From positions 1 to 64,000 of the forward strand of contig CAZWVL010000008.1 of assembly GCA_964637115.1 (NCBI GenBank): a DNA stretch of 64,000 nucleotides, given 5' to 3'. This document shows positions 1-64,000 of the stretch, piece by piece; position 1 is the stretch's first letter; every line of letters begins with the position of its first letter. The stretch comes from an uncultured Methanosarcinales archaeon (lineage in GTDB: Archaea; Nanobdellota; Nanobdellia; Woesearchaeales; ARS49). The notes under the pieces are model-generated. The model ran no database searches and was not told the origin of the DNA. It saw only the letters and a program-made list of their open reading frames with translations. A program made the translations under genes and the position numbers.

Positions 1-131
1 GAAACGTTCTTTTCATACAGAAAGAAAGATTCATGCCCTTTAAATTCGCTACGCGCACTTGTCCAGTGAAGAAACTGTAAATTTATATCGTCAATAAAAA
101 CCCGTAAACTTTCCGAAATGTCCAGTGAGAA

Positions 132-317
132 TTACTTTCGCTTTCTCGTATTCTTCCAGGCATAACCGCGCATCTTTGGACCTTTGCCATAGCCACAGCT
201 GGAACAGATAGATTTCTTGGCGTGATAGCTACATCTGCCGCAGCGCCTGCACGGAATATGCGATTTTCCGCGAGAACGCTTTCCCTGAGAACCTGTACCG
301 CCGTAACCTTTGCTCAT
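132..317 (-). CDS. rpl37e: 50S ribosomal protein L37e
   Basis: Basic 61-aa protein with CRRCG...CSSCGYG zinc knuckle; directly downstream of Lsm as in the conserved archaeal pair. Confidence 0.95.
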   Translation of the reverse strand: MSKGYGGTGSQGKRSRGKSHIPCRRCGRCSYHAKKSICSSCGYGKGPKMRGYAWKNTRKRK

Positions 318-327
318 AGTATCACTA

Positions 328-549
328 TTATGCCGGACTGATCAAGACTATCGTGTCACCGCGAATAAAAGCAGTGCCAAGCTTACGCTTGACTTCGCCT
401 TCAACACGCTCTTCTGTCTCATCAAGAACCACGTTAATATGAATGTCAAACGCTCTAAGAGTGCCAACGTACTGTTTGTTGTTCTTGCACTCAACAATAA
501 CTTTCTTATCGCGAGCGCGATTCAATGCATCTAATGGTCTTGCTTCCAT
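328..549 (-). CDS. lsm: Sm-like (Lsm) RNA-binding protein
   Basis: RPLDAL...GTLRAFDIHINVVLDE...FIRGDTIVLISP Sm1/Sm2 motifs. Confidence 0.95.
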   Translation of the reverse strand: MEARPLDALNRARDKKVIVECKNNKQYVGTLRAFDIHINVVLDETEERVEGEVKRKLGTAFIRGDTIVLISPA

Positions 550-611
550 GATTTGACACCCCGTCAGTTAATAATTCAAAAATCCATTAGGGGGATATTT
601 AAATCTTTTGC

Positions 612-1877
612 TTAGAACCCGAATGATTTCTGCCTTTTCTTATAGTGCTTGTAACCATAGTAGGCTGCGAATGGAAGCAAAATAATGATTATAAGGTAAA
701 CATACCAAGGAATGCCCCCTCTTTCTTCTGAAGAAACTGCTGTTGCATTTTGCTGTACAACCGGCTCTTCAGGCTTTTCCTCCACTTTGGGCTCGGACTT
801 TTCCTTATCACACGCATCGCCAACACCATTATTATTGCTGTCAAGTTGGTCCTCATTGATGACCGCAGCACAATTGTCAGAAAAATCAAACACGTCATCA
901 CCATCAATATCTTCTTCCTTCGCGTAACGGATGATAAAGTCATCATCATTTCCATTATTGTTCAAGTCTCCAACATCTTTTTCTGAAGAAACAAACGCGA
1001 CCTTATTCTCAAACAAGGAAGGAGACATTCCTTTAACATTTAATTTCGCCAAGCCCGCATTCTCAAGCGAGAACCCATACAAATCCCCATCCCTTTCAAA
1101 AAGAATAACGTCATCAAACAACACAGGAGAACCGCCTTTCTGCTTTAAGCTAGCTCCCTTGTGCTCAACAGCATCAAAAACAACAATCTCGCCATCCGAT
1201 GAAAAAACGGCCTTGCCAGTCTTTGTAAGCAACGGCTTGTCGGCGGCAAAAGGAGTATTAGCAACTTTTCTTGACTCCTTGTCCATAACACGCAGGACAG
1301 AATCAGACTGATCGCCATCACCATTCAAATCAGTCTCAACCTGTTTTTCATCCGTAACAAAGATTAATGCACGCTGGTTAATCGCAGGATAATCGCCCAC
1401 TGCCTTCAGGTTGACTGTCTCGTTCTTGTCGAGATCAAACTGGCGGACGATATCATCAATCATATCGCCATCATTTGAAAAATCAATGCCAAGCTCTGCT
1501 TCATTAGTTGAAAAAACAATAAATTTAGACCAGATGTAAGGATTATGGCCAATTGCAGATGTGCTGACAACATTGCCATCTTTTACGTTAGCAAGTTGAA
1601 TTACTGTATCGTCATTGTCTCCATCGCCGTTCAAGTCCTTGTCTGTTTCCCTTGTTTCAAATGCAGCAATGAAAGCAAACAAGGAAGGATTCTTGCCGCG
1701 CGAAAGTTCTCTTTCTTCATGTTTTGGAATATCGTAAACGTAGATAACACTAGCACGCTCGTACACAATATTATCACCATAGAACACTGGATTTTCACCA
1801 GCACGACCCGTACTCTCGACAAGCAGAGCAGATGCAAGCGGAATTGTCAGCAAGAGTGCTATAACCCACAGGCGCAT
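612..1877 (-). CDS. Secreted, C-terminally anchored protein with repeated DxNxDGD-type Ca-binding loops and a thrombospondin type-3-like repeat
   Basis: Signal peptide; four D(L/F)x(G/N)(D/N)G(D/N)xxD loops; DNCAAVINEDQLDSNNNGVGDACD; C-terminal TM plus basic tail. Confidence 0.7.
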   Translation of the reverse strand: MRLWVIALLLTIPLASALLVESTGRAGENPVFYGDNIVYERASVIYVYDIPKHEERELSRGKNPSLFAFIAAFETRETDKDLNGDGDNDDTVIQLANVKDGNVVSTSAIGHNPYIWSKFIVFSTNEAELGIDFSNDGDMIDDIVRQFDLDKNETVNLKAVGDYPAINQRALIFVTDEKQVETDLNGDGDQSDSVLRVMDKESRKVANTPFAADKPLLTKTGKAVFSSDGEIVVFDAVEHKGASLKQKGGSPVLFDDVILFERDGDLYGFSLENAGLAKLNVKGMSPSLFENKVAFVSSEKDVGDLNNNGNDDDFIIRYAKEEDIDGDDVFDFSDNCAAVINEDQLDSNNNGVGDACDKEKSEPKVEEKPEEPVVQQNATAVSSEERGGIPWYVYLIIIILLPFAAYYGYKHYKKRQKSFGF

Positions 1878-1954
1878 AATGAGTGATGAAAAATATGGTA
1901 ATATAAAGGTTGCGACACGAAACCTTTTTAAACCACCCCTTTAGAACTCTAATC

Positions 1955-2335
1955 ATGGTCATCGTACAACGAGGAAGAACCAACAGAAAGCCAACAGGGG
2001 GCATGTACAGCATAGCCCGAGGCAAAAGAAAATACGAAATGGGCAGGTTGCCAGTTCACACAAAAATAGGCAAGCAAAACGTCAAAGTCATAAAGACAAA
2101 AGGTGACAGCAGAAAAATGAAAGTTCTAGTAGCACAAGTAGCAAATGTTCTCGACCCAAAAACAAAAAAGTTTGTCAAGGCAGCAATAAAGACAGTTGAC
2201 GACTGCCCGGCAAACAGGCACTTCGTCAGACGAAACATAATTGTAAAAGGCGCAGTCATAACGACTGAAGCAGGCAAGGCAAAAGTAACCTCCAGACCAG
2301 GACAGGATGGAACGGTTAATGCAGTGCTGATTTAA
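1955..2335 (+). CDS. rps8e: 30S ribosomal protein S8e
   Basis: RKPTGG...RRNIIVKGAVITTEAGKAKVTSRPGQDGTVNAVLI; start set at ATG 1955 (track ORF begins 1910). Confidence 0.95.
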   Translation: MVIVQRGRTNRKPTGGMYSIARGKRKYEMGRLPVHTKIGKQNVKVIKTKGDSRKMKVLVAQVANVLDPKTKKFVKAAIKTVDDCPANRHFVRRNIIVKGAVITTEAGKAKVTSRPGQDGTVNAVLI

Positions 2336-2340
2336 TTCTT
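2305..2340 (+). repeat. Direct repeat copy 1: 3' end of rps8e (36 bp)
   Basis: GGATGGAACGGTTAATGCAGTGCTGATTTAATTCTT matches 4646-4681 at 35/36; AACAAGAAGGCGA also repeated at 2363-2375 and 4707-4719. Confidence 0.9.
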
Positions 2341-2475
2341 TGAGACAATAAATATTAGTTAAAACAAGAAGGCGAACTTTCCTGCTATGATAAGACCACG
2401 TATAAAACCAACATAACTATCCTTGCATAGAAAGGTTTATTAGTTTTGCGCGCACGTGGCCAGCAGGGGGAATGC

Positions 2476-4638
2476 ATGGACGAAGTCGCTCAAGAAGAAG
2501 CTCTGTTGCAGTGGTTTTATCCGGATCGCCTGTTACACTTACACCAGCGCGAAGAAGCTCTGAACGTCACTATCTTGGAAGGCATGCGGACTGGCGTGTA
2601 CAAGTACACCCGTGACCCAGAGAACACCAGCTACACCAAGCTTTCATCGCACAAGGTAACTCTTGAATCAATGATAGACGACCTATGCACGGCACGACTC
2701 GTCTTTTTTGGCAAGCACATAGAAGATGCCGGTGCTGTTAAATCAGAGCAAGATATTCTCAAGGCGCTTGTACCTTCTTTAGTTAACAAGTCAATCATAC
2801 CTGCGCTGCCAAGCGGCAATCATTCCACAATGGGCGGAATGGACGGACTGACGATTGAAGATACACTCAATGATGCCCGCCTCAAGCCGGAAGTAGATGC
2901 ATATCTTAGAGAAACAATCAGGATTCTCAATCCAGTTATCTGCGACACTGTTTTCTTCCCAGACAATAAATGCGTCATAGGCAACGAAGGTTCAAAACCA
3001 CTGTTGGAAATGTTTCAAAACAAAGGCTGGGTGTACCCAATTGAACGCGCACGCCAGATGGCAGAAAACCTGCGCGATTTCTTCGGCCAACTCACCGCGC
3101 GGGACGCGATATACTTCTTTGGCAGCAACCTGTGGACGATCAACCAACTCGGCTACAACTTCATGAACATGCTAAAAATATTGGATGACGTTCCTATACG
3201 CATGGTCAGCCAAGACCCATTCCGCATAGCGCTCACAAACCGCGACCGCGCAGTAGAGCCTGGCATCTATCGAATCGTGCACGGACAGTTTGACGAATAC
3301 GTGATCGTAAACGGGCCACATCATCCAGTAAGCGTAACTGCGGCAGAGCCTGCACGCGATGAAATAAGCGTGCTCGAAGACGCGCTCAATAGAGGCTTGT
3401 CTTTAGAAGAACTTGACCGCAACAAACCATCAACACGTGCGAAAGGCCTGTATGAAAAAATACTGAAAATAGTAAATGATTCGAAAATTGCTGTAGACAC
3501 GGCACAACGCGATGCCAGGCAACACTTGCTCGCCAGCGCACCAACTGAGGACACGGTAGCATTGATGACAGCATTTGTACGCGGAAAATCAGAAACAGTA
3601 CAACGCGCAGCCGAATGGTACAACAACTTGGAGCGGGGCGGGTTGCTCGAAGCGGTTCTAAAATCAGCCAATTACGAAATCGTTCCATGGGAACAGACAA
3701 GCGCATACAAAGAACTGCACTCTCAACTCGAAACAGCAGAGGCAGTGCTAAAAGCCAACGAACCTCTGCTCCGCACCGCTGCAGCAAAGCTTGTACAAGG
3801 AATTGTTGACGAAGCAAAAGAAGCAAAAGAAAGCTATGAGAAAGCACTCAGGTTACATAGAGAAAACACAACCTATGCACAAAAAATCAAGAGCCGCGGA
3901 ATACAAACAATCCCAATCTACATACACAGCGATGGAAAAACAATATACGTGGAAACACCATTCAAGAGCACAGAAGGCGTTCCGCAAGGAATATTGCAGC
4001 GCAAAATTGAACAATTTTTAAAAAGCGCTTCAACGCAACATCTCGGTCTCCTGCAAGGGTCAACAAGCGAAGGCCTGCATTGCTTGATAGCCCAGAAAGA
4101 CACAAGCCATGAACTCTATGCTTTCGCACAAACTATAGTAAGAGATCAATGCAACGAGCAATGGTTCAAACTAGGCTACCAACTCGATGTGCTCTCCGGA
4201 CCAAGCTCCATCGCACAGCAAATGCAACTCACTCATGAACACCTGGCAATGGGCACGTCCCTTGAAGACATGCTAGATGGAAAGTATGACTTGAATATAC
4301 GACCGCGGCTTGAAGGCCTGGCAGCGCAGGCAGGCATAAAACTGCCAACAAGAGAAGAAATCGTCCAAATCTACAAAGCAGGCAAACTATATGAAACAAG
4401 CGCAGGCCTCTTCGCCATAACACTCATTGAACTAGCCGGAGGCCAAGAAAGCACTGTCGCTCCTCTTGCACGACAGATAGCCGCAAAATACAAACTTGAA
4501 GAACGATCCGTCTATGGCTTCCTTCGAATTGCAGCAATAGAGCAGAGGTTCCCAACTGCAATTTCAATCCGCACAGAAGACAGCACCCACTTCCTCAAAC
4601 TCAACCCTGACTACATACAGTCAAGAAAAACTCGTTAA
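2476..4638 (+). CDS. Large hypothetical protein (720 aa), partly coiled-coil
   Basis: Long ORF; ATG 2476 after a G-rich RBS-like stretch; no family motif recognised. Confidence 0.75.
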   Translation: MDEVAQEEALLQWFYPDRLLHLHQREEALNVTILEGMRTGVYKYTRDPENTSYTKLSSHKVTLESMIDDLCTARLVFFGKHIEDAGAVKSEQDILKALVPSLVNKSIIPALPSGNHSTMGGMDGLTIEDTLNDARLKPEVDAYLRETIRILNPVICDTVFFPDNKCVIGNEGSKPLLEMFQNKGWVYPIERARQMAENLRDFFGQLTARDAIYFFGSNLWTINQLGYNFMNMLKILDDVPIRMVSQDPFRIALTNRDRAVEPGIYRIVHGQFDEYVIVNGPHHPVSVTAAEPARDEISVLEDALNRGLSLEELDRNKPSTRAKGLYEKILKIVNDSKIAVDTAQRDARQHLLASAPTEDTVALMTAFVRGKSETVQRAAEWYNNLERGGLLEAVLKSANYEIVPWEQTSAYKELHSQLETAEAVLKANEPLLRTAAAKLVQGIVDEAKEAKESYEKALRLHRENTTYAQKIKSRGIQTIPIYIHSDGKTIYVETPFKSTEGVPQGILQRKIEQFLKSASTQHLGLLQGSTSEGLHCLIAQKDTSHELYAFAQTIVRDQCNEQWFKLGYQLDVLSGPSSIAQQMQLTHEHLAMGTSLEDMLDGKYDLNIRPRLEGLAAQAGIKLPTREEIVQIYKAGKLYETSAGLFAITLIELAGGQESTVAPLARQIAAKYKLEERSVYGFLRIAAIEQRFPTAISIRTEDSTHFLKLNPDYIQSRKTR

Positions 4639-4645
4639 TTTCCAG

Positions 4646-4681
4646 GGATGGAACGGTTAATGCAGTGATGATTTAATTCTT
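4646..4681 (+). repeat. Direct repeat copy 2: duplicated rps8e 3' end
   Basis: GGATGGAACGGTTAATGCAGTGATGATTTAATTCTT, one mismatch to 2305-2340. Confidence 0.9.
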
Positions 4682-4755
4682 GATAGAATAGCCGTGGTTA
4701 AAAAATAACAAGAAGGCGAGATTATTTATGTGATTCTGCTTTATCGGTCTTAAAG

Positions 4756-5091
4756 ATGGACGACAAAGAAAGGTTTATTCGACAGCGCATCAAAGAAGCG
4801 CAAGTGCCCGATATACTAGGAGACAGAATCAAATATTATCGTACCCAGCTAGGCTACACTCAAAGTCAACTTGCTGGAATGATTGGCGTAGGAAGGTCAT
4901 ACATATCATCCGTAGAGAAAAACTATAAAGAAATGAAACTCAAACACGCCGTTGCTCTCGCGCGTGCACTACAAACTTCTCTCGATGCGCTCGTAGAAGG
5001 AACACACCTTACTAAAAACCTTGAACACCTTGATTTGTCACCCGTCATCATTGATGACGATGAAAAAGACGAAGACCCGGCAAGTCGATGA
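4756..5091 (+). CDS. XRE/Cro-C1 family helix-turn-helix regulator
   Basis: RIKYYRTQLGYTQSQLAGMIGVGRSYISSVEK...LARALQTSLDAL. Confidence 0.88.
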   Translation: MDDKERFIRQRIKEAQVPDILGDRIKYYRTQLGYTQSQLAGMIGVGRSYISSVEKNYKEMKLKHAVALARALQTSLDALVEGTHLTKNLEHLDLSPVIIDDDEKDEDPASR

Positions 5092-5207
5092 ATTATTTTC
5101 ATCAGTTACCTCTTTTATCGTCTCAATTTCAAAAACTGTTTCACTGTCAAGTGGCTCAAACATAGTGAAAAATTATTGAGCAGAATATAGGTTCTTGTTT
5201 GATAATG

Positions 5208-5266
5208 TTTATATATGAATTCAATATGTAGTAAGTTGCTCCGACGGAGACCACAAGATGTTGTGG
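5208..5266 (+). promoter_or_regulatory. TATA box plus tandem NrdR boxes upstream of nrdR-nrdJ
   Basis: TTTATATA at 5208-5215; ATTCAATATGTAGTAA at 5219-5234 and CCACAAGATGTTGTGG at 5251-5266 fit the acaCwAtATaTwGtgt consensus and start 32 bp apart. Confidence 0.75.
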
Positions 5267-5273
5267 TTTTCGT

Positions 5274-5326
5274 CGCGGAAGAGTGAACTTCCGCGAGCGT
5301 GCTCGGAAATCCGTGATTTCCGACAC
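5274..5326 (+). repeat. Two hairpins; the second is a bulged-C palindrome family member
   Basis: CGCGGAAG/CTTCCGCG stem (5274-5295); GTG-C-TCGGAAATC cgt GATTTCCGA-CAC (5299-5326). Confidence 0.75.
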
Positions 5327-5368
5327 TTTACTTGTGAGTGAATTGCGATAAAAAAAGGTGAATGCTGC

Positions 5369-5845
5369 GTGAAGTGTCCGTTTTGCCAAAATACTGATAA
5401 CAAAGTCCTTGATAGCAGGTTAACACCCGATTCTGACAGCATTCGAAGAAGAAGAGAATGCATCCAATGCTCAAAAAGATTCACCACATACGAACGCGTA
5501 GAGATGTTTGACATCAGCGTGGTAAAGAGAGACGGCAGAAGAGAGCCATTCTCACGCGAAAAAGTTCTGAAAGGAGTATTAAGAGCGTGCGAAAAACGGC
5601 CGGTCAAAAGAGAACAAATGGAAGCAGTAGTAGGAATGATTGAAGCAGCACTAAGACAATCAGACAAGGACGAGATCAAAAGCAACAAGATAGGAGAGCT
5701 AGTAATGATGGAACTTGCAAAGCTGGACGACGTTGCATATGTACGCTTTGCAAGCGTATACAAGAAATTCAAAGACGCAAACCAATTTGTTGACGCGATC
5801 AAAACACTCAAGAAACACGAGAAGTTACTGGAGGCAGAGCCATGA
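5369..5845 (+). CDS. nrdR: Transcriptional repressor NrdR
   Basis: KCPFC...VLDSR...IRRRREC..C.KRFTTYER zinc ribbon, ATP cone (VVKRDGRREPFSREK), LDDVAYVRFASVY. Confidence 0.97.
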   Translation: MKCPFCQNTDNKVLDSRLTPDSDSIRRRRECIQCSKRFTTYERVEMFDISVVKRDGRREPFSREKVLKGVLRACEKRPVKREQMEAVVGMIEAALRQSDKDEIKSNKIGELVMMELAKLDDVAYVRFASVYKKFKDANQFVDAIKTLKKHEKLLEAEP

Positions 5846-8397
5846 CAACCATGAATAACACAAGCGGCGAATTAAGACAGGAATGGGACAAACCACCATT
5901 CGGAAACATCCCGCTCACAGAAAACCAAAGAAAAGTCATAAAAGACAAGTACTTGCGAGACGACCCAAGCGTAGAAACCTGGCTATGGGGCATAGCCAAA
6001 AACATCGCTCTTGCAGAACTACTCTACCACCCAGACGTTCCAAGAGACCAGCTATTTGCAAACGTACGCTACAGCCAAGAATTGATAGATGTAGGAAATG
6101 GCGAAACAAGCGAACTACTATTGATTCACGTTGGAGCCAAGAACTACGGCGACCAAGAACAAAACCACAGAAAATACATACAAAACCTGTACAAGCTTGT
6201 TGAAAATAACACACGCGCACAAGAGACTGTTTTGAAACTAGCAACACAATACTATGACATGCTGGCAAACTTCGACTTCCTGCCAAATAGTCCAACATTA
6301 ATGAACGCAGGAAGAGAATTACAACAACTGTCAGCCTGCTACGTTCTTCCAATAGAAGATAGCATAGAAGGCTGGGGAGACTTGGTAAAGCAGACGATGC
6401 TTATTCATAAGTCAGGAGGAGGCACGGGATTCTCAGGATGCAGAGTCAGACCAAAAGGAGACAGAGTCAAAAGCACCAAAGGAGTTGCTTCAGGAGCATT
6501 ATCACCATTCAGCATAATCAACTACGCAACACAAGAAGTCAAACAAGGAGGAACAAGAAGAGGAGCAAACATGGGAATACTGCCATACTGGCACCCAGAC
6601 GTGTTTGATTTCATCAAGCACAAAGCAGAAGACGGCAAACTTGAGAATTTCAATGTTTCAGTCGCTGTAGACAAAAAATTCATGGAAGCAGTAAAAGAAG
6701 GCAAAGACTTTGACTTATTGAATCCCAGAACCAAAGAACCTGTAGGAAAAGCAAACGCGCGCGACACGTTCAACATGATATGCGATTACGCCTGGAAAAC
6801 AGGAGACCCAGGAATGATATGGCTAGACAACATCAACAACAGCTGTTCGAATCCAACACCAAAGTTAGGAGAGGTTGAGAGCACAAACCCGTGCGGCGAA
6901 CAACCACTATTGCCGTACGAGCCGTGCAACTTGGGAAGCATCAACTTGAGCAAGTTTGTAGTCATGGGCAAAATAGACTATGCACGCCTTGGAGAAGTCG
7001 TAAAGCTGGCAACACGCTTCCTAGACGACGTCATTGACGTAAACAATTATCCAATCCCAGAAATAGAGAAGATTGCGAAAGGCAACCGCCGAATAGGCCT
7101 TGGCGTCATGGGCTGGGCAGAAATGCTATCGCTATTGAACATCCCATACGACAGCTCAGAAGCAATAGCAAAAGGCGAAGAAATAATGAAGTTCATCAAC
7201 GGCAAGTCCTTGGAAGCAAGCGAAGAAATGGCGATTGAAAGAGGAGTTTTCTCAAATTTCAAAGACAGCATCTATGATGCGAATGGACCATTCTTCCGCG
7301 ATTATGCAAAAGGAAGACCTAGAAACTGCGCAAGAACAACAATAGCGCCGACAGGAACTATTGCGATTTGCGCCGGGTTACAAGGAGGAGGAATCGAGCC
7401 ATTCTTTGGCATTGCGTACACAAGATACAACGCCAAAGCACTCGATGCGTTAAAACTGGGCAAGGAACCGAATGATGGAGACGTGTTCCACGAAGTAAAC
7501 CCAATATTCATGACTGTGGCAAAGAACAACAACTATTTTGGATTAAGACCAGAAGAACTCTGGAAGAAAATAGAAGCAAGCCATAACTCAGTCAGAGGCA
7601 TTAAAGAAATTCCTGAACAAATACAAAAAGCCTTTGGAAGCGCACACGACGTTGCAGTTGAGTATCACGTAAAACACCAATCTGCATTCCAAAAACACAC
7701 TGACAACGGGGTCAGCAAGACGATTAACCTGCCAAACAGCGCAACAGTGGAAGATATCAAGAAAACATACATGATGGCATGGGAAATGGATTGCAAAGGA
7801 ATTACAGTTTACAGAGACGGCTGCAAAAGCCAACAAGTGCTGAACATTTCAAAGAAAGAACAGCCGAAAGAAATGCCAAAAGTAGACCCGACAGAAGGAA
7901 TCGGCTCAGTATACTACCAATTTGAAACCGGCTATGGACCAATACACGTGCACATCGACCACCACAACGGAAAAATACTGAAAGTGTTTACGAACATCGC
8001 ACCCATTGGAACGGAGATTGCAGGATTAACATCAATAATGGGTATTTTGATTAGCAAATACCTTGAAATGGGCGGAGATGTAAACTCGCTCAGACGGCAT
8101 TTGAACAGCATCAAAAGCGACAAGCCGTTCGGCTTTGGACCAAAAAGAGTTGAAAGCATTCCACACGCAGTTTCCACAGCGCTGAGCAAGTTTTTATCGC
8201 AAATAGGCAACCTGCCAGGACAACAATTGCTAACGCCGCACGTTGGTGCAACTCCTGAAATTAAAGTCCAGAAAGCAGACCAGCCGCAAGAACACAAGCC
8301 AGGACACTGTCCAAAGTGCTATTCGCCAAATATTGCTTACTTAAGCGGCTGCTCAGGACCAACCTGCTATGAATGCGGGTTTAGTGAATGCAGCTAA
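5842..8397 (+). CDS. nrdJ: Class II (adenosylcobalamin-dependent) ribonucleotide reductase
   Basis: PNSPTLMNAG, QLSACYV, GGTRRGANM, TNPCGEQPL, CNLGSINL, TIAPTGT, C-terminal CPKC...CYECG; no nrdB partner nearby. Confidence 0.93.
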   Translation: MTTMNNTSGELRQEWDKPPFGNIPLTENQRKVIKDKYLRDDPSVETWLWGIAKNIALAELLYHPDVPRDQLFANVRYSQELIDVGNGETSELLLIHVGAKNYGDQEQNHRKYIQNLYKLVENNTRAQETVLKLATQYYDMLANFDFLPNSPTLMNAGRELQQLSACYVLPIEDSIEGWGDLVKQTMLIHKSGGGTGFSGCRVRPKGDRVKSTKGVASGALSPFSIINYATQEVKQGGTRRGANMGILPYWHPDVFDFIKHKAEDGKLENFNVSVAVDKKFMEAVKEGKDFDLLNPRTKEPVGKANARDTFNMICDYAWKTGDPGMIWLDNINNSCSNPTPKLGEVESTNPCGEQPLLPYEPCNLGSINLSKFVVMGKIDYARLGEVVKLATRFLDDVIDVNNYPIPEIEKIAKGNRRIGLGVMGWAEMLSLLNIPYDSSEAIAKGEEIMKFINGKSLEASEEMAIERGVFSNFKDSIYDANGPFFRDYAKGRPRNCARTTIAPTGTIAICAGLQGGGIEPFFGIAYTRYNAKALDALKLGKEPNDGDVFHEVNPIFMTVAKNNNYFGLRPEELWKKIEASHNSVRGIKEIPEQIQKAFGSAHDVAVEYHVKHQSAFQKHTDNGVSKTINLPNSATVEDIKKTYMMAWEMDCKGITVYRDGCKSQQVLNISKKEQPKEMPKVDPTEGIGSVYYQFETGYGPIHVHIDHHNGKILKVFTNIAPIGTEIAGLTSIMGILISKYLEMGGDVNSLRRHLNSIKSDKPFGFGPKRVESIPHAVSTALSKFLSQIGNLPGQQLLTPHVGATPEIKVQKADQPQEHKPGHCPKCYSPNIAYLSGCSGPTCYECGFSECS

Positions 8398-8411
8398 ATT
8401 TTATTTTTTTA

Positions 8412-8474
8412 TTAGAATGCGTCGTCTCCATCGCCTGAGTCATCATCGCCCACATCGTCATCAAACTCATCCAT
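8412..8474 (-). CDS. Putative 20-aa acidic microprotein MDEFDDDVGDDDSGDGDDAF
   Basis: GGAGGTG RBS 6 nt upstream of ATG; TTTATATA-like box further upstream on the same strand; below ORF-track cutoff. Confidence 0.55.
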   Translation of the reverse strand: MDEFDDDVGDDDSGDGDDAF

Positions 8475-8635
8475 CTGAAGCACCTCCTTTTCAGACAGTT
8501 AATGCTTTTTTAATATATAAAACTTCGCAGCAATAAAGGCTTCGCCAAAGACACTCCTCACGATGCCCTCCTTACTCCGTAATGTCGGGCTCGTTCGTCG
8601 GAAACTATAAAAAGAACATTACACAACCCAACAGC

Positions 8636-9157
8636 ATGTCCATCGTCACAAAAGGAGGAGATAAAGGGGAAACTTCATTACTTGGCGGGCAAAGAGTTTC
8701 GAAAACAGACCCGCGCATAGAAGCGTATGGGGATGTGGATGAATTGAATGCCTCGATTGGAGTTGCGTTAACGTATGTAAAGGACGGCAATGCGAAAGAC
8801 ATTCTTCATCAGGTGCTCAACGACTTATTCAGAATCGGCGCAGAACTTGCAGCAATGGGAACAAAATTCACAAATTTCCCGAAAATTTCTTCATCGCATA
8901 CAAATGTTATCGAAGAAGAAGTTTACAGAATTGAAAGCGAACTGCCCAAGCAGACATCATTCATTCTCCCGGCAGGAAACGAAAGCGCAACCCATTTGCA
9001 TTTAGCACGTGCAGTTTGCAGAAGAGCAGAGAGACGAGTTCTCGCACTTAAAGAAGTCAATCCGGAAATTGTAAAATATTTGAACAGACTCAGCGACTTG
9101 CTGTTCATCTACGCACGGCTTGAGAATAAGAAAGATGAACCGGTAAAATATGACTAA
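8636..9157 (+). CDS. pduO: ATP:cob(I)alamin adenosyltransferase, PduO type
   Basis: IVTKGGDKGETSL, RIEAYGDVDELNA, LHLARAVCRRAERR, YLNRLSDLLF. Confidence 0.93.
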   Translation: MSIVTKGGDKGETSLLGGQRVSKTDPRIEAYGDVDELNASIGVALTYVKDGNAKDILHQVLNDLFRIGAELAAMGTKFTNFPKISSSHTNVIEEEVYRIESELPKQTSFILPAGNESATHLHLARAVCRRAERRVLALKEVNPEIVKYLNRLSDLLFIYARLENKKDEPVKYD

Positions 9158-9296
9158 TTTTGATAAAGAATACGCGCGAAAACTAATAACTTCAGATTAC
9201 GACCCGTGTAATATTTGCGGAATGCCAATGATTGCGAATAAGTGCAAAATTACTTGCTTAAACTGCGGGTTTAAGAGAGACTGCAGTGATTCTTAA
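9150..9296 (+). CDS. 48-aa Cys-rich zinc-finger microprotein (HVO_2523-like pattern)
   Basis: MTNFDKEYARKLITSDYDPCNICGMPMIANKCKITCLNCGFKRDCSDS; start overlaps pduO stop. Confidence 0.72.
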   Translation: MTNFDKEYARKLITSDYDPCNICGMPMIANKCKITCLNCGFKRDCSDS

Positions 9297-9303
9297 TTAT
9301 TTT

Positions 9304-10119
9304 CTAAGATTTGATGAGTTTTTCAGCTCTGGCTGCCGGACCGGCATTTGCACCAACGTTAAAAGTATTATATCCGGCCATTGTTGGAATTGTGTACGCA
9401 GAAGGGCAATTGAAATCCCAATCGTTCGGCAGGCCCAAACCCACGCACACTGCGCCCAACTCTTTTAGCCGCTGGGAAGCGTTGTATTTCAAAAGTGTTT
9501 CCTCAAATGCCTCCCGTAGCTTGGCGGCATTTGGCGGTGAAACAACCCGCGCCTGAATCTTCACCTCTTTCACGGATGAAAACCCTTCCGGAACTGCAAC
9601 CTCAACTGAAATCCTCTCGTTTCCATGCCGCGCGTACGCACTGCGCAGTTCTCCAGCTATCTCCTGTAAGTGCGGGTGATTGATATAAACAAAGCGATCT
9701 TTTTCCTTCCTCATGTTCAGCTCGATATAATCTCTTAACTCCTTTGGCGAATTCTTGACAGCCGTTTCAGAAATCTCATTATGAGGGAAGGGCACTTTGT
9801 CTGTAAGCGCAAGCAGTGACTGCGCCTCAAACACATCATACTCTTCAATCTTATCGGCCACATACTGCTTCCGCGTCTTATTCACCAGCCTGACCAACAA
9901 CGAGCTCTCCAACGATTTATCCGCTTTCGCGCCATCGTGAACAACCAGGTATGCAATTGCACGATAGCTTGGATCATATAAAATTTCAAAAAAAGGAGGA
10001 TGCGAATGCTTCATAAGCGGAAAAACCTGCATCATGATGTATTTCGCAAAGCCAACCATTCCCGGCTGCCTGCTCTTATGAACAGAAATCCCCAGCGCAT
10101 CTTCCAATGTCTTCGCCAT
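9304..10119 (-). CDS. Hypothetical protein
   Basis: Long ORF; likely ATG at 10119 (MAKTLEDALG); no motif recognised. Confidence 0.65.
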   Translation of the reverse strand: MAKTLEDALGISVHKSRQPGMVGFAKYIMMQVFPLMKHSHPPFFEILYDPSYRAIAYLVVHDGAKADKSLESSLLVRLVNKTRKQYVADKIEEYDVFEAQSLLALTDKVPFPHNEISETAVKNSPKELRDYIELNMRKEKDRFVYINHPHLQEIAGELRSAYARHGNERISVEVAVPEGFSSVKEVKIQARVVSPPNAAKLREAFEETLLKYNASQRLKELGAVCVGLGLPNDWDFNCPSAYTIPTMAGYNTFNVGANAGPAARAEKLIKS

Positions 10120-10244
10120 CTCTTGCAGACTTACACGGCGATTAATAAATTTTATTGCTGTACACAATCGAAATTTTTCGTGCAAAACAAGTGATAAAAA
10201 AATCACGACAAATTATTTAAACAACGCAACAAGCACAGCACGAC

Positions 10245-11528
10245 ATGGGCACGCGAGGACATTACAAGGGACAAGGCGGACTTGAAGCTAGAATAGATCG
10301 CCTTCAAAAACAACTCTTTGGTGATCAAGTTAAAGGAATGCCATTGACCGGCAGGGAAGATATCACAGAAGTAATGCTCGGAGGACACCCTGCATTCGGA
10401 GGCAAGCACCTGCGAATTGCATACGGACTCATCCGCAAGGCAATAGCTGATGGCCACACAATATTTACATCATTCGCAGGCCCTCTAACTGCCTCCGATT
10501 ATCACAGAGTGTGGGCAATTCCTTTCATGAAAGCAGGATACATCAGCGCATTTGTGGCATCAGATGCAATATCATATCACGATGCGCATGACGCAGTAGA
10601 AGGAAAACGCAAAGTCTATGACGTAAATATGTACGGCGATGATGCACTGCACTACGACGCAAAAATAATTAGAATAACAGATATTGGGTTCCCTGAAGAG
10701 GTGCTGTTCAATACAGACAGATTCTTTACATGGGTACTAAGAAAACCTGAATTCCAGCGAGCATTGACAACGACAGAATACAGATGGCACTTGGGAGAAT
10801 ACTTATACGCTCTTGAAGATGAAAGAAAGATTCCACACGGACTTCTTGCAACTGCATATGCGTATGACATACCGGGCTTTTGCGCCTCACCAGGAGACGG
10901 ATCTGCAGCCCTCAACGGAGTGAAATTGAAAAAAATGCAACAATTGCTCGGCAACAAAATGAAACCAAAATTCAAGATGGAAATCGATGTATTGACAGAT
11001 GTCTATGAAGCCTGCTCGATGCATATGTGGTCGCAGAAAAAAGAAGGAAACAGACAGCTCGCATACACGGTGTTTGGAGGCGGCGCATCAAAGAACTACA
11101 TGCTGCAACCAGAGCCTGCGATTGAACAAATACTGATGGTGAACACGGCGAAATACAACATAGGAGTGCAATTCACCACAGCGCCCGTCACTGATGGGAG
11201 CTTGACTTCCTGCTGGCCATCAGAAGCAATCAGCTGGGGCAAACTGCAGAAAGAGGCCCAGACGGTATCCGTTCCAGTCGATTACACAATGGTGATGAGC
11301 ACAATTGCACACGCAATCCTGCACGAACGCGCAATCTACTTGGACACGCTGAACGGTCCATTATACAGAGGAGACAAAGAAAGATTCTTTGAAGATCATC
11401 CAGGAGCACGCGGATTCCTAAGAGAGCCAGCCAGGCTTTACAAAAAAAGAGAACAAGCAATAGCGTTCTTTGACGAGATGGTAAAGAGAAAACTTCCAAA
11501 ACTCTTGAAAACAATGAATTTTCCATAA
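10245..11528 (+). CDS. Deoxyhypusine synthase-like protein, closest in motif pattern to bacterial DHS-like homospermidine synthases
   Basis: FAGPLTAS, YHDAH, SPGDGS, GGGASKNYMLQPEP, PSEAISWGKL with the catalytic Lys retained. Confidence 0.85.
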   Translation: MGTRGHYKGQGGLEARIDRLQKQLFGDQVKGMPLTGREDITEVMLGGHPAFGGKHLRIAYGLIRKAIADGHTIFTSFAGPLTASDYHRVWAIPFMKAGYISAFVASDAISYHDAHDAVEGKRKVYDVNMYGDDALHYDAKIIRITDIGFPEEVLFNTDRFFTWVLRKPEFQRALTTTEYRWHLGEYLYALEDERKIPHGLLATAYAYDIPGFCASPGDGSAALNGVKLKKMQQLLGNKMKPKFKMEIDVLTDVYEACSMHMWSQKKEGNRQLAYTVFGGGASKNYMLQPEPAIEQILMVNTAKYNIGVQFTTAPVTDGSLTSCWPSEAISWGKLQKEAQTVSVPVDYTMVMSTIAHAILHERAIYLDTLNGPLYRGDKERFFEDHPGARGFLREPARLYKKREQAIAFFDEMVKRKLPKLLKTMNFP

Positions 11529-11567
11529 ATCTTTAAATAGAACAAGATAATTGCATTCTGGGGGCAT

Positions 11568-12221
11568 ATGGAACAAACAGCAAAAGAGGTTATACTAACG
11601 TACGAAACACTGTACGAATTTTTACGCAGAGAAAAATCACGCGAAGAACTGCAAAAATTAGATGAACGCTTCCTGAAAGACACGTTGAACTATCTGCGCG
11701 AAAAACAGCAAGCATACGATGACAATTTAACGAAAAATGACATTTTTTCCCAGAGCGAACGCGATAAACTGCACATCCAGATAACAAACATCAGGAAAAT
11801 ACTTCGAGACTTGTACGACATCCGCGAAAGAAAAATCATCAACATGGCAATTAATCGCAGCAGGACAAACACGCAAGTTGTTGACACGGCAAATCTTTTA
11901 TCACAAGAACAGGCAATGTTTGAAAGCCTGCATTCAGTTTTGTCACAGTACAGAACAGGCATTTTACATCGGCTGCTTGAATTAAGGGAGCCGGATGTTT
12001 TGCCAATCGTTCTTCCACTGCCAATAGAAGAGCCACAAGAAGAAATTCCTACTCCTTTACCGCACGGCATAAAGAAAATAAAGTGCCTGGATTCAATAGA
12101 GCAGTTCTACGGCGAAGAATTAGAACAGTACGGGCCTTATGATGCAGAACAGGAAATAGAGCTGCCTGGAAAACTGGCAGACGTTCTTATTAACCAGGGG
12201 AAGGCAGTAGAACTACAGTAA
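11568..12221 (+). CDS. GINS complex subunit (Gins15/Gins51 family)
   Basis: LTYETLYEFLRREKSREELQKL...RERKII; C-terminal B-domain; canonical position before rpl44e. Confidence 0.85.
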   Translation: MEQTAKEVILTYETLYEFLRREKSREELQKLDERFLKDTLNYLREKQQAYDDNLTKNDIFSQSERDKLHIQITNIRKILRDLYDIRERKIINMAINRSRTNTQVVDTANLLSQEQAMFESLHSVLSQYRTGILHRLLELREPDVLPIVLPLPIEEPQEEIPTPLPHGIKKIKCLDSIEQFYGEELEQYGPYDAEQEIELPGKLADVLINQGKAVELQ

Positions 12222-12255
12222 GCTTTTTAAACCCCCTCTATCCCCAACGAATACT

Positions 12256-12573
12256 ATGAAGCTTCCAAAGACGAGAAATACGTATTGCCCGACGTGCAAA
12301 AAGCACACGGAACACAAGATAATTGAAGGCAAGAAAAAAACCAGAGGAAGCGCTCACCCATTGAGCTTTGGTAGCAGGAAAAGAATCAAATCAAGAGGCC
12401 ACCTGGGTGTTGGAAACCACGGCAAATATTCAAAGCCAGCCATTACAAAATGGAGAATGGCAGGCAGAAAGACCAGCAAGAAAGTTGATTTAAGATTTGA
12501 ATGCTCAGTGTGCAAGAAAATGCACGGAATGTCAAAAGGAGGCTTCCGAACAAGGAAGGTAGAATTCAAATGA
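12256..12573 (+). CDS. rpl44e: 50S ribosomal protein L44e
   Basis: MKLPKTRNTYCPTCKKHTEH...KKVDLRFECSVCKK. Confidence 0.96.
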   Translation: MKLPKTRNTYCPTCKKHTEHKIIEGKKKTRGSAHPLSFGSRKRIKSRGHLGVGNHGKYSKPAITKWRMAGRKTSKKVDLRFECSVCKKMHGMSKGGFRTRKVEFK

Positions 12574-12758
12574 GAAACAGAATGCGCGAATCAGACAGCA
12601 AGTTTGTCAAGATCAGATGCCCTAAGTGCAAGAACGAACAAATCACTTACGGCAAAGCAAGCACACTCGTACTCTGCCTTGTCTGCGGCAAGGAACTCGT
12701 GGAGCCAACCGGCGGCAGAAGCAGGATAAAGGCAAGAGTGTTGGAAGTTCTGGAATAA
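12570..12758 (+). CDS. rps27e: 30S ribosomal protein S27e
   Basis: SKFVKIRCPKCKNEQ...CLVCG..L.EPTGG; ATGA overlap with rpl44e. Confidence 0.96.
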   Translation: MRNRMRESDSKFVKIRCPKCKNEQITYGKASTLVLCLVCGKELVEPTGGRSRIKARVLEVLE

Positions 12759-12763
12759 AATTT

Positions 12764-13075
12764 ATGGCGCCACAAACTAAAGGCCCTCTCTTTCAATTCG
12801 TAGGCAAATTGGATAACGGCGTTGAACTCCTTATTGACCTACCAGGAGACAGAGAGGCGCTCGAACAACCGCGCATTCCGCAATCTGCATTAGACCACGT
12901 GAAGGCTGTTCCAAGAAAACTCAAAAACATAACATCACTAGATGGACTGGCCGCGGCAGTCAGGCGCGTTGAAATGACCGGAATTAATCACGTTGAAAAA
13001 GTCAATGTAATCTATTACCAAAACGGACAGGAAATAACGCGAGCATACGCCGTTGACCAGTTTTACAAATTATAG
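12764..13075 (+). CDS. Hypothetical protein (103 aa)
   Basis: ATG 5 nt after rps27e stop; no motif recognised. Confidence 0.6.
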   Translation: MAPQTKGPLFQFVGKLDNGVELLIDLPGDREALEQPRIPQSALDHVKAVPRKLKNITSLDGLAAAVRRVEMTGINHVEKVNVIYYQNGQEITRAYAVDQFYKL

Positions 13076-13130
13076 CAATATTCTTAAGTCGCGAAATCCT
13101 TATAAAGTTTGATTCTATAATTAGTACAGG

Positions 13131-13499
13131 GTGGTTGATATGGACTCAGATCTTGACATAATTGTTGTAAAAAGCGAAATAAAAAATGACGGAACACACA
13201 TAAAATTAGAGCCCATACCTACCAGGATGTCTGGCAGTGCAATCACTTCATTCTATTTACCGTTAGACCTGCGCCTCAAACCAGGAGACACAATAGCCCT
13301 ATTTGGCGACCACGTTTATAGCCGAGCAGGCCCAAGCCCCGACAGCTATGAACACGGCATCGTCTATCGTGGACACGGAACACGCCGTGATGAAGTTTTG
13401 CGCTTCACTAAGGAGGATATGGAGTTATTAGAAACTGTGAAAAATCGTGAAAAGGCCGCTTACGAAGCCGGCAAACAAGGACAACGGCGCACGGGTTAA
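13131..13499 (+). CDS. Hypothetical protein
   Basis: ORF preceded by a TTATAAA box; beta-rich N-terminus; no family recognised. Confidence 0.6.
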   Translation: MVDMDSDLDIIVVKSEIKNDGTHIKLEPIPTRMSGSAITSFYLPLDLRLKPGDTIALFGDHVYSRAGPSPDSYEHGIVYRGHGTRRDEVLRFTKEDMELLETVKNREKAAYEAGKQGQRRTG

Positions 13500-13510
13500 T
13501 AATTACCTAA

Positions 13511-13561
13511 AGCACGCTGAGGCGAAGCTTCAGCTGGGCTTTGAAACGCAAGCGTTTCAAA
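13511..13561. repeat. Pair of short-loop hairpins before the aIF2alpha promoter
   Basis: GCTGA ggcgaagct TCAGC and perfect TTTGAAACGC aa GCGTTTCAAA (13540-13561). Confidence 0.6.
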
Positions 13562-13594
13562 ACCTTTTTAAACACTCTTAGTTCTCGACGTAGA

Positions 13595-14368
13595 ATGCTC
13601 TTAAAGAAGACAGGATTCCCGCAGGACGAAGAATTAGTTCTTTGCACAGTAACAGGTGTTAATCCGCACTCGGTATTCTGCACTTTAGATGAGTATGGCG
13701 GCAGAACTGGAATGATACACATTTCTGAAGTCGCGCCCGGAAGAATCAGGAATATCCGCGAGTTTGTCCAAGAAGGCAAGAAAGTAGTCTGCAAAGTTCT
13801 TCAAGTTAACAAAGAAAAAGGACATATCGACTTAAGCTTGAGAAGGGTAAACGAAGGACAGAAGAGGACTAAATTAAATCAGATAAAACAAGAACAGCTG
13901 GCAGAAAAAATCATTGAATATGCCGCCAAGCAGCTTGGAGAAAGCACGCTGACATTATATAACAAACTTGCCGAGAAGCTTGCGCCTCAATTCGGCTCAA
14001 TATTTGCAGCGTTTGAACAAGCATCACAAGACCAGGTGAATCTGGAAACCGTTGTTGACAAGAAAATTGCTAAATTACTCACTGATGCAATCAAACAAAG
14101 AATAAAACCGCCAGAAGTCACAATAGGCGGAGACTTGAAATTAACAAGTTATTCACCAAACGGACTTCAAGAAGTCAAGGACGCATTGGCACTTGCCGTA
14201 AAAGCAGGCGTCAAAGTACGCTATTTAGGAGCAGGAACGTACCATTTCCAAGTCATTGCAGAAGACTACAAAGAAGCAGAACGAACGCTGAAAGCAGGCG
14301 TGGATCCTGTGATGGACTATGCAAAAAAGAACGACATAACAGCAGAATGGACGAGAAAAGAAGACTGA
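13595..14368 (+). CDS. eif2a: Translation initiation factor aIF2 alpha subunit
   Basis: FPQDEELVLCTV, S1 domain GMIHISEVAPGRIRNI, KGHIDLSLRRV, YLGAGTY. Confidence 0.96.
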   Translation: MLLKKTGFPQDEELVLCTVTGVNPHSVFCTLDEYGGRTGMIHISEVAPGRIRNIREFVQEGKKVVCKVLQVNKEKGHIDLSLRRVNEGQKRTKLNQIKQEQLAEKIIEYAAKQLGESTLTLYNKLAEKLAPQFGSIFAAFEQASQDQVNLETVVDKKIAKLLTDAIKQRIKPPEVTIGGDLKLTSYSPNGLQEVKDALALAVKAGVKVRYLGAGTYHFQVIAEDYKEAERTLKAGVDPVMDYAKKNDITAEWTRKED

Positions 14369-14372
14369 AATC

Positions 14373-14543
14373 ATGGAACACATTCTCAAATGCCAGCAGT
14401 GCGGCAAGTACACTATCAAAGAAGCGTGCACTTGCGGAGGGCAGGCAATAACGACAAAGCCTCCAAGATATTCTCCGGACAAGTACGGCAAGTACAGAAG
14501 AGAAGCAAGAAAAGAAGAACTTGTGAAGAAAGGGCTGCTGTAA
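14373..14543 (+). CDS. nop10: H/ACA RNP protein Nop10
   Basis: MEHILKCQQCGKYTIKEACTCGG...PPRYSPDKYGKYRR; canonical position after aIF2alpha; not in ORF track. Confidence 0.93.
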   Translation: MEHILKCQQCGKYTIKEACTCGGQAITTKPPRYSPDKYGKYRREARKEELVKKGLL

Positions 14544-14590
14544 AGCTTTAAATACACTGGAGACACATTCTAACTTAAAAAAAGAGGACA

Positions 14591-15859
14591 ATGGCTAAAA
14601 TACTCGCAGTAAAAGCACGCAGCATTCTAGACAGCAGAGGAAACCCCACAGTAGAATGCGAAATAAAGACTTCTGACGGCATATTCAGAGCAAGCGTGCC
14701 AGCAGGAGCAAGCACTGGAACGCATGAAGCGCACGAACTTCGCGATGGCGGAGAGGCGTATCTTGGGCTGGGTGTTCAAAAGGCAGTTAACAACATTAAC
14801 ATAATTCTTGCGAAGAAACTGAAAGGAAGAACAATCAATCAGCAGGAAATAGACGAGCTAATGATAAAATTAGATGGAACTCCAAATAAAAGCAAACTAG
14901 GAGCAAATGCAATACTTGCAGTAAGCATGGCAATTGCAAGGGCCGGAGCTGCAGCAAAAAGAATGCCATTGTATGAATACATCGGCAGTTTATTCGGAAC
15001 AAAGAAATTCATAATGCCAGTGCCTGCATTTAATATCATCAACGGAGGCAAGCACGCAGGAAACAAATTGGACTTTCAGGAATATATGATTCTACCAGTT
15101 GGAGCCAAGAGTTTTGCAGAAGCATTGCGCATGGGGAGTGAAATATATCACACATTAAAGAAAAATTTAGAGAACCATTTTGGCAAGAGCGCCATAAATG
15201 TCGGAGATGAAGGAGGATTTGCACCGCCATTAGAATGTATTGAAGAGCCATTTGACTATATTACTGATGCAATCATCAAATTAGGTTATTGGAAGAAAGT
15301 AAAATTGGGAATCGACTGTGCAGCAACAACATTCTGGAAACACGGAAGATATTATCTGGAAGGAAAAGATGTCACATCAGAACAACTTGTAAAAAAATAC
15401 CAAGACCTTGTCGACGGATATCCATTAGTCAGCATAGAAGACCCATTCTACGAAGAAGACTTCAGCAATTTCGCAAACTTAAGAAGAAAAGTAAGTGCAC
15501 AAATCGTTGGAGATGATTTGCTGTGCACAAATCCTGAAAGAGTCAAGAAAGCAATTGCGAGAAACAGCTGCAATTGTTTGCTGTTAAAGATAAATCAAAT
15601 AGGAACGATAACAGAAGCGCTTAGAGCAGCGCAAATGGCAAAAAAAGCAGGATGGAATGTAATGGTATCGCACAGAAGCGGAGAAACAACAGACTGTTTT
15701 ATTGCAGATTTAGCTGTCGGCATTGCAGCAGGCCAGATAAAAGCAGGAGCGCCCTGCAGAGGGGAAAGATTAGCGAAATATAATCAACTTTTAAGAATTG
15801 AAGAAGAGACAAAAGCGCCGTATGCAGGAAAGACGCTAAAATTCAATGATACTTCCTGA
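14591..15859 (+). CDS. eno: Enolase
   Basis: ILDSRGNPTVE, VPAGASTG, VGDEGGFAP, SHRSGET, KYNQLLRIEE. Confidence 0.98.
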   Translation: MAKILAVKARSILDSRGNPTVECEIKTSDGIFRASVPAGASTGTHEAHELRDGGEAYLGLGVQKAVNNINIILAKKLKGRTINQQEIDELMIKLDGTPNKSKLGANAILAVSMAIARAGAAAKRMPLYEYIGSLFGTKKFIMPVPAFNIINGGKHAGNKLDFQEYMILPVGAKSFAEALRMGSEIYHTLKKNLENHFGKSAINVGDEGGFAPPLECIEEPFDYITDAIIKLGYWKKVKLGIDCAATTFWKHGRYYLEGKDVTSEQLVKKYQDLVDGYPLVSIEDPFYEEDFSNFANLRRKVSAQIVGDDLLCTNPERVKKAIARNSCNCLLLKINQIGTITEALRAAQMAKKAGWNVMVSHRSGETTDCFIADLAVGIAAGQIKAGAPCRGERLAKYNQLLRIEEETKAPYAGKTLKFNDTS

Positions 15860-16526
15860 ACGGATTTTTCTTATCTGATGCCAATTTAACATGCGACGGC
15901 AGCAGGACGCTCTTCCACGACTTCCTTGACGGTCTCGGGGCTTTTCCAGACGGAACATCTATCACGTATTCAAAATAAGTATCGTACGGCATCTCCCACT
16001 TCAGCATTTTGCCAATAGAAACTTTTTCGAAATATCGACGGAAAGGACGCATAGAATTGCCGTGCGCAGAGATTGCAACATTAACCTTGTATTTCTTTAT
16101 GAAGGCAAGCAGGTCTTTGACAAATGAAAGAACGCGCTTCTCAACCATCCTGACACTTTCGCCCTTAGGTGGAGGAAAGTTGTAGGAACGATGATACTTG
16201 TCAAACAATGTTTTTCCGTATTCTTGTATGAACGCAGCATGAGAACGGCCCTGCAATTGTCCATAACAACGCTCAATCATTCTATCATCCTTCAATTTCA
16301 AGAAGCATTCAGGATGATATTTCAAAACTTCTTTCAAAGTATGAATTGAACGCTTCAAATGAGTCTCAAAAGCAACATCAATGCGCTTGTTCTTCAGCTT
16401 TTTAGCCGTTACGCGAGCATTCCTCATGCCTTTCGATGTCCAATCAGCATCAAGCCAGCCGGTAAAGCGCTTTCTTTTGTTAAAATGAGTCTGGCCGTGA
16501 CGGAAGAGATAAATATAGCGTTTCAT
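15843..16526 (-). CDS. gpmA: 2,3-bisphosphoglycerate-dependent phosphoglycerate mutase (histidine phosphatase family)
   Basis: RHGQT..N...FTGWLDA, ERCYGQLQG, PPKGES, SAHGNSMR. Confidence 0.88.
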   Translation of the reverse strand: MKRYIYLFRHGQTHFNKRKRFTGWLDADWTSKGMRNARVTAKKLKNKRIDVAFETHLKRSIHTLKEVLKYHPECFLKLKDDRMIERCYGQLQGRSHAAFIQEYGKTLFDKYHRSYNFPPPKGESVRMVEKRVLSFVKDLLAFIKKYKVNVAISAHGNSMRPFRRYFEKVSIGKMLKWEMPYDTYFEYVIDVPSGKAPRPSRKSWKSVLLPSHVKLASDKKNPFRKYH

Positions 16527-18310
16527 CTTGTCAATGCCAGATTATGCGCCTCTATATACCTTTCTATGAAAATTTTCCAGTCAGCAGTAGCTGCAATTTT
16601 CTGCGCCATGATTTTGTTCTCAATGCGTTCTTTTGTCGTAAAGTGAGCAAAACGAGACATCATTTCTGTCAATGCATTAACGATCTCCTCTGTCGACTTC
16701 TTTAAACGAGGCAGGACAAAAATTCCAGGATACTTGCCCTGAGTGCACTCCTTGCAAATATACTGGCCAAAGCCAGACAAATCAGTTGTCAGACTGCTGA
16801 CGCCCAGAGCGGCTGCTTCCAAAGGCGTATAGCCCCAAGGCTCATAATAACTCGGAAAAACTCCAAGGTGCGAGCCCTGCATGCTTTCATAATAACTAGT
16901 GTCAAGCAACCCATCAGCGCCTGACAAATAGATCGGGTAAAAGACAATTTTGACAACATCATCAGGCGAATTATCAAGACCAACTGCCTTTAACGCATTC
17001 ATGATAAGGTCTTTATCCTCATCATACAAGAAATGCGTGCTTAAAGGAGGAAGACCGCTTCTTGACAATCTTTTCAGCTTTGGCTTCAATTCCTGCAAAA
17101 ACTCATCACCAAGCAACGATTTATTCGAAATCTCCTTGCCGGAAATGAGCAGCTGCAAAAGTTTGCTATGAATATCCTCGTGCACTGCATCAACACTGTT
17201 TCTGACATCATTAAAGAACGTCTTGCTCTCCAAAAGCTCAGGACGAATTGCCTTGACATTGCCAGGAATCCAGAAAAACGCAACAACAGTCTTCTCGCAT
17301 TTCTCTGCTTTCAGCAAGTCATTTAATTTGCCCAACGCCTTGATGAAAACATCAACACCTTTGTCGTGAAATTCATACCTGCCTGCAATGAAATAAATCA
17401 ACGTGTTATCAATATCAAAATTAGAGTATGGGAAATAATAATACATCAAGAACTGCTTTATACGATTCTTGAACAATTTGTGCTTCAATGATGCTTCCTC
17501 GAATGAAGGGAATTTGGACATGTCAAGACCATTTAAGGTGAGAACATCCGGCTTTCTGCCCAAGAAATGAGCTGCCTCAATGCCGGTAATCTCACTAACA
17601 GTTGTAAAAACAGAAGCATTCTGCGCACTCTGCTTCTCCAACAAATGCTTTGCCCAGACAGAAGGGCCAAGCTTTTGAGCTTCACCATCAGAATCAATCT
17701 TTTCCAGATCATCATAGATGTCGCGCTCCTGCATTGCCAATGAACGGCCCAAAGTAGTTGCGTGAGTGGTAAATACAGTGCCGATTTTGATATTCTGGTG
17801 CTTCAAATAGAGCAATCCAGCACCAGCCAACCATTCGTGGAACTGGGCGACTATCTTTTTGTCATTGAATACCTTGCTGAGCTCTTCCAGCAGCCTGCCA
17901 ACAGCGTAAGACCAAACAACAGGCTCATCAAAATCAAACCATTCTGTCTTTAAACTATCAATCTTGAACCAATCCCACAATTTGCGCTTAATATCATCCT
18001 TCTGGACGGAGAAATTGGTAAAATCGACAAGAAGAACATTAGGATTACCTTTAGTAATCCACGTTCCACAATGAACTTCAATACCTTCCTGCCTGAGCTT
18101 TTCAAAAGCGCCCCTGCAATGCTCTGGCGCCAAATGCTCTTCAAAAACACCCCAAGACTTCTTTGGAAAATAAGGGCCGATAAGAAAGTAATTATCGCCA
18201 TAATGCTCCTTAATAGGCAGAATCTTGCTCTGGATGACAGTAAAAATGCCGCCAACCTTATTACACACTTCCCACGACACTTCGAAAATAATATCTGCTT
18301 TAGCATCCAT
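16523..18310 (-). CDS. Glycogen synthase, GT3 family
   Basis: FEVSWEVCNKVGGIFTV, FHEWLAG, FTTHATTLGR, GVFPSYYEPWGYTPLE. Confidence 0.92.
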   Translation of the reverse strand: MDAKADIIFEVSWEVCNKVGGIFTVIQSKILPIKEHYGDNYFLIGPYFPKKSWGVFEEHLAPEHCRGAFEKLRQEGIEVHCGTWITKGNPNVLLVDFTNFSVQKDDIKRKLWDWFKIDSLKTEWFDFDEPVVWSYAVGRLLEELSKVFNDKKIVAQFHEWLAGAGLLYLKHQNIKIGTVFTTHATTLGRSLAMQERDIYDDLEKIDSDGEAQKLGPSVWAKHLLEKQSAQNASVFTTVSEITGIEAAHFLGRKPDVLTLNGLDMSKFPSFEEASLKHKLFKNRIKQFLMYYYFPYSNFDIDNTLIYFIAGRYEFHDKGVDVFIKALGKLNDLLKAEKCEKTVVAFFWIPGNVKAIRPELLESKTFFNDVRNSVDAVHEDIHSKLLQLLISGKEISNKSLLGDEFLQELKPKLKRLSRSGLPPLSTHFLYDEDKDLIMNALKAVGLDNSPDDVVKIVFYPIYLSGADGLLDTSYYESMQGSHLGVFPSYYEPWGYTPLEAAALGVSSLTTDLSGFGQYICKECTQGKYPGIFVLPRLKKSTEEIVNALTEMMSRFAHFTTKERIENKIMAQKIAATADWKIFIERYIEAHNLALTR

Positions 18311-18364
18311 AGTCAACACTTCCTTCTACGCCTTGAAAAAGCTTTCACACTACTCAGAAGTAAT

Positions 18365-18451
18365 CTAAATGTGCGCAATCATCAAAAGAACAGAGAAACC
18401 AAGAGTAAGAGTGATGACGACGTAAATTGTGTATAATTCGTAAGCTTCCAT
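18365..18451 (-). CDS. Possible 28-aa single-TM microprotein MEAYELYTIYVVITLTLGFSVLLMIAHI
   Basis: Short hydrophobic ORF with a TTTAAAT box just upstream (leaderless-type); below track cutoff. Confidence 0.35.
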   Translation of the reverse strand: MEAYELYTIYVVITLTLGFSVLLMIAHI

Positions 18452-18548
18452 GGTCAAGAAAAATTTAAATGTCGCTGACCTTCGGTCCACCGAACACTTT
18501 TTTCTCGTTGCACTCAAAAAAAGAAAAATAAAAAATAAAAATTGCTTC

Positions 18549-19220
18549 TTAGACAGTTCCGCCCAGGGCTGGTGATGGGCAGCACATTGCTACTCCACTA
18601 CCGTCAAAGGCTTCAAGGATGTCGTTCAAAGCGTAGTCTGGCACTACATACAAGCTCTGCAAGATTTGCGGAATTGTTCTGCAATTGCTTGACCATGCGC
18701 CGCCATACGTTGAAGCAGCTCTGTTATAGCTTGTTGGCTGCGTGTATGTGTCGTCACTTGGGTCTTCGTTTGCTCTTACAATTCCCTCACAGCTCACTTG
18801 GATGCTTGGGATCTGTGCTCGGTTTCTGTTGTATGAAATCTTCTGGCCAACTGTCTTGACAGTTCCACAGACACCGTTGAAGCATTCGCCAGTCACTACA
18901 TCTGCGACCTTCTGAAGGCCTTCTCCGCCTGGAGTTTGTCCATAGCTTGAGAATGTTCCGGTCTGATCATACGAACTTGCACTTGAGTAAGGATCTGCTT
19001 CACCTGATGGGAATTCCTTAGCTCTGCCCGAGAACGATCTTGAGATCGGGTCAAACACACCTCTGATTGCACCACCATATTCTTTGGCGGCTGGCACTGC
19101 GAATTCTCCAACTGCTGCCTTGCGCGCACCTGTGAATAGGAGCACCAAGCCAACGATGGCTATAATCGCTACAATGCCGAGAATAACCAATGCGATTCCT
19201 TTTCCACTTTCTTCTGCCAC
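18549..19220 (-). CDS. Membrane-anchored or secreted protein with class III (pilin-like) signal peptide pattern, paralog 1
   Basis: GAGGTGA RBS; KG|IALVILGIVAIIAIVGLVLLF; YGGAIRG; C-terminal Cys motif. Confidence 0.65.
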   Translation of the reverse strand: MAEESGKGIALVILGIVAIIAIVGLVLLFTGARKAAVGEFAVPAAKEYGGAIRGVFDPISRSFSGRAKEFPSGEADPYSSASSYDQTGTFSSYGQTPGGEGLQKVADVVTGECFNGVCGTVKTVGQKISYNRNRAQIPSIQVSCEGIVRANEDPSDDTYTQPTSYNRAASTYGGAWSSNCRTIPQILQSLYVVPDYALNDILEAFDGSGVAMCCPSPALGGTV

Positions 19221-19342
19221 AACTGATCACCTCGTTTAGTTGTACTTAAGCGTTTTTTGTGTGTTGTTACACACGCGCTCTTTATATATTTTTCGTTTTG
19301 TCAGAACGTACAATCGTTCTGTTTTATTTAAACTAAAAAAAA

Positions 19343-19846
19343 TTAACTGTAACTTCCGCCGTATGTGCCTCCATAATATCCCTGAGTTCGTCCGGCAATG
19401 CCTCCGACCATTGGCTCACCAGGGCAGACACATACGCCTGCCTTTGGACCGAGCGTGTTAATGACATTGTATCCAATTGATGCATAATAACCTGCTTCTG
19501 TTGGGTTGATTGAAGACAGGAAGCAGCCCTGGCCGCACTTGATCATTGGCGATGGAACATCACCAATCGGGTTTCTCTTAGGGTCGCCCTGCCAGTTCCA
19601 TTGAGTGTGCATGACATTACTTTGCGTTGCACCTGGATTGTACGTTGAACTTGCATCAGATATTCCGCCACGCGGAACACCTCTGCCAGTCCAGTAAGGA
19701 TATTCAATTCCTTTAATTGCACCGCCGTAAATACCCTGACCGGTTGCTGATTTGTTTTGCGTGAAAAGCAAGACCAAACCGACAATGGCAAGAATCGCTA
19801 CGATGCCAAGAATCACCAATGCTATTCCTTTATGTTCGTCAGCCAT
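19343..19846 (-). CDS. Membrane-anchored or secreted protein with class III (pilin-like) signal peptide pattern, paralog 2
   Basis: GAGGTGA RBS; KG|IALVILGIVAILAIVGLVLLF; YGGAIKG; C-terminal CVCP. Confidence 0.65.
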   Translation of the reverse strand: MADEHKGIALVILGIVAILAIVGLVLLFTQNKSATGQGIYGGAIKGIEYPYWTGRGVPRGGISDASSTYNPGATQSNVMHTQWNWQGDPKRNPIGDVPSPMIKCGQGCFLSSINPTEAGYYASIGYNVINTLGPKAGVCVCPGEPMVGGIAGRTQGYYGGTYGGSYS

Positions 19847-19958
19847 TTGATCACCTCAAATTTTTACTTGGAGACAAACCGAGCTTGCTCGGCGTACCTC
19901 TTTTGATGAAAGTCATGTCAATTTTACACTACTATAGGTTTATGTATACTGGATATAT

Positions 19959-20402
19959 TTAAATGTTTTGTTTCTTAGGTATGTATTCCCGTACCAAGAT
20001 GAGTACGACTGCTATTGAAACAGCAGTATCAGCGACGTTAAACGCAGGCCAGAAATGAAAGTCAATGAAGTCAAGAACAGCACCGTACAATATACGGTCC
20101 AGCAGATTGCCTAAAGCGCCACCGAGAATAAGGCCGAGAATTGGCTGCAGTTCTTTCCCAAAAGTTTTGTGCTTCAGTATAATATAGACACTGACCGCAG
20201 AAGCAAATATGATGAAAAACCACGACGCGCTTTTGAACAAGCCAAAAGCAGTGCCAGTGTTCAATACGTGAGATATTGAGATGATTGGAAAATCAATTGA
20301 AGAGTTCAAAGGAACATATTTTGCAACAAGAAATTTTGTTATTCTGTCGAGAATAAATATCGCGACTGCAATACTCCAGAAACCTAAATACTTGCGCGCC
20401 AT
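19959..20402 (-). CDS. lspA: Lipoprotein signal peptidase (signal peptidase II)
   Basis: DRITK, NTGTAFG, GGALGNLLDR, VLDFI, AFNVAD catalytic Asp motifs; four TM segments. Confidence 0.92.
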   Translation of the reverse strand: MARKYLGFWSIAVAIFILDRITKFLVAKYVPLNSSIDFPIISISHVLNTGTAFGLFKSASWFFIIFASAVSVYIILKHKTFGKELQPILGLILGGALGNLLDRILYGAVLDFIDFHFWPAFNVADTAVSIAVVLILVREYIPKKQNI

Positions 20403-20746
20403 CTCTGCTGATACGGACGTTCTTCGCCGCGCTCCAATCTTTCAAGTCGCTGCAGTACTGTTTCCAACTGAGCCTTAATCGTGTCAAGCTTTGAAGAAAT
20501 CAACTGCAACTGCTGCTCTGTAGACATTGTCGCCTGAAATTGCTGCTGCTGGCCGAATGACTGCGGCATGAACGGCTGCTGTTGATCTACAGGAGGCTCG
20601 GTAAGTCCTGCCATAGGTCTTGGCATTCCCATCTGCTCCATCCCTGCAGGCATTTGCGACTCTGACTGTGAAATTTCAGGAGCTCTCGGATACTCAGGCA
20701 CTTCTTCCTCTTTCTTCCAGAACTTCAATTTATCCATGAAAGCCAT
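20384..20746 (-). CDS. Hypothetical protein with Pro/Gln-rich linker and C-terminal coiled coil
   Basis: MAFMDKLKFWKK...QLQLISSKLDTIKAQLETVLQRLERLE. Confidence 0.7.
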   Translation of the reverse strand: MAFMDKLKFWKKEEEVPEYPRAPEISQSESQMPAGMEQMGMPRPMAGLTEPPVDQQQPFMPQSFGQQQQFQATMSTEQQLQLISSKLDTIKAQLETVLQRLERLERGEERPYQQRWRASI

Positions 20747-20791
20747 ACGATAAAAGAATTCCAAAGATGTTATAAATGTTGTGCTGAAGAA

Positions 20792-21454
20792 TTAAAGAGG
20801 CAGAGGAAGCCCAGGTCCCAAATTAATATCATCCAGCTCGGCAGCACGCTGAATTTTCCTTTCTGCAAGATAACCTTCATACTTTGCTTTCAACACATCA
20901 AAAATTTGTCTTACACAAATTTTAACCGTGTTTCTTGTGGCACGAATTTGCCCGCAAGGATCATGAATATGATCAAATTCTTTCAGAAACACTGCTGAAC
21001 GACTAGCAAGTTCATCCCTAATTCTATCCGGCAGTGATACGCCATTAAGTCTTTCACTCAATGGGCTTATGTATTGCCGCACGTTACGTACGTGAGAAAT
21101 ATTGTCGATATGCTCTACTTCGCGCTCATAAAGAACTTCGCCGTGATAAGGATTCATTGGATTAATTATACGACGGCCTTCAGTCATCATTTCTGAATAC
21201 AGCGCAGCTGGAGACATTTTTCCATCAAACATTGCTGTCTGCTTATTGCTTGCAGAACAGGTGAAACCCGCAGCAACACCAAGAATCTCAGCAGGATTCA
21301 TAACTGCCATAAGACTACCGTTCACAGGCCCAAGTCCGCGATAGACTGCACTTAAAAAACTGTGACTGGGATTACGGTATAGTTGCGTTTCCTCTGCCAA
21401 TACCTGCTGACTGATGCCTTTTGCAGTAAAGCCGAATAATCTTAATGGTGCCAT
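20792..21454 (-). CDS. Hypothetical protein
   Basis: 220-aa ORF with upstream TTTATA box; no motif recognised. Confidence 0.65.
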   Translation of the reverse strand: MAPLRLFGFTAKGISQQVLAEETQLYRNPSHSFLSAVYRGLGPVNGSLMAVMNPAEILGVAAGFTCSASNKQTAMFDGKMSPAALYSEMMTEGRRIINPMNPYHGEVLYEREVEHIDNISHVRNVRQYISPLSERLNGVSLPDRIRDELASRSAVFLKEFDHIHDPCGQIRATRNTVKICVRQIFDVLKAKYEGYLAERKIQRAAELDDINLGPGLPLPL

Positions 21455-21544
21455 AGTACTATTAGGTGAAGCAACACTATATAAATTTAACTACTTCTTG
21501 GTGACTATATTATATATTTAAGCAAGCAGGTATCTGCCATATGC

Positions 21545-22330
21545 ATGCGGGTGGATAACTTTAGCTTACAGCACACATTAGACTCAGGACAGTTCTTCAG
21601 ATATAATAAAGACGGAGATTGGTATGTCTGCCAGGAAAGAAACAAGCTGTTCAAGATACGGCAGAAAGGAAATGAATTGGAGTTCACAGGAACAGATGCA
21701 GGGCACATCAAAAGATTATTTGGACTAAACCAGCACTACGACACAATAATAGAATTATTATCAAGCGACAAAACACTACTGCCCGCAATCAAAAAATACC
21801 ACGGTTTGCGGGTAATGCAGCGAGACCCTTGGGAAACGCTTGTCAGCTTCCAGTGCAGCATATTCAGCAACATCAAAAAAATAAAACTGAACATGAACTG
21901 TCTGGCTAAAGAATTTGGAGTGAATAAAGGGCATTACACCTTCCCAGGGCCTGGAAAACTAAATAATTTAGACAAAATCAAGAAATGCGCAACGGGATTC
22001 AGGGCGAAGTACATTTTTGCAGCAAATACAATGGTAAATGATGCTTATTTTGAGAAGTTGAAAAAGAAAAAATACGAAGACGCAAAAATAGAATTAATGG
22101 AGCTTCCAGGAGTTGCAGAAAAAGTCGCAGATTGTATTTGTCTGTTTGCTTTAGACAAAACGGAAGCGTTCCCAGTTGACGTATGGATAGAAAGAATCAT
22201 GACAAAACTTTATTTTGACGGCAAAAAGACAAAACATAAAGACATACGCACTTTTGCAAAAGACAGATGGGGCAAGTTAGCAGGATACGCACAGCAGTTT
22301 TTGTACCATTGGGGACGGATGAATGATTAA
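21545..22330 (+). CDS. ogg: 8-oxoguanine DNA glycosylase (OGG1/HhH-GPD family)
   Basis: LQHTLDSGQFFR, GLRVMQRDPWETLVSF, HhH LPGVAEKVADC, FPVDVWI. Confidence 0.88.
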   Translation: MRVDNFSLQHTLDSGQFFRYNKDGDWYVCQERNKLFKIRQKGNELEFTGTDAGHIKRLFGLNQHYDTIIELLSSDKTLLPAIKKYHGLRVMQRDPWETLVSFQCSIFSNIKKIKLNMNCLAKEFGVNKGHYTFPGPGKLNNLDKIKKCATGFRAKYIFAANTMVNDAYFEKLKKKKYEDAKIELMELPGVAEKVADCICLFALDKTEAFPVDVWIERIMTKLYFDGKKTKHKDIRTFAKDRWGKLAGYAQQFLYHWGRMND

Positions 22331-22973
22331 ACACTCGGAAATCGACAAAGTACTGAACATTCTTGTAAAAGAACAAGGAACGAGCACAATGCTCGGCAGA
22401 ATGGGAAAAAAATACGAACCTTTCAAAGTGCTGATTTCTACAATCCTGAGCGCGCGTGCGAAAGACGAAGTAACTGAAATAATTTCTGAGAAACTTTTTG
22501 AGAAATATCCGACTGCAGAGAAATTGGCACGGGCAGATAAGAAAGATATCATCAATATAATTAGACGGATTGGATTTTATAATGCCAAGTCGAAAAATAT
22601 TATTAATACAGCGAAAATGCTGCTGGAAAAGTTTGACGGAAAAGTGCCGGATACGCTTGAACAGTTGATTGAGCTACCGGGTGTAGGAAGGAAAGTGGCG
22701 AATTGTGTTTTAGTGTATTCGTTCAAGAAAGACGCCATACCAGTGGACACTCACTGCCACAGAATTCCAAACAGACTTGGATGGATTAAAACTAAAACTC
22801 CTGAAGAAACCGAACAGAAGCTTATGAAAATTGTGCCAAGAAAGCACTGGACCGCTTTTAATGATACTTTTGTATCACACGGCAAAACAATCTGCGTACC
22901 GATATCACCATTCTGCTCAAGATGCCCTATCTATAAGTACTGCAAGCGGGTTGGAGTGAAACGCCATCGCTGA
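22323..22973 (+). CDS. nth: Endonuclease III
   Basis: LISTILSAR..DE, LPGVGRKVAN, VDTH, C-x6-C-x2-C-x5-C Fe-S motif. Confidence 0.95.
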   Translation: MIKHSEIDKVLNILVKEQGTSTMLGRMGKKYEPFKVLISTILSARAKDEVTEIISEKLFEKYPTAEKLARADKKDIINIIRRIGFYNAKSKNIINTAKMLLEKFDGKVPDTLEQLIELPGVGRKVANCVLVYSFKKDAIPVDTHCHRIPNRLGWIKTKTPEETEQKLMKIVPRKHWTAFNDTFVSHGKTICVPISPFCSRCPIYKYCKRVGVKRHR

Positions 22974-22992
22974 CATAAACAAAGTAGCGGCA

Positions 22993-23367
22993 TTGTGCAT
23001 CAGAGACAAGAAACTGCTCATCGTGCACAAGAAAAACGTCGGCTACATATCATTAGGTGGCAAAATAAATCCAGGAGAAAGTGATGAACAGTGCCTTGAA
23101 CGCGAAATAAAAGAGGAAATCGGCTGCACAATGAAAAATCCGCGACACTTCGCCACATTTGAAGGACCAACACACGATTTCAAGCAAACGCTAAGAATGG
23201 TCTGCTACTTCTGCGACATCGAAGGAGAAATACAACTAAATCCAAACGACAATGTTGACGGTTACCGCTGGATTAGCAAAGAAGACTACAAACAAATAGA
23301 AAACGAACTCGCACACATGCTAAAAGCAAATATCATACCGGCACTCATAACAAAGGGACTCCTCTAA
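22993..23367 (+). CDS. Nudix hydrolase (true start probably slightly upstream)
   Basis: Nudix box GGKINPGESDEQCLEREIKEEIG. Confidence 0.88.
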   Translation: MCIRDKKLLIVHKKNVGYISLGGKINPGESDEQCLEREIKEEIGCTMKNPRHFATFEGPTHDFKQTLRMVCYFCDIEGEIQLNPNDNVDGYRWISKEDYKQIENELAHMLKANIIPALITKGLL

Positions 23368-23406
23368 TCACAAATAATTTAAACAACACATTGCAAACTA
23401 AAACCA

Positions 23407-23976
23407 ATGGTAAACATGATTAAAGTGCTTATTGCTGTTACCATACTCATACTCATAATTAGCATCGGCATGCTTGGCAAAAAACTGATAAGAGCGCTCA
23501 TCTTCAAGACGGCAAAAACAGAAAGCAACGAAAGCATCGTGCTTGAATGGGTAACGGGCATTCTTGTTGTCGGATTATCATTCGCATACTATCTCAACCA
23601 ACAACCAGAATCCGACATCACAATGTGGATAGGAGTTGTTGTCTACTTTTTAGGCTGGATGCTGCAATTATTCGCACGCAGACAATTATACGACGACAAA
23701 AGCTTTGAAGAACGCCTGAAATCAGGATTTGAAGCAGCACAAATGGGATTATACGCAAAAATAAGGCACCCAAGCAAGGCAGCATTATTGCTAATCATGA
23801 TAGGATTGTGCTTTGCACTAGGCAGCATCTGGGCATTAGCAGTCCTATTGTTCCTATTCTTCCCAAGTATATTATATAGGATCAGCCAGGAAGAAAGAGC
23901 ATTAATGGACCAATTCGGAGACAGATGGATGTCATACAAAGAAGACACTAAACGAATCATACCCGGAGTATTCTGA
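23407..23976 (+). CDS. Isoprenylcysteine carboxyl methyltransferase/PEMT-like membrane protein
   Basis: GLYAKIRHP...EERAL...FGDRW..Y...TKRIIP; multiple TMs. Confidence 0.78.
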   Translation: MVNMIKVLIAVTILILIISIGMLGKKLIRALIFKTAKTESNESIVLEWVTGILVVGLSFAYYLNQQPESDITMWIGVVVYFLGWMLQLFARRQLYDDKSFEERLKSGFEAAQMGLYAKIRHPSKAALLLIMIGLCFALGSIWALAVLLFLFFPSILYRISQEERALMDQFGDRWMSYKEDTKRIIPGVF

Positions 23977-24914
23977 TGAAACAGAAAAAAGAGGAATGGA
24001 CGGGCAACAGAATTTTGCGCACGACCTGGAAAATAGTCAGCATGGGAATCAGCATAATATTGCTATTCTTTTTCGGCACAATATTTTTCAGCTTCTTCAG
24101 CTCATTAATACCAGAGACACTTTCAATCGGTAATGTAGCAGTGATACCAATTGAAGGACTGATAAGCACTGATGGAGACAATTGGATGCCATCAATCAAA
24201 AGTGCAAACATTGTCGAACAAATAGAAAAAGCGGACAAAAATACTGAGATAAAAGCGATATTACTAGAAATAAACAGCCCCGGCGGAACACCAGTTGCAA
24301 CAGACGAAATTGCCAATGCAGTAAAGTCTGCCAATAAGACAACAATAGCAGTCATCAGGGAAACAGGAGCGTCAGGAGCATACTGGATTGCAACAGCGGC
24401 AGACAAGATTTTCGCGAACAGGATGAGCATAACAGGAAGCATAGGAGTACAGGCCAGCAAACTCGAATATTATGGACTGCTGGCAGATTATAACGTCACG
24501 TACCGCAAACTAACCGCAGGACGACTGAAAGATGCAGGAACACCGTTCAGAGAAATGACGCCAGAAGAACAAACACTGTTCCAACAACTGCTTGACGGCC
24601 TGCACAATGAATTCATCAAAACAGTAGCAGAAAACAGACACTTGCCTGAAGCAAAAGTTAGGGAGCTTGCAACAGGATTTGTTTATTTGGGAAGCGAAGC
24701 AAAAGAACTAGGACTTGTAGATGAACTCGGCGGGAAAAAAGACGCTCTCAAGTATCTTGAGAAGACGCTGAACATAACTGCAGAGCCAGTCGAGTACAAA
24801 GAGAGAAAAACATTCTTTGAAGAACTATCCGGATTAACATCAAACAACTTCTACCAGATAGGAAGAGGAATTGGAAGCGTGTTTACTTCAGAAACAAAAG
24901 TCTCATTCACGTAA
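23976..24914 (+). CDS. sppA: Signal peptide peptidase SppA (S49)
   Basis: INSPGG, GASGAYWIATAADKIFA, TGSIGV, LGLVDELGG. Confidence 0.93.
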   Translation: MKQKKEEWTGNRILRTTWKIVSMGISIILLFFFGTIFFSFFSSLIPETLSIGNVAVIPIEGLISTDGDNWMPSIKSANIVEQIEKADKNTEIKAILLEINSPGGTPVATDEIANAVKSANKTTIAVIRETGASGAYWIATAADKIFANRMSITGSIGVQASKLEYYGLLADYNVTYRKLTAGRLKDAGTPFREMTPEEQTLFQQLLDGLHNEFIKTVAENRHLPEAKVRELATGFVYLGSEAKELGLVDELGGKKDALKYLEKTLNITAEPVEYKERKTFFEELSGLTSNNFYQIGRGIGSVFTSETKVSFT

Positions 24915-25331
24915 ATCTGCTTTCATTCCAACCCGAATATTTTTCTTCTCAGCAGCGCCTGCATTCAATTCAAGAACATACTTTGCAGGCTTTTCAGACG
25001 GATAAGTAGGACACGGATCAGCCTTGCACGGCAAGACATTGGCTTTAACTTCAACAACCATCATATTGCCGTCAAGAAAAATCATGTCCAGCGGAATTAA
25101 TGTATTCTTCATCCAGAATGTTTTTGAAGATTCTTCATTAAAGATGAACAACATGCCGTGATTTTCAGGCATTGACTCACGAAACATCAAACCTTTACTC
25201 TGTTCTGCAGGAGTACGGGCAATCTCAATTTCAAAAGAAACGCCATTGTCGAATGTAACCATTGGTATTGATGCGCACGCGGCTAACAACAACAAAAAAA
25301 TTATTTCTTTAATCCCATGCTGCTTTTCCAA
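24903..25331 (-). CDS. DUF192 family protein with lipobox
   Basis: EIARTPAEQSKGLMFR, GMLFIF, FWMKNTLIPLDMIF, YVLELNAG; LAAC lipobox. Confidence 0.88.
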   Translation of the reverse strand: MEKQHGIKEIIFLLLLAACASIPMVTFDNGVSFEIEIARTPAEQSKGLMFRESMPENHGMLFIFNEESSKTFWMKNTLIPLDMIFLDGNMMVVEVKANVLPCKADPCPTYPSEKPAKYVLELNAGAAEKKNIRVGMKADLRE

Positions 25332-25999
25332 ATCGGCACCTCATACGACATAGGCTCTTTTTCAAGTTTCAAGATACCAGCATCAATCAAGTCATCAATG
25401 TTCACCATATCCTTTGCAGAATCAGGAATTCTAGGACAGGCAGTGTTAACCCAATAGTCAATGAAAGTAAAGTTCTCAAACTCAGACATGTCAAGCTCAT
25501 CGCAGGCAAAAATAAAGTATTCCTTGTCAGCTTTCTTCTGCAACTCCAATGCACGCATCAAGTTTTTCTGGCCAATCTTTGTCGTAACAATAATGCCAAC
25601 CCTCTTTGCGTGCAAAAAATTGTTCAACTGGCCAAGCTTAAGCTTACGCCAATCATCAACACGCTTCTTGTCCAACAAGCCAAACTCTTTAGCCACAGGA
25701 TTCCACAAATAAACCGGCTGTGAAGTCATCATTGCAACCTGAACAGGATGAAACTCGCCAGAACCAACAAACAGCCATTGGTCAACATCTTTCTTGATTT
25801 TTTCAGCAGCAGAAGCATTGCAGCCAAGAACCTGGCCGGCAAGCATAGCGTGCTCCAACTGCTGGATAATATCTGCCATCTTATGCTGATGCTGGATTGT
25901 AGTCACAACACCCCACCTGCCCTTCGGCAGCTTCTTCAGAACACTTTCCGGCATCCTAACGTCAAGATTGCTCTTGGCATGAACGTGCATCAGTTTCAT
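25301..25999 (-). CDS. dph2: Diphthamide biosynthesis protein Dph2, N-terminally shortened
   Basis: GQVLGC, GSGEFHP, GIIVTTKIGQ, NTACPRI; 232 aa and lacks the N-terminal GACD-type segment. Confidence 0.8.
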   Translation of the reverse strand: MKLMHVHAKSNLDVRMPESVLKKLPKGRWGVVTTIQHQHKMADIIQQLEHAMLAGQVLGCNASAAEKIKKDVDQWLFVGSGEFHPVQVAMMTSQPVYLWNPVAKEFGLLDKKRVDDWRKLKLGQLNNFLHAKRVGIIVTTKIGQKNLMRALELQKKADKEYFIFACDELDMSEFENFTFIDYWVNTACPRIPDSAKDMVNIDDLIDAGILKLEKEPMSYEVPIWKSSMGLKK

Positions 26000-26116
26000 A
26001 ACAAAGAAATCGACGAGAGTCTTTTAAAAAGGTTTCGACAGTAAGTTCAAACTATCCTGAAAGGCACGACTTTAGGACTGGATAAAAAGGTAGGACTTCT
26101 TGATGGTGTTCAAGTC

Positions 26117-27388
26117 TTAGTCAGGACTAAATCCCGCTTTCACGGCGCTCGCATTCTGGTCCTGTTTGTAATATGACGTCATCTGTTTTTTCCATCTATC
26201 AAATTCTGCCCAGGTCATGGCGCGATTTTCTGGCGCTATGCCAAGCTTGGCGCATGCCCATTCGTAGAGCCTGATAAAAACACGATAGTTACGACTCTCT
26301 GTTTGCTTATCTACCCAATATTTAGTGCTCATTATGTGTTCGGAAGGATAACTTTCCACACGAACGATATCCTGCTTGCTACTCATTAGATTGTTTAATT
26401 CATTGATTGGAAATCTTTGTGTTCCTATGATTATATCGGGCATTTTTTTGCCCTCGTTTTTGAGAAGTCCAAGTCCGATTGTGAAAAACATAAGCCTACC
26501 GATGTAATAGGTCGTGTGTGGATTGGCGACACCAAGGTGATCATAGTAGTATTGTTCTGCCTTTTTTGTTTTGGTTATATGCGAGAGTGCTTCCATGTGC
26601 GCTTTGAATTCATTTATCCATACTTTATTGAAGTCAACGAGACGAACATATTGTTTGTCCAAAAATTCACCCCCTCCTTCGCTGAGAAGTTCGAACATGC
26701 TTGCGTAAAGCGTAATGATTGCTGGATTGGCCAGTTTTTCCCCTAATGCTTTGAGCTTGTTTCTGAATTTTTCTTCAAATGCAAATGCACCTTTTACATT
26801 CTCATAATGGTGCTGACCAATTTCGTGGAAGAAATACTTGTAAACCGTTGGGTAGTCAAATTTGCCGAGATAATAGAATGGTCCGACGATACGTTCAACG
26901 ACCCATAAACCATTGAAGTAGACGTAAACCTCTTTTATGTTTGAAAGGTCTTGCTTGTAGTCTCCGTACCAGTCGCGATATTCGGCTTTCGGTGGTCGTA
27001 TTATGTGTATGTGCATGTGAAAATCATCGTCTGTTACAGCGTGGGACGCGTCTCGAAGGGCTGCTTGAATGGAAATAAAAAGCATTCTTGAAGAGATGTC
27101 GATAAAGTCTTTCCATGTTGGTGCAGGTTTTTGCCCAAGAAGTTGAGTAATTTTGCTGTAGATTTTGTACTCCTTTTCATATGTCCCAGTTTTCATGTCA
27201 AGATAGGTTTCTTCTCTTTCTGGTTCTTTTAGGTGGTGTGAAACAAATAGTTGCCAATCTGATGCGAAATCCTGCGGGCGATAGCTGCGCACGTCTTCAG
27301 CCTCATATCCTGTTTGACCATACGTGATTGTAACAGTGACTTTTTTATCGTGCACGGGAAAAGTTGTAGTTCTGGTCTCAACTGGCAT
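26117..27388 (-). CDS. Hypothetical protein, possible zinc metallopeptidase-like (HExxxH)
   Basis: 423-aa ORF; FFHEIGQHH and a downstream SEG. Confidence 0.6.
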   Translation of the reverse strand: MPVETRTTTFPVHDKKVTVTITYGQTGYEAEDVRSYRPQDFASDWQLFVSHHLKEPEREETYLDMKTGTYEKEYKIYSKITQLLGQKPAPTWKDFIDISSRMLFISIQAALRDASHAVTDDDFHMHIHIIRPPKAEYRDWYGDYKQDLSNIKEVYVYFNGLWVVERIVGPFYYLGKFDYPTVYKYFFHEIGQHHYENVKGAFAFEEKFRNKLKALGEKLANPAIITLYASMFELLSEGGGEFLDKQYVRLVDFNKVWINEFKAHMEALSHITKTKKAEQYYYDHLGVANPHTTYYIGRLMFFTIGLGLLKNEGKKMPDIIIGTQRFPINELNNLMSSKQDIVRVESYPSEHIMSTKYWVDKQTESRNYRVFIRLYEWACAKLGIAPENRAMTWAEFDRWKKQMTSYYKQDQNASAVKAGFSPD

Positions 27389-27616
27389 ATATGATTTAAG
27401 TCTCCACCTTTCTTTTTAAATATTCTCAAGATACAGAAGAATCCTTCACCTTCTTGAACAGTTCGAAAAGGTCGACTATAAAAAGAGTTTTTAGGACTGT
27501 AGGAAAAGGCGAGAGATTTATTTGTTTAATAGTTGTTAGTTTCAATCGGAAGAAAGGGCTAATCTAATTGGGCAAGTTTACAAACTTTTTTATACATAGT
27601 TCATATAACCTAAAAC

Positions 27617-28474
27617 ATGAACGAAAATAGAAAATCTGGATACGTTGCAGGGGGAATATTTTTATTAGTTGGTATTCTTATTACTGTTGTAGGATTTGAT
27701 TCAGGTTGGAATTCTGGAAAAATTACAATTATCGTTGGTGTCTTTTTCACTCTGCTTGGTATTGGGGGAATTTGGAAACCAGACATTATAGGTCAACCAC
27801 TTGCTCACTATCTTAAACAAGTTGCTGAGAACCAGAAATCTGAATCAATTTCGCAGAATCAGAAAAAAACTAAAAATAGCACTCAGGCAATAGCAAAAGA
27901 TCATTCTAATGTAACTGTACAAAATAACTATTATAAATCTGATCTTCCAGAAGAAAAAACATCAGATGAAAAAAAAGAATTAATAAAAGAGATTGGTCAA
28001 GAGTTAACAAAAGAAAAATTATCTAACACACTAATAAAGTGTATACGATTGGCTAATTTAATTAATTCTAAAAAAGATGTTTTTTGGCTTGAGAATGAAG
28101 CTCAAGGATTTGATGAGAGGACTCGTGGGAAAATTAAAGATGAAGAAATACCAGATTATAGAATTATAAATACAGAGATTAGATTAGCAAGTACCGCAGA
28201 TATTGGTTATACCCCTCTTAATTATAAATTAACTTTAGGTAGCCCAATATTTCAAATAGAAGAATGGATAGAATCTTATAATAAAACAACTTCTCCTGGT
28301 GAAATGATATTGACAGCTCCAATGACCGAAGCATTTAAAAAAATATATAGAGAATCTTTTCAGAAAAACCCTCCATCTGAGAAAATACCGTATATCATTT
28401 CAATAAGTGAATTAAAAAAGATTTTAAATGGAGTAAAATTAAGAATAAATACGTTTATTTCTTCAATAAAGTAA
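27617..28474 (+). CDS. Two-TM protein with C-terminal AbiTii-like domain
   Basis: LSNTLIKCIRLA...WLENEAQGF...IPDYRII...IFQIEEW...ISELKKILNGVK resembles the AbiTii pattern. Confidence 0.6.
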   Translation: MNENRKSGYVAGGIFLLVGILITVVGFDSGWNSGKITIIVGVFFTLLGIGGIWKPDIIGQPLAHYLKQVAENQKSESISQNQKKTKNSTQAIAKDHSNVTVQNNYYKSDLPEEKTSDEKKELIKEIGQELTKEKLSNTLIKCIRLANLINSKKDVFWLENEAQGFDERTRGKIKDEEIPDYRIINTEIRLASTADIGYTPLNYKLTLGSPIFQIEEWIESYNKTTSPGEMILTAPMTEAFKKIYRESFQKNPPSEKIPYIISISELKKILNGVKLRINTFISSIK

Positions 28475-28583
28475 ACTTGCCCTTAATTCTTGTTCTTTAT
28501 GTATCGCATTCGCTTATTGAATAGAATGCTCTTTCTCTCGACTCTGCGGACGCAGGTTTTCGGAACTTCGTAACCGAAAACTA

Positions 28584-28703
28584 AACTAACAGGAATTTAA
28601 CGGTTCGGAACGACCGCTTCGCTATTTTGCCAAGCAAAATTTGTCCCTCGCCCAAATTTGCTCCGCTACGCTCCGCAAACTTCGTTAAATTCCGGCGTTA
28701 TAT
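28584..28703 (-). repeat. attC-like 120-bp imperfect palindrome
   Basis: Minus strand: ATATAAC...GGAATTTAACG...CGTTAAATTCC.GTTAGTT, 10 nt after the NERD gene stop; internal hairpins. Confidence 0.5.
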
Positions 28704-28713
28704 TTCAATTCGC

Positions 28714-29418
28714 CTACGCCTGCTTTAATAGAATTTTTGCTACTTTTTCTAATTCTTGAGAAGAGAATTTAATCTTTGATTCTTTATTTTGTATGTAATT
28801 ACCTAATTGATCGACTTTTAAAACAGGAACAGTTGGATTATCACAATGCAAAATTACATTATCGTGTGTAAAAACCACTATTCCATCTACCCATATTCTT
28901 AATGACTTACTAAATATGTTTTTTGACTCAACATATTGCTTTAATTTCAAAGCATTGCCTTTAACTTGTTTACTTGGACTTTTTATTTCGTGTTCTTCAG
29001 GGATTTTCCAGGTGTCTTTATATTGATACCAATTATCTCCCTCACATCTAAGTTCTCCTTCAAAATTTTTTGTTTCTATAACAAAGATTCCATTACTGCC
29101 TAAAACTATATGGTCAATGTTACCATAACCATCTGGTAAATTGACATCATTAATGAGGTAATAAGAATCTGGCAAATTTTGAAGGGATTCTATGGTTATC
29201 TGTTCGCCTTGTAGACCTCTACTATAATTCATATAAAATTTAAAGAAAAATCCCCCAACCAATAACGAAATAACAAAAATATAAATTAGCGTAAAGTTCG
29301 TAATCAAAAATGAAATTAAAATCCCTACTCCCCCAATAGAAAAAAACATACTTGAAATATTTCTATATAATTTTGCTTTGTCTTCTAAATACGTTCCTGT
29401 TTCTTGTAAATTTTTCAT
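28714..29418 (-). CDS. NERD-domain nuclease-related protein with N-terminal TMs
   Basis: GLQGEQ, LINDV, IDHIVLGSNGIFVIETKN, SPSKQV. Confidence 0.88.
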   Translation of the reverse strand: MKNLQETGTYLEDKAKLYRNISSMFFSIGGVGILISFLITNFTLIYIFVISLLVGGFFFKFYMNYSRGLQGEQITIESLQNLPDSYYLINDVNLPDGYGNIDHIVLGSNGIFVIETKNFEGELRCEGDNWYQYKDTWKIPEEHEIKSPSKQVKGNALKLKQYVESKNIFSKSLRIWVDGIVVFTHDNVILHCDNPTVPVLKVDQLGNYIQNKESKIKFSSQELEKVAKILLKQA

Positions 29419-29420
29419 TT

Positions 29421-29891
29421 TCAGTTATTGCTATCCTTGGGTGAAGCCATATGAACCACATCATCATCGTCGTCATCTATCACCATATGAGCCGCAACAT
29501 CATCACTATCATCGTATATCTTTGAGTGAAGCCATATGAACCACCACAATAACATTATAGAAAAGAAGTCAATAGGATTGAAGAAGACGGAGCGAATATA
29601 AGTTCTCTCAGGACTTGAATAATGTTGAAAGATGAAAAACGAGTAAAGATTGAGAAGGAGTGATATTGAAATAAGAACTATCATCAATTCTAAGAATAAT
29701 TTATATATGATTGTTGAAACAGATAGTCTAGTTGTAACTTTTGTAACTTCTATAATCTTGCCTGACTCGTCGTATGTTGTTATCGTTTGTTCTCTTATCC
29801 AACCCAATAATTTTCTCAAAAATTCTCCAAATCTGTTCTTTCCCATACCTTTCTCTTTCAAGTATGTTTTTGTTTTCTGAAGATTCTTCAT
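29421..29891 (-). CDS. Hypothetical membrane protein
   Basis: Two TM segments, acidic tail; N-terminus similar to the adjacent NERD gene. Confidence 0.55.
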   Translation of the reverse strand: MKNLQKTKTYLKEKGMGKNRFGEFLRKLLGWIREQTITTYDESGKIIEVTKVTTRLSVSTIIYKLFLELMIVLISISLLLNLYSFFIFQHYSSPERTYIRSVFFNPIDFFSIMLLWWFIWLHSKIYDDSDDVAAHMVIDDDDDDVVHMASPKDSNN

Positions 29892-30056
29892 ATTATTAAT
29901 AGTAAATTCTCTTCTCTTTAATACTTTCTGAACGGCAGGCTACGGCGGACTTTGATTTTTTGCCTTCGGCATCGTAGTACTTCCTCTGCTTTTCACTACA
30001 GTTCGAAAAACTGCCTTTTTAAAGCCCTTCTTGAATAGTCCCTGAAGGTAGAGGAT

Positions 30057-30329
30057 CTAGGATGATTTTTTTCTTTGAAATAAAGACCAAATAACATAAA
30101 CTAAGATCGCGGGAATAAGAATAATTACATCACGCAAAAGGGTTTGCCCTAAAGACCAGCATGTACAAGGATCGATTGTAAAGAGCGCCATCATTCTATA
30201 TATGTTTTGATAGTCTGGACATTGGGCAGGTAAACACGTTGCTTGAGAAAATAGACGGACAACATACCACCAAGGGACTGATGCAATAATCGATACAAAC
30301 AATTTAGCTCTTGTAAAACGAAAGTTCAT
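30057..30329 (-). CDS. Small membrane protein
   Basis: Two hydrophobic segments with a Cys-containing loop. Confidence 0.6.
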   Translation of the reverse strand: MNFRFTRAKLFVSIIASVPWWYVVRLFSQATCLPAQCPDYQNIYRMMALFTIDPCTCWSLGQTLLRDVIILIPAILVYVIWSLFQRKKSS

Positions 30330-30473
30330 TGTTATAAATCACCAACTATTTTATTTAAATCTTTGGTAATCCTAGGGCAAAATTCTCACTTTTTCGGATA
30401 GTCTTTTAGCATATTAGAATAAAGCTTTGAATAAACACCAACAATTAAATACGCAGTAATTAATTTCAAGAAA

Positions 30474-30665
30474 ATGGCGCTTTCAATCATCATCTTCATC
30501 GGCTTAATCATTCTGGCAGTGATTGCCCTAAAATTCCTTGGAGGAATGCTGCGCACGATTATTTCCACTGCACTCTTCATCATTGCAGCAGCATTCTTGC
30601 TGAAATGGTTCACGGGAACGGACTTGTTTGGAATAGCGGGATTTGTCACAGGCCTCTTACCTTAA
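30474..30665 (+). CDS. Small membrane protein
   Basis: 63-aa, almost entirely hydrophobic. Confidence 0.6.
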   Translation: MALSIIIFIGLIILAVIALKFLGGMLRTIISTALFIIAAAFLLKWFTGTDLFGIAGFVTGLLP

Positions 30666-31392
30666 GCCAAAGTTCAGGAATCATTTTCTCGGCAAGAGGA
30701 CGCAAATTCAGAATGTCTTCTTCATTGTACATCACAAGCTTGTTAAGATAATCTCTGTCGCCAGTGCTTTTCCACATCTCCCACAAATAAACAGCATCCT
30801 CTCCTGAAATTCCCTCAACTTCAGCACGGCGTTTAATGCCTAACTGCTTTTCAATTGACTTCAAGCCGCCAGTGTAGCCGACTTTCTGGCAGACAAAACG
30901 CAAATCAACGTGAGGAATGTTTGGTTTAATGTTGAAGTAACGCTCGATAACAGGAAGGTCAAATGATGCACCGTTAAAAGTAACAATCATCTTGTATTTT
31001 TCCAATTCCTTCAAAATTAATGAACGATCAAGATTAAAGCCGCGCACAAAAGTCTTTGCATCAACTCCATCAGACATTCCGATGACAGTAATGCCGCTGT
31101 AATAACCATTTGTTTCGATGTCAAGATACACAGCTTCGTCCTTAAACTCATTGTAAAGACGCCATTGGTCAGAAAAAGGAATCTTTTGAGAAAAGAAAAC
31201 AGCATCCTCATCGCGCAAACGCTGCTTTGCTTCCTGCAACTTCCAGTCAAAAGTCTCCTTTCGCGCATTACTAAGACCGGTTACCTTTTGCACGGCAAGA
31301 AAATCATCCCAAGAATGAATTTTCTGGCTCCAGATTTTTGACTCAGTACGATGCTTGACATTCGGCAGCAGGACAAATGATTGGGATAACAT
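30646..31392 (-). CDS. RNase H-like (YprB-type) exonuclease domain protein
   Basis: YLDIET, IVTFNGASFDLP, HVDL, YNEEDI acidic active-site motifs. Confidence 0.85.
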   Translation of the reverse strand: MLSQSFVLLPNVKHRTESKIWSQKIHSWDDFLAVQKVTGLSNARKETFDWKLQEAKQRLRDEDAVFFSQKIPFSDQWRLYNEFKDEAVYLDIETNGYYSGITVIGMSDGVDAKTFVRGFNLDRSLILKELEKYKMIVTFNGASFDLPVIERYFNIKPNIPHVDLRFVCQKVGYTGGLKSIEKQLGIKRRAEVEGISGEDAVYLWEMWKSTGDRDYLNKLVMYNEEDILNLRPLAEKMIPELWLKVRGL

Positions 31393-31535
31393 AGTTTACC
31401 TCTTTACAGATGAGTTTCCGCACAACGTTTATAAACGCTGCGCACATATGTCCAGTGGTAAGTGGGTTGATTTAGGCTACGCAATTATATTCAGGGGGGC
31501 TCAACCGCCGTCCCCCTTCAACCCCCGCGGTCACT

Positions 31536-32354
31536 ATGCCAGCATTTGCATTACATGTGGACAGTTGCAAGAAGTTGTTTGAACATTTCAAACTGCGCAA
31601 GAAAAGCTTCAATTTCGCGCTAGTTTCTTTAGGAAGCGTCCTGCCAGACCTGCAAGAATTCGGAATAATCAAATCAGTGCACGGCAGAGCAGAACAATTC
31701 CTTCAATATTTGCTGAAAACAGACCCGAAATACGCGCCATTAGCGATAGGAATGATAATGCACGAGGAACTTGACAGAGTAATAGACACGCAGTTTGTCA
31801 ATCCACACCTGCCTGCAGCAAGAGAATTACTTGAACAATACGAGTTTAGTTCAGAAAAAGTATCGCTGGCAGCACACTACCTGATAGACCACTCAGTCAA
31901 CTGTTCAATTCTTGAGAAAGAGCCGCATTTGTTAAAGATAACAGAAGGCATGAAGAAAAAACTATCCCACAGATATGCGCACAAGATAGCGTATCATCTG
32001 ACCAAATTCTTTGGAGGAGACGAGGAACAAATACTCAAAGCAATGCACACATTCAGAGATTTTGACTTATCACAATACTTATCACCAGATGATGCTGCAG
32101 CACTATATGCAAAATTTTTCTTCCTGCAAAAAGAACTGAAAGAAAAACAGCCGGTAAGCTTAATCAGCAAAGTGAAACTTGGACTGAGCTACGGAAAGTT
32201 CCTTCTAAGCCACCATAAAAACACTGCAAAAGAAGTCTGCGCTCAAGCAAAACAGAAATTCACCAACCACGGCAAAGCTTATCTTGAAGCTCGCAAAGCA
32301 ATGATCAAAAGAATGGCAAAACTTTCTGCAACATACGCATTGACGCTGAAATAA
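31536..32354 (+). CDS. Hypothetical protein, zinc-dependent phospholipase C-like pattern
   Basis: N-terminal MPxxxxH, GSVLPD, GxxxHxxxD, HYLIDH. Confidence 0.5.
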   Translation: MPAFALHVDSCKKLFEHFKLRKKSFNFALVSLGSVLPDLQEFGIIKSVHGRAEQFLQYLLKTDPKYAPLAIGMIMHEELDRVIDTQFVNPHLPAARELLEQYEFSSEKVSLAAHYLIDHSVNCSILEKEPHLLKITEGMKKKLSHRYAHKIAYHLTKFFGGDEEQILKAMHTFRDFDLSQYLSPDDAAALYAKFFFLQKELKEKQPVSLISKVKLGLSYGKFLLSHHKNTAKEVCAQAKQKFTNHGKAYLEARKAMIKRMAKLSATYALTLK

Positions 32355-32361
32355 ACCTAAC

Positions 32362-35300
32362 TTATTTATTTCTACGAGAATACCAAATGCCTATAATTGC
32401 CAGAGCGATAAGGATAAGCAACAAAATCCACCACAACCAGTTCACAGAACTGGGTTCAACTGCCACAGCGCCAGTAATTTCTCCTCCAGCAAATGAAGAG
32501 ACCTGCTCAGGAATAAACGCCGGAATAGGCTTTTTTGATTCATCTGAAGCAAGCGTTGCGCCACCACCAAAACTGCCAGGTCCTGGCTGCGCAGCAGGAG
32601 CTGCTGCAGGTTCGCCTCCAGTAGGAGGACCGTGACCTGTTGAAAGAGGACGGTGACTCGAACCGCCACCTCCGCCGCCTCCACTACCGCCAACAGATGC
32701 AGGAGCAGGAGCTGCAACGACACTAACATTGCGTACGGCCTGTGCAGAATTTCCTGAAGAGTCAGTAACGTCGTAAGTAACATTATATGTGCCGACAACA
32801 GAAAAGTTAACGCCATTGGTTACAACAATAGATCCTGTAACGTTTCCGTCAAAATTGTCTGAAGCTGTCGCGCTGGCGTCAACATAAGAAGAACCAACTG
32901 TGATTGTGGCCGGATTAGAGCCTAAGATAGTGATAACAGGAGGCGTTGTGTCAACAACATTAACAGTTCTCGTAACTTGAATTGCGACGTTACCTGAACT
33001 GTCAGAAACATCATACGTGACGATGTAAGCTCCTAAAATACTCGTGTCCACTGGGTTAACGGTCACAATTGAACCAGTAATATTGCCATCATAATTGTCA
33101 TCGGCAGTTGCACCATCATCAACATAAACACTGCCTGCTTCCACAGTCACAGGGTCAGAGCCAACCAAAGAAATAACTGGCAAAGTCGTATCAACAACGT
33201 TCACAGTTCTTGTGACTTGAACAGCAGAATTGCCTGAACTGTCAGAAACATCGTAAGTCACAGTGTAAACTCCAAGAGCACTCGTGTTAACAGGATTAAC
33301 AACAACAATAGAACCAGTTAGATCACCATCATAATTATCCAAAGCAGTAGCACCATCATCAACATAAACACTACCAACCTCAACAGTCACAGGATCACTA
33401 CCAACCAAAGAAATAACTGGTAAAGTCGTATCAACAACATTAACAGTACGAGTAACTTGAACAGCCGCATTGCCTGAACTGTCAGAGACATCATACGTCA
33501 CGATGTAAGCGCCTAAAACGCTTGTATTAACAGGATTAACTGTTACAATAGACCCCGATAAGTCACCGTCGTAATTATCCAAAGCAGTAGCACCATCATC
33601 AACATACACAGAACCAACCTCAACATTTACTGGAGTCGAACCAACTAAAGAGATAACTGGATCAGTAGTATCAACAACATTAACAGTACGCGTAACCTGA
33701 ACTGCAGCATTGCTGGAAGAATCGGAAACATCATAAGTCACGACGTAAGCACCAAGAGCACTAGTATTAACCGGATTCACAACAACAATAGAACCGGTAA
33801 GGTCGCCATCTCCAGCATCCAAGGCAGTCGCGCCATCATCAACATAAACACCGCCAACTTCCACAACAACAGGAGTTGAACCAGCTAACGTAATGACAGG
33901 AATACCAGTATCAACAACATTAACAGTACGCGTAACTTGAGTAGCCGCGTTACCAGAACTATCAGACACGTCATACGTCACGATATAAGCGCCAAGAACA
34001 CTGGTATTCACAGGATTAACAACAACAATAAAGCTTGTTAGGTCGCCATCATAATTATCAAAAGCAGTCGCACCATCATCAACATAAACACTACCAACTT
34101 CAACATTCACAGGAGTTACGCCAACCAAAGAAATAACCGGATCAGTAGTATCAACAACATTAACAGTTCTCGTAACCTGAACAGCAGCATTACCAGAACT
34201 GTCAGACACGTCGTAAGTCACAATGTAAGCACCAAGAGCACTGGTATTCACAGGATTAACAGTAACTATAGAGCCGGTAAGGTCACCATCTCCCGCATCA
34301 AAAGCAGTCGCACCATCATCAACATACACAGAACCAACCTCAACATTTACTGGAGTTGAACCTGTTAACGTGATAACCGGCACACTGGTGTCAACAACAT
34401 TCACTGTACGCGTAACCTGAACTGCAGAATTACCAGAACTATCAGAAACATCATAAGTTACGGTGTAAGCGCCAAGAGCACTGGTATTAACAGGATTAAA
34501 AGTAACAATAGCGCCAGTCAGATCACCATCGTAATTATCAAGAGCAGTTGCGCCATCATCAACATAAACGCTACCTACTTCTATATTTACTGGAGTTGAG
34601 CCAGCCAAAGAAATAACCGGATCAGTAGTATCAACAACATTAACGGTACGAGTAACCTGAACAGCAGAATTACCAGAACTATCAGAAACATCATACGTAA
34701 CAACATACGCGCCAACAACGCTCGTATTAACAGGATCAACTGTTACGATAGAACCTGATAAGTCACCATCGTAATTATCCAAAGCAGTGGCACCGTCATC
34801 AACATAAGCGCCGCCTACCTCTATATTTACTGGAGTTGAACCAACCAAAGAAATCACAGGATCAGTAGTATCAACAACATTAACAGTACGCGTAACTTGA
34901 GCTGCGTCATTTCCAGCAACATCAGAAACATCATAAGTAACTATGTACGCACCAACAACACTCGTGTTGACCGGATTGACAGTAACAATAGAACCAGTCA
35001 AATCACCGTCGTAATTATCAAGAGCAGTCGCACCGTCATCAGAATAAACAGAACCAACTTCAACATTCACTGGAGTTGAACCAACCAAAGAAATAACCGG
35101 ATCGGTAGTATCAACAACATTAACAGTACGCGTAACTTGAACCGCGTCATTTCCAGCAGCATCAGAAACATCGTAAGTCACGATGTAAGCGCCAAGAGCA
35201 CTAGTATTAACAGGATTCACAACAACAATAGAACCGGTAAGGTCTCCGTCAACATTATCCAAAGCAGTGGCACCATCATCAACATAAGCGCTGCCTGCTT

Positions 35301-35913
35301 CTATGGTTACAGGAGTAGAACCAACAAGCGTGATAACAGGAGGTGTTGTATCTGGTGCACCTGCAACCTCAGTCAGGGTTCCGAGATTTGTTCCATTGGA
35401 AACTGAGGCAATTACTGACGTGCCCATCTTCGTGATGTTTCCGCTCGCCAAAGGCGATACCGCTGTCGGCCGCACACGGACATTCTGCCAGGTCAAACGA
35501 TTCCTGACACCGCCGTTCGAAACATTCAAAACCGTGAAAACAATCACTGTTGTGTTCACCGATGTAATATTAAGCGATGTGCCATTGGCTGCACTATTGA
35601 TATTCTTTGTGTCAGGACCAGAACCGGCAGTCCTTTCCAACAACACCGTAACAGCCGGCGAGCCCGTGTCAAACTCAAAACCAGAAGGAATTTGAAGAAT
35701 GATTGTTCCAGCTTTAATATCAGAAGCAGCAGTCTCGGCAAGAGCAGGCCCTGTAAGCGTTGTGTACGCGCCACCAACATCATCCGCTGAAATTGCCCCG
35801 CCACCAGTTGCTAGAGTTACTGTTGCAGCCGATACAGCAACAGAGCTCAAAATAAACAAAAATGATAAAACAAGCAATCTAAGACAATCACGCGCCGGCT
35901 TCCAAGTGTACAT
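32362..35913 (-). CDS. Large surface protein with 11 DUF5011/HYR-like Ig domains
   Basis: Signal peptide; 11 copies of DTxxPVIxLxGxxPxxxEVG...DGDLTG...TYDVSDxxGN...RTVNVV; Gly linker; C-terminal TM. Confidence 0.88.
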   Translation of the reverse strand: MYTWKPARDCLRLLVLSFLFILSSVAVSAATVTLATGGGAISADDVGGAYTTLTGPALAETAASDIKAGTIILQIPSGFEFDTGSPAVTVLLERTAGSGPDTKNINSAANGTSLNITSVNTTVIVFTVLNVSNGGVRNRLTWQNVRVRPTAVSPLASGNITKMGTSVIASVSNGTNLGTLTEVAGAPDTTPPVITLVGSTPVTIEAGSAYVDDGATALDNVDGDLTGSIVVVNPVNTSALGAYIVTYDVSDAAGNDAVQVTRTVNVVDTTDPVISLVGSTPVNVEVGSVYSDDGATALDNYDGDLTGSIVTVNPVNTSVVGAYIVTYDVSDVAGNDAAQVTRTVNVVDTTDPVISLVGSTPVNIEVGGAYVDDGATALDNYDGDLSGSIVTVDPVNTSVVGAYVVTYDVSDSSGNSAVQVTRTVNVVDTTDPVISLAGSTPVNIEVGSVYVDDGATALDNYDGDLTGAIVTFNPVNTSALGAYTVTYDVSDSSGNSAVQVTRTVNVVDTSVPVITLTGSTPVNVEVGSVYVDDGATAFDAGDGDLTGSIVTVNPVNTSALGAYIVTYDVSDSSGNAAVQVTRTVNVVDTTDPVISLVGVTPVNVEVGSVYVDDGATAFDNYDGDLTSFIVVVNPVNTSVLGAYIVTYDVSDSSGNAATQVTRTVNVVDTGIPVITLAGSTPVVVEVGGVYVDDGATALDAGDGDLTGSIVVVNPVNTSALGAYVVTYDVSDSSSNAAVQVTRTVNVVDTTDPVISLVGSTPVNVEVGSVYVDDGATALDNYDGDLSGSIVTVNPVNTSVLGAYIVTYDVSDSSGNAAVQVTRTVNVVDTTLPVISLVGSDPVTVEVGSVYVDDGATALDNYDGDLTGSIVVVNPVNTSALGVYTVTYDVSDSSGNSAVQVTRTVNVVDTTLPVISLVGSDPVTVEAGSVYVDDGATADDNYDGNITGSIVTVNPVDTSILGAYIVTYDVSDSSGNVAIQVTRTVNVVDTTPPVITILGSNPATITVGSSYVDASATASDNFDGNVTGSIVVTNGVNFSVVGTYNVTYDVTDSSGNSAQAVRNVSVVAAPAPASVGGSGGGGGGGSSHRPLSTGHGPPTGGEPAAAPAAQPGPGSFGGGATLASDESKKPIPAFIPEQVSSFAGGEITGAVAVEPSSVNWLWWILLLILIALAIIGIWYSRRNK
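32713..35352 (-). repeat. 11 x 240-bp intragenic tandem repeat
   Basis: TCAACAAC anchor recurs at 32951, 33191 ... 35111 with an exact 240-bp period. Confidence 0.92.
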
Positions 35914-36018
35914 GTGTTCTCCGAGGATAACTTAGGCAATAGCGTTATAAGTCAGTGTGTCCCCCCGGTAGGTAACACAAGGAAAGCATTTATAAACGCA
36001 CACGCCACCCTATGAGCA

Positions 36019-36771
36019 ATGGAAGGACGTTTGCGGGAGATAGGGTTTACCCCTGGAGAGGAAAAAGTCTACCTTGCCTTGCTGACACTGGGCAACTCAA
36101 CTTCAGGCACAATCGCAAAGCACGCAGGAGTTTCAAGATCAAAACTATACGAAATTCTTGAAAGACTATCAAAAAAAGGATTGGTGAGCCATATTAAGCG
36201 AAATAATATTCTTTGTTTCAGCGCGGCCCATCCTAGAAGAATTCTAGACCATATCAGAAAAAAAGAAGAATTGTTAAGATACCAGAGATCATCGTTTGAG
36301 AAAACTCTTCCTTTTTTTAAAAATTTCATGAAAGAAAAAAAATCCCATGGAGAAATCGAGTTCTTTGAAGGAAACGAAGGCATAAAAAACGTCTGTGAAA
36401 CATTCCTAAGAAAATCCAAACCCGGCGATTCATTCTACGAGTTCGGAAACTCATCATCAGGCTATACAGACATGCTCGGATATTGGGATGACTTCAGCAA
36501 AAGGCGCGCTCAAAAAAAAGTTCGGGCTCTGCAAATATTCAATCAGGATGCAAAACGCTTCGGAGAACGCCGCAAAAACTTAGCTTATACACAAGTCAAA
36601 TATCTGCCCAAAGCAGGACCAACGCATTCACGAGTCGTGATATACGGAAATGACAGCGTATCCATTACGACGCGACACAAAACTCCAATGACCATCATTA
36701 TAAGCAACAGACTTGTTGCAGAAAGCTTCAAGACATATTTTGATGTTCTGTGGGATGCGTCCGCGGAATAA
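36019..36771 (+). CDS. TrmB-family transcriptional regulator
   Basis: IGFTPGEEKVYLALL...IAKHAGVSRSKLYEILERLSKKGLV; FFEGNEGIK; C-terminal effector domain. Confidence 0.88.
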   Translation: MEGRLREIGFTPGEEKVYLALLTLGNSTSGTIAKHAGVSRSKLYEILERLSKKGLVSHIKRNNILCFSAAHPRRILDHIRKKEELLRYQRSSFEKTLPFFKNFMKEKKSHGEIEFFEGNEGIKNVCETFLRKSKPGDSFYEFGNSSSGYTDMLGYWDDFSKRRAQKKVRALQIFNQDAKRFGERRKNLAYTQVKYLPKAGPTHSRVVIYGNDSVSITTRHKTPMTIIISNRLVAESFKTYFDVLWDASAE

Positions 36772-36864
36772 ACCATGAAAGTGTGAACGAAAAAGAATCG
36801 CGACACTTAGCTATTGATGCTGTTCAGAAAGCCTTATAAACCCACCTTCTCGAAATATCCTCAC

Positions 36865-37206
36865 ATGAGCAAGAAAGAAGAACAACAACAGCAACAACAA
36901 CAGCAAGAGGAAGAAATAAGAAGAACGCCCATTCCTCGAGGCAGACAAGTTCTAGGCGTTTGCGAACAAAGAGTAGGCGGCAGCAGAATGAAAGTGCGCT
37001 GCATGGACGGAAAGATGCGCATCTGCAGGATTCCCGGCAGATTAAAACGAAAATTATGGGTGAGAGAAGGCGACATTTTATTAATAGAACCATGGGAATT
37101 AGGCGGAGACGAGAAAGGAGATGTTGTCTTCAAATACAGACCAATACAGGTTGAGCTCCTGAAGAGAAAAGGAATGCTCAAAGAAATAATGCAGGAAGAG
37201 TTCTAG
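36865..37206 (+). CDS. eif1a: Translation initiation factor aIF1A
   Basis: GGSRMKVRCMDGK.R.CRIPGRLKRKLWVREGD.LLIEPW. Confidence 0.96.
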   Translation: MSKKEEQQQQQQQQEEEIRRTPIPRGRQVLGVCEQRVGGSRMKVRCMDGKMRICRIPGRLKRKLWVREGDILLIEPWELGGDEKGDVVFKYRPIQVELLKRKGMLKEIMQEEF

Positions 37207-37255
37207 AAGCACATGCAAATGGCAGGGTTGATGATTGCAGTCAAAATATGATTTC

Positions 37256-38416
37256 TTACTCCTCGTGCGTGTATGGAACAATCCTCTTCAAAATAACGTC
37301 GCAAACTTTTTTTGTTGCATAAACGCCTCCTATGAATAGGCCACAGTCTATCAGTGTTGGAGAATTAGCCGCGGCAAATAAACTATATGCGCCAGCGCCC
37401 CCATAATAAGCAACATTAAGTGTGACAAAGTGCCTTAAAGTCTCCAAGGGATCCACATCTGGGCGGTCTTCTGGTTCAATTTTATCGAGGTCATCTTTCT
37501 TACCCTCAGCCTTCAGTTTTGCTCGCTGTAACATTTTTTTGCTTAAGTACAAACCTGCAAGAATGTAAGTTGTGAAGGCTGGGATTAGGTAACGATAAAA
37601 TTGATTGCGGTCCTCTTCATGAAGGCTGCCATGTCCATGCTTACTTGCGTTCCATTCTTGGTGAAGCATCAATGGTGGAAACACCCTTCCCAAGAGATAT
37701 TCCCAGTCAGAGTCGAAGCGTTGGCTATCTTGGTGATGCCCGATTTCATGTGCAATAATAGATTCAACGTTGCTATACACAACAACAGTTTTGGTCATTG
37801 GATTGTAATAATCTCCGCGGGCAAATTCAGCCCAAATCTCATCTTTGAAAGCTATCAGGCTGCCGAGCGTTAGTCGTGCAAATAAATTGTTTCTTTTAGA
37901 AAGATTGTCTTCTGCAAACATGCGGTACCAATCGTAAAAAGCTTCATTGTGGTTCAATCTTACTGTGATATCTTTTATGCTTGTATCATTTTCCAATAAT
38001 GCAAGTGCCGTTTTTGCTCTCTTTGCATCAAGACCCCAACCAACACCCAAATCTCCAAAGTACACTTTTCCTGGAATGCACATAACATGACCGATGAGGC
38101 GTGAAGGCAACCAGTCGGCGTCATTAACAATGGTATATCGATCAGTCTCGATAGTAAATGGCTTTGAAAAATCAATTTCAGAAGTGCTCACTATGTTCTC
38201 AAGAGTTTGCGGATTTTTCTGCTCTGGCTCTTCTTCAGGTTTTGTTTTGCTTTTTTGAAAGAATGTCGCCTTCTTTATGTGCATTTCAGAAGGAAGCGTA
38301 TATTTTTGTTCAGTTGGTGTTGATCCAGAACCTCCTGTAAAGAGATACCAAGTGTACAATCCGCCAAAAAAGGCGATTTTTCGCCAATTCCTTTTCAGGA
38401 AGTCACCGAAACCCAT
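37256..38416 (-). CDS. Membrane-associated HExxH zinc metallopeptidase-like protein
   Basis: IAHEIGHHQD and a downstream HQEWNAS third ligand; N- and C-terminal hydrophobic segments. Confidence 0.68.
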   Translation of the reverse strand: MGFGDFLKRNWRKIAFFGGLYTWYLFTGGSGSTPTEQKYTLPSEMHIKKATFFQKSKTKPEEEPEQKNPQTLENIVSTSEIDFSKPFTIETDRYTIVNDADWLPSRLIGHVMCIPGKVYFGDLGVGWGLDAKRAKTALALLENDTSIKDITVRLNHNEAFYDWYRMFAEDNLSKRNNLFARLTLGSLIAFKDEIWAEFARGDYYNPMTKTVVVYSNVESIIAHEIGHHQDSQRFDSDWEYLLGRVFPPLMLHQEWNASKHGHGSLHEEDRNQFYRYLIPAFTTYILAGLYLSKKMLQRAKLKAEGKKDDLDKIEPEDRPDVDPLETLRHFVTLNVAYYGGAGAYSLFAAANSPTLIDCGLFIGGVYATKKVCDVILKRIVPYTHEE

Positions 38417-38514
38417 ATAGAATAAACTATACAGAGTTATTTATTAAGTTTTCTATTTTTAGTCATTTATTAGTAGTTACTATTTGAACAAACGCTCTTA
38501 TCAAGCATCAAAAT

Positions 38515-38775
38515 CTAGTAACCCAACTCTCTCCAAACATCTCGCGGCTTCTCGTTGGGATACTGGCACTTGGGCTCCCGCATCCAATCACTGTAAGCAT
38601 AACAACTGCCCGTGCACTGCCTGTAACGGAAGCCGATATGATGCTCGTCATACTCGCAACTGCCAACAAAGTAACACTGACAGGACTGGCTCATGCTGCC
38701 TTCAACAGCAACAAAAAGAAACAAGACTAAAGCAACAACAACAGTAATGCCAAACAGCGAGCGCATCACGTTCAT
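38515..38775 (-). CDS. Small secreted Cys-rich protein
   Basis: Signal peptide followed by six Cys. Confidence 0.6.
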   Translation of the reverse strand: MNVMRSLFGITVVVALVLFLFVAVEGSMSQSCQCYFVGSCEYDEHHIGFRYRQCTGSCYAYSDWMREPKCQYPNEKPRDVWRELGY

Positions 38776-38806
38776 ACTATAGTATAGAGAATAAGGCTAT
38801 TTAAGA

Positions 38807-39736
38807 TTATTTGACGTACTCGCCAGTAGGAGTACCGCCAGTAACGTAACGATACGCTTCCAAAACAGCAACAGCGCCCATCCCTGCGCTGATAACAGTC
38901 TGCTTGTGAGGAACAACAGTAACATCACCACACGCATACAATCCAGGAGTTTTTGTCTTGCACAAAATATCAACAACAATCTCACCAATAGCATTAACGT
39001 CTACCAATCCATCAACCATTTTGGTGTGAGCATCCCAGCCAATCTCTGAAAAAATGCCCTGCACTAAAAGTTCACGACGCTTTTTCGTGTTCACATCCTC
39101 AATGATAAGAGATTTCACAAATTTGTCACCAGTAATTTCAACAGGAATATGATTTGTAATGATTTCAATCTTCAGATCTTTTTTTGCGTGCTCGACTGTG
39201 ACTTCATCCGCTCTAAATTTATCGCGCCTATGCACAAGATAAACCTTTTTTGCAATACGAGAAAGCTCTAAAGCTCCCTCCAGCGCACTGTTGCCGCCGC
39301 CAATAACTACCGTGTCTTTATTTGGAAATAAAGGCGCGTCACAAGTGGTGCAGGTGCTTAATCCTCTTCCGAAGAACTTGTCCTCACCAGGAATGTTCAG
39401 CTTTCTTCTTTCACGGCCATAACACAGAATGATGGTTTTTGATTCTAGCTTGCTGCCATCATTCAACTCAATTGAGAAATTCTTTGTTTTTGTAATCTTC
39501 GCAACCATTGCTTCATTAATCTCGCAGCCCCACTTCTTTGCAGAAGACCAGAACTTTTTCATCAATTCAGGGCCAGGACCTTCATAGCCAGGATAATTCT
39601 GAATATCATTAGTAGTATTTGTCTCGCCGCCGATGTTTGGACCAGTAATTAAAATGCATTTCAGCTTCTTCCTGCCGGCATAAATTGCAGCTGTCAAACC
39701 AGCAGCGCCAGCCCCAACAATAACTACGTCGTACAT
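38807..39736 (-). CDS. trxB: Thioredoxin reductase
   Basis: GAGAAG FAD motif, CTTC redox motif, GGGNSA NADPH motif, GLYACGD. Confidence 0.93.
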   Translation of the reverse strand: MYDVVIVGAGAAGLTAAIYAGRKKLKCILITGPNIGGETNTTNDIQNYPGYEGPGPELMKKFWSSAKKWGCEINEAMVAKITKTKNFSIELNDGSKLESKTIILCYGRERRKLNIPGEDKFFGRGLSTCTTCDAPLFPNKDTVVIGGGNSALEGALELSRIAKKVYLVHRRDKFRADEVTVEHAKKDLKIEIITNHIPVEITGDKFVKSLIIEDVNTKKRRELLVQGIFSEIGWDAHTKMVDGLVDVNAIGEIVVDILCKTKTPGLYACGDVTVVPHKQTVISAGMGAVAVLEAYRYVTGGTPTGEYVK

Positions 39737-39796
39737 ACTAAACCTTCACAAGCACCAGTATTTAAGTATTTTTACGAATGCCGCGCCGGTCATGAC

Positions 39797-39854
39797 TAAA
39801 TTTTTCTCCCCTGTGCATGCAAGGGGAGAAAAATTTACCTTGGTTACGCCAAGG
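39797..39854. repeat. 16-bp perfect-stem hairpin plus adjacent small hairpin in a divergent intergenic region
   Basis: TAAATTTTTCTCCCCT/AGGGGAGAAAAATTTA (39797-39837); CCTTGG ttacg CCAAGG (39838-39854). Confidence 0.75.
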
Positions 39855-39972
39855 CGGCGCGCCAGTTTACAAAGAAGAAGTCAGAAATTCATCACTTACC
39901 TGTTACTCCTCAATGATAGAAAAATATATTAAGAAGGGCAACAGTGAAATTTCAGCAAGGAGGAAAAGTTAC

Positions 39973-40362
39973 ATGAAAGCTTCTGACATGGGCGCATTTA
40001 TGGCAATCATTTTACTGGGGTTAAACCTGTTTGCAGCACTGCTGCTGGAAACAAAAATGCCAAAATATTACGGCTGGGAAATATTGTTCATATGCATCAT
40101 CGGACTTGTAACATTTGCAGTATTATTCGGACTATGGATAGATGAACCATGGGCATACCCATTAAGCTCAATCTTGTTCGCACTGTCCATCGCCAACGTG
40201 GTCTGGCTGTTCCACATCACAGACACTTTTACCACATCTGCATTTGCACTGCTGATAAACATTGCAGGACTTGTAATCTGCCTGGCAAACATAAGACAAC
40301 AAGCACCAGTGACTGGATCACTTGAGACGTACGAAGTTTCAGAAAGGCGCAGAAAAAAGTAA
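39973..40362 (+). CDS. Four-TM membrane protein
   Basis: Hydrophobic ORF from ATG 39973; basic C-tail. Confidence 0.7.
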   Translation: MKASDMGAFMAIILLGLNLFAALLLETKMPKYYGWEILFICIIGLVTFAVLFGLWIDEPWAYPLSSILFALSIANVVWLFHITDTFTTSAFALLINIAGLVICLANIRQQAPVTGSLETYEVSERRRKK

Positions 40363-40377
40363 TTTCTTTTATTTTCT

Positions 40378-40461
40378 TGTCGAAAACTTGCTAAAATCAT
40401 ATTATGATACTCCAAGTTTTCGAGCACAGTCGGAATCCGCAAAGCGGATTACCGATGTGCT
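40378..40461. repeat. Doublet of bulged hairpins overlapping the ATPase stop codon
   Basis: TG-TCGAAAACTTG...CAAGTTTTCGA-G-CA (40378-40426) and AGCACA-G-TCGG-AATCCGC aaa GCGGATT-A-CCGA-TGTGCT (40423-40461). Confidence 0.7.
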
Positions 40462-43055
40462 AAGAACTTGTGAATTTCTAAATAGATAAATCCGGTAAGG
40501 GCAACACCAGTTATCATAAGCCATTCCTTCAAAGACAATGCAACCAGATGAAACACGCCCTGCAGGAAAGGCACGTACATTATCAACAACTGCAGTGCAA
40601 ACGAAGACGCAACAGCAACCCAGAGCCATTTATTAGCAAATAAGCCAACAGCAAACACAGGCTTGTGAACACTTCTGCAGCCGATGGCCTGGAAAAGCTC
40701 AAACATAACAATAGACGTGAAAGCAACAGTCTGCGCTTTTGCCAACCCATGAGACTGGAACACGTCAAACAGCCAAATCGTGGCAATTGTCAACAAGACA
40801 GGATAAATGTAAATGTAAGGAGCAAGACCTGTGAAAATACTCGCATTTGCCCTTCTTGGAGGACGCTGCATCACGCCAGGCTCAACAGGGTCAACACCCA
40901 AAGCCAAAGCAGGCAAGCCATCGGTCACAAGGTTAATCCACAAAATCTGGATTGCGATCAAAGGAAGAGGCAAGCCAAGCAGGATGCTCGACAGAATTAC
41001 AAGCACCTCACCAATATTTCCAGACAAAAGATACGCCAAATACTTCTGAATATTGTCAAAAATCCTCCTGCCTTCCTCGATAGCCCTGACGATAGTTGCA
41101 AAATTGTCATCGGCCAAAATCATTCCAGAAGCTTCCTTCGCAACATCAGTGCCGGTTATGCCCATAGCAATGCCCAAGTCCGCCTTCTTCAACGCAGGAG
41201 CGTCATTAACACCGTCACCCGTCATGGCAACAATATGGCCTCTTGCCTTCAACGCACCGATAATCTTCAGCTTATGAGCAGGATTCACGCGAGCATAAAT
41301 GGCAATATTCTCAACTTCTTCTGACAAGTCGCTAATCTGGTCGAGCTCAAGACCAGTAATAGCACGACCTCTAATTCCAAGCTCCTTGGCAACAGCCTGA
41401 GCAGTAGATATATGGTCGCCAGTAATCATAACAACCTTGATTCCAGCAGTCTCGCACCTTTCAATAGCCTCTTTCGCTTCTCTGCGTGGAGGATCGATCA
41501 TCGCCTGCAAGCCAACAAAAACCATTTCTTTTTCAGGATCGCTCTTTGCATCCAATTTCTTGTAAGCAAAACCCAAAACTCTCAAAGCCTGATTTGCAAA
41601 CTTCTCATTCTGAGAAATAATAGCCTGCTTTTCCTCTCTTGTCAGCCGTTGCTCATGACCATTAACCAGAATCTTGGAGCACAGTGACAATACAATCTCA
41701 GGAGCACCTTTTGCATAAGCAACCTTAGTCTTGCCAACAGAATGCAGAGTTGTCATCCGCTTGCGCTCACTCGTGAATTCTATCTCGCCGACACGAGGGC
41801 ATTCATCGTGCAATGTTTCCACATCAAATTTCGCTTTCTTGGCAGCCACTATCAAAGCAGCCTCGGTCGGATCACCAATAACCTGCCAAGAATCATTCTC
41901 AAGCTTCAGCTTCGCATTATTATTCAAAGCGCCAATACGCAATAAAAGCTCAAATGCTTTCGAATCTTTTGAAAAATAGCCCTCAGGAGAATAACCAGAG
42001 CCTGCAACCTCAACTTCCTGACGATTAACATACAACTTGCGCACGGTCATCTCGTTATGAGTCAAGGTGCCAGTCTTGTCGCTGCAAATGACCGAACAAG
42101 CGCCAAGCGTTTCAACACTTGGCAGGTTGCGCACGAGCGCATTCTTCCTCGCCATACGCTGAACACCAATAGAAAGGCCAACAGTAACTACTGCAGGCAA
42201 ACCTTCAGGAATAGCTGCAACAGCCAACGCAATTGCTGTGAGCAGGACAGCCGTAACCGGCTGGTCAATCTTCAAAACGCCCACAATAAACACAATAACT
42301 GCAACAATTACAACCATCACACCGATATAAGCGCCCAATTTCTTCAGCGTCTTCTGCAAAGGAGTTGCTTCTGGCTTGGCTTCCTGAATCATACGCGCAA
42401 TATTACCAATCTCAGTATGCATGCCGGTTCCAGTAACAACGGCACGCGCGTGGCCGTTAGTAATAATGGTACTTGAAAAAAGCATATTATGCCTATCGGC
42501 AACAGCCAGCTCTTTCTTGAACGTTTCCAATTCTTTCTTCACAGGCAGGCTTTCTCCAGTCAAGGCTGCCTCCTGAGTCTGCAAATTTACAGACTCCAGC
42601 AGACGCGCATCTGCAGGAATTTTGTCTCCAGTATCAAGCAAAATAATATCTCCAGGAACAACTTCTGACGCATCAATTTCCGATTCCTGCCCGTCACGCA
42701 GTACCGTTGCCTTCAAGGAAATCATTTTCTTGAGCGCTTCGATCGCCCTTTCAGCCCGATATTCCTGAACAAAACCAAGAATTGCGTTCAAGACGACAAT
42801 GGCACCAATAACGTAAAAATCAACATACTCCTTAACCACCAAAGAAATAATCATTGCTGCCAGCAAAATCCACACAATAGGACTCTTGAACTGGCCCAAA
42901 AAAATGAAGAACGGATGAAGTTCTTCTGCCTCACGAATCTGATTGTGACCGTATATTTTGAGACGCTCAGCTGCTTCTGCGCTAGACAAACCCTTATCAG
43001 ACACGTTCAGCTCTGCAAGGACCTCTTTTTCTGTGAGAAGATAATGTTCGACCAC
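40449..43055 (-). CDS. P-type ATPase, type IIA (Ca2+-transporting-like)
   Basis: TGES, PEGLP, DKTGTLT, DPPR, TGDGVND, INLVTDGLPA. Confidence 0.95.
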   Translation of the reverse strand: MVEHYLLTEKEVLAELNVSDKGLSSAEAAERLKIYGHNQIREAEELHPFFIFLGQFKSPIVWILLAAMIISLVVKEYVDFYVIGAIVVLNAILGFVQEYRAERAIEALKKMISLKATVLRDGQESEIDASEVVPGDIILLDTGDKIPADARLLESVNLQTQEAALTGESLPVKKELETFKKELAVADRHNMLFSSTIITNGHARAVVTGTGMHTEIGNIARMIQEAKPEATPLQKTLKKLGAYIGVMVVIVAVIVFIVGVLKIDQPVTAVLLTAIALAVAAIPEGLPAVVTVGLSIGVQRMARKNALVRNLPSVETLGACSVICSDKTGTLTHNEMTVRKLYVNRQEVEVAGSGYSPEGYFSKDSKAFELLLRIGALNNNAKLKLENDSWQVIGDPTEAALIVAAKKAKFDVETLHDECPRVGEIEFTSERKRMTTLHSVGKTKVAYAKGAPEIVLSLCSKILVNGHEQRLTREEKQAIISQNEKFANQALRVLGFAYKKLDAKSDPEKEMVFVGLQAMIDPPRREAKEAIERCETAGIKVVMITGDHISTAQAVAKELGIRGRAITGLELDQISDLSEEVENIAIYARVNPAHKLKIIGALKARGHIVAMTGDGVNDAPALKKADLGIAMGITGTDVAKEASGMILADDNFATIVRAIEEGRRIFDNIQKYLAYLLSGNIGEVLVILSSILLGLPLPLIAIQILWINLVTDGLPALALGVDPVEPGVMQRPPRRANASIFTGLAPYIYIYPVLLTIATIWLFDVFQSHGLAKAQTVAFTSIVMFELFQAIGCRSVHKPVFAVGLFANKWLWVAVASSFALQLLIMYVPFLQGVFHLVALSLKEWLMITGVALTGFIYLEIHKFLAHR

Positions 43056-43142
43056 AAAAAACAGCTGGAATTACGAATATATATAGTTAACGAAGAAAGA
43101 TTTAAAATAAACTGCACGTATAACAACAAAAAAGGTGATTAA

Positions 43143-43988
43143 ATGGTAACAGCACAAGACTTAATGCGAAAAGACTACATTTCTGTCGATATCAGCGATA
43201 CTGTTTCTGTGCTTCTGGGAGCTCTAAAAAAAGCAAAAGAACACTATGCACTCGTATTCGACGGCAAGAAGTATTTAGGCATGGTTGCCAAAAGATTCCT
43301 GCTTTCCAGCAGAATAGACCCTACAACGATGAAAGTGGGAAATATAACAAAAAAACGATCAAAATCAAAAACAGCATTCTTCGTGCCGGAACTTTCACTT
43401 GACACGGATATAAAAGAAATATGCAAGCTAATGTCAAGCTCTGACAGCCACGTGCTTCCTGTTTTAGAGAAGGACAAGGTCATCGGCATCGTGCAGGCAA
43501 GCGACGTCGTGCATGAGATAGCCCGTGAATACGCAAAGGTATCCTGCCAGGAATTCTCGCCAGTACTCATAACTGCCAGCGCTGACGACGGAATTGATGC
43601 TGCAATCAGGATTCTCAGCAGAGAAAGCATAGACCACCTGCCAATAGTCGACAAGGAAAACGCAGTAATAGGCATGGTAGCAATGTCAGACTTATTGGAC
43701 AACCCGAACTTTTGGGGAATGCAGGCACAAAAAATATCGCAAGCAGCCAGCCACCAGAGAGGCAAACGAACAGGATACGGACACGGCGAGAAGACAAAAA
43801 TGTCAAACCTGCCGATAAGAAACTTATTGAGCAGAAAACAATTATGCTGCACTTCTCCGGAAACAAAAGTGCCTGATGCTGTCGCATTAATGGAAGAAGA
43901 AGGAGTATGCAGCATTGTGCTTGTAAAGAACAAGAAAGCATTCGGCATTTTCACCATGAAATCCCTGCTGATGGATTATGCGAAATGA
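43143..43988 (+). CDS. CBS-domain protein (two CBS pairs)
   Basis: Repeated CBS patterns (LPVLEKDKVIGIV, LPIVDKENAVIGMV). Confidence 0.85.
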   Translation: MVTAQDLMRKDYISVDISDTVSVLLGALKKAKEHYALVFDGKKYLGMVAKRFLLSSRIDPTTMKVGNITKKRSKSKTAFFVPELSLDTDIKEICKLMSSSDSHVLPVLEKDKVIGIVQASDVVHEIAREYAKVSCQEFSPVLITASADDGIDAAIRILSRESIDHLPIVDKENAVIGMVAMSDLLDNPNFWGMQAQKISQAASHQRGKRTGYGHGEKTKMSNLPIRNLLSRKQLCCTSPETKVPDAVALMEEEGVCSIVLVKNKKAFGIFTMKSLLMDYAK

Positions 43989-44604
43989 ATGGATAATATT
44001 GCTATTGTTAGTTGCATGCATGGTGCCACGGCAGCCGCCGGCACATTCAGTACCAGCGCAGGAAGTTATGACTTCTGTTGCGCCTAAAGTTCCAACAATT
44101 GAAATTATTCCTCAAAAAACACTTACTCCTGAGGTGAAAAGTATGAAACTATCCAGCCCTGCATTCCAGCACGAAGGAAAAATTCCTTCTAAATATACCT
44201 GCGACGGAGAGAATGTTAATCCAGCATTAGTTTTTTCTGATGTTCCTGCGAATGCGAAAAGTTTAGTGCTAATAATGGACGATCCTGACATTCCCGACTT
44301 TGCAAAACAGCGAATCGGCAAGGACGTATTTGATCACTGGGTAATTTTCAACATAAAGCCAGATGTTACAAAAATATCAGAAGGCGAAGCGCCTGGAACC
44401 CAAGGAAACAACAGCAGAGGAGAAGCAAAATACACCGGGCCATGCCCGCCAGACAGAGAACACAGATATTTCTTCAAGCTGTTTGCACTTGACACAATGC
44501 TGAGTTTGCCTGAAGGCTCGACTAAAGAACAAGTTCTAGAAGCAATCAAAGGACATGTTCTGGCGGAAACAGAGTTGATGGGAAAGTATCAACGTAAGAT
44601 TTAA
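43978..44604 (+). CDS. YbhB/YbcL (PEBP) family protein with lipobox extension
   Basis: IPSKYTCDGEN, LIMDDPD, FDHW, YTGPCPP...HRYFFKLFALD; LVAC lipobox. Confidence 0.9.
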   Translation: MRNEWIILLLLVACMVPRQPPAHSVPAQEVMTSVAPKVPTIEIIPQKTLTPEVKSMKLSSPAFQHEGKIPSKYTCDGENVNPALVFSDVPANAKSLVLIMDDPDIPDFAKQRIGKDVFDHWVIFNIKPDVTKISEGEAPGTQGNNSRGEAKYTGPCPPDREHRYFFKLFALDTMLSLPEGSTKEQVLEAIKGHVLAETELMGKYQRKI

Positions 44605-44739
44605 TGTTCTTCTCCGTATTAATCTAATGCCTCGATTAAATCGGCCGAAAAGGTGAGACATTTTGTACGGCTACGACAACTTTGCATACTCTTCATGATT
44701 TTCAATCACGAGAACGACTAAAAAAGAAAGAAGAGGAAC

Positions 44740-45228
44740 TTACTTATTTTTAATATATACTTTATATTGGGCGAGATCAGGAATTAATTCAACAACAACG
44801 TCCTTTCTCTGAATAGCTGGGAAAAATTTATCCATACTAACTCTTTGTGAATTATCCATCCAGCGCCTTCCCGCACTATATTCTTCAGCTGCTACATGTG
44901 CCATATACTGAATATCGCCTTCTGTAACCCCTTCCCAAATTTGTTCACAAATCCCTCGTTGTTCATCTGCACCTTTTGTAAATCTATAAATCTTTGGTGT
45001 TACGGGTTGACGATGTTTTTTATGTTGAATCATTATTTGAATCCACATCATATATTGATGAGTACTTTTATTTAATTGAAATTCATTCCAGAACTCTACA
45101 CCAGCATATTCTAAAGTATCACCAGCATGCCCACTTTTTGCTACAATCTTAGGGAGTAATCCACTCTGATTTAAGTTAGCCCAAACTCTTTCTTCTAATT
45201 GCCGATATCTCTCAGGTTTATCTTTCAT
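44740..45228 (-). CDS. Hypothetical protein
   Basis: 162-aa ORF with upstream TTTATAA box. Confidence 0.65.
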   Translation of the reverse strand: MKDKPERYRQLEERVWANLNQSGLLPKIVAKSGHAGDTLEYAGVEFWNEFQLNKSTHQYMMWIQIMIQHKKHRQPVTPKIYRFTKGADEQRGICEQIWEGVTEGDIQYMAHVAAEEYSAGRRWMDNSQRVSMDKFFPAIQRKDVVVELIPDLAQYKVYIKNK

Positions 45229-45293
45229 GCATTATTGATAATTCATTCGTTTATAAACTTTTCCTTTTTTGTCACTCTGAAGTTACTAAATTT

Positions 45294-45332
45294 TAAGCAT
45301 AAGAATAATCTAAAATAAGCATAAGATAATCT
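45294..45332. promoter_or_regulatory. Tandem direct repeats, candidate operator
   Basis: TAAGCATAAGAATAATCT and TAAGCATAAGATAATCT start 22 bp apart, upstream of a wHTH gene. Confidence 0.45.
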
Positions 45333-45379
45333 TTTTATAGACATAAAGATTAATATAGCAGTATACGAAATAGGTATAC

Positions 45380-45604
45380 GTGTTGAGTGAAAGACAACCC
45401 AGAAGGCACTTCAAGGAAATCAGGCAGATAATTCTACGCGACCTGCTAATGGGGCAGAGGACAGTCAATCAAATAGCTGAAAATACGGGATTAACCTGGC
45501 GCACGGTTGACAATCACCTCATCTATCTTTCTGGAAAAGGACTGGTTGAACCAGTATTTGTAAGCGAATACGTCAAGATTTACCGGCTGAAGGTGGCCAG
45601 ATGA
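45380..45604 (+). CDS. Small winged-helix (ArsR-like) regulator
   Basis: TVNQIAENTGLTWRTVDNHLIYLSGKGLV. Confidence 0.8.
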   Translation: MLSERQPRRHFKEIRQIILRDLLMGQRTVNQIAENTGLTWRTVDNHLIYLSGKGLVEPVFVSEYVKIYRLKVAR

Positions 45605-45829
45605 GCAAACTAAAAGTTCTCATGTTCGGATGCTCATCAAACCTTTGCAAAAGGTTTGATCTAAAGCACTCAAGCGGGATTTCCGCTGCGCTACAATCCC
45701 GCGACATGTCGGAAATGCTTTGCATTTCCGAGCATGCTCGGAAATCTTTGATTTCCGACATACCAAAAGCCGTCCCGGCCGCATGGGAGGCAAGAACATG
45801 AGCAAACTAAAAGTTCTCATGTTCGGATG
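45601..45829 (+). mobile_element. 165-bp multi-hairpin insertion flanked by a perfect 32-bp duplication of the GT4 gene start
   Basis: ATGAGCAAACTAAAAGTTCTCATGTTCGGATG at 45601-45632 and 45798-45829; four hairpins and a new GGGAGG RBS in between. Confidence 0.8.
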
Positions 45830-47015
45830 GGAATTCCCACCATTCAAATCAGGAGGACTAGGAACAGCATGCTATGGACTGACAAAAGGACTGGCGCGAA
45901 ACGGGTGTGAAGTAACATTTGTCATGCCAGTAACGCCAGAAGGAGCAAAAGCCAAGTTTGTGAAATTGGTTGGCTCTTCCAACATTGCAAGGAACGTCAA
46001 AATAAGAAAAGTCGAAAGTCCGCTGATGGCGTATATGACTTCATCATCTTATGAAGAACACATAACAATCAGCGGCAACAAGAAAAAACACGTCTACGGA
46101 AGAGACTTGTTTGAAGAAGTGCAGCGTTATGCAGCATTGGCAAAATACATTGCAAAAGAAGAAGAGCATGATATCATCCACGCACACGACTGGATGACCT
46201 ATCAGGCAGGCATAAATGCGAAAAAAGCCAGTAAGAAGCCGTTGGTTGTGCATCTGCACGCAACAGAATTCGACAGAACAGGAGAAAATCCAGACGACAG
46301 AATCAGCCACATAGAATGGCTTGGACTAAAAGAAGCAGACAGAATAATCACGAACAGCAACTACACAAAACAAAACATCATCAAGCATTACAAGATACCG
46401 GCAGAGAAGATAGACGTCGTGCACTGGGGAATTGATGATGTTGACGTTCCATCATTTGACACGCCTCTCAAAAAAGATAAGATAGTGCTCTTCCTGGGAA
46501 GAATAACACTCCAGAAAGGACCGGACTATTTCATAGAAGTAGCCAAGAAAGTTCTTACATACGAGCCGGATACGAAATTCGTCATTGTGGGAGACGGAGA
46601 CATGCTGCCACGCATAATTAATCGCGCGGCAGAACTTGGAATAACAAACAAAATCATCTTCACAGGTGCGTTGTCAGGAGACGATGTTCATAGAGCATTC
46701 AAGACAGCAGACATCTATGTAATGCCAAGCGTCTCAGAACCATTCGGACTTGTTGCACTTGAAAGCCTGAAAAACGGCACTCCAGTCATTATAAGTAAGC
46801 AGAGCGGCGTGGCAGAAGTGCTCAAGCACGCGCTTAAAGTAGACTTCTGGGATATTGATGAAATGACCAACAAGATTGTGGCAGTGCTCAGGCATCAAGC
46901 ACTCAAAGAGGAACTGAAAGAACACGGCATGCACGAAGTGCAAAAGTTCAACCTTGACGAGCCAGCACGAAAAGTAAGAGACACGTATCATCACGTCCGA
47001 GGTGAGCACGCATGA
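45798..47015 (+). CDS. GT4 glycosyltransferase (glycogen synthase-like)
   Basis: MFGWEFPP..SGGLG, HAHDWMT, FLGRITLQKG, MPSVSEPFGLVALE. Confidence 0.92.
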   Translation: MSKLKVLMFGWEFPPFKSGGLGTACYGLTKGLARNGCEVTFVMPVTPEGAKAKFVKLVGSSNIARNVKIRKVESPLMAYMTSSSYEEHITISGNKKKHVYGRDLFEEVQRYAALAKYIAKEEEHDIIHAHDWMTYQAGINAKKASKKPLVVHLHATEFDRTGENPDDRISHIEWLGLKEADRIITNSNYTKQNIIKHYKIPAEKIDVVHWGIDDVDVPSFDTPLKKDKIVLFLGRITLQKGPDYFIEVAKKVLTYEPDTKFVIVGDGDMLPRIINRAAELGITNKIIFTGALSGDDVHRAFKTADIYVMPSVSEPFGLVALESLKNGTPVIISKQSGVAEVLKHALKVDFWDIDEMTNKIVAVLRHQALKEELKEHGMHEVQKFNLDEPARKVRDTYHHVRGEHA

Positions 47016-48229
47016 CTGACGTCTGCCTCTACTTCCAAGTACACCAGCCATTCAGACTGGCACGATACACGCTCTTTGATATTGGAAAACACTCAAGATA
47101 CTTTGACGAAGCAAAAAACAAAGAAATAATGCTCAAAGTAGCGCGAAAATGCTACCTGCCAACGAACAGCATAATCAGACAGCTTATTGCGAAACACGAC
47201 GACTTCAAAGTAACGTACAGCATAACTGGAAGCGCGCTTGAACAATTTGAAAAATACGCACCCAACGTATTGAGAAGTTTCAAAGAACTTGCAGAAACAG
47301 GAGCAGTTGAATTCCTAACAGAAACAAGCAACCATTCACTCTCCGCGCTTGCGGATAAAGATGAATTTACTTCACAAATAAAAGAACACCAGAAATTAAT
47401 CAAGAATTACTTTGGACAAAAGCCCAAGATATTCAGAAATACAGAATTAGTTTACAATAATGAGATTGCCAAAACTGCAGAACAACTTGGTTTCAAAGGC
47501 ATACTCGCAGAAGGATGGGACTCAATACTAGGATGGCGAAGCCCCAACTACGTCTACAAGGCAGCAGAAACGCGCAAAATGAGATTGCTGCTCAAGAACT
47601 ACCGGCTTTCAGATGATGTGGCATTCAGATTCTCCAATAAACACTGGAACAGCTGGCCATTAACAGCAGAAAAGTACGCAGGATGGATAGCGCCCATACT
47701 CGGAGACAGCATCAACCTGTTCATGGACTATGAAACATTCGGAGAGCACCAATGGGAAGACACAGGAATATTCAACTTCCTCAAACACTTGCCGGCTGCA
47801 CTGAAGAAACACAACATAAGCTTCAAACATCCCAGCGAACTGCTGAAAATACGGCCAAAAGAAGAACTCGACATCCAGCAGACAATCAGTTGGGCAGATG
47901 TAGAAAGAGATACGAGCGCATGGCTCGGCAACAAAATGCAGCAAAGCGCGCACGCACAGATTTACTCAATTCGAAAAGACGTGCTTGCAAGCGGAGACAG
48001 AGAATTACTTGCTTCGTGGAAAAAACTTACGACAAGCGACCATTTCTACTATATGTGCACCAAATGGTTCAACGATGGAGACGTGCACAAATATTTCAGC
48101 CCATACGATACCCCATATGACTGCTTCATCAATTACATGAACATATTGCAAGATATGACGCTCAGACTCAAAAATAAACAAGGACTGTTTGAGTCCATTA
48201 AAAGATTTGTCAAAGAGGTGAAGTTATGA
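47012..48229 (+). CDS. GH57 family alpha-amylase
   Basis: FQVHQP, FRNTELVY, NLFMDYETFGEHQW, TTSDHFYYM. Confidence 0.92.
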   Translation: MTDVCLYFQVHQPFRLARYTLFDIGKHSRYFDEAKNKEIMLKVARKCYLPTNSIIRQLIAKHDDFKVTYSITGSALEQFEKYAPNVLRSFKELAETGAVEFLTETSNHSLSALADKDEFTSQIKEHQKLIKNYFGQKPKIFRNTELVYNNEIAKTAEQLGFKGILAEGWDSILGWRSPNYVYKAAETRKMRLLLKNYRLSDDVAFRFSNKHWNSWPLTAEKYAGWIAPILGDSINLFMDYETFGEHQWEDTGIFNFLKHLPAALKKHNISFKHPSELLKIRPKEELDIQQTISWADVERDTSAWLGNKMQQSAHAQIYSIRKDVLASGDRELLASWKKLTTSDHFYYMCTKWFNDGDVHKYFSPYDTPYDCFINYMNILQDMTLRLKNKQGLFESIKRFVKEVKL

Positions 48230-48603
48230 AACGAACAAAACAAAGACGCGTCAAATCAAAAATCAGGAAAACAAGACCTTCCCACAAGCCAAAAACAACC
48301 GTACACGTGACCATAACACGAAAAGTTTTAGGCAAAACACCGGAAAAATACAGTTTCAACCTGCCAGACGGCAGAAAACTGAGAAGCGTGTATGAACTGA
48401 TAGACGAATTAGAGACTATGAGTGAGGAAAACTTCAGGCATTACGTGACTGAAACAGAAAACCACTTTGCCAACTGGATAGAACACGTGTTCAGCGAAAA
48501 ACACCTGGCAAATGAACTGAGGCACGTAAAAAACAGGATAGACACGCAAAGAGCGATTTTGAAACATCTTGTAAGAGAACTCATGAAAAAGGCACACGCA
48601 TGA
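48226..48603 (+). CDS. DUF5752-like domain protein with basic N-tail
   Basis: F.L.DGRKLRSVYEL..EL..M....F.H.V....NHFANWIEHVF...LA. Confidence 0.6.
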   Translation: MKRTKQRRVKSKIRKTRPSHKPKTTVHVTITRKVLGKTPEKYSFNLPDGRKLRSVYELIDELETMSEENFRHYVTETENHFANWIEHVFSEKHLANELRHVKNRIDTQRAILKHLVRELMKKAHA

Positions 48604-49169
48604 ACTTACGCGACGTTCCGCCAGAAAATGAATTTGTACTAATCGGCGGAAGAAAAATCAAGAATATCGCTGAATTAGGCAGAGAACTCAGGCAGATGAG
48701 CGATGACATGTTCGCGCATCACGTCACGGAACAGAAAAACGACTTTGCCAACTGGATAGAAAAGTGCGTAAAGGATGAAACATTGGGAATATTAGCACGA
48801 ACGACAAAAGACAAGGAACGCATGGCAGCAATTGTTGAAAGAAGAATCAAAGAACTAACACAGCCAAAAATCATCAGAACCGCACAGCAGACAATGCAGC
48901 AGCCAAGCATTGTCAGAACAAAAAATGTGACCATGCTTAAGTTTGCGCACGAACAAATGCCTGCCATAACAAAACCTCAAAAGCAAATAATACACACACC
49001 GCACAAAACGGTGCTCAAACTGCAGCACGAACAGCCATTAAAAACTGAAATTTACGTTCACGAGGTTAACAAACACCACCACGGGGCAGCATTGCTAATA
49101 GCGCATTTAGTGCTCGGGATTGTCGTAGGAGTAGCAATCGCTGCCCTGGTGCTGGCGTTTAATACATAA
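48600..49169 (+). CDS. DUF5752-like domain protein with C-terminal TM
   Basis: F.LIGGRKIKNIAEL..EL..M....F.HHV....NDFANWIEKCV; C-terminal hydrophobic helix. Confidence 0.6.
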   Translation: MNLRDVPPENEFVLIGGRKIKNIAELGRELRQMSDDMFAHHVTEQKNDFANWIEKCVKDETLGILARTTKDKERMAAIVERRIKELTQPKIIRTAQQTMQQPSIVRTKNVTMLKFAHEQMPAITKPQKQIIHTPHKTVLKLQHEQPLKTEIYVHEVNKHHHGAALLIAHLVLGIVVGVAIAALVLAFNT

Positions 49170-49205
49170 CCTTTAAATGAATAAAAACAAAGAGGAAACA
49201 AAAAG

Positions 49206-50165
49206 ATGGTGTACGACGTTATCAGCGTAGGCGGAGCAAACATAGACGTATTCATCACTACAAAAAGCAAAGATGTAGAAATAGAAAAGATACACGCACA
49301 CGAAGACGTGTGCATGCCCATCGGCGCCAAAATACTGATTGATACGCTTGTTACAGATACGGGAGGCTCAGGAGTCAACACCGCAACAGCATTCGCACGG
49401 CTCGGCTTGAAAGCAGCAGTTGTCAGCAAACTTGGACAAGATATGAATGCGGACGTAGTTCTGAACAAATTAAAAAAAGAAAAAATAGATTTCCTTGGAG
49501 TGAAAGCAGCGGGACACACAGGATACTCTGTAATTCTGTCAGGACTGCACAAGAATAGAACGATTCTCACGTTCAAAGGCAACAATAACTTGATGACAAC
49601 AAAAGACATTCAATGGAAAAAACTCAAGACAAAATGGTTCTATTTTGGAACGCTGCTTGGACAGAGCTGGAAGACACAATGCGCGATTGCGCAATATGCA
49701 AAAAAGAACGGCATTAAACTTTTGTTTAACCCGTCACTCTACTTGGCAGAGAAAGGAATGAAATTCCTGAAGCCAATACTTGACGCGTGCACAGTACTCA
49801 TCCTGAACAAAGAAGAAGCACAGGCGCTTACCGGCATGAAGGGATATACCAAGCAAATCCTGGAAAGACTGCAGAAACACGTCCCTATCGTAGTCATTAC
49901 AGACGGACCAAGAGGAGCGCTCGCGTACAACGGAATCCAACACTATTCAATCGTTCCAAAAGACGTGCCAATTGCCGACACAACAGGAGCAGGAGACTCA
50001 TTTGCAAGCGCTTTCCTGGCAGCACTGATTGATGGACAAGACATTCCGACTGCTTTAAAATGGGGAGCTGCAGAAGCAAACAGCGTTATACAGCACTACG
50101 GCGCGACTAATATTCTGCTCAACAAAAAAGAAATTGTAAAACAATCAAATAACGCGGAGGCATAA
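49206..50165 (+). CDS. PfkB-family carbohydrate kinase
   Basis: GGSGVNTA and DTTGAGDSF signatures. Confidence 0.92.
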   Translation: MVYDVISVGGANIDVFITTKSKDVEIEKIHAHEDVCMPIGAKILIDTLVTDTGGSGVNTATAFARLGLKAAVVSKLGQDMNADVVLNKLKKEKIDFLGVKAAGHTGYSVILSGLHKNRTILTFKGNNNLMTTKDIQWKKLKTKWFYFGTLLGQSWKTQCAIAQYAKKNGIKLLFNPSLYLAEKGMKFLKPILDACTVLILNKEEAQALTGMKGYTKQILERLQKHVPIVVITDGPRGALAYNGIQHYSIVPKDVPIADTTGAGDSFASAFLAALIDGQDIPTALKWGAAEANSVIQHYGATNILLNKKEIVKQSNNAEA

Positions 50166-50166
50166 A

Positions 50167-51081
50167 ATGTTGGTAACACTCAAAAAAATCCTGAAAGAAG
50201 CAAACAAAGGCACGTACGCAGTCGGAGCATTCAACATAAACAACATGGAAATCGCGCAGGCAGCAATTAATGCAGCTGTTGCGCAGAAATCACCAGTCAT
50301 TCTGCAAACATCTGAAGGAGCAATTGCGTATGCAGGAACGGAATACCTGAAAGCACTCGCATATGCTGCAGCAAAACAAAAAGTTCCTGTTGCATTGCAC
50401 TTAGACCACGGACGAGACATGGATATTATCAAGAAATGCATCAAAGCGGGCTGGACCGGGATAATGTACGACGGCAGCCACCTGCCATTCGAAGAAAATA
50501 TCAAGAATACCAAAAAAGTGGTGCAATGGGCGCACAAGGCAGGCATCGGAGTAGAAGGAGAACTCGGCACAATCGGCGGAGCAGAAGAGAAAATCATTGC
50601 ACGCGAAATAGTCTACACTGATCCAGTTGCTGCTGTAGAATTTGTAAAGAAAACTGGAGTTGATGCTCTTGCTGTCGCAATCGGAACGTCTCACGGTGCA
50701 TACAAGTTTGAAGGAACAGCACGTTTGGACATACATTTATTGAAAGTCATCAAGGAAAAATTGCAGATGCCTTTAGTGCTGCATGGTGCATCCGGAGTAC
50801 CGGCATGGCTGGTAACGCAAGCAGTCAGATATGGAGCAGAACTAGGCAAGCCAGAAGGAGTGCCAGATGATCAGATACGCATTGCAGTGCAATCAGGAAT
50901 CAACAAAGTCAACACTGATACTGATTTAAGATTAGCTTTTGACGCCGCAGTCAGGCAGTTCCTGAAGGAAAAACCGTCAGACTTTGATCCAAGACACATT
51001 TTAGCGCCTGCGCGCACTTTAATGCAGCAGATTATCGAACACAGAATACAATTGTTCGGGAGCAATGGAAAAGCGTTATGA
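50167..51081 (+). CDS. fba: Class II fructose-bisphosphate aldolase
   Basis: LHLDHG, EGELG, AIGTSHGAYK, VLHGASG, KVNTDTDLR. Confidence 0.95.
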   Translation: MLVTLKKILKEANKGTYAVGAFNINNMEIAQAAINAAVAQKSPVILQTSEGAIAYAGTEYLKALAYAAAKQKVPVALHLDHGRDMDIIKKCIKAGWTGIMYDGSHLPFEENIKNTKKVVQWAHKAGIGVEGELGTIGGAEEKIIAREIVYTDPVAAVEFVKKTGVDALAVAIGTSHGAYKFEGTARLDIHLLKVIKEKLQMPLVLHGASGVPAWLVTQAVRYGAELGKPEGVPDDQIRIAVQSGINKVNTDTDLRLAFDAAVRQFLKEKPSDFDPRHILAPARTLMQQIIEHRIQLFGSNGKAL

Positions 51082-51198
51082 AATGCGTAGAAAACCAATA
51101 CAAAATGCACGCATTTCATAACGTGCTCGGAAATCGCTTTCAACAATCATCAAACCAAGAGGTGAATGGTTTCGCACATGCGATTTCCGACACGTGAA
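51076..51198 (+). mobile_element. Two-hairpin insertion between fba and cutA with TGAA duplication
   Basis: TTATGAAATGCGT/ACGCATTTCATAA (51076-51121); ACGTG-C-TCGGAAATCGC...GCGATTTCCGA-CACGT (51121-51195). Confidence 0.65.
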
Positions 51199-51508
51199 GC
51201 CGATTTTAGTATATATTACTGTGCCAGATGAAAAGGACGCGGAAATGATAGGCGCAGCATTGGTAAAGAAAAAACTAGCTAGCTGCGTGAACATTATTTC
51301 TAACATTCACTGCCAGTATATCTGGAAAGGAAAATTCCAGCACGATAAGGAAGCAGTAATGATGGTGAAGACTTTTGACACGAAATACAAAGCATTGGAG
51401 AAAGTCGTTAAGAAAATTCATTGTTATGAAAATCCGTGCATTGTTGCAATGCCGATAACAAAAGGAAGCAAAGAATATCTATCTTGGAGTAGGAGGGCAG
51501 TAAAATGA
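51194..51508 (+). CDS. cutA: CutA divalent-cation tolerance protein
   Basis: VYIT, LASCVNI, YIWKG, HCYENPCI. Confidence 0.92.
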   Translation: MKPILVYITVPDEKDAEMIGAALVKKKLASCVNIISNIHCQYIWKGKFQHDKEAVMMVKTFDTKYKALEKVVKKIHCYENPCIVAMPITKGSKEYLSWSRRAVK

Positions 51509-52020
51509 CTTTTTGGAGAACTTTAGAATATACACTAATCTGTATGCTTTTGTTTAGCGTAATACTCTCATTATCATTCATGGAAATACGCACATTTTTT
51601 ATCATAGTGAGTTTGCTTGCAGGACTGGTCTTCTACTATCTTTTCAAAGAAATGCCAACAGATGAAGCAATGCAAGAAATCAGCATTGTCTACATTCCAG
51701 CATCCATCGTGGTTATCATTGAAGGCATGTTTACAAATCTGATGAAATATACTATTGAAACGGCAGCATCATTACGACCCGATCCTCAAATTGGATCGCT
51801 TGCGACGATATTTGCACAAAGAAACATAATATTCGAGCTAATAGTACTTCTAGTCGGACTTTTCGGCCCATTCATAGCATTCAAGCTGTTAAAAGCCCAA
51901 CAAATAGAATACAAAAGACTTATTTGGAATATTGCAGCCGTATTCATCGCATACTTAATCGCCCTTCTTATTGTTACCTTTGTCATCATGCCCAGATTGA
52001 TAGGAGGAGCGCCATTATGA
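51505..52020 (+). CDS. Multi-pass membrane protein
   Basis: Several hydrophobic segments. Confidence 0.7.
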   Translation: MTFWRTLEYTLICMLLFSVILSLSFMEIRTFFIIVSLLAGLVFYYLFKEMPTDEAMQEISIVYIPASIVVIIEGMFTNLMKYTIETAASLRPDPQIGSLATIFAQRNIIFELIVLLVGLFGPFIAFKLLKAQQIEYKRLIWNIAAVFIAYLIALLIVTFVIMPRLIGGAPL

Positions 52021-52460
52021 AACAAACAGTGCACATAGGAGCAGACCACGCAGGATTTGTATTAAAAGAACACCTGAAGAAGTTCTTGCAGAAGAAAGGC
52101 TACACTGTGAAAGATTTGGGAGCACACAAACTCATCAAAGGAGACGATTATCCAGATTATGCAGAAAAAGTTGCGAAAGCCATCCAGAGAGGAGGAAAAG
52201 GAATACTTCTTTGCGGTTCAGCAGAAGGAATATGCATAGCAGCAAACAAATTCAGAAAAATCAGGGCAGTACCAGTCTGGACGCTGCAAAATGCGAAATT
52301 AAGCAGACAGGACAATGACGCGAACATATTGTGCCTGAGCGGATGGGAGCTTTCAAAGAAAAAAGCAGAACAGATTTCATTAACTTGGCTGAAAACGCCA
52401 TTTTCAGGAGAAAAAAGGCACGTTCGAAGAATCAAGAAGATAGCGAGATTGGAAAGATGA
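52017..52460 (+). CDS. rpiB: Ribose-5-phosphate isomerase B
   Basis: GADHAG, DDYPD, CGSAEG..IAANK, NDAN, RHVRR. Confidence 0.95.
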   Translation: MKQTVHIGADHAGFVLKEHLKKFLQKKGYTVKDLGAHKLIKGDDYPDYAEKVAKAIQRGGKGILLCGSAEGICIAANKFRKIRAVPVWTLQNAKLSRQDNDANILCLSGWELSKKKAEQISLTWLKTPFSGEKRHVRRIKKIARLER

Positions 52461-53071
52461 CAGAGATAATTCCAGGAATACTGGTGCACACACTGAAAGA
52501 ACTCAAGCAAAAACTGCACTTATTGAGCTGGGCAAAAAAAGTGCATATTGACATAATGGACGGTAAGTTCGTTCCAAACAGGACAATATCGGCATTAACA
52601 CTGAAGAAGGCAATACCTAAGATGGACATGCAAATACATTTGATGGCGTACAAACCACACAAATACGTGAACATTTTTTCAAGAATGGGAGCAAAAGAAT
52701 TGATCATTCATGCAGAAGCGTCAAAAGAGACGCCAAAAGTGCTTGAATACATCCGCGAAAAAGGAATGAAAGCAGGAATTGCATTCAACCCAGAAACAAA
52801 AATAGGACAGCACGCGCTTATTCATGCAGATTTGGCGCTCGTGATGACGGTGCATCCAGGATTCAGCGGGCAGACGTTTTTGAAAACGCCTGTACGAAAG
52901 ATTGCAGAGATAAAAAATCACAATCCACTGCTTCAAGTGGGTGTTGACGGAGGAATTAATTCGCAAACGTGCAGATTTGTCAAAGAAGCAGATTTTGCTA
53001 TTGCAACACACGCTGTTATAGAAGCAGAAGAACCAAGAAAAGCGTGGCTTGAACTCAAAAAAAGATGTTAA
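52457..53071 (+). CDS. rpe: Ribulose-phosphate 3-epimerase
   Basis: HIDIMDGKFVPN, IHLM, MTVHPGFSGQ, VDGGIN. Confidence 0.93.
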   Translation: MTEIIPGILVHTLKELKQKLHLLSWAKKVHIDIMDGKFVPNRTISALTLKKAIPKMDMQIHLMAYKPHKYVNIFSRMGAKELIIHAEASKETPKVLEYIREKGMKAGIAFNPETKIGQHALIHADLALVMTVHPGFSGQTFLKTPVRKIAEIKNHNPLLQVGVDGGINSQTCRFVKEADFAIATHAVIEAEEPRKAWLELKKRC

Positions 53072-53072
53072 A

Positions 53073-53810
53073 ATGGACTTACAGAAAAAAGCAAACATAA
53101 TCCGGCAAGACATTATCAGAATGATAAGCCGGGCAGGCAAAGGAAACACGGCGCCAAACTTGGGCATGGCAGACATATTTGCCACACTATATTTCGGAGC
53201 GTTAAAACACAATCCAAGACAACCAAAATGGGAAGAGCGCGACAGACTATTTGCAGCAGGCCAATATTCACCAGCCTGGAGAACAACATTAGCGCATTCT
53301 GGATATTTCGCAAAAAAAGACTTGTTTCAAGGGAGCCAGCACACCATGCCAGGAAGCCTTGGCTTGGCTGTCGGCAGCGCGCTCGCAGCCCAAATAGACG
53401 GCAAAGAACACCAAACTTACTGCATCTTAAGCGACCACGACCTGCACAAAGGAGAAGCGTGGGAAGCACTATTATTAGCGGGAAAACATAAACTTGCAAA
53501 TCTAACTCTCATAATCGACAGAAGCAATATGCAATCAGACGGATATATTGAGAACATAATGCCTCTTGAGCCATTGCGCAGCAAACTTGAATCATTCAAC
53601 TGGAACGCCATTGAAGTAGACGGCCACAACCACCAGCATATCAAAGAGGCAATAACAGAAGCCAAAAATTCGCATAAACCAACAGTAATTCTTGCCCACA
53701 TCATACCCGGAAAAGGAGTTAATTTCATTGAGAACAAAACTGAATGGTACGAAAAACCTCCAACAAAAGAAGAAGAAAGCGCAGCATTAACAGAGTTACA
53801 AAAACAATGA
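53073..53810 (+). CDS. Transketolase N-terminal subunit homolog, catalytic motifs degenerate
   Basis: Scaffold conserved (RDR, GSLG, AWEA, LEPL..K..SF.W...EVDGH, GKGV) but GH to GN, SKGH to AAGQ, GHP loop deleted, GDGE to SDHD, WHG to WYE. Confidence 0.85.
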   Translation: MDLQKKANIIRQDIIRMISRAGKGNTAPNLGMADIFATLYFGALKHNPRQPKWEERDRLFAAGQYSPAWRTTLAHSGYFAKKDLFQGSQHTMPGSLGLAVGSALAAQIDGKEHQTYCILSDHDLHKGEAWEALLLAGKHKLANLTLIIDRSNMQSDGYIENIMPLEPLRSKLESFNWNAIEVDGHNHQHIKEAITEAKNSHKPTVILAHIIPGKGVNFIENKTEWYEKPPTKEEESAALTELQKQ

Positions 53811-54913
53811 AAACAAGCAAAGACGGATACGCAGAAGCACTTACAGAGCTCGCCAAACAAAAAGAAGACATGGTTGTGCTAAGCGCAGATACTGCTCTGA
53901 AAACAGGCATCAAGCATTTTGCCGACAAGCACCCAAACAGATTCATCCAGTGCGGCAAGGCATCACAAAATATGATGAGCGTAGCAGCAGGAATGGCAAT
54001 GGAAGGCAAAATAGCGTTTGCAACAGGCTGCATAACAATGGGAAAAAACTGGGACCAGATACGAATGATAGCACACGAAAGATTAAACGTCAAAATTGTA
54101 GATGCAGACGAAACACTCGAGGATACTGCATTAGCACGCGCACTGCCAGCCATGACCATAATTATTCCAGCAGACTACAATGAAGCAAGGAAAGCAACCC
54201 TGGCAGCAGGAACAATGAAAGGTCCTGTGTATCTAAAGCTGACAAATAATTCATCCGTAACCACTGAAAAAACGCCATTCACAATAGGCAGAGTAGAAAT
54301 ACTGCGCGCAGGAAAAGACTGCACCATACTGGCGTGCGGTTCAGCAGTAAAGGAAGCACTGCTCGCTGCTGAAAGACTTGCACAACAAGAAATAGAATGC
54401 ACCGTGCTTAACTGCCACACAATACAGCCGATAGACAAACACGCAATAATCAGCAGTGCACGCATAACTGGATGCATTGTTGCAGCAGCAGAAAGCAATG
54501 CACTTGGAAGCATAACAGCAGAAATAATAAGCCAGAACTCGCCAGTGCCCTTTCGCACAGCACCAGCAGAGCAATCAAACATTGCCAGAGCAGCCAAAGA
54601 AGCAGTACTGCTAAAATGCGAAGGTGTTTGCCCAGAAATCCCTGAAGAACACGGCAAACTACTCGTTTCCCAAATTCATCCAGAATCATACTTCAAACTG
54701 CACGGCGGCGGAACAATCAAAAGCATACCAGGATTAAAGAAAGCACTATTGGAAATGAACAACGAAACATTCTCGCACCACTGCAACGAACACAAAAACG
54801 ACTTCAGCATATGGGTAGAAGACGTTTTCAAAGAACCAACACTCGCACACCAGATTGAAAAAACAAAAACACGCGTTGGAATGGCACTAACCATCACAAG
54901 GTGGCTGATGTGA
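53807..54913 (+). CDS. Transketolase C-terminal subunit homolog, degenerate, fused to a DUF5752-like domain
   Basis: VLSAD, QNMMSVAAG, GPVY, TI.PID retained; GIAE to GKAS; GEDGxxHQ loop deleted; extra domain at about 54680-54910. Confidence 0.85.
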   Translation: MKTSKDGYAEALTELAKQKEDMVVLSADTALKTGIKHFADKHPNRFIQCGKASQNMMSVAAGMAMEGKIAFATGCITMGKNWDQIRMIAHERLNVKIVDADETLEDTALARALPAMTIIIPADYNEARKATLAAGTMKGPVYLKLTNNSSVTTEKTPFTIGRVEILRAGKDCTILACGSAVKEALLAAERLAQQEIECTVLNCHTIQPIDKHAIISSARITGCIVAAAESNALGSITAEIISQNSPVPFRTAPAEQSNIARAAKEAVLLKCEGVCPEIPEEHGKLLVSQIHPESYFKLHGGGTIKSIPGLKKALLEMNNETFSHHCNEHKNDFSIWVEDVFKEPTLAHQIEKTKTRVGMALTITRWLM

Positions 54914-55593
54914 AAATAGCCGTCTATGGAAAAACACCGGAAAGCAAAATAGAACTGCTAAAAGCAGCCAAGAAAGCAGGATTTACTTATGATGAGAAAA
55001 AGCCAGACTTAGTCATTTCTTACGGCGGAGACGGAACTTTCCTCTGGGCGGAAAGAAAATACCCAGGAATTGCAAAAGCGCTTTTCAGATACAGCAAAGT
55101 CTGCAAAAAATGCCACAACCTGCCAATCGATCATGCACTTTCGCTCATCAAAAAGAAAAAATACAAGATAATAACTCACAACAAACTCGAAGCAAGAGTT
55201 GACAAGACAACATTGCTGGCGACAAACGACATTGTTGTCAGAAATGCCATGCCAACCCACGCAATACGATTCAAACTTGAAATAAACGGCAAAAAAATCA
55301 ATGAAGAGTTTATCGGCGACGGCATTGTAGCAGCCACGCCATTCGGCTCAACAGCCTATTTCCACAGCATTACCAAAAAAACGTTTGAAAAAGGCATTGG
55401 AATTGCTTTCAACAATACCACAGTGCTGCAAAAACCGCTTTTATTACCGGAAAAAGCACGCGTACTGCTGACATTAACACGCGGAGAAGCATTCGTAGTA
55501 GGAGACAATGAGCCAAGAATGATCGTATTAACACCTGGAAAAAGCGTTACGATAAAAACAAGCCAACAAAAAGCAAAACTGTTATCTTTCTAA
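54910..55593 (+). CDS. nadK: NAD kinase
   Basis: GGDGTFL, ND, GDGIVAATPFGSTAY; GTG start overlaps the previous stop. Confidence 0.9.
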   Translation: MKIAVYGKTPESKIELLKAAKKAGFTYDEKKPDLVISYGGDGTFLWAERKYPGIAKALFRYSKVCKKCHNLPIDHALSLIKKKKYKIITHNKLEARVDKTTLLATNDIVVRNAMPTHAIRFKLEINGKKINEEFIGDGIVAATPFGSTAYFHSITKKTFEKGIGIAFNNTTVLQKPLLLPEKARVLLTLTRGEAFVVGDNEPRMIVLTPGKSVTIKTSQQKAKLLSF

Positions 55594-56210
55594 ATAGACT
55601 TAATTGCAGGCGGCGCGACCATCTTGGCGCCCTTAGCAGGCGGATTAAAGTAGTTCGCCTCAGGAATCTGGCCAACAAGCACGACAGGGCCAGGAGAGAC
55701 GTCCCAGTCGTCAGCCGGCTCCAAAGTCACTTCAACAAAATCATACGGGTCAAGATAATTGTCAACATGATAATCAAGCTGGCCAACACCGCCAAAGCCC
55801 GTCACGAACGTGCCAAGCGACAAACGATAGCCAGAATCAACGTCAACAAGCCACACTTCAAATTGCGAATCAGTCTGGTCTGAAGCAGGAATGTCTTTTG
55901 TTTTTACCTGCACTTGGGCGCGCGGGTAACCATACCAAGTAACACTCTTGATTTTTGCAGAACCACGGGCATACATAGGAGCATAACCTCCTCTGCCCAC
56001 ACCCTTGTAGTCTTCAACACCAGGCGGGCCAAGATAGGCAACAGTATCAATCGTTTGGAAATTCACTCTCGGATCATAATGAGTAACGCGCTGCACACCA
56101 CCAGTACCATACTTGCGAGGACTGGTAAGAGGAGATTTATACGTATGCAATGCCACGACCGACAAGCTCAAAATTGCAAGCAATGCCAGGACAATCAGTA
56201 TTTTCCTCAT
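55590..56210 (-). CDS. Secreted protein with RskA C-terminal-like domain, paralog 1
   Basis: Signal peptide; FEVWLVD...SLGTF...VEVTLEP......PGPVVLVG. Confidence 0.55.
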   Translation of the reverse strand: MRKILIVLALLAILSLSVVALHTYKSPLTSPRKYGTGGVQRVTHYDPRVNFQTIDTVAYLGPPGVEDYKGVGRGGYAPMYARGSAKIKSVTWYGYPRAQVQVKTKDIPASDQTDSQFEVWLVDVDSGYRLSLGTFVTGFGGVGQLDYHVDNYLDPYDFVEVTLEPADDWDVSPGPVVLVGQIPEANYFNPPAKGAKMVAPPAIKSI

Positions 56211-57031
56211 CTTAACCTCGGATAATAATCAGGCGGTGTTCTTATCTCAGTGCGCGCCGGGTTGATAACTCCTGACAATACAATCGTATGAGGACTTGGA
56301 TCCATACTTGGGAACGGCTCCCTTGTAATCCAAACCTCATCAAACATATGCGCCAAGCGGGGAATTTGAGTAACCATCTGCAATGTGGGAGGCAGGGTGC
56401 TTTTCAAAACGCCAAGGTTCAATGCGTATTCAGTTTCATAATCAAACAACCAAGCCATGTAGATTTCGTTTTCATCCAATGGCTCAAGATAAAGAGCCTG
56501 AATGAAAATCTGGGTTCGCGGATGCGGCTTATTCAGACCAGCACCATACTCATTTCCAGTGCTGAACACTCTTGCCGTGCCTTTACCCATAGTTGGCTCA
56601 GTCCCGATAATCTGCTCCACAGGACTGTAAGGAAGCAATTCAACGCTTCTATCCAAGCGCGGATAGCCACGCACTTTAGGATCCCAGTTGCTGATGTGAG
56701 CAGGGTCACGACCCTGGTTTGAAAGCGAGTTGGAATCAAAGTTGAAAACTGATGAGAATGCGCTCTTGCTGCCTGTCTGCGTCAGACGATCAGTCGGACC
56801 CTTGGAACCGAAGTTTTGAAATGGTTTAACGTAGCCAGTGCCAAAGTAACGGTCACGCGTATAAGGATCATAAATTCTTCTGTCTCTGGCAATCTGGCCA
56901 GTGTAACTGTCAATATTGTTATCGTAGACTTGATAGTTGTGAATAGCGAGAACTGAGCCGACCAATAAGAGCGCTACAAGAATAGCACTGGCAAATCTGT
57001 TCACAATATACACCTCTTTCAGCTCAATCAT
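56207..57031 (-). CDS. Secreted protein with RskA C-terminal-like domain, paralog 2
   Basis: Signal peptide; YMAWLFD...NLGVL...VWITREP......PHTIVLSG. Confidence 0.5.
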   Translation of the reverse strand: MIELKEVYIVNRFASAILVALLLVGSVLAIHNYQVYDNNIDSYTGQIARDRRIYDPYTRDRYFGTGYVKPFQNFGSKGPTDRLTQTGSKSAFSSVFNFDSNSLSNQGRDPAHISNWDPKVRGYPRLDRSVELLPYSPVEQIIGTEPTMGKGTARVFSTGNEYGAGLNKPHPRTQIFIQALYLEPLDENEIYMAWLFDYETEYALNLGVLKSTLPPTLQMVTQIPRLAHMFDEVWITREPFPSMDPSPHTIVLSGVINPARTEIRTPPDYYPRLR

Positions 57032-57102
57032 AGAAAGCGAGCTTTATAAATGTTGTGTATGCCCCGTATAGCCTAATTGTTAGTCACTTCATAGTAGTAA
57101 AA

Positions 57103-57402
57103 ATGGAAAGGTTTATATATGGCAATGCTCTAAAACAGAGCATGGACCGACTAGAATACAGCCACCAGCTTGCACACCAAGATATGCAAGAACGCATCAG
57201 AAGCAATGAACTAAAAGAGTCTAAAAGGAAAGTTGCGGGAGCTGGCAGACTATTCAAAGACTTGTATGAACTACACAAATTGCACGAGCTCGGAATTGCA
57301 CCGCAAATACCACCACTGCATCCGGAAAACAAGAACAGCCCTCCAACATCTTACGAACTGCTCAATCGGCGCTGGATGGAGCTCATGAAACACTTCATGT
57401 AG
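57103..57402 (+). CDS. Hypothetical protein
   Basis: ORF from ATG 57103; followed by a GGAGG RBS for the next gene. Confidence 0.55.
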   Translation: MERFIYGNALKQSMDRLEYSHQLAHQDMQERIRSNELKESKRKVAGAGRLFKDLYELHKLHELGIAPQIPPLHPENKNSPPTSYELLNRRWMELMKHFM

Positions 57403-57411
57403 GAGGCCAAA

Positions 57412-58059
57412 ATGAACACCCCACGACAGCCTTGGGAACAAGACCCAGACAAATGGAAAGGAAAGCCAGAACACCACTCATTTTCCACGATGCGCTCTAA
57501 AGATGTCGGCAGACTGACTGAAAGAAACAGGAAGTCAGTTCTTGACTTGCTCACGATAAATGACGTTGAACTGCCGCAATTAATTGCTGAAGGAAAAGTA
57601 AAACCTAAAACAGTCGTCACGTACTCACGCGTTGAATGGGGTGTTGAAGGAAACAAAGTAGTTCCCGTAAGTGAAACAATACTTGCACGCGCAAACCTGT
57701 ATGACTTATCGCAATGGGGCAAAACACACTGCATTGGCGTCGGCAGATATCAGGAGAATTTGTTCAAGCCGTGCACAAACGAAAATGGTGTAGATAGACT
57801 CATCTCACGAGAACACGGATTAGTATTGCTTATCAAAGATGGAAAAAGAAAACCTGGCATGCATTACCACGACATCGGCACACAACATAAAGGAAGCACA
57901 AATGGCAGCTACCTCAATGACAATTTCGGCGTTCATAACCTAGTCATGCCCTGGGAAGAAGGGGATTACATAAGCATGGGCAATTACCGCATACTTGAAA
58001 ATAAAAACGTCAGAAACTTCAGACTGCGCTACAAGACACTGGGTGAAAAGGATGTATAA
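57412..58059 (+). CDS. FHA-domain protein
   Basis: IGVGR...ISREH...D....GSTNGSYLN, the G-R, S-R-x-H and S-T-N-G FHA motifs in order. Confidence 0.72.
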   Translation: MNTPRQPWEQDPDKWKGKPEHHSFSTMRSKDVGRLTERNRKSVLDLLTINDVELPQLIAEGKVKPKTVVTYSRVEWGVEGNKVVPVSETILARANLYDLSQWGKTHCIGVGRYQENLFKPCTNENGVDRLISREHGLVLLIKDGKRKPGMHYHDIGTQHKGSTNGSYLNDNFGVHNLVMPWEEGDYISMGNYRILENKNVRNFRLRYKTLGEKDV

Positions 58060-59020
58060 CGTTCTAGCTAAATATCCCATGCACTTGTTCTCAGCAGCGC
58101 CAAACGCGAAAACAGGATATCACCGCGTTTGGATTAGAGACAACATTTACACGCTTTTTGGCCTGGAAGCAAAAGGCGATTATACAGCTTCTGTAAAAAC
58201 AGTACACGCACTGATAGACATTCTGAAAAAACATTCTTACAAAATAGACTGGATGATAAAACAGCCGCATCCTAAAGATGGCCACAGATACATCCACCCA
58301 AGATACGATGAAAACGGAAACGAGCTTTCTGAACCATGGGGATGGAAACAGAATGATGCAATTGGAGCGCTTTTATGGAAGATTGGAACATTAGACAAAA
58401 AAGGAAAATTTGAATGGAGAGAAGGCGACAAGGAAATCGTGCAGAAACTTGTTAATTATTTACAAGCAATCGAATACTGGCACGACAAAGACAACGGAAT
58501 GTGGGAAGAAGCAGAAGAAGTGCACGCAAGTTCAGTAGGAGCGTGCCTGGCAGGATTATTGGCAGTTGACCATATCGTTCACGTGCCATTGCACCTGATA
58601 GCACACGGAGAGCACACTTTGAAAACATTATTGCCAAGAGAAAGCGTTACAAAAGAAACGGACATGGCACTTTTATCATTAATCTGGCCGTACAACATTG
58701 TAACAGCACAAGAAAGAGAATTAATTTTGAAAAACGTAGAAGAATTAGTCAGAGAAAAAGGACTTATCAGATATTCTGGAGACTTGTATTACAGCAAAGG
58801 CAAGGAAGCAGAATGGACAATGGGATTCCCATGGCTGGCAATCATTTACAAAGAACTCGGCTCAATGAACAAATATTATTTTTACCTTAACAAGACAAAA
58901 AGTGCTTTGAATCAAAAAGGAGAACTGCCAGAACTTTATTTCGGCGGAACATCAACACATAATGAAAACACGCCGTTGGCGTGGGCGATGAGCCTGATGG
59001 CGGTAGCTGAAAAATGCTGA
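58052..59020 (+). CDS. GH15 glucoamylase-like glycoside hydrolase
   Basis: VWIRDN, QNDA.G, GMWEE, ASS, GLIRY, LPELY, PLAWA. Confidence 0.85.
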   Translation: MYNVLAKYPMHLFSAAPNAKTGYHRVWIRDNIYTLFGLEAKGDYTASVKTVHALIDILKKHSYKIDWMIKQPHPKDGHRYIHPRYDENGNELSEPWGWKQNDAIGALLWKIGTLDKKGKFEWREGDKEIVQKLVNYLQAIEYWHDKDNGMWEEAEEVHASSVGACLAGLLAVDHIVHVPLHLIAHGEHTLKTLLPRESVTKETDMALLSLIWPYNIVTAQERELILKNVEELVREKGLIRYSGDLYYSKGKEAEWTMGFPWLAIIYKELGSMNKYYFYLNKTKSALNQKGELPELYFGGTSTHNENTPLAWAMSLMAVAEKC

Positions 59021-60141
59021 CGAGAAAAGACCAGGCGACAGTTAAGAAATTTATGTCAACATACAAACAGTTACAGCCGCCAGTCATGCGAACCATAGAG
59101 CTGCCAAAAATTGGCAGAGCCGTGCTTCTCGATGAAAGCGTTAACCCAACCGGCACGCATAAAGACAGAATGGCTGAAAGCGTCCTTGAGTTTTACTTGA
59201 GAATATTGGCGGCCAGAGAAGCAGGAAACTGGAATAAACCGCTTCCATCACTCTCAATAATCAGTTCAGGCTCAGCAGCATTAGCAGTACAGACTCAATT
59301 GCGCAAATACGGATTCCCAAATCTGAAAGTCCTCTATGACAGACGGCATCTTGACCCAAACATTGAAGACCAGCTTACCAAAATCGGCTGCCGGATGCAC
59401 TCAACCGATTTAAGCAAAAAATTTATCGACTCACAAACGCTTCTCAATCTAACCGATAACAAAGAGGGGTTTGTTGCAACATCAAAAAAGCTAACCAGCG
59501 GATGCTATAATCGAATAACGCAACGAATTCTGCACGAAATAGCCGGCGGCGGATTTTACGAGAAAGATGAGCATGGCGCTGACAGAGAGGTCACCCGCAT
59601 GCCTTGGTGGCCAGCCAGCGCATTCAAACCTGCTGTTATCGTGACGCCATTCGGCACAGGCAGATTGCTTGAAGACATTATTGAACCATGCAAAGCGGTT
59701 GTTGAAGCGGCCAACGCTGATTTGGACCACTCCCAGCAAAAAGCAGGATGGCACTACGTTGGCGGCCGTTACAACACCGCTGTTCTGCGCCAGTGCAGTT
59801 TCATTGGTGCAACAACAATCAATCCAAAGTCGCGCGCAACAAAGCTGTACGCTCCATTCAGACAAGAAGACCCTGACTCCAGCAGCCTCATGGCAGACAT
59901 TGATGATTGGAATAAATGGATTCACCTGTACAAGTCAAGCGAACTTATAGGCAAGTATTCTGGCGTCTTTATATTCAAAGAAAAATACCTCAGGCAGGCG
60001 GAAGAAATCGCCGCAAAGCAAGACATCACCGCAGAACCATCTGCACTAGCAGGTATCGCGTATTTGCTGGAAAATGGCGCTCCGAAAAAACACAGAATAA
60101 TCATCGTGAGCACTGGAAAGACGAAATTGGCAGGAACATGA
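59014..60141 (+). CDS. PLP-dependent fold-type II enzyme (threonine/cysteine synthase superfamily), divergent
   Basis: NPTGTHKDR (PLP Lys), SSGSAA, PFGTG, AEPSA, STG. Confidence 0.78.
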   Translation: MLTRKDQATVKKFMSTYKQLQPPVMRTIELPKIGRAVLLDESVNPTGTHKDRMAESVLEFYLRILAAREAGNWNKPLPSLSIISSGSAALAVQTQLRKYGFPNLKVLYDRRHLDPNIEDQLTKIGCRMHSTDLSKKFIDSQTLLNLTDNKEGFVATSKKLTSGCYNRITQRILHEIAGGGFYEKDEHGADREVTRMPWWPASAFKPAVIVTPFGTGRLLEDIIEPCKAVVEAANADLDHSQQKAGWHYVGGRYNTAVLRQCSFIGATTINPKSRATKLYAPFRQEDPDSSSLMADIDDWNKWIHLYKSSELIGKYSGVFIFKEKYLRQAEEIAAKQDITAEPSALAGIAYLLENGAPKKHRIIIVSTGKTKLAGT

Positions 60142-60620
60142 CGCTCTTCTATTACGGCACAACTGTACCTGTAGCAATCACGATTGCAGAACAAGGAGCA
60201 ATATTCTCGCCTGTAATGAAACAACGCCACTACCTGAACGAATTACGAATAGCTCAGCCTGCACTTTTTCAAAAAAAATTTGGAAACAGACCTTTGGAAG
60301 AAACTGCAGATAAAATAGTGAGAGAAACAATTGCTCCGGAACAAGAAGCATACATAAACCAAGTAACTCTTGTCAATACCATTCAACTTGCACTAATACA
60401 GCCGGGAAAAACAGAAGATGCAAAATTAGTTCTGGGGTTTAATGTTCATCAGCCTCCTGCAAGATTCGCACGCATACCAGTCCAGCTTGACCTTCAATAC
60501 ATTGTCAGCATGCACTTAACTGAAGAAGCAATACAGGACCAGCACGAACTGAAAGAAGCATACGCACCATATTTTGCAAACAGTCAACCCTGCATTATGC
60601 GCATCGAGAGGGAACAATGA
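60138..60620 (+). CDS. Hypothetical protein
   Basis: ATGA-coupled ORF; no secure family. Confidence 0.6.
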   Translation: MTLFYYGTTVPVAITIAEQGAIFSPVMKQRHYLNELRIAQPALFQKKFGNRPLEETADKIVRETIAPEQEAYINQVTLVNTIQLALIQPGKTEDAKLVLGFNVHQPPARFARIPVQLDLQYIVSMHLTEEAIQDQHELKEAYAPYFANSQPCIMRIEREQ

Positions 60621-61156
60621 AACTTCCATTTGTCTGGGAACTGAAAAATGAATTATTAACCTCGCACCTGATTGGCTCACCGCACGGTTTCTCAATCAAC
60701 CACGCACTGTATACTGTGGACTTAGTTAAGTACCTGAACGACAAAGGCTTGGTACTTGTAGAAGAGATAAATGGATTTGGCAATTTAGATGCAACTGTAG
60801 AATTAATTGCACGCGAAACTAAAGTGGATATAAAACCGATTGCAACGTCTGAAGAAAGCAACATATTTTACCACAGATACGGCTTCAATCTCAGAGACCA
60901 ACCAGAGCCAGTCGCAGCATACAGACAAGCAGATGCTGACAAGCTAAAAAAGATATATGAAGGAGTCAAGAACGATTTGACTCCTGACCAACTCCGCATT
61001 CTTGAACAATGCAATCCAAACATGGTTGCCCTCTCTTTACCAGAACTTGAAAAATTGCCAGCACTAATCATAGTTGACTTAGCGCATTTGCTCATCGAGC
61101 CAACTATGCTGCAATTTTACCAGAAAAAAGGAATAAATATAGAAAAAATTCAATAA
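60617..61156 (+). CDS. Hypothetical protein
   Basis: ATGA-coupled 179-aa ORF. Confidence 0.65.
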   Translation: MKLPFVWELKNELLTSHLIGSPHGFSINHALYTVDLVKYLNDKGLVLVEEINGFGNLDATVELIARETKVDIKPIATSEESNIFYHRYGFNLRDQPEPVAAYRQADADKLKKIYEGVKNDLTPDQLRILEQCNPNMVALSLPELEKLPALIIVDLAHLLIEPTMLQFYQKKGINIEKIQ

Positions 61157-62088
61157 AGTTTCTCTTCATAACGCACAATACACTGCGTGTCAACACAGTC
61201 AAAGCCGGTAATTCTCGGCTGCTGCTCTGGAGGAATGCAGAATGCCTGCATCACTGAACATTGTGGAGCGCCGCACCTGTCCAGATAAAACACTGGAGGT
61301 TTGTGCAAAGTCTTTGTAGGACCTGCAATCTTATACGGACCGCAAATTCCTGTGACGCCCATCAACTGGCAGTCGCCCTTGACCGTGCAATAATTATTAA
61401 AACACGCTTCAGGAGTTTCTTTCCAACTGCCATCCTCGCACAACCAGTGCGTATTAGAAAATTCACCCTGTTCCGGAATTTCCGGCTCGCCCTGCAATCT
61501 TGCAACACACTCATTGTTCTGGCATTCACAACCGCCACCGCAATCCATTGTGCCAGGAGCACAATTCATCGTACACGCCACACCTTCGCACGCGGGAGCC
61601 TGGCTGACTGGAACACAACTCGTTGCATGGCAACACTGTGCTGGCAAACAGTCAGAATTTGATGAACATCCTGCACTAGGGCAAGGGGCAAATTCGCAAT
61701 TAGGACCTGTTCTGCCGACAGCAGAACCATCAGGACATACTTTAGCTTCCTCAGTGCACGCTTTTGGCTCATTCCAACCTTCGCGAGGAACGTTCTTGCA
61801 CTCTTTATTCACGCACTTTGTCTCCAAATGACCTGCAATTCCCGAACAAAAGTCTGGACAGTCCCTGGACATATCAACATTTTTTGAAGCGTACAACTTG
61901 TTGCCAACAAAACAATTATCAGTCTTCTTATCAATGCCGCCACACGTGCAGTCAGCATCAACATTGCAAAAAGATGGATTTTCTAAGAACTGATTTTCTG
62001 AAGGCTTTGGCTCTGCAGGTTTTGGGGGAATAACTGTGCACGCTGCTAAGAAAACTAAAAATAAAAATAAAAAACTAACCGATTTCAT
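61150..62088 (-). CDS. Cys-rich putative lipoprotein
   Basis: LAAC lipobox; CTEEAKVCPDGSAVGRTGPNCEFAPCP and C..DC....CC....C modules. Confidence 0.8.
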   Translation of the reverse strand: MKSVSFLFLFLVFLAACTVIPPKPAEPKPSENQFLENPSFCNVDADCTCGGIDKKTDNCFVGNKLYASKNVDMSRDCPDFCSGIAGHLETKCVNKECKNVPREGWNEPKACTEEAKVCPDGSAVGRTGPNCEFAPCPSAGCSSNSDCLPAQCCHATSCVPVSQAPACEGVACTMNCAPGTMDCGGGCECQNNECVARLQGEPEIPEQGEFSNTHWLCEDGSWKETPEACFNNYCTVKGDCQLMGVTGICGPYKIAGPTKTLHKPPVFYLDRCGAPQCSVMQAFCIPPEQQPRITGFDCVDTQCIVRYEEKLY

Positions 62089-62809
62089 AGGTCACGCTCA
62101 CCTGCGCACTAATATGCACGTCCTGCGGCGAGATTTCCGTTGCAGGAGCTTCGGGACCCATCTCGGCTTTGGCCATCATGACACCGCCTCTGTAGAACGG
62201 CTGGACATAATAGCTGGTCTCAGACAAGCTCAACACTTTGCCCAGTTTAACGCCTGCGCCGTCTGACAATGCTTCTGCCTTTTCTCGAGCGTTCATCGTT
62301 GCCTTTCTCAAGGCTTCAGTCTTGACTTCCTTCTGCTTTGCATCAGAAAGCTCGAAGTTGATGCTTTCAACATTGTTTGCGCCAGCCTGAATGCCTGCGT
62401 CAAGCAACACGCCAACTTTTCCAAGATCTTTTGTTGAAACAATGAATGAGTTGCTCACGCGATAACCCTTGTCAACCATCTTCTGGCCGGTCGGATCCCA
62501 TTCCTGAATCTTTTCAACACGATAATTCGTAGTCTGGATTTCATTCTGCCTTACACCCGCCTGAGACAATGCTGCCATAACACTGCTGCCGACTTCGCGG
62601 TTGCGAAGCTGCGCATCCTGTGCAGTTACGCTCTGCGTTTGGATGCTGAACGTTATTTTTGCCAGATCAGGAGCAACATCAAACTCTGTGCTGCCCTGCA
62701 CTGAAATAGCGTTTTGGGCCTGCTGGCCAGGCTGTTCCATAATCACACGCGTAGTACACGCGGTCAATGCGATCATCAAGACCGCCACCAATAAGATTGT
62801 TTTGTTCAT
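62075..62809 (-). CDS. SIMPL (DUF541) domain putative lipoprotein
   Basis: ISVQG...PD.A, GY.VSN, GAN....I.F, A...A..KAEAL, ISPQDV; LTAC lipobox; GGTGA RBS before ATG 62809. Confidence 0.88.
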   Translation of the reverse strand: MNKTILLVAVLMIALTACTTRVIMEQPGQQAQNAISVQGSTEFDVAPDLAKITFSIQTQSVTAQDAQLRNREVGSSVMAALSQAGVRQNEIQTTNYRVEKIQEWDPTGQKMVDKGYRVSNSFIVSTKDLGKVGVLLDAGIQAGANNVESINFELSDAKQKEVKTEALRKATMNAREKAEALSDGAGVKLGKVLSLSETSYYVQPFYRGGVMMAKAEMGPEAPATEISPQDVHISAQVSVTYEIG

Positions 62810-62851
62810 GTTTATCACCATCTTTCTGAAAGTTGAGCGTTAATAAATATC

Positions 62852-63448
62852 CTATTTTTTACTAAGGGAAATGCCTAACTGCTTTTTATATTGTGCGGAT
62901 TTATAGATCAAATATATGAGGGCGACCGCCAGAATGATTGCCGCGATGCCAAATACGTACGGCCAATAGTTGACTGCTTCTGCGACCGGCACCGGTTCGG
63001 GCGCAGTGGCCGCAAGACTCTGCACGGCACCAACGCTTTCTTCAACAGCCGCTTTCATCGCCATAGGAGCAGCGTCTGCAGTTGCTTCCAATGACATCGC
63101 CATCTCTCCACCAGGAACGAGATTCCTGAACCAAGTCCAAATGCCGCCAACAACGCTGAATACTAGCATTGCAAGCACAATCCAAATCTTCAATTCTTCA
63201 GGATTAAGAATGCCTTTGCCTTTCTTTGTTAATGAGTAATATTTCCACTTTCTGCCCTCTTCATGCCTCTCTACAAGACCAGCTTTTTCCAAAGCATCCA
63301 AATGCTCCTTGACTGTTGGGACTGAAAGTCCTAAAGAAGCAGCAATCTCGCTCTGCATATGCCTGCGCTGGTTCAAAAGTTTGAGAACATCAACTCTCGT
63401 TCCACTCGCTAATGCTTTGAAAGTTTCCTTGTCAAGACGAATGTCCAT
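62852..63448 (-). CDS. ArsR-family winged-helix regulator with two TM segments
   Basis: FKALASGTRVDVLKLL...HLDALEKAGLV...KWKYYSLT, then two hydrophobic helices. Confidence 0.85.
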   Translation of the reverse strand: MDIRLDKETFKALASGTRVDVLKLLNQRRHMQSEIAASLGLSVPTVKEHLDALEKAGLVERHEEGRKWKYYSLTKKGKGILNPEELKIWIVLAMLVFSVVGGIWTWFRNLVPGGEMAMSLEATADAAPMAMKAAVEESVGAVQSLAATAPEPVPVAEAVNYWPYVFGIAAIILAVALIYLIYKSAQYKKQLGISLSKK

Positions 63449-63504
63449 GGCAATTTTATCGTCCCGTTATTTAATAAGATTTGGATTTGGTAAGGCGTTA
63501 CCCA

Positions 63505-63557
63505 AACATCGGAATTACACAAAACAATCATATTACTTGTGTGTAATTCCGAGTGTT
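63505..63557 (-). repeat. Bulged-C palindrome family member
   Basis: Minus strand AACA-C-TCGGAATTACACA...TGTGTAATTCCGA-TGTT. Confidence 0.72.
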
Positions 63558-63569
63558 GTCAAAAATATC

Positions 63570-64000
63570 CTATTTTTGAAACAATTCCTCAACCAATTCA
63601 ACATACATCGCAGCGCTCCAAGCCTGTGCAAGACAACCTTGCGACTTGAATTCAGCAGCGCTGCTAAGTTCTGCATGATGGCCTGTAGTGCCCTCATACA
63701 AAATTTCTTTCGTGCTTGTTTTCAAAATGTGCTGAATATAATCTTTATACTTCTTCTTGTCAAATGCAAACAGGACAATGGCAGCCAGATTGTTTATCCA
63801 GAACCAGCTGTCGCCGGAATGATAGCTCTTTGGGTTTTCGCCGGTATGCTGGCTTACAAAGGAAGGATTGCCTGTTTCTATTGTTGCCAATCCGCCCCAG
63901 TCAAGCCACAATTTAGGCAAGACATAATCAAAACAATGAATCCATTCTCTCTTTGACAAAAGTTCAGGATAAGCATATGCGGCAATGAAAATGTTCGGCC
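63570..64000 (-). CDS. Amylo-alpha-1,6-glucosidase (glycogen debranching enzyme), C-terminal part; 5' end outside window
   Basis: Frame open to the window edge (PNIFIAAYAYPELL); YHSGDSWFW, ELSSA, GCLAQAWS. Confidence 0.85.
   Translation of the reverse strand, partial: PNIFIAAYAYPELLSKREWIHCFDYVLPKLWLDWGGLATIETGNPSFVSQHTGENPKSYHSGDSWFWINNLAAIVLFAFDKKKYKDYIQHILKTSTKEILYEGTTGHHAELSSAAEFKSQGCLAQAWSAAMYVELVEELFQK

What the first reader, a model, noticed from the sequence alone, without database searches (positions are those of the whole stretch)
45601..51198. Hairpin insertions at stop/start overlaps that carry stop-free 'relay' ORFs preserving translational coupling
Seen: two separate hairpin-rich inserts sit exactly at ATGA gene overlaps inside one operon. 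In the first (wHTH to GT4), an ORF starts at the original ATG 45601, reads 66 codons without a stop through the insert and ends on TGA 45799-45801, overlapping the regenerated GT4 ATG. In the second (fba to cutA), an ORF starts at ATG 51078, overlapping the fba stop, reads 39 codons (MKCVENQYKMHAFHNVLGNRFQQSSNQEVNGFAHAISDT) and ends on TGA 51195-51197, overlapping the cutA GTG. Displacements are 197 and 116 bp, both 3n+2, the one phase that recreates the overlap. The chance is 1 in 3 each, before also requiring an open frame. Inference: the palindromic element, or selection on it, keeps ribosomes coupled across the insert. This is reminiscent of, but different from, in-frame palindromic elements in Rickettsia and Methanocaldococcus.
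Basis: partly seen in the sequence, partly recalled or inferred. Interest (0 to 1): 0.82.

Follow-up and report, generated by a model that had tools for sequence, protein, structure and literature searches.

The report
Translated hairpin inserts bridging operon genes
In this small uncultured archaeon (Woesearchaeota), hairpin-forming DNA repeats have landed exactly where two operon genes overlapped, and the surviving copies nearly always carry an open mini-reading frame running from the upstream stop to the downstream start, which probably keeps the downstream gene translated, as proposed for the MIRU repeats of mycobacteria.

Summary
Both inserts are real insertions: ten (site 1) and three (site 2) genomes of the same genus have a plain ATGA stop/start overlap there. 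Two other species carry the same inserts, and both keep the bridging frame at the same length (66 and 39 codons).

The peptides are not conserved (dN/dS about 1). The nucleotides and stems are: about 0.2 divergence against pS 0.6 in the flanking genes.

Hairpin copies beside promoters are full of stops. An unbiased whole-genome comparison with a relative found 15 junction insertions, and 11 are translated end to end. Eight use a bridging frame and three run in frame into the downstream gene. About 4.8 were expected (P about 1e-4; 9 of 13 without the original two sites, P 0.0016). Eight further events in relatives are all bridged.

The 3n+2 rule is only one of several solutions. Four inserts are not bridged, and at least two of those bring their own ribosome site or promoter box.

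MIRUs are a published precedent, so this is an archaeal, hairpin-built variant of a known idea. Translation itself is not shown. This scan has already reported Woesearchaeota hairpin repeats in other genomes, but not this bridging property.

The parts
45380..45604 (+). Upstream gene of site 1: small ArsR-type winged-helix regulator. Its TGA (45602-45604) overlaps ATG 45601.
   Evidence: ORF list. Pfam HTH_5, E 1e-5. Orthologues in 11 genus genomes end in the same ATGA overlap.
45601..45632 (+). Left copy of the perfect 32-bp direct repeat. This is the original GT4 start codon plus 10 codons, and it now forms the start of relay ORF 1. The ancestral Shine-Dalgarno AGGTGG lies just upstream.
   Evidence: the repeat finder D1, 100% identity, spacing 197. 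The empty sites of relatives have a single copy.
45601..45801 (+). Relay ORF 1: 66 codons, with an ATGA overlap at both ends.
   Evidence: Kept open at 66 codons in the G001 orthologue despite 38 substitutions and a -1/+1 indel pair. dN/dS about 1.
45633..45797 (+). 165-bp insert made of four hairpin modules. Stems lie at 45636-45660, 45674-45702, 45709-45731 and 45741-45761. The last two are TCGGAAAT..ATTTCCGA modules joined by GCATGC. The insert ends with GGGAGG (45785-45790), 7 nt before the GT4 ATG.
   Evidence: Inverted repeats. RNA fold -96 kcal/mol, z -6.6. Absent from 10 genus genomes and present in G001, with compensatory stem changes.
45798..47015 (+). Downstream gene of site 1: GT4/GT5 glycosyltransferase (glycogen-synthase-like). 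Its first 32 nt are the right copy of the direct repeat.
   Evidence: Pfam Glycos_transf_1, Glyco_transf_4 and Glyco_transf_5. The N-terminus is conserved in relatives.
50167..51081 (+). Upstream gene of site 2: class II fructose-bisphosphate aldolase. Its last sense codon (TTA) and its stop lie inside the left arm of hairpin 1.
   Evidence: Pfam F_bP_aldolase, E 4e-105. Relatives end GKA* one codon earlier.
51078..51197 (+). Relay ORF 2: 39 codons, with an ATGA overlap at the aldolase stop and a GTGA overlap at the cutA start.
   Evidence: A homologous 39-codon frame is kept in G014, where the downstream gene is an rpiB-like gene instead of cutA.
51074..51123 (+). Hairpin 1 of site 2. It has 15-bp perfect arms (51074-51088 and 51109-51123), and the left arm contains the ATGA junction.
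   Evidence: the repeat finder I1. Compensatory T>C / A>G change in G014.
51127..51190 (+). Hairpin 2 of site 2, a TCGGAAATCGC..GCGATTTCCGA module. Its 3' arm ends 3 nt before the cutA GTG, so there is no free Shine-Dalgarno in front of cutA.
   Evidence: the repeat finder I2. Fold z -4.9. Compensatory C>T / G>A change in G014.
51194..51508 (+). Downstream gene of site 2: cutA.
   Evidence: Pfam CutA1, E 4e-34. In G004, G007 and G008 it starts on an ATG that overlaps the aldolase stop.

Best explanation
Lineage-specific hairpin repeat modules have been inserted at stop/start overlaps inside an operon. The modules include TCGGAAAT-loop-ATTTCCGA and several others, and they can be combined and nested.

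Each insertion duplicated the overlap. The duplicated stretch is ATGA, ATGAA or ATG at most sites, and 32 bp at site 1. The left copy therefore still ends the upstream gene and still offers a start codon. The right copy starts the downstream gene.

The copies that persist inside operons are those in which the frame opened by the left start codon stays free of stops across the whole insert. That frame either ends on or next to the downstream start, or runs in frame into the downstream gene.

The likely reason is as follows. A ribosome finishing the upstream gene re-initiates at once, melts the hairpins as it translates, and is delivered to the downstream start. This restores the termination-reinitiation coupling that a 40-200 nt untranslated, folded spacer would abolish.

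Shown:
- these are insertions;
- the stems are conserved at the nucleotide level;
- bridging frames are in excess and persist.

Inferred:
- the frames are translated;
- coupling is the selected benefit.

The enzyme that moves the modules is unknown.
For: Insertion:
- Empty ATGA sites occur in 10 genus genomes at site 1 and in G004, G007 and G008 at site 2.
- The hairpin motif has about 130 exact copies in 14 of 15 genus genomes, against 0 for the reversed control.

Persistence:
- G001 keeps 66 codons and G014 keeps 39 codons. The chance of staying open is 0.22 and 0.29 respectively.
- At site 1 a -1 and a +1 indel about 10 nt apart restore the frame.
- At the pdhB-pdhC junction, G008 and G004 share the outer stem but carry different nested modules. 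Their lengths differ by 6 nt, and both frames are open and end on the same stop at +8.

Constraint is on nucleotides, not peptides:
- pS 0.19 and pN 0.20 in relay ORF 1, and 0.25 and 0.27 in relay ORF 2.
- pS is 0.58-0.60 in the flanking genes.

Context dependence:
- Of 34 co-directional spacers holding the motif, 7 are bridged. All 7 lack a TATA box. The reverse-complement control gives 0 and shuffles give 0.57.
- Only 1 of 6 copies in 5' leaders has a frame covering the hairpin.

Unbiased whole-genome comparison of G000 with G006:
- 15 junction insertions: 8 bridged, 3 read in frame into the downstream gene, 4 neither.
- Expected 4.8, P 1e-4. Without the two original sites, 9 of 13, P 0.0016.

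Further independent bridged inserts at junctions that are overlapping or tight (about 10 nt or less) in relatives:
- G007 at pdh (20 codons);
- G003 (18 codons, ATGA..ATGA);
- G002 (24 codons);
- G004 (57 and 63 codons);
- G008 (62 and 84 codons);
- G005 and G014 (30 codons).

Rationale from experiment: in Haloferax volcanii, re-initiation falls by 60% at a 13-nt spacing and to zero at 22-23 nt (PMC10666635).

Precedent: MIRUs (PMC12548453).

Local detail: at site 2 the cutA GTG abuts a stable stem with no free Shine-Dalgarno.
Against: - There are no expression data of any kind.
- The hairpin modules are poor in stops in every context. In a 117-nt composite family, 3-5 of 6 frames are open per copy, including copies outside operons. 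Part of the openness is therefore intrinsic.
- Several bridged inserts are short (32-61 nt), where chance is high.
- Four of 15 junction inserts are not bridged.
- At site 1 the insert supplies GGGAGG 7 nt before the GT4 ATG, so GT4 could initiate on its own.
- My gene calls come from a home-made caller, and some class assignments (C4:138998, C7:77802) involved judgement.
- The genus genomes are related, and some events are shared by descent.
- A metagenome scan for more orthologues of site 1 found none.
Confidence: 0.62

Rival explanations
1. By-product. The modules are simply stop-poor because of their composition and palindromic build. The duplicated ATGA gives a start and a stop for free, and the bridging frames are neutral accidents with no effect on expression.
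For: - 3-5 of 6 frames are open in every copy of the 117-nt composite family, whatever the context.
- 3 of 6 and 2 of 6 frames are open in the two inserts.
- Short inserts are easily open by chance (null 0.33-0.67).
- dN/dS is about 1.
Against: - Even a null that conditions on each insert's own stop content and grants a start codon expects 4.8 where 11 are seen.
- In each long bridged spacer only one of the three sense frames is open, and it is the one set by the upstream stop.
- The reverse-complement control gives 0 of 34 against 7.
- The frame is restored after indels and after module exchange.
- Leader copies are not open.
Confidence: 0.17
2. Translation through the insert is selected, but not for re-initiation. 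Ribosomes may be needed to keep the folded spacer from triggering premature transcription termination or RNA cleavage (polarity), or to keep the downstream start out of a helix. The downstream gene would then start on its own Shine-Dalgarno.
For: - Site 1 ends with GGGAGG 7 nt before the ATG, conserved as GGAGG in G001.
- Several relay frames stop at -7 or at +5 to +10 rather than on the start codon.
- In the site 1 fold, the GT4 start region pairs with the left repeat.
- In-operon inserts lack the T-runs seen after copies at gene ends.
Against: - Many relay frames end exactly in ATGA or TAATG overlaps: site 1, site 2, C9:6878, G003, and the G008 84-codon frame.
- At site 2 no Shine-Dalgarno is free in front of cutA.
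- The two readings are not exclusive, and sequence alone cannot separate them.
Confidence: 0.17
3. The relay frames encode functional small proteins, or the spacers are eroded remnants of ordinary genes.
For: The frames are conserved in length in two species pairs.
Against: - dN/dS is about 1, with substitutions spread evenly over codon positions.
- A frame-shifted stretch between the compensating indels changes 9 residues with no loss of the frame.
- The peptides are read off hairpin arms.
- Most relatives have a direct ATGA overlap, so no gene was ever there.
Confidence: 0.03

Closest known systems
MIRUs (mycobacterial interspersed repetitive units; Supply et al. 1997, as summarised in PMC12548453 section 11 and PMC3184786 section 9)
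   Same: - Short dispersed repeats found between genes of polycistronic operons.
- Empty and filled sites, with a 4-nt direct repeat.
- Insertion at start codons.
- An ORF inside the repeat whose ends overlap the flanking genes (-4 spacing), read as a way to insert without disturbing expression of the gene.
   Different: - Bacterial (Actinobacteria) rather than DPANN archaeal, with no sequence relation.
- As far as I recall, MIRUs are 40-100 bp units often in tandem arrays. Here the inserts are nested combinations of several hairpin modules.
- Here the duplications range from 3 to 32 bp.
- The same modules also sit in promoters, 5' leaders and gene ends, where they are not open.
- Several phases and end positions are used, not only -4.
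Rickettsia palindromic elements (RPE) and other in-frame intragenic MITEs (PMC10969869 section 13; PMC3184786 section 15)
   Same: Palindromic repeats that survive in translated sequence because they carry no stop in the frame used. Three of the junction inserts here (C27:1900-1967, C4:74733-74808, C3:84220-84364 of the same genome) are read in frame into the downstream protein.
   Different: RPEs become part of a protein. The two inserts of this finding are read in a separate mini-frame that starts and ends on the neighbours' stop and start codons, so neither neighbouring protein is changed apart from one extra C-terminal residue of the aldolase.
REP / BIME / REPIN elements with RAYT (Y1 HUH) transposases
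   Same: Short hairpin repeats that often occur as doublets with fixed linkers, are scattered between genes and are co-transcribed with operons.
   Different: - No Y1 transposase domain was found in this genome.
- REPs are, from my knowledge of the family, extragenic and untranslated, and act on mRNA stability or termination.
- No bridging ORF rule is described for them in the papers read here.
Termination-reinitiation coupling at ATGA/TGATG overlaps (Huber et al. 2019 PMC6728339; 2023 PMC10666635), and short 'delivery' ORFs (PMC12548453)
   Same: This is the mechanism invoked. Overlapping stop and start codons pass the ribosome on, and a short ORF can serve only to deliver a ribosome to the next start.
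   Different: Those studies concern native gene pairs and leader ORFs. Here two such overlaps would be used in series across a piece of inserted repeat DNA.

Membership tests
MIRU-like coupling-preserving intergenic repeats (functional class) | Member of a dispersed repeat family | tested here: met
   - The TCGGAAAT..ATTTCCGA hairpin has 16 exact copies in G000 and about 130 across 14 of 15 genus genomes, against 0 for the reversed control.
- Other modules, such as TTCTCCCC..GGGGAGAA, have 8 copies in G000.
MIRU-like coupling-preserving intergenic repeats (functional class) | Lies between co-directional genes of an operon, with empty sites in relatives and a short direct repeat | tested here: met
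   - Empty ATGA overlaps in relatives at both sites.
- Direct repeats of 32 bp at site 1 and (A/G)TGAA at site 2.
- ATGA or ATG at other junctions.
MIRU-like coupling-preserving intergenic repeats (functional class) | An ORF in the repeat whose start overlaps the upstream stop and whose stop overlaps the downstream start | tested here: met
   - 45601-45801 and 51078-51197.
- In excess genome-wide: 11 of 15 against 4.8 expected.
MIRU-like coupling-preserving intergenic repeats (functional class) | The ORF is translated and downstream expression depends on it | not testable with these tools
   The organism is uncultured and no Ribo-seq, proteome or reporter data are held.
MIRU family proper (mycobacteria) | Sequence similarity to MIRU units, tandem unit structure, and a mycobacterial host | tested here: not met
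   - The host is a Woesearchaeota archaeon (taxon taken from earlier notes).
- The inserts are single, nested hairpin clusters and not tandem units.
- Similarity to MIRU sequences was not searched.
REP/REPIN-RAYT | A cognate Y1 (HUH) RAYT transposase in the genome | tested here: not met
   PF01797 has no match in G000 (98% complete), while the control genomes ring.
Rickettsia-type in-frame palindromic elements | The element is read in the frame of the host protein and becomes part of it | tested here: not met
   - The two inserts are read in a separate frame between the genes.
- The feature is met for three other inserts of this genome.
Known structured RNA family (Rfam) | Match to a curated covariance model | tested here: not met
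   There is no match in 45300-51600 apart from one chance hit at E 0.28 elsewhere.

The most novel reading that the evidence does not exclude
Woesearchaeota carry a class of mobile hairpin modules that has adapted to very compact genomes by being 'transparent to the ribosome'. In this reading the modules home to start codons and stop/start overlaps, and duplicate them. Their stems are built from stop-free words, so they can sit inside operons as translated relay cistrons, or in frame in N-termini. The host may then use the hairpin plus relay frame to set the ratio of neighbouring proteins. This would be a general, archaeal version of what was proposed once for MIRUs. It would also be a steady source of new micro-peptides and N-terminal extensions.
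Probability: 0.3. Interest if true: 0.75.

Novelty: new variant of a known kind. Interest (0 to 1): 0.6.

Why it matters
In genomes where about a third of co-directional neighbours overlap (307 of 890 pairs here, 178 of them by ATGA), there is no free space for a mobile repeat inside an operon. The data suggest a rule for how such repeats are tolerated: they must be read through by the ribosome.

That rule has three consequences.
- It provides natural experiments on the distance limit of termination-reinitiation in archaea. That limit has been measured only in Haloferax.
- It explains dozens of odd 'hypothetical' mini-ORFs that gene callers will predict in DPANN genomes.
- It extends an almost forgotten observation on MIRUs to a second domain of life.

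For annotation, these ORFs should not be called as protein genes.

Tried and rejected
- **Whole-insert copies.** BLAST of the two inserts against the genome to find full copies. Only short hairpin modules recur, so there is no full-length MITE family.
- **Strict ATGA..ATGA mini-ORFs genome-wide.** Apart from the two sites and C9:6878, the hits are real small genes: L39e-like, S27e-like, an RpoP-like zinc ribbon, and a membrane peptide.
- **Excess of relay stops at +1.** This first looked like a signal. It is largely explained by ATGA being common at gene starts, with 4 seen against about 3 expected, so I dropped that statistic.
- **Spacer length mod 3.** Over all structured co-directional spacers of G000 it is random (9/8/5). 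Most of those spacers contain promoters, so this test is uninformative for in-operon copies.
- **Metagenome scan.** A scan with the left junction of site 1 gave 23 hits, all chance matches in unrelated contigs.
- **Rfam.** Nothing found.
- **Y1 transposase.** Nothing found.
- **G014:C162.** It looked like a second copy of the site 2 element, but it is the overlapping end of the same locus.
- **Reverse complement as a control for openness.** It is imperfect, because palindromes read alike on both strands and the TGATG start is lost. I therefore added the phase-randomised null.
- **Not done.** I did not search the protein collections with the relay peptides, because that search can only find open copies.


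Full report
**Setting.** The window is contig C8 of a 1.27-Mb, 27-contig genome. Earlier notes of this scan assign it to Woesearchaeota, a DPANN archaeon. I did not test the taxon myself. The stretch is one plus-strand operon. In order it encodes an ArsR-type HTH protein, a GT4/GT5 glycosyltransferase, GH57, two DUF5752-like proteins, a PfkB kinase, class II aldolase and CutA.

**Observation.**
- Relay ORF 1 (45601-45801, 66 codons) starts on the ATG that overlaps the HTH gene's TGA. It ends on the TGA that overlaps the GT4 ATG at 45798.
- Relay ORF 2 (51078-51197, 39 codons) does the same between the aldolase stop and the cutA GTG.
- Site 1 is a 165-bp insert between two perfect 32-bp copies of the GT4 start.
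- Both inserts are strongly folded (z -6.6 and -4.9).
- They match no Rfam family.
- They are not copies of one long element. What recurs in the genome are short hairpin modules, above all TCGGAAAT-loop-ATTTCCGA joined by linkers such as GCATGC or GACATG.

**Are they insertions?** Yes.
- In 10 other species of the genus the HTH and GT4 genes overlap by ATGA, with a single copy of the 32-bp stretch.
- In G004, G007 and G008 the aldolase and cutA genes overlap by ATGA.
- G010, an unpublished genome, is one of the empty-site examples.

**Do the bridging frames persist?**
- G001 has the site 1 insert with the same 197-nt displacement and an open 66-codon frame.
  - Between the two species there are 38 substitutions.
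  - There is also a -1 and a +1 indel about 10 nt apart, which shift and then restore the frame.
- G014 has the site 2 insert with an open 39-codon frame, although the gene downstream there is rpiB-like and not cutA.
- The chance of staying open under that many random substitutions is 0.22 and 0.29. This is suggestive only.
- The stems show compensatory changes in both pairs.
- Divergence in the relay frames is pS 0.19-0.25 and pN 0.20-0.27, spread evenly over codon positions. The flanking genes have pS 0.58-0.60.
- So the nucleotides are constrained, or the inserts are younger than the species. The peptides are not constrained.

**Is the open frame specific to operon copies?**
- The exact hairpin motif occurs about 130 times in 14 of 15 genus genomes and never in the reversed control.
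- I fetched 57 of these loci and added the G000 copies.
- Of 34 copies between co-directional genes, 14 lie in spacers with an archaeal TATA box. Several more have T-runs or distant promoters. All of those have stops in every frame.
- Seven copies are bridged by a frame from the upstream stop to the downstream start. All seven are in GC-richer spacers without a TATA box. The reverse-complement control gives 0 and shuffles give 0.57.
- Copies in 5' leaders right next to start codons have such a frame in only 1 of 6 cases.

**The five new bridged loci.** All five are true in-operon insertions.
- Relatives have ATGA, GTGA, TTGA, TGATG or TAATG overlaps, or 9-11 nt spacers, at the same junctions.
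- Those comparisons turned up further inserts that were not selected for being bridged. All of them are bridged:
  - G007 at pdhB-pdhC (two small hairpins, 20 codons);
  - G003 (18 codons, ATGA..ATGA);
  - G002 (24 codons);
  - G004 at pdhB-pdhC.
- G004 shares the outer stem with G008 at that junction but holds different nested modules. The lengths differ by 6 nt, and both frames are open and end on the same stop.

**Unbiased test.**
- I fetched the whole of G006 (940 kb), called genes in both genomes with the same simple caller, and paired them by reciprocal best hits. This gave 868 pairs and 430 conserved co-directional neighbours.
- After removing start-codon miscalls, 15 junctions are tight in one genome and hold an insert in the other.
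- Eight are bridged by a separate frame, three are read in frame into the downstream gene, and four are neither.
- Of those four, one has a CCTCC..GGAGG hairpin that supplies a Shine-Dalgarno. One has a TATA-like box in its loop. One sits at a junction that already had a 9-nt spacer with a Shine-Dalgarno. One is unstructured and AT-rich.
- The null keeps each insert's own stop content, grants a start codon and randomises phase. It expects 4.8 translated inserts.
- The observed count of 11 has P 1e-4. Without the two sites of the finding, 9 of 13 has P 0.0016.

**Limits.**
- The modules are stop-poor in any context.
- Several inserts are short.
- The gene caller is home-made, and a few class assignments were judgement calls.
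- Related genomes are not independent.
- A metagenome scan found no further orthologues.
- Nothing shows translation directly.

**Mechanism.**
- In Haloferax volcanii, termination-reinitiation drops by 60% at 13 nt and to zero at 22-23 nt between stop and start (PMC10666635). An insert of 40-200 nt at an overlap should therefore uncouple the genes unless a relay frame restores an overlap at each end.
- At site 2 the cutA start abuts a stable stem and has no free Shine-Dalgarno. This fits a need for delivery by a translating ribosome.
- At site 1 the insert ends with GGGAGG 7 nt before the ATG, so independent initiation is also possible.
- Translation might instead, or also, prevent polarity or unfold the start region.
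- How the modules move is unknown. No Y1 transposase is present.
- The duplications always cover the start codon or the overlap. Some hairpins are built from an inverted copy of the target itself, for example hairpin 1 of site 2 and C10:11703-11812.

**Comparison with what is known.**
- The closest published case is the MIRU of mycobacteria. It is described as mobile, inserting at start codons so that an ORF inside the repeat is coupled at -4 to the gene, with little effect on expression (PMC12548453; PMC3184786).
- The present elements work like that but are not members of that family. The domain of life differs, they are built from hairpin modules, the duplications are variable, and several phases are used.
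- In-frame elements of the Rickettsia type match three other inserts of this genome, not these two.
- I found no paper on such repeats in Woesearchaeota.
- Earlier reports of this scan describe the hairpin repeat families in other Woesearchaeota genomes and in-frame copies in genes. The bridging-frame rule is not in the summaries I was shown.

**Verdict.** It is an archaeal variant of a known but little-studied idea.

Noticed in passing
G000 contig C10:11703-11812 (outside the window): A 110-nt junction insert consists of a GGACGC hairpin plus an inverted and then a direct copy of the upstream gene's last 12-13 nt (TCCTTGACATAT). Its loop holds a TATA-like CTTAAAAAT about 36 nt before the downstream ATG. 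This looks like an insert that brings a promoter instead of a relay frame, and it hints at a fold-back or template-switch origin.
   Followed up: partly
G000 contigs C27:1900-1967, C4:74733-74808, C3:84220-84364 (outside the window): Three hairpin inserts at former overlaps are read in frame into the downstream protein, as N-terminal insertions or extensions. One sits right after the MK of a signal peptide.
   Followed up: partly
L084 (G008), L086 (G004), L091 (G007): pdhB-pdhC junction: The same junction was hit at least twice independently. In G008 and G004 an outer stem (CTGCCGCG..CGCGGCAG) encloses different nested hairpin modules, so modules insert into earlier inserts.
   Followed up: partly
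window 51194-52020 and loci L014-L024: The gene after the aldolase varies within the genus: cutA, an rpiB-like gene, or a membrane protein. Each is joined by an ATGA overlap. The ORF 51505-52020 (171 aa) has no Pfam match.
   Followed up: no
genus loci L027-L083, e.g. L044, L040, L039, L083: In promoter-type spacers the long TCGGAAAT hairpins have AT-rich loops that read like TATA boxes (for example ATATAAAG, AATATAAT). A separate TTTAAATA or TTTATAAA box follows 25-35 nt before the start codon. The modules may carry or disturb promoters.
   Followed up: no
G000 C4:71140-71195, C1:130029-130093, C2:5564; L035, L036: Outside operons the modules often end on GACAT or CCGA directly abutting the start codon (GACATATG, CCGACATG, CCGATG). 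No Shine-Dalgarno lies between, so start codons may be a preferred target in general.
   Followed up: partly
G014 contigs C173 and C162 (L014, L025, L026): The assembly breaks inside the site 2 element. The two contig ends overlap by about 140 identical bases, which shows that these repeats fragment assemblies.
   Followed up: yes
L101/L110 (G004:C80): At a junction that overlaps in relatives, G004 has a 690-nt insert with its own TATA box and a small gene, rather than a hairpin element.
   Followed up: no
window 45601-45632 versus 45798-45829: The two 32-bp repeat copies are identical in G000. In G001 the left copy differs from G000 by 1 base and the right copy by 3, and the two G001 copies differ from each other by 2 bases. 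Meanwhile the rest of the insert diverged by about 20%. The left copy no longer codes for GT4 but is the better conserved of the two. This could reflect a constraint on the relay start region, or gene conversion.
   Followed up: partly

Follow-up and report, generated by a model that had tools for sequence, protein, structure and literature searches.

The two split-transketolase genes at 53073..54913 of the window, the whole 64,000-nucleotide stretch of archaeal DNA analysed here, are probably a long-lived pseudoenzyme pair that has been kept as a non-catalytic adaptor. This overall judgement weighs the pseudoenzyme status of the pair, which is well supported, against the adaptor mechanism, which we infer. 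Loss of the catalytic residues is combined in the two subunits, here called N' and C', with purifying selection and with long retention, across at least five genera that form one clade, and it is this combination that marks a pseudoenzyme. Judging from the residues that they still carry, N' and C' are very probably dead for transketolase chemistry.

Architecture and active-site residues of the pair

N' (245 aa, 53073..53810) is a homologue of the transketolase PP domain. C' (368 aa, 53807..54913) is made up of a Pyr-like domain (residues 1-145, 53807..54241), a TK_C domain (residues 146-272, 54242..54622) and an OrfY-like tail module, equivalent to half of DUF5752 (residues about 290-368, 54674..54910), to which a linker of low confidence in the AF2 model leads (residues 277-289). 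The two frames are coupled by an ATGA stop/start overlap (53807..53810). An upstream ATG at 53744 was rejected as the start of C' in favour of the ATG at 53807, since the orthologues all begin at MKT. The cluster is headed by genes for a GT4/GT5 glycogen-synthase-like glycosyltransferase (45720-47015) and a GH57 protein (47012-48229). Upstream of the pair in the same cluster lie RpiB (52029..52460) and ribulose-phosphate 3-epimerase (Rpe, 52457..53071), the stop of the latter 1 nt before the start of N', and downstream an NAD kinase gene (54901..55593) overlaps the stop of C'. All of these features are on the plus strand. The sequence-only reading of this stretch had taken the RpiB active site to be fully kept, which was overstated: the window has SRQDNDAN where 11/11 genus relatives have SR(Q/E)HNDAN, and the conserved His is replaced by Asp only in this genome.

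By sequence and predicted fold, N' and C' are homologues of a split transketolase. Together they score 95 bits for Transketolase_N, 61.6 for Transket_pyr and 70 for Transketolase_C, above all three Pfam gathering cut-offs (PF00456, 22 bits; PF02779, 27; PF02780, 25.9), which places them in the transketolase-like fold superfamily. The best solved match of both subunits is the split transketolase of C. hydrogenoformans (6yak/6yaj; E 9.5e-47 and 1.1e-40), and the AF2 model of C' (pLDDT 90.6) superimposes on 6yaj with a TM-score of 0.85 and an rmsd of 1.9 Å. Descent from another ThDP family (DXS, E1, sulfo-sugar or apulose transketolases) was considered and rejected because the pair nests among the canonical split enzymes of its own archaeal family; it is further disfavoured in that all of these other families keep the GDG/Glu motifs. 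With the transketolase model NCBIfam NF004559, N' and C' reach 175.5 and 159.9 bits, below its equivalog cut-off of 488.

We scored 18 cofactor, catalytic and substrate-phosphate positions, 10 in the N subunit and 8 in the C subunit, named by yeast transketolase numbering. Compared with the genome's own canonical transketolase, 17 of the 18 are substituted or deleted in the pair, and the only one retained is the metal-binding Asp (D157). Thus N' lacks H30, H69, the H103/G116/L118 loop, G158, E162, N187 and H263, and the ThDP/metal motif G-D-G..N (D157, G158, N187) reads S-D-H with Ser in place of N187. In the Pyr-like domain of C' the H469..D477..H481 loop is deleted, R359 and S386 are both Lys, and the cofactor-activating Glu (E418, motif AEQN) has become Ser in GKASQN. 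The histidines H30, H69, H103, H263, H469 and H481 are Asn, Gln, deleted, Tyr, Asp and deleted, respectively, and with R528 replaced by Asn all four phosphate-binding residues (R359, S386, R528 and H469) are gone. Among 14 canonical split relatives, all 10 N-subunit and all 8 C-subunit positions are kept, with at most two exceptions.

Most of these changes had been called from the letters of the window, and they reappear on alignment with split transketolase, the check that had been proposed, so that of the scored positions D157 alone remains. Against 6yak/6yaj, the replacements of GH by GN, SKGH by AAGQ and WHG by WYE in N' are all seen, about 21 residues are missing around the GHP loop, and C' has SKD for TRE/TRD and GKASQN for GIAEQN and misses about 12 residues, which removes the H..GEDG..HQ loop. 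The proposed change of GDGE to SDHD stands for the G to H and E to D steps, but not for its first place, where Ser is normal in this lineage of split transketolases (SDGE in canonical relatives). To that list we add E162 to Lys, N187 to Ser, S386 to Lys and R528 to Asn.

One may ask whether the pair is nonetheless still an enzyme, with residual transketolase activity or a new, ThDP-independent activity in or near the old pocket. The pair is under purifying selection, it retains the metal-binding Asp, and N187, E418 or H30 persists in some orthologues, so that weak cofactor binding is possible in some members; moreover, glyoxylate carboligase is a ThDP enzyme that works without the activating Glu. 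However, the pocket has lost the two loops that shape it (H103/G116/L118 and H469-H481), all four phosphate-binding residues are replaced, and human TKT from which the corresponding N-terminal segment is missing neither binds cofactor nor shows activity (PMC3485151). The former catalytic positions also vary freely among orthologues (H30 is N, H, D, L, Q or P; H69 is Q, H, K or N; G158 is H, S, E, Y or A). This is the reverse of the pattern that a new active site would leave, and argues that none has formed in the old pocket. We regard continued catalysis as very unlikely.

Selection, distribution and origin

The pair is present in 14/14 genus relatives in the conserved order Rpe-N'-C'-NAD kinase, and its dN/dS, calculated by NG86 between species-representative genomes, is 0.09-0.31 for comparisons with dS below about 0.6. 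In the G005-G014 comparison the transketolase part has a dN/dS of 0.09 and the tail 0.04; the corresponding values are 0.23 and 0.19 for G002-G004 and 0.22 and 0.26 for G004-G012, and a value of 0.16 was obtained for G002-G008. The sequence-only reading had argued from the intact, ATGA-coupled frames that the pair is selected rather than decaying, and these figures bear it out; we hold selection on the pair to be very likely. P0123 is a homologue of N' at 91% identity.

That the genes are pseudogenes on their way out, held open by chance or by a weak residual constraint, for instance because their translation is coupled to that of the downstream NAD kinase gene, is highly improbable. It would explain why N' and C' evolve faster than their neighbours (50% and 55% identity between the window's genome, G000, and G011, against 76% for Rpe and 74% for NAD kinase), why their dN is about twice that of the full-length transketolase described below, and why the pair is occasionally damaged, with N' broken by a frameshifting 37-bp tandem duplication in G002, the tail missing from C' in G065 and the pair absent from some relatives. 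It does not fit a dN/dS of 0.09-0.3, which is not near 1, nor the fact that the two frames stay open across almost all of the 21 genomes, even where identity has fallen to about 35-45%. Clade-specific residues are shared by 95-100% of the compared rows, conservation of the tail is high, and the AF2 model has high confidence.

An intact transketolase was looked for elsewhere in the genome, as the sequence-only reading had suggested, and a canonical full-length, human-type enzyme was found on contig 3 of G000. It scores 819.9 bits with NF004559, well above the cut-off of 488, its best solved match is human TKT (3ooy, E 1e-182), and it is about 33-35% identical to N' and C'. In the wider family sample, 11 genomes have a low-scoring split pair, which is degenerate in all those checked by residues, and 10 of these 11 also have a full-length transketolase, one as a fragment at a contig end. 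By comparison, about 32 genomes have a high-scoring canonical split N subunit, and only one of them also has a full-length enzyme. A canonical split pair and a full-length transketolase are both apparently present in G089, and in G045 a canonical split pair occurs together with two long candidate transketolase-like frames. No full-length transketolase was found in G001 and G010, which are fragmented assemblies of 95 and 97% completeness. It is quite likely that the function of the split pair has been taken over by the full-length enzyme. The broken N' of G002, together with the absence of any split pair from several family members that have only the full-length enzyme, indicates that the pair is dispensable in some lineages.

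The co-occurrence of the dead pair almost only with a full-length transketolase raises another possibility, namely that the dead subunits bind this enzyme, or RpiB and Rpe, and tune the non-oxidative pentose-phosphate flux, with human TKTL1 as a precedent. The position of the pair directly after rpiB and rpe would suit such a role, heterodimers of TKTL1 and TKT are reported in the abstract of PMC6555833, and the deletion in N' overlaps the region that TKTL1 lacks (human TKT residues 76-113, with His77 and His110; PMC3485151). However, the full-length enzyme belongs to another, human-type subtype with only about 33-35% identity to the pair, which makes a mixed dimer with N' or C' unlikely, and within the dead clade conservation is lowest in PP and Pyr, the two domains from which the dimer interface is built. 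A modulator of this kind is therefore, in our estimate, quite unlikely.

In a quick tree search with SH-aLRT support, the dead pairs, which come from at least five genera, group in a single clade (support 100) nested within the tail-bearing canonical split pairs, and this support also holds after removal of 18 trait columns and the two longest branches. The dead pair has a single origin; multiple origins of the dead state were considered and rejected because one change suffices on the tree, with support of 100 that is kept without the trait columns. The most plausible history starts from a split transketolase of the kind usual in this Woesearchaeal family, with an OrfY-like module already at the end of its C subunit. 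This split copy lost its ThDP chemistry once, in a lineage that also has the full-length human-type transketolase: the two loops of the active site disappeared, and other residues took the places of the activating Glu, the catalytic His and the phosphate-binding Arg. Purifying selection has since retained the dead pair through the radiation of at least five genera.

The OrfY-like tail and the shift in constraint

The tail module, which had no part in the earlier finding, is what we consider the main clue to function. The tail of C' has the OrfY/DUF5752 fold. Its match to Thermoproteus tenax OrfY (4cso) has a VIA Z of 10.2 with an rmsd of 2.0 Å over 83 residues, the next match having a Z of 6.5, and the Foldseek probability for OrfY is 0.97-0.99. 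A profile search matches the tail to both halves of OrfY (E 1.6e-4), whose repeat-unit signature ..F..H.N...NDF..W.. it carries, and its Atlas neighbours are DUF5752 clusters at 0.91. Foldseek with the tail alone gave no match at E <= 0.001, and OrfY stands out clearly only by VIA-align and the profile search. Scores with the Pfam model of DUF5752 (PF19027) stay below the cut-off of 23 bits, both for the tail (14.6-16.3 bits) and for two small ORFs of the cluster (19.2 and 19.3 bits); in every case the match covers only about half of the model's 208 positions.

These two small ORFs, both on the plus strand, follow directly after the GH57 gene. The first (48226..48603, 125 aa) encodes a free-standing OrfY-like module with a strongly basic N-terminus, and the second (48600..49169, 189 aa) an OrfY-like module protein with a C-terminal hydrophobic stretch that, judged by eye, looks like a membrane anchor; in six genus relatives, a homologue of the second is encoded about 4.5 kb upstream of C'. 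The module is widespread, with 2458 cluster representatives matching it and fusions that include KaiC, HerA and FlaC, and this promiscuity means that the presence of the tail says little about a specific partner. Canonical split relatives also bear the tail, and the tail cannot be the whole function of the dead pair, as one such pair (G065) does without it.

The setting of the module could instead suggest a sensor or gene regulator, in which a ligand or nucleic acid would be bound by the tail, and the transketolase body would do no more than hold the oligomer together. The molecule name given to 4cso by its depositors is 'ORFY PROTEIN, TRANSCRIPTION FACTOR', the N-terminus of the free-standing module protein is strongly basic, and the modules here adjoin the GT and GH57 genes, much as orfY reportedly adjoins treT in T. 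tenax. Still, no DNA-binding fold was recognised, the structural matches after OrfY being weak (Z 6.5 or lower), and many homologues of the module either seem, by eye, to have a membrane anchor at their end or occur as fusions with ATPases, an arrangement unsuited to a classical transcription factor. We find this alternative unlikely.

Conservation within the pair points to the TK_C domain together with the tail. In canonical pairs it falls from PP (0.66) through Pyr (0.63) and TK_C (0.55) to the tail (0.34), whereas in the dead clade TK_C and the tail (both 0.55) exceed PP (0.50) and Pyr (0.42), a comparison between groups that is confounded by their differing phylogenetic depth and by the harder alignment of the tail. 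The TK_C domain of C' also carries the clade-specific residues Cys172, Cys198, His212 and Cys223, each found in 95-100% of the dead-clade rows compared, and these three Cys and one His could form a metal site. The suggestion that the pair is a regulatory or scaffolding heteromer, made from the letters of the window, fits this shift of conservation.

With this in mind, one may speculate on how a non-catalytic adaptor would work. The pair would still form the transketolase-type alpha2beta2 body, and its TK_C domain and the two OrfY-like tails would be the working surfaces. OrfY is itself a tandem of two modules, and single modules may thus plausibly pair; the partners of the tails may be the cluster's single-module OrfY-like proteins, of which one is free and the other apparently anchored in the membrane, and such pairing would link part of the glycogen/pentose-phosphate cluster to a particular location or partner. 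That the adaptor acts through TK_C plus the tail in this way is a tentative proposal, which we find possible. More doubtful is a further step, according to which the clade would be an ancient archaeal pseudoenzyme family whose dead alpha2beta2 body, with TK_C (and its possible metal site) and two tails docking on the operon's OrfY-like proteins, organises or regulates glycogen and pentose-phosphate metabolism.

Comparison with known systems

Pseudoenzymes are well documented in eukaryotes, and to our knowledge clear prokaryotic cases with evidence of long-term selection are much rarer. Our literature searches found no paper on a dead prokaryotic transketolase, nor one on the function of OrfY. 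In public records these genes are labelled 'transketolase' or 'DXP synthase', and if a metabolic reconstruction of a DPANN genome counts the dead pair as a working step of the pentose-phosphate pathway and misses the full-length enzyme, it will be in error. A single archaeal family shows the whole trajectory, from canonical tailed split enzymes through a dead clade beside a full-length enzyme to genomes with the full-length enzyme only.

The closest solved relative, the split transketolase of C. hydrogenoformans (alpha2beta2 in 6yak, beta4 in 6yaj), shares both the division into two genes and the fold, and we take it to be an active enzyme. It keeps GH, SKGH, GDGE, WHG, TRE, GIAEQN and the D..SHQ loop, whereas the window pair fails at 17/18 positions, and unlike C' it has no C-terminal extra domain. 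T. tenax OrfY (4cso) is the only solved structure that matches the tail module and DUF5752, with the same fold, but it is a free protein of 216 aa with two modules, whereas C' has a single module fused to a transketolase C subunit. The uncharacterised OrfY/DUF5752 module is hereby tied to a defined partner.

For a non-catalytic role of TK_C there is a precedent in E1 beta of the 2-oxoacid dehydrogenases, whose Pyr and C-terminal domains are homologous to C'. The C-terminal domain of pyruvate dehydrogenase E1 beta, homologous to TK_C, is a protein-docking surface, and the titles of entries 1w85 and 1w88, which are among the fold matches of C', describe E1 bound to the peripheral subunit-binding domain of E2. 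E1 beta, unlike C', belongs to an active ThDP enzyme; no E2-like partner was seen for the archaeal pair, and we know of none.

By analogy, the archaeal pair is a natural microbial counterpart of human TKTL1. Both are transketolase paralogues retained beside a working transketolase, and both have a deletion in the N-terminal PP domain, which in TKTL1 removes invariant active-site residues, including the SKGH and GHP histidines; TKT carrying the deletion of TKTL1 folds, binds no cofactor and is inactive (PMC3485151). Unlike TKTL1, the archaeal pair has also lost the activating Glu, the second (Pyr-domain) loop and all phosphate-binding residues. It is also split between two genes, has an OrfY-like domain in addition and is of independent, archaeal origin. 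Between TKTL1 and TKT the identity is 61%, whereas the archaeal pair is about 33-35% identical to the resident transketolase. The pair is thus a tidy system for asking what the scaffold of a ThDP enzyme serves after its chemistry is lost, the same question that is still argued for TKTL1. Should the dead clade prove to be an adaptor family as outlined above, it would open a first route to what the very widespread OrfY/DUF5752 module does, and would provide, for the disputed human protein, a parallel that is microbial and genetically simple.

Fold and catalytic positions of the split transketolase

N' (window 53073-53810, + strand, 245 aa) and C' (53807-54913, + strand, 368 aa) are transketolase homologues whose ORFs share an ATGA overlap, in an archaeal genome of 1.27 Mb (27 contigs, 98% complete) that belongs, to judge by the names of close homologues, to the DPANN group Woesearchaeota. 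The pair scores 95 bits on Transketolase_N, 61.6 bits on Transket_pyr and 70 bits on Transketolase_C in Pfam, and the top solved-structure matches of N' and C' are the two split-gene transketolase chains of Carboxydothermus hydrogenoformans (6yak/6yaj; E 9.5e-47 and 1.1e-40, respectively). The AlphaFold2 model of C' has a mean pLDDT of 90.6 and superposes on 6yaj with a TM of 0.85 and an rmsd of 1.9 A; as modelled, the transketolase fold of C' is intact.

The motif changes that the sequence-only reading had listed in N' and C' were all seen in pairwise and multiple alignments. Its replacement of GDGE by SDHD in N' has to be amended in one respect, since canonical relatives have SDGE and the first-place Ser is thus normal for the lineage, while the two other changes in this motif are real. 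With the canonical transketolase of this genome as reference, we compared 18 positions (yeast numbering) known from the transketolase literature, namely those that serve cofactor binding, metal binding or catalysis (H30, H69, H103, G116, L118, D157, G158, E162, N187, H263, E418, F442, H469, D477 and H481) and substrate-phosphate binding (R359, S386 and R528). D157 is the sole position kept. Deletions have taken ∼21 residues from N', at and near its GHP loop, and ∼12 residues from C', at the H..GEDG..HQ loop, and the halves score 175.5 and 159.9 bits on NF004559, the NCBI equivalog model of this transketolase type (cut-off 488 bits). Judged by its sequence, this "dead pair" is a pseudoenzyme of transketolase fold, outside the functional transketolase family. 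The lost positions differ between orthologues (H30, for example, is N, H, D, L, Q or P), indicating that the old pocket was not turned into a new conserved site; residual or new catalytic activity is very unlikely.

The intact transketolase that the same reading proposed to look for elsewhere in the genome is present on contig 3, with 18/18 positions kept (locus L005, G000:C3:141273-144758, ORF 943-2898, - strand). Its NF004559 score is 819.9 bits, and among solved structures it matches human TKT best (E 1e-182). The frame is ∼650 aa long and the gene covers about its first 600 residues, because a run of N comes after the gene end, and the final ∼50 codons listed for the ORF are not real sequence. 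A malic-enzyme-like ORF adjoins this gene.

Selection and origin of the dead pair

A C' homologue occurs in 14/14 other species-representative genomes of the genus, and the order Rpe-N'-C'-NAD kinase is found across the genus wherever the contig permits. Between the relatives G005 and G014, dN/dS (Nei-Gojobori, for pairs with unsaturated dS) was 0.09 in the transketolase part of C' and 0.04 in its C-terminal tail. The transketolase part of C' gave 0.16 for G002-G008, and N' and this part gave 0.23 and 0.19 for G002-G004, 0.22 and 0.26 for G004-G012, and 0.30 and 0.31 for G002-G012. In the same genomes the dead pair has about twice the dN of the full-length transketolase, and it is less well conserved than Rpe and NAD kinase on either side of it. 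By these three comparisons the dead pair is relaxed relative to real enzymes, yet clearly under purifying selection. Values of 0.04-0.31, genus-wide presence and kept gene order thus bear out the earlier proposal that N' and C' are selected, and slow decay is a most improbable explanation. The only broken copy seen among dead pairs is N' of G002 (locus L017, G002:C73, minus strand), in which an exact 37-bp tandem duplication, ∼110-184 nt into the frame, shifts it after ∼49 codons; the duplication is either genuine or an artefact of assembly.

The neighbouring RpiB (52029-52460, + strand) had been described as keeping its active site. This is so for the CGSAEG Cys and the GADHAG DH, but the conserved His, equivalent to His99 of E. 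coli RpiB, is replaced by Asp: RpiB of the window has SRQDNDAN where 11/11 genus relatives have SR(Q/E)HNDAN. The Asp is unique to this genome, whether through a true substitution or through an error at a single base. Two ORFs without a Pfam match (51505-52020, + strand, 171 aa; 57412-58059, + strand, 215 aa) lie in or beside the sugar cluster; a GH15-like gene is at 57995-59020.

Read residue by residue in 35 genomes of the family and order, split pairs are bimodal: 14 are canonical and keep the 18 positions with hardly any exception, whereas 21 (those of the window's genus and of G025, G026, G036, G065, G078 and G086) have lost most of them. In a tree of split pairs (quick IQ-TREE search with SH-aLRT) the dead pairs form one clade (SH-aLRT 100) that falls within the family's canonical pairs, with that of G022 as sister, and dropping the 18 trait columns together with the two longest branches gives the same result. 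We also sorted 61 sampled family genomes by Transketolase_N score, checking classes by residues where loci were at hand. A canonical split N subunit occurs in ∼32 of them, together with a full-length transketolase in one (G089), and a degenerate one in 11, all with a full-length transketolase or a fragment of it (G086 doubtful); the genomes are mutually related, so these counts are a pattern and not a statistical test. Within the genus the full-length gene is present in 12/14 relatives and was not found in the fragmented assemblies of G001 and G010 (95 and 97% complete), and some genera have the full-length gene alone, with no split pair. That the dead pair, found alongside the full-length enzyme, is a TKTL1-like modulator of it seems to us quite unlikely.

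In the simplest history, the family would have started with a split transketolase and then gained a full-length enzyme beside it; the chemistry of the split copy would have been lost, once, and the copy itself afterwards either retained or lost entirely. G045 and G089 apparently have a canonical split transketolase together with one or two transketolase-like frames as long as 620-659 aa, those of G045 being putative transketolases. Such coexistence implies that loss of catalysis is not inevitable beside a full-length gene. Of the genomes used, some are unpublished: G010 supplies one row for the genus tallies, residue tables, dN/dS list, tree and RpiB comparison, G023 one canonical row for the residue table and tree, and G062, G072, G083 and G089 rows for the 61-genome tally; the conclusions are independent of any single one of them.

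The OrfY-like tail and the conserved surfaces

C' is ∼50 residues longer than canonical C subunits. Its residues ∼290-368 are modelled as a small domain of a beta hairpin and five helices (pLDDT ∼90-94), which alone matches T. tenax OrfY (PDB 4cso) over 83 residues with a VIA-align Z of 10.2 and an rmsd of 2.0 A (next match Z 6.5) and a Foldseek probability of 0.97-0.99. In the model, then, the tail adopts the fold of OrfY. Both OrfY halves are matched by a profile built from the module (E 1.6e-4), and the Pfam DUF5752 matches to the module are weak and span just half of that Pfam model, which fits DUF5752/OrfY as two modules in tandem. At E <= 0.001 the module matches 2458 cluster representatives, mostly short archaeal proteins, in free, tandem and several apparently membrane-anchored forms and in fusions to KaiC, to HerA-like ATPases with CarboxypepD_reg repeats and to FlaC.

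This genome has exactly three copies, all within the sugar cluster. The other two are single-module proteins encoded directly 3' of the GH57 gene: one of 125 aa (48226-48603, + strand), basic and strongly so at its N-terminus, and one of 189 aa (48600-49169, + strand), whose hydrophobic C-terminal stretch looks by eye like a putative membrane helix. In six relatives of the genus, a homologue of the latter is encoded upstream of C', at a distance of ∼4.5 kb. The tail also occurs on canonical split transketolases that appear active from their residues (G015, G019, G022, G028-G031, G035 and G047), so its fusion is older than the loss of catalysis. It was not retained in every lineage, being absent from a very divergent dead pair that follows RpiB and Rpe in G065 (locus L034, G065:C7, minus strand; N' 250 aa, C' 231 aa).

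The tail is among the best conserved parts of C' in the dead clade. Mean pairwise identity is 0.66 for PP, 0.63 for Pyr, 0.55 for TK_C and 0.34 for the tail in canonical tail-bearing pairs, and 0.50, 0.42, 0.55 and 0.55 in the dead clade; since the groups are not of equal depth and the tails align less readily, it is the rank order within each group that is informative. Four TK_C residues specific to the dead clade, Cys172, Cys198, His212 and Cys223 (54320-54480, + strand), show 95-100% conservation among the compared rows; their canonical counterparts are V, A, K and A. Judged by position, they sit near the N-terminal starts of three adjacent parallel strands and could form a candidate metal site. 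A ligand or nucleic-acid sensor acting via this conserved tail is an unlikely, if conceivable, role.

A possible adaptor and its known parallels

One may tentatively propose that N' and C' still assemble like a split transketolase and are kept as a non-catalytic adaptor, a possibility to which we give somewhat less than even credence. The working surfaces of such an adaptor would be TK_C and the two tails. A lone module probably requires a second one as partner, given that OrfY itself contains two; the obvious candidates would be the two single-module proteins encoded in the same operon. The C-terminal domain of E1 beta, homologous to TK_C, docks another protein. Among the fold matches of C' are 1w85/1w88, whose entry titles state only that E1 binds the E2 subunit-binding domain.

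Our literature search turned up no account of a dead prokaryotic transketolase or of the function of DUF5752/OrfY. The nearest parallel is human TKTL1, which is missing TKT residues 76-113 and with them His77 and His110; TKT carrying this deletion folds but shows neither cofactor binding nor activity (PMC3485151). Similarly, N' has the equivalent of the His110 loop deleted and that of His77 replaced. The archaeal pair differs, however, in having lost much more, in being split, in its extra domain and in its independent origin.
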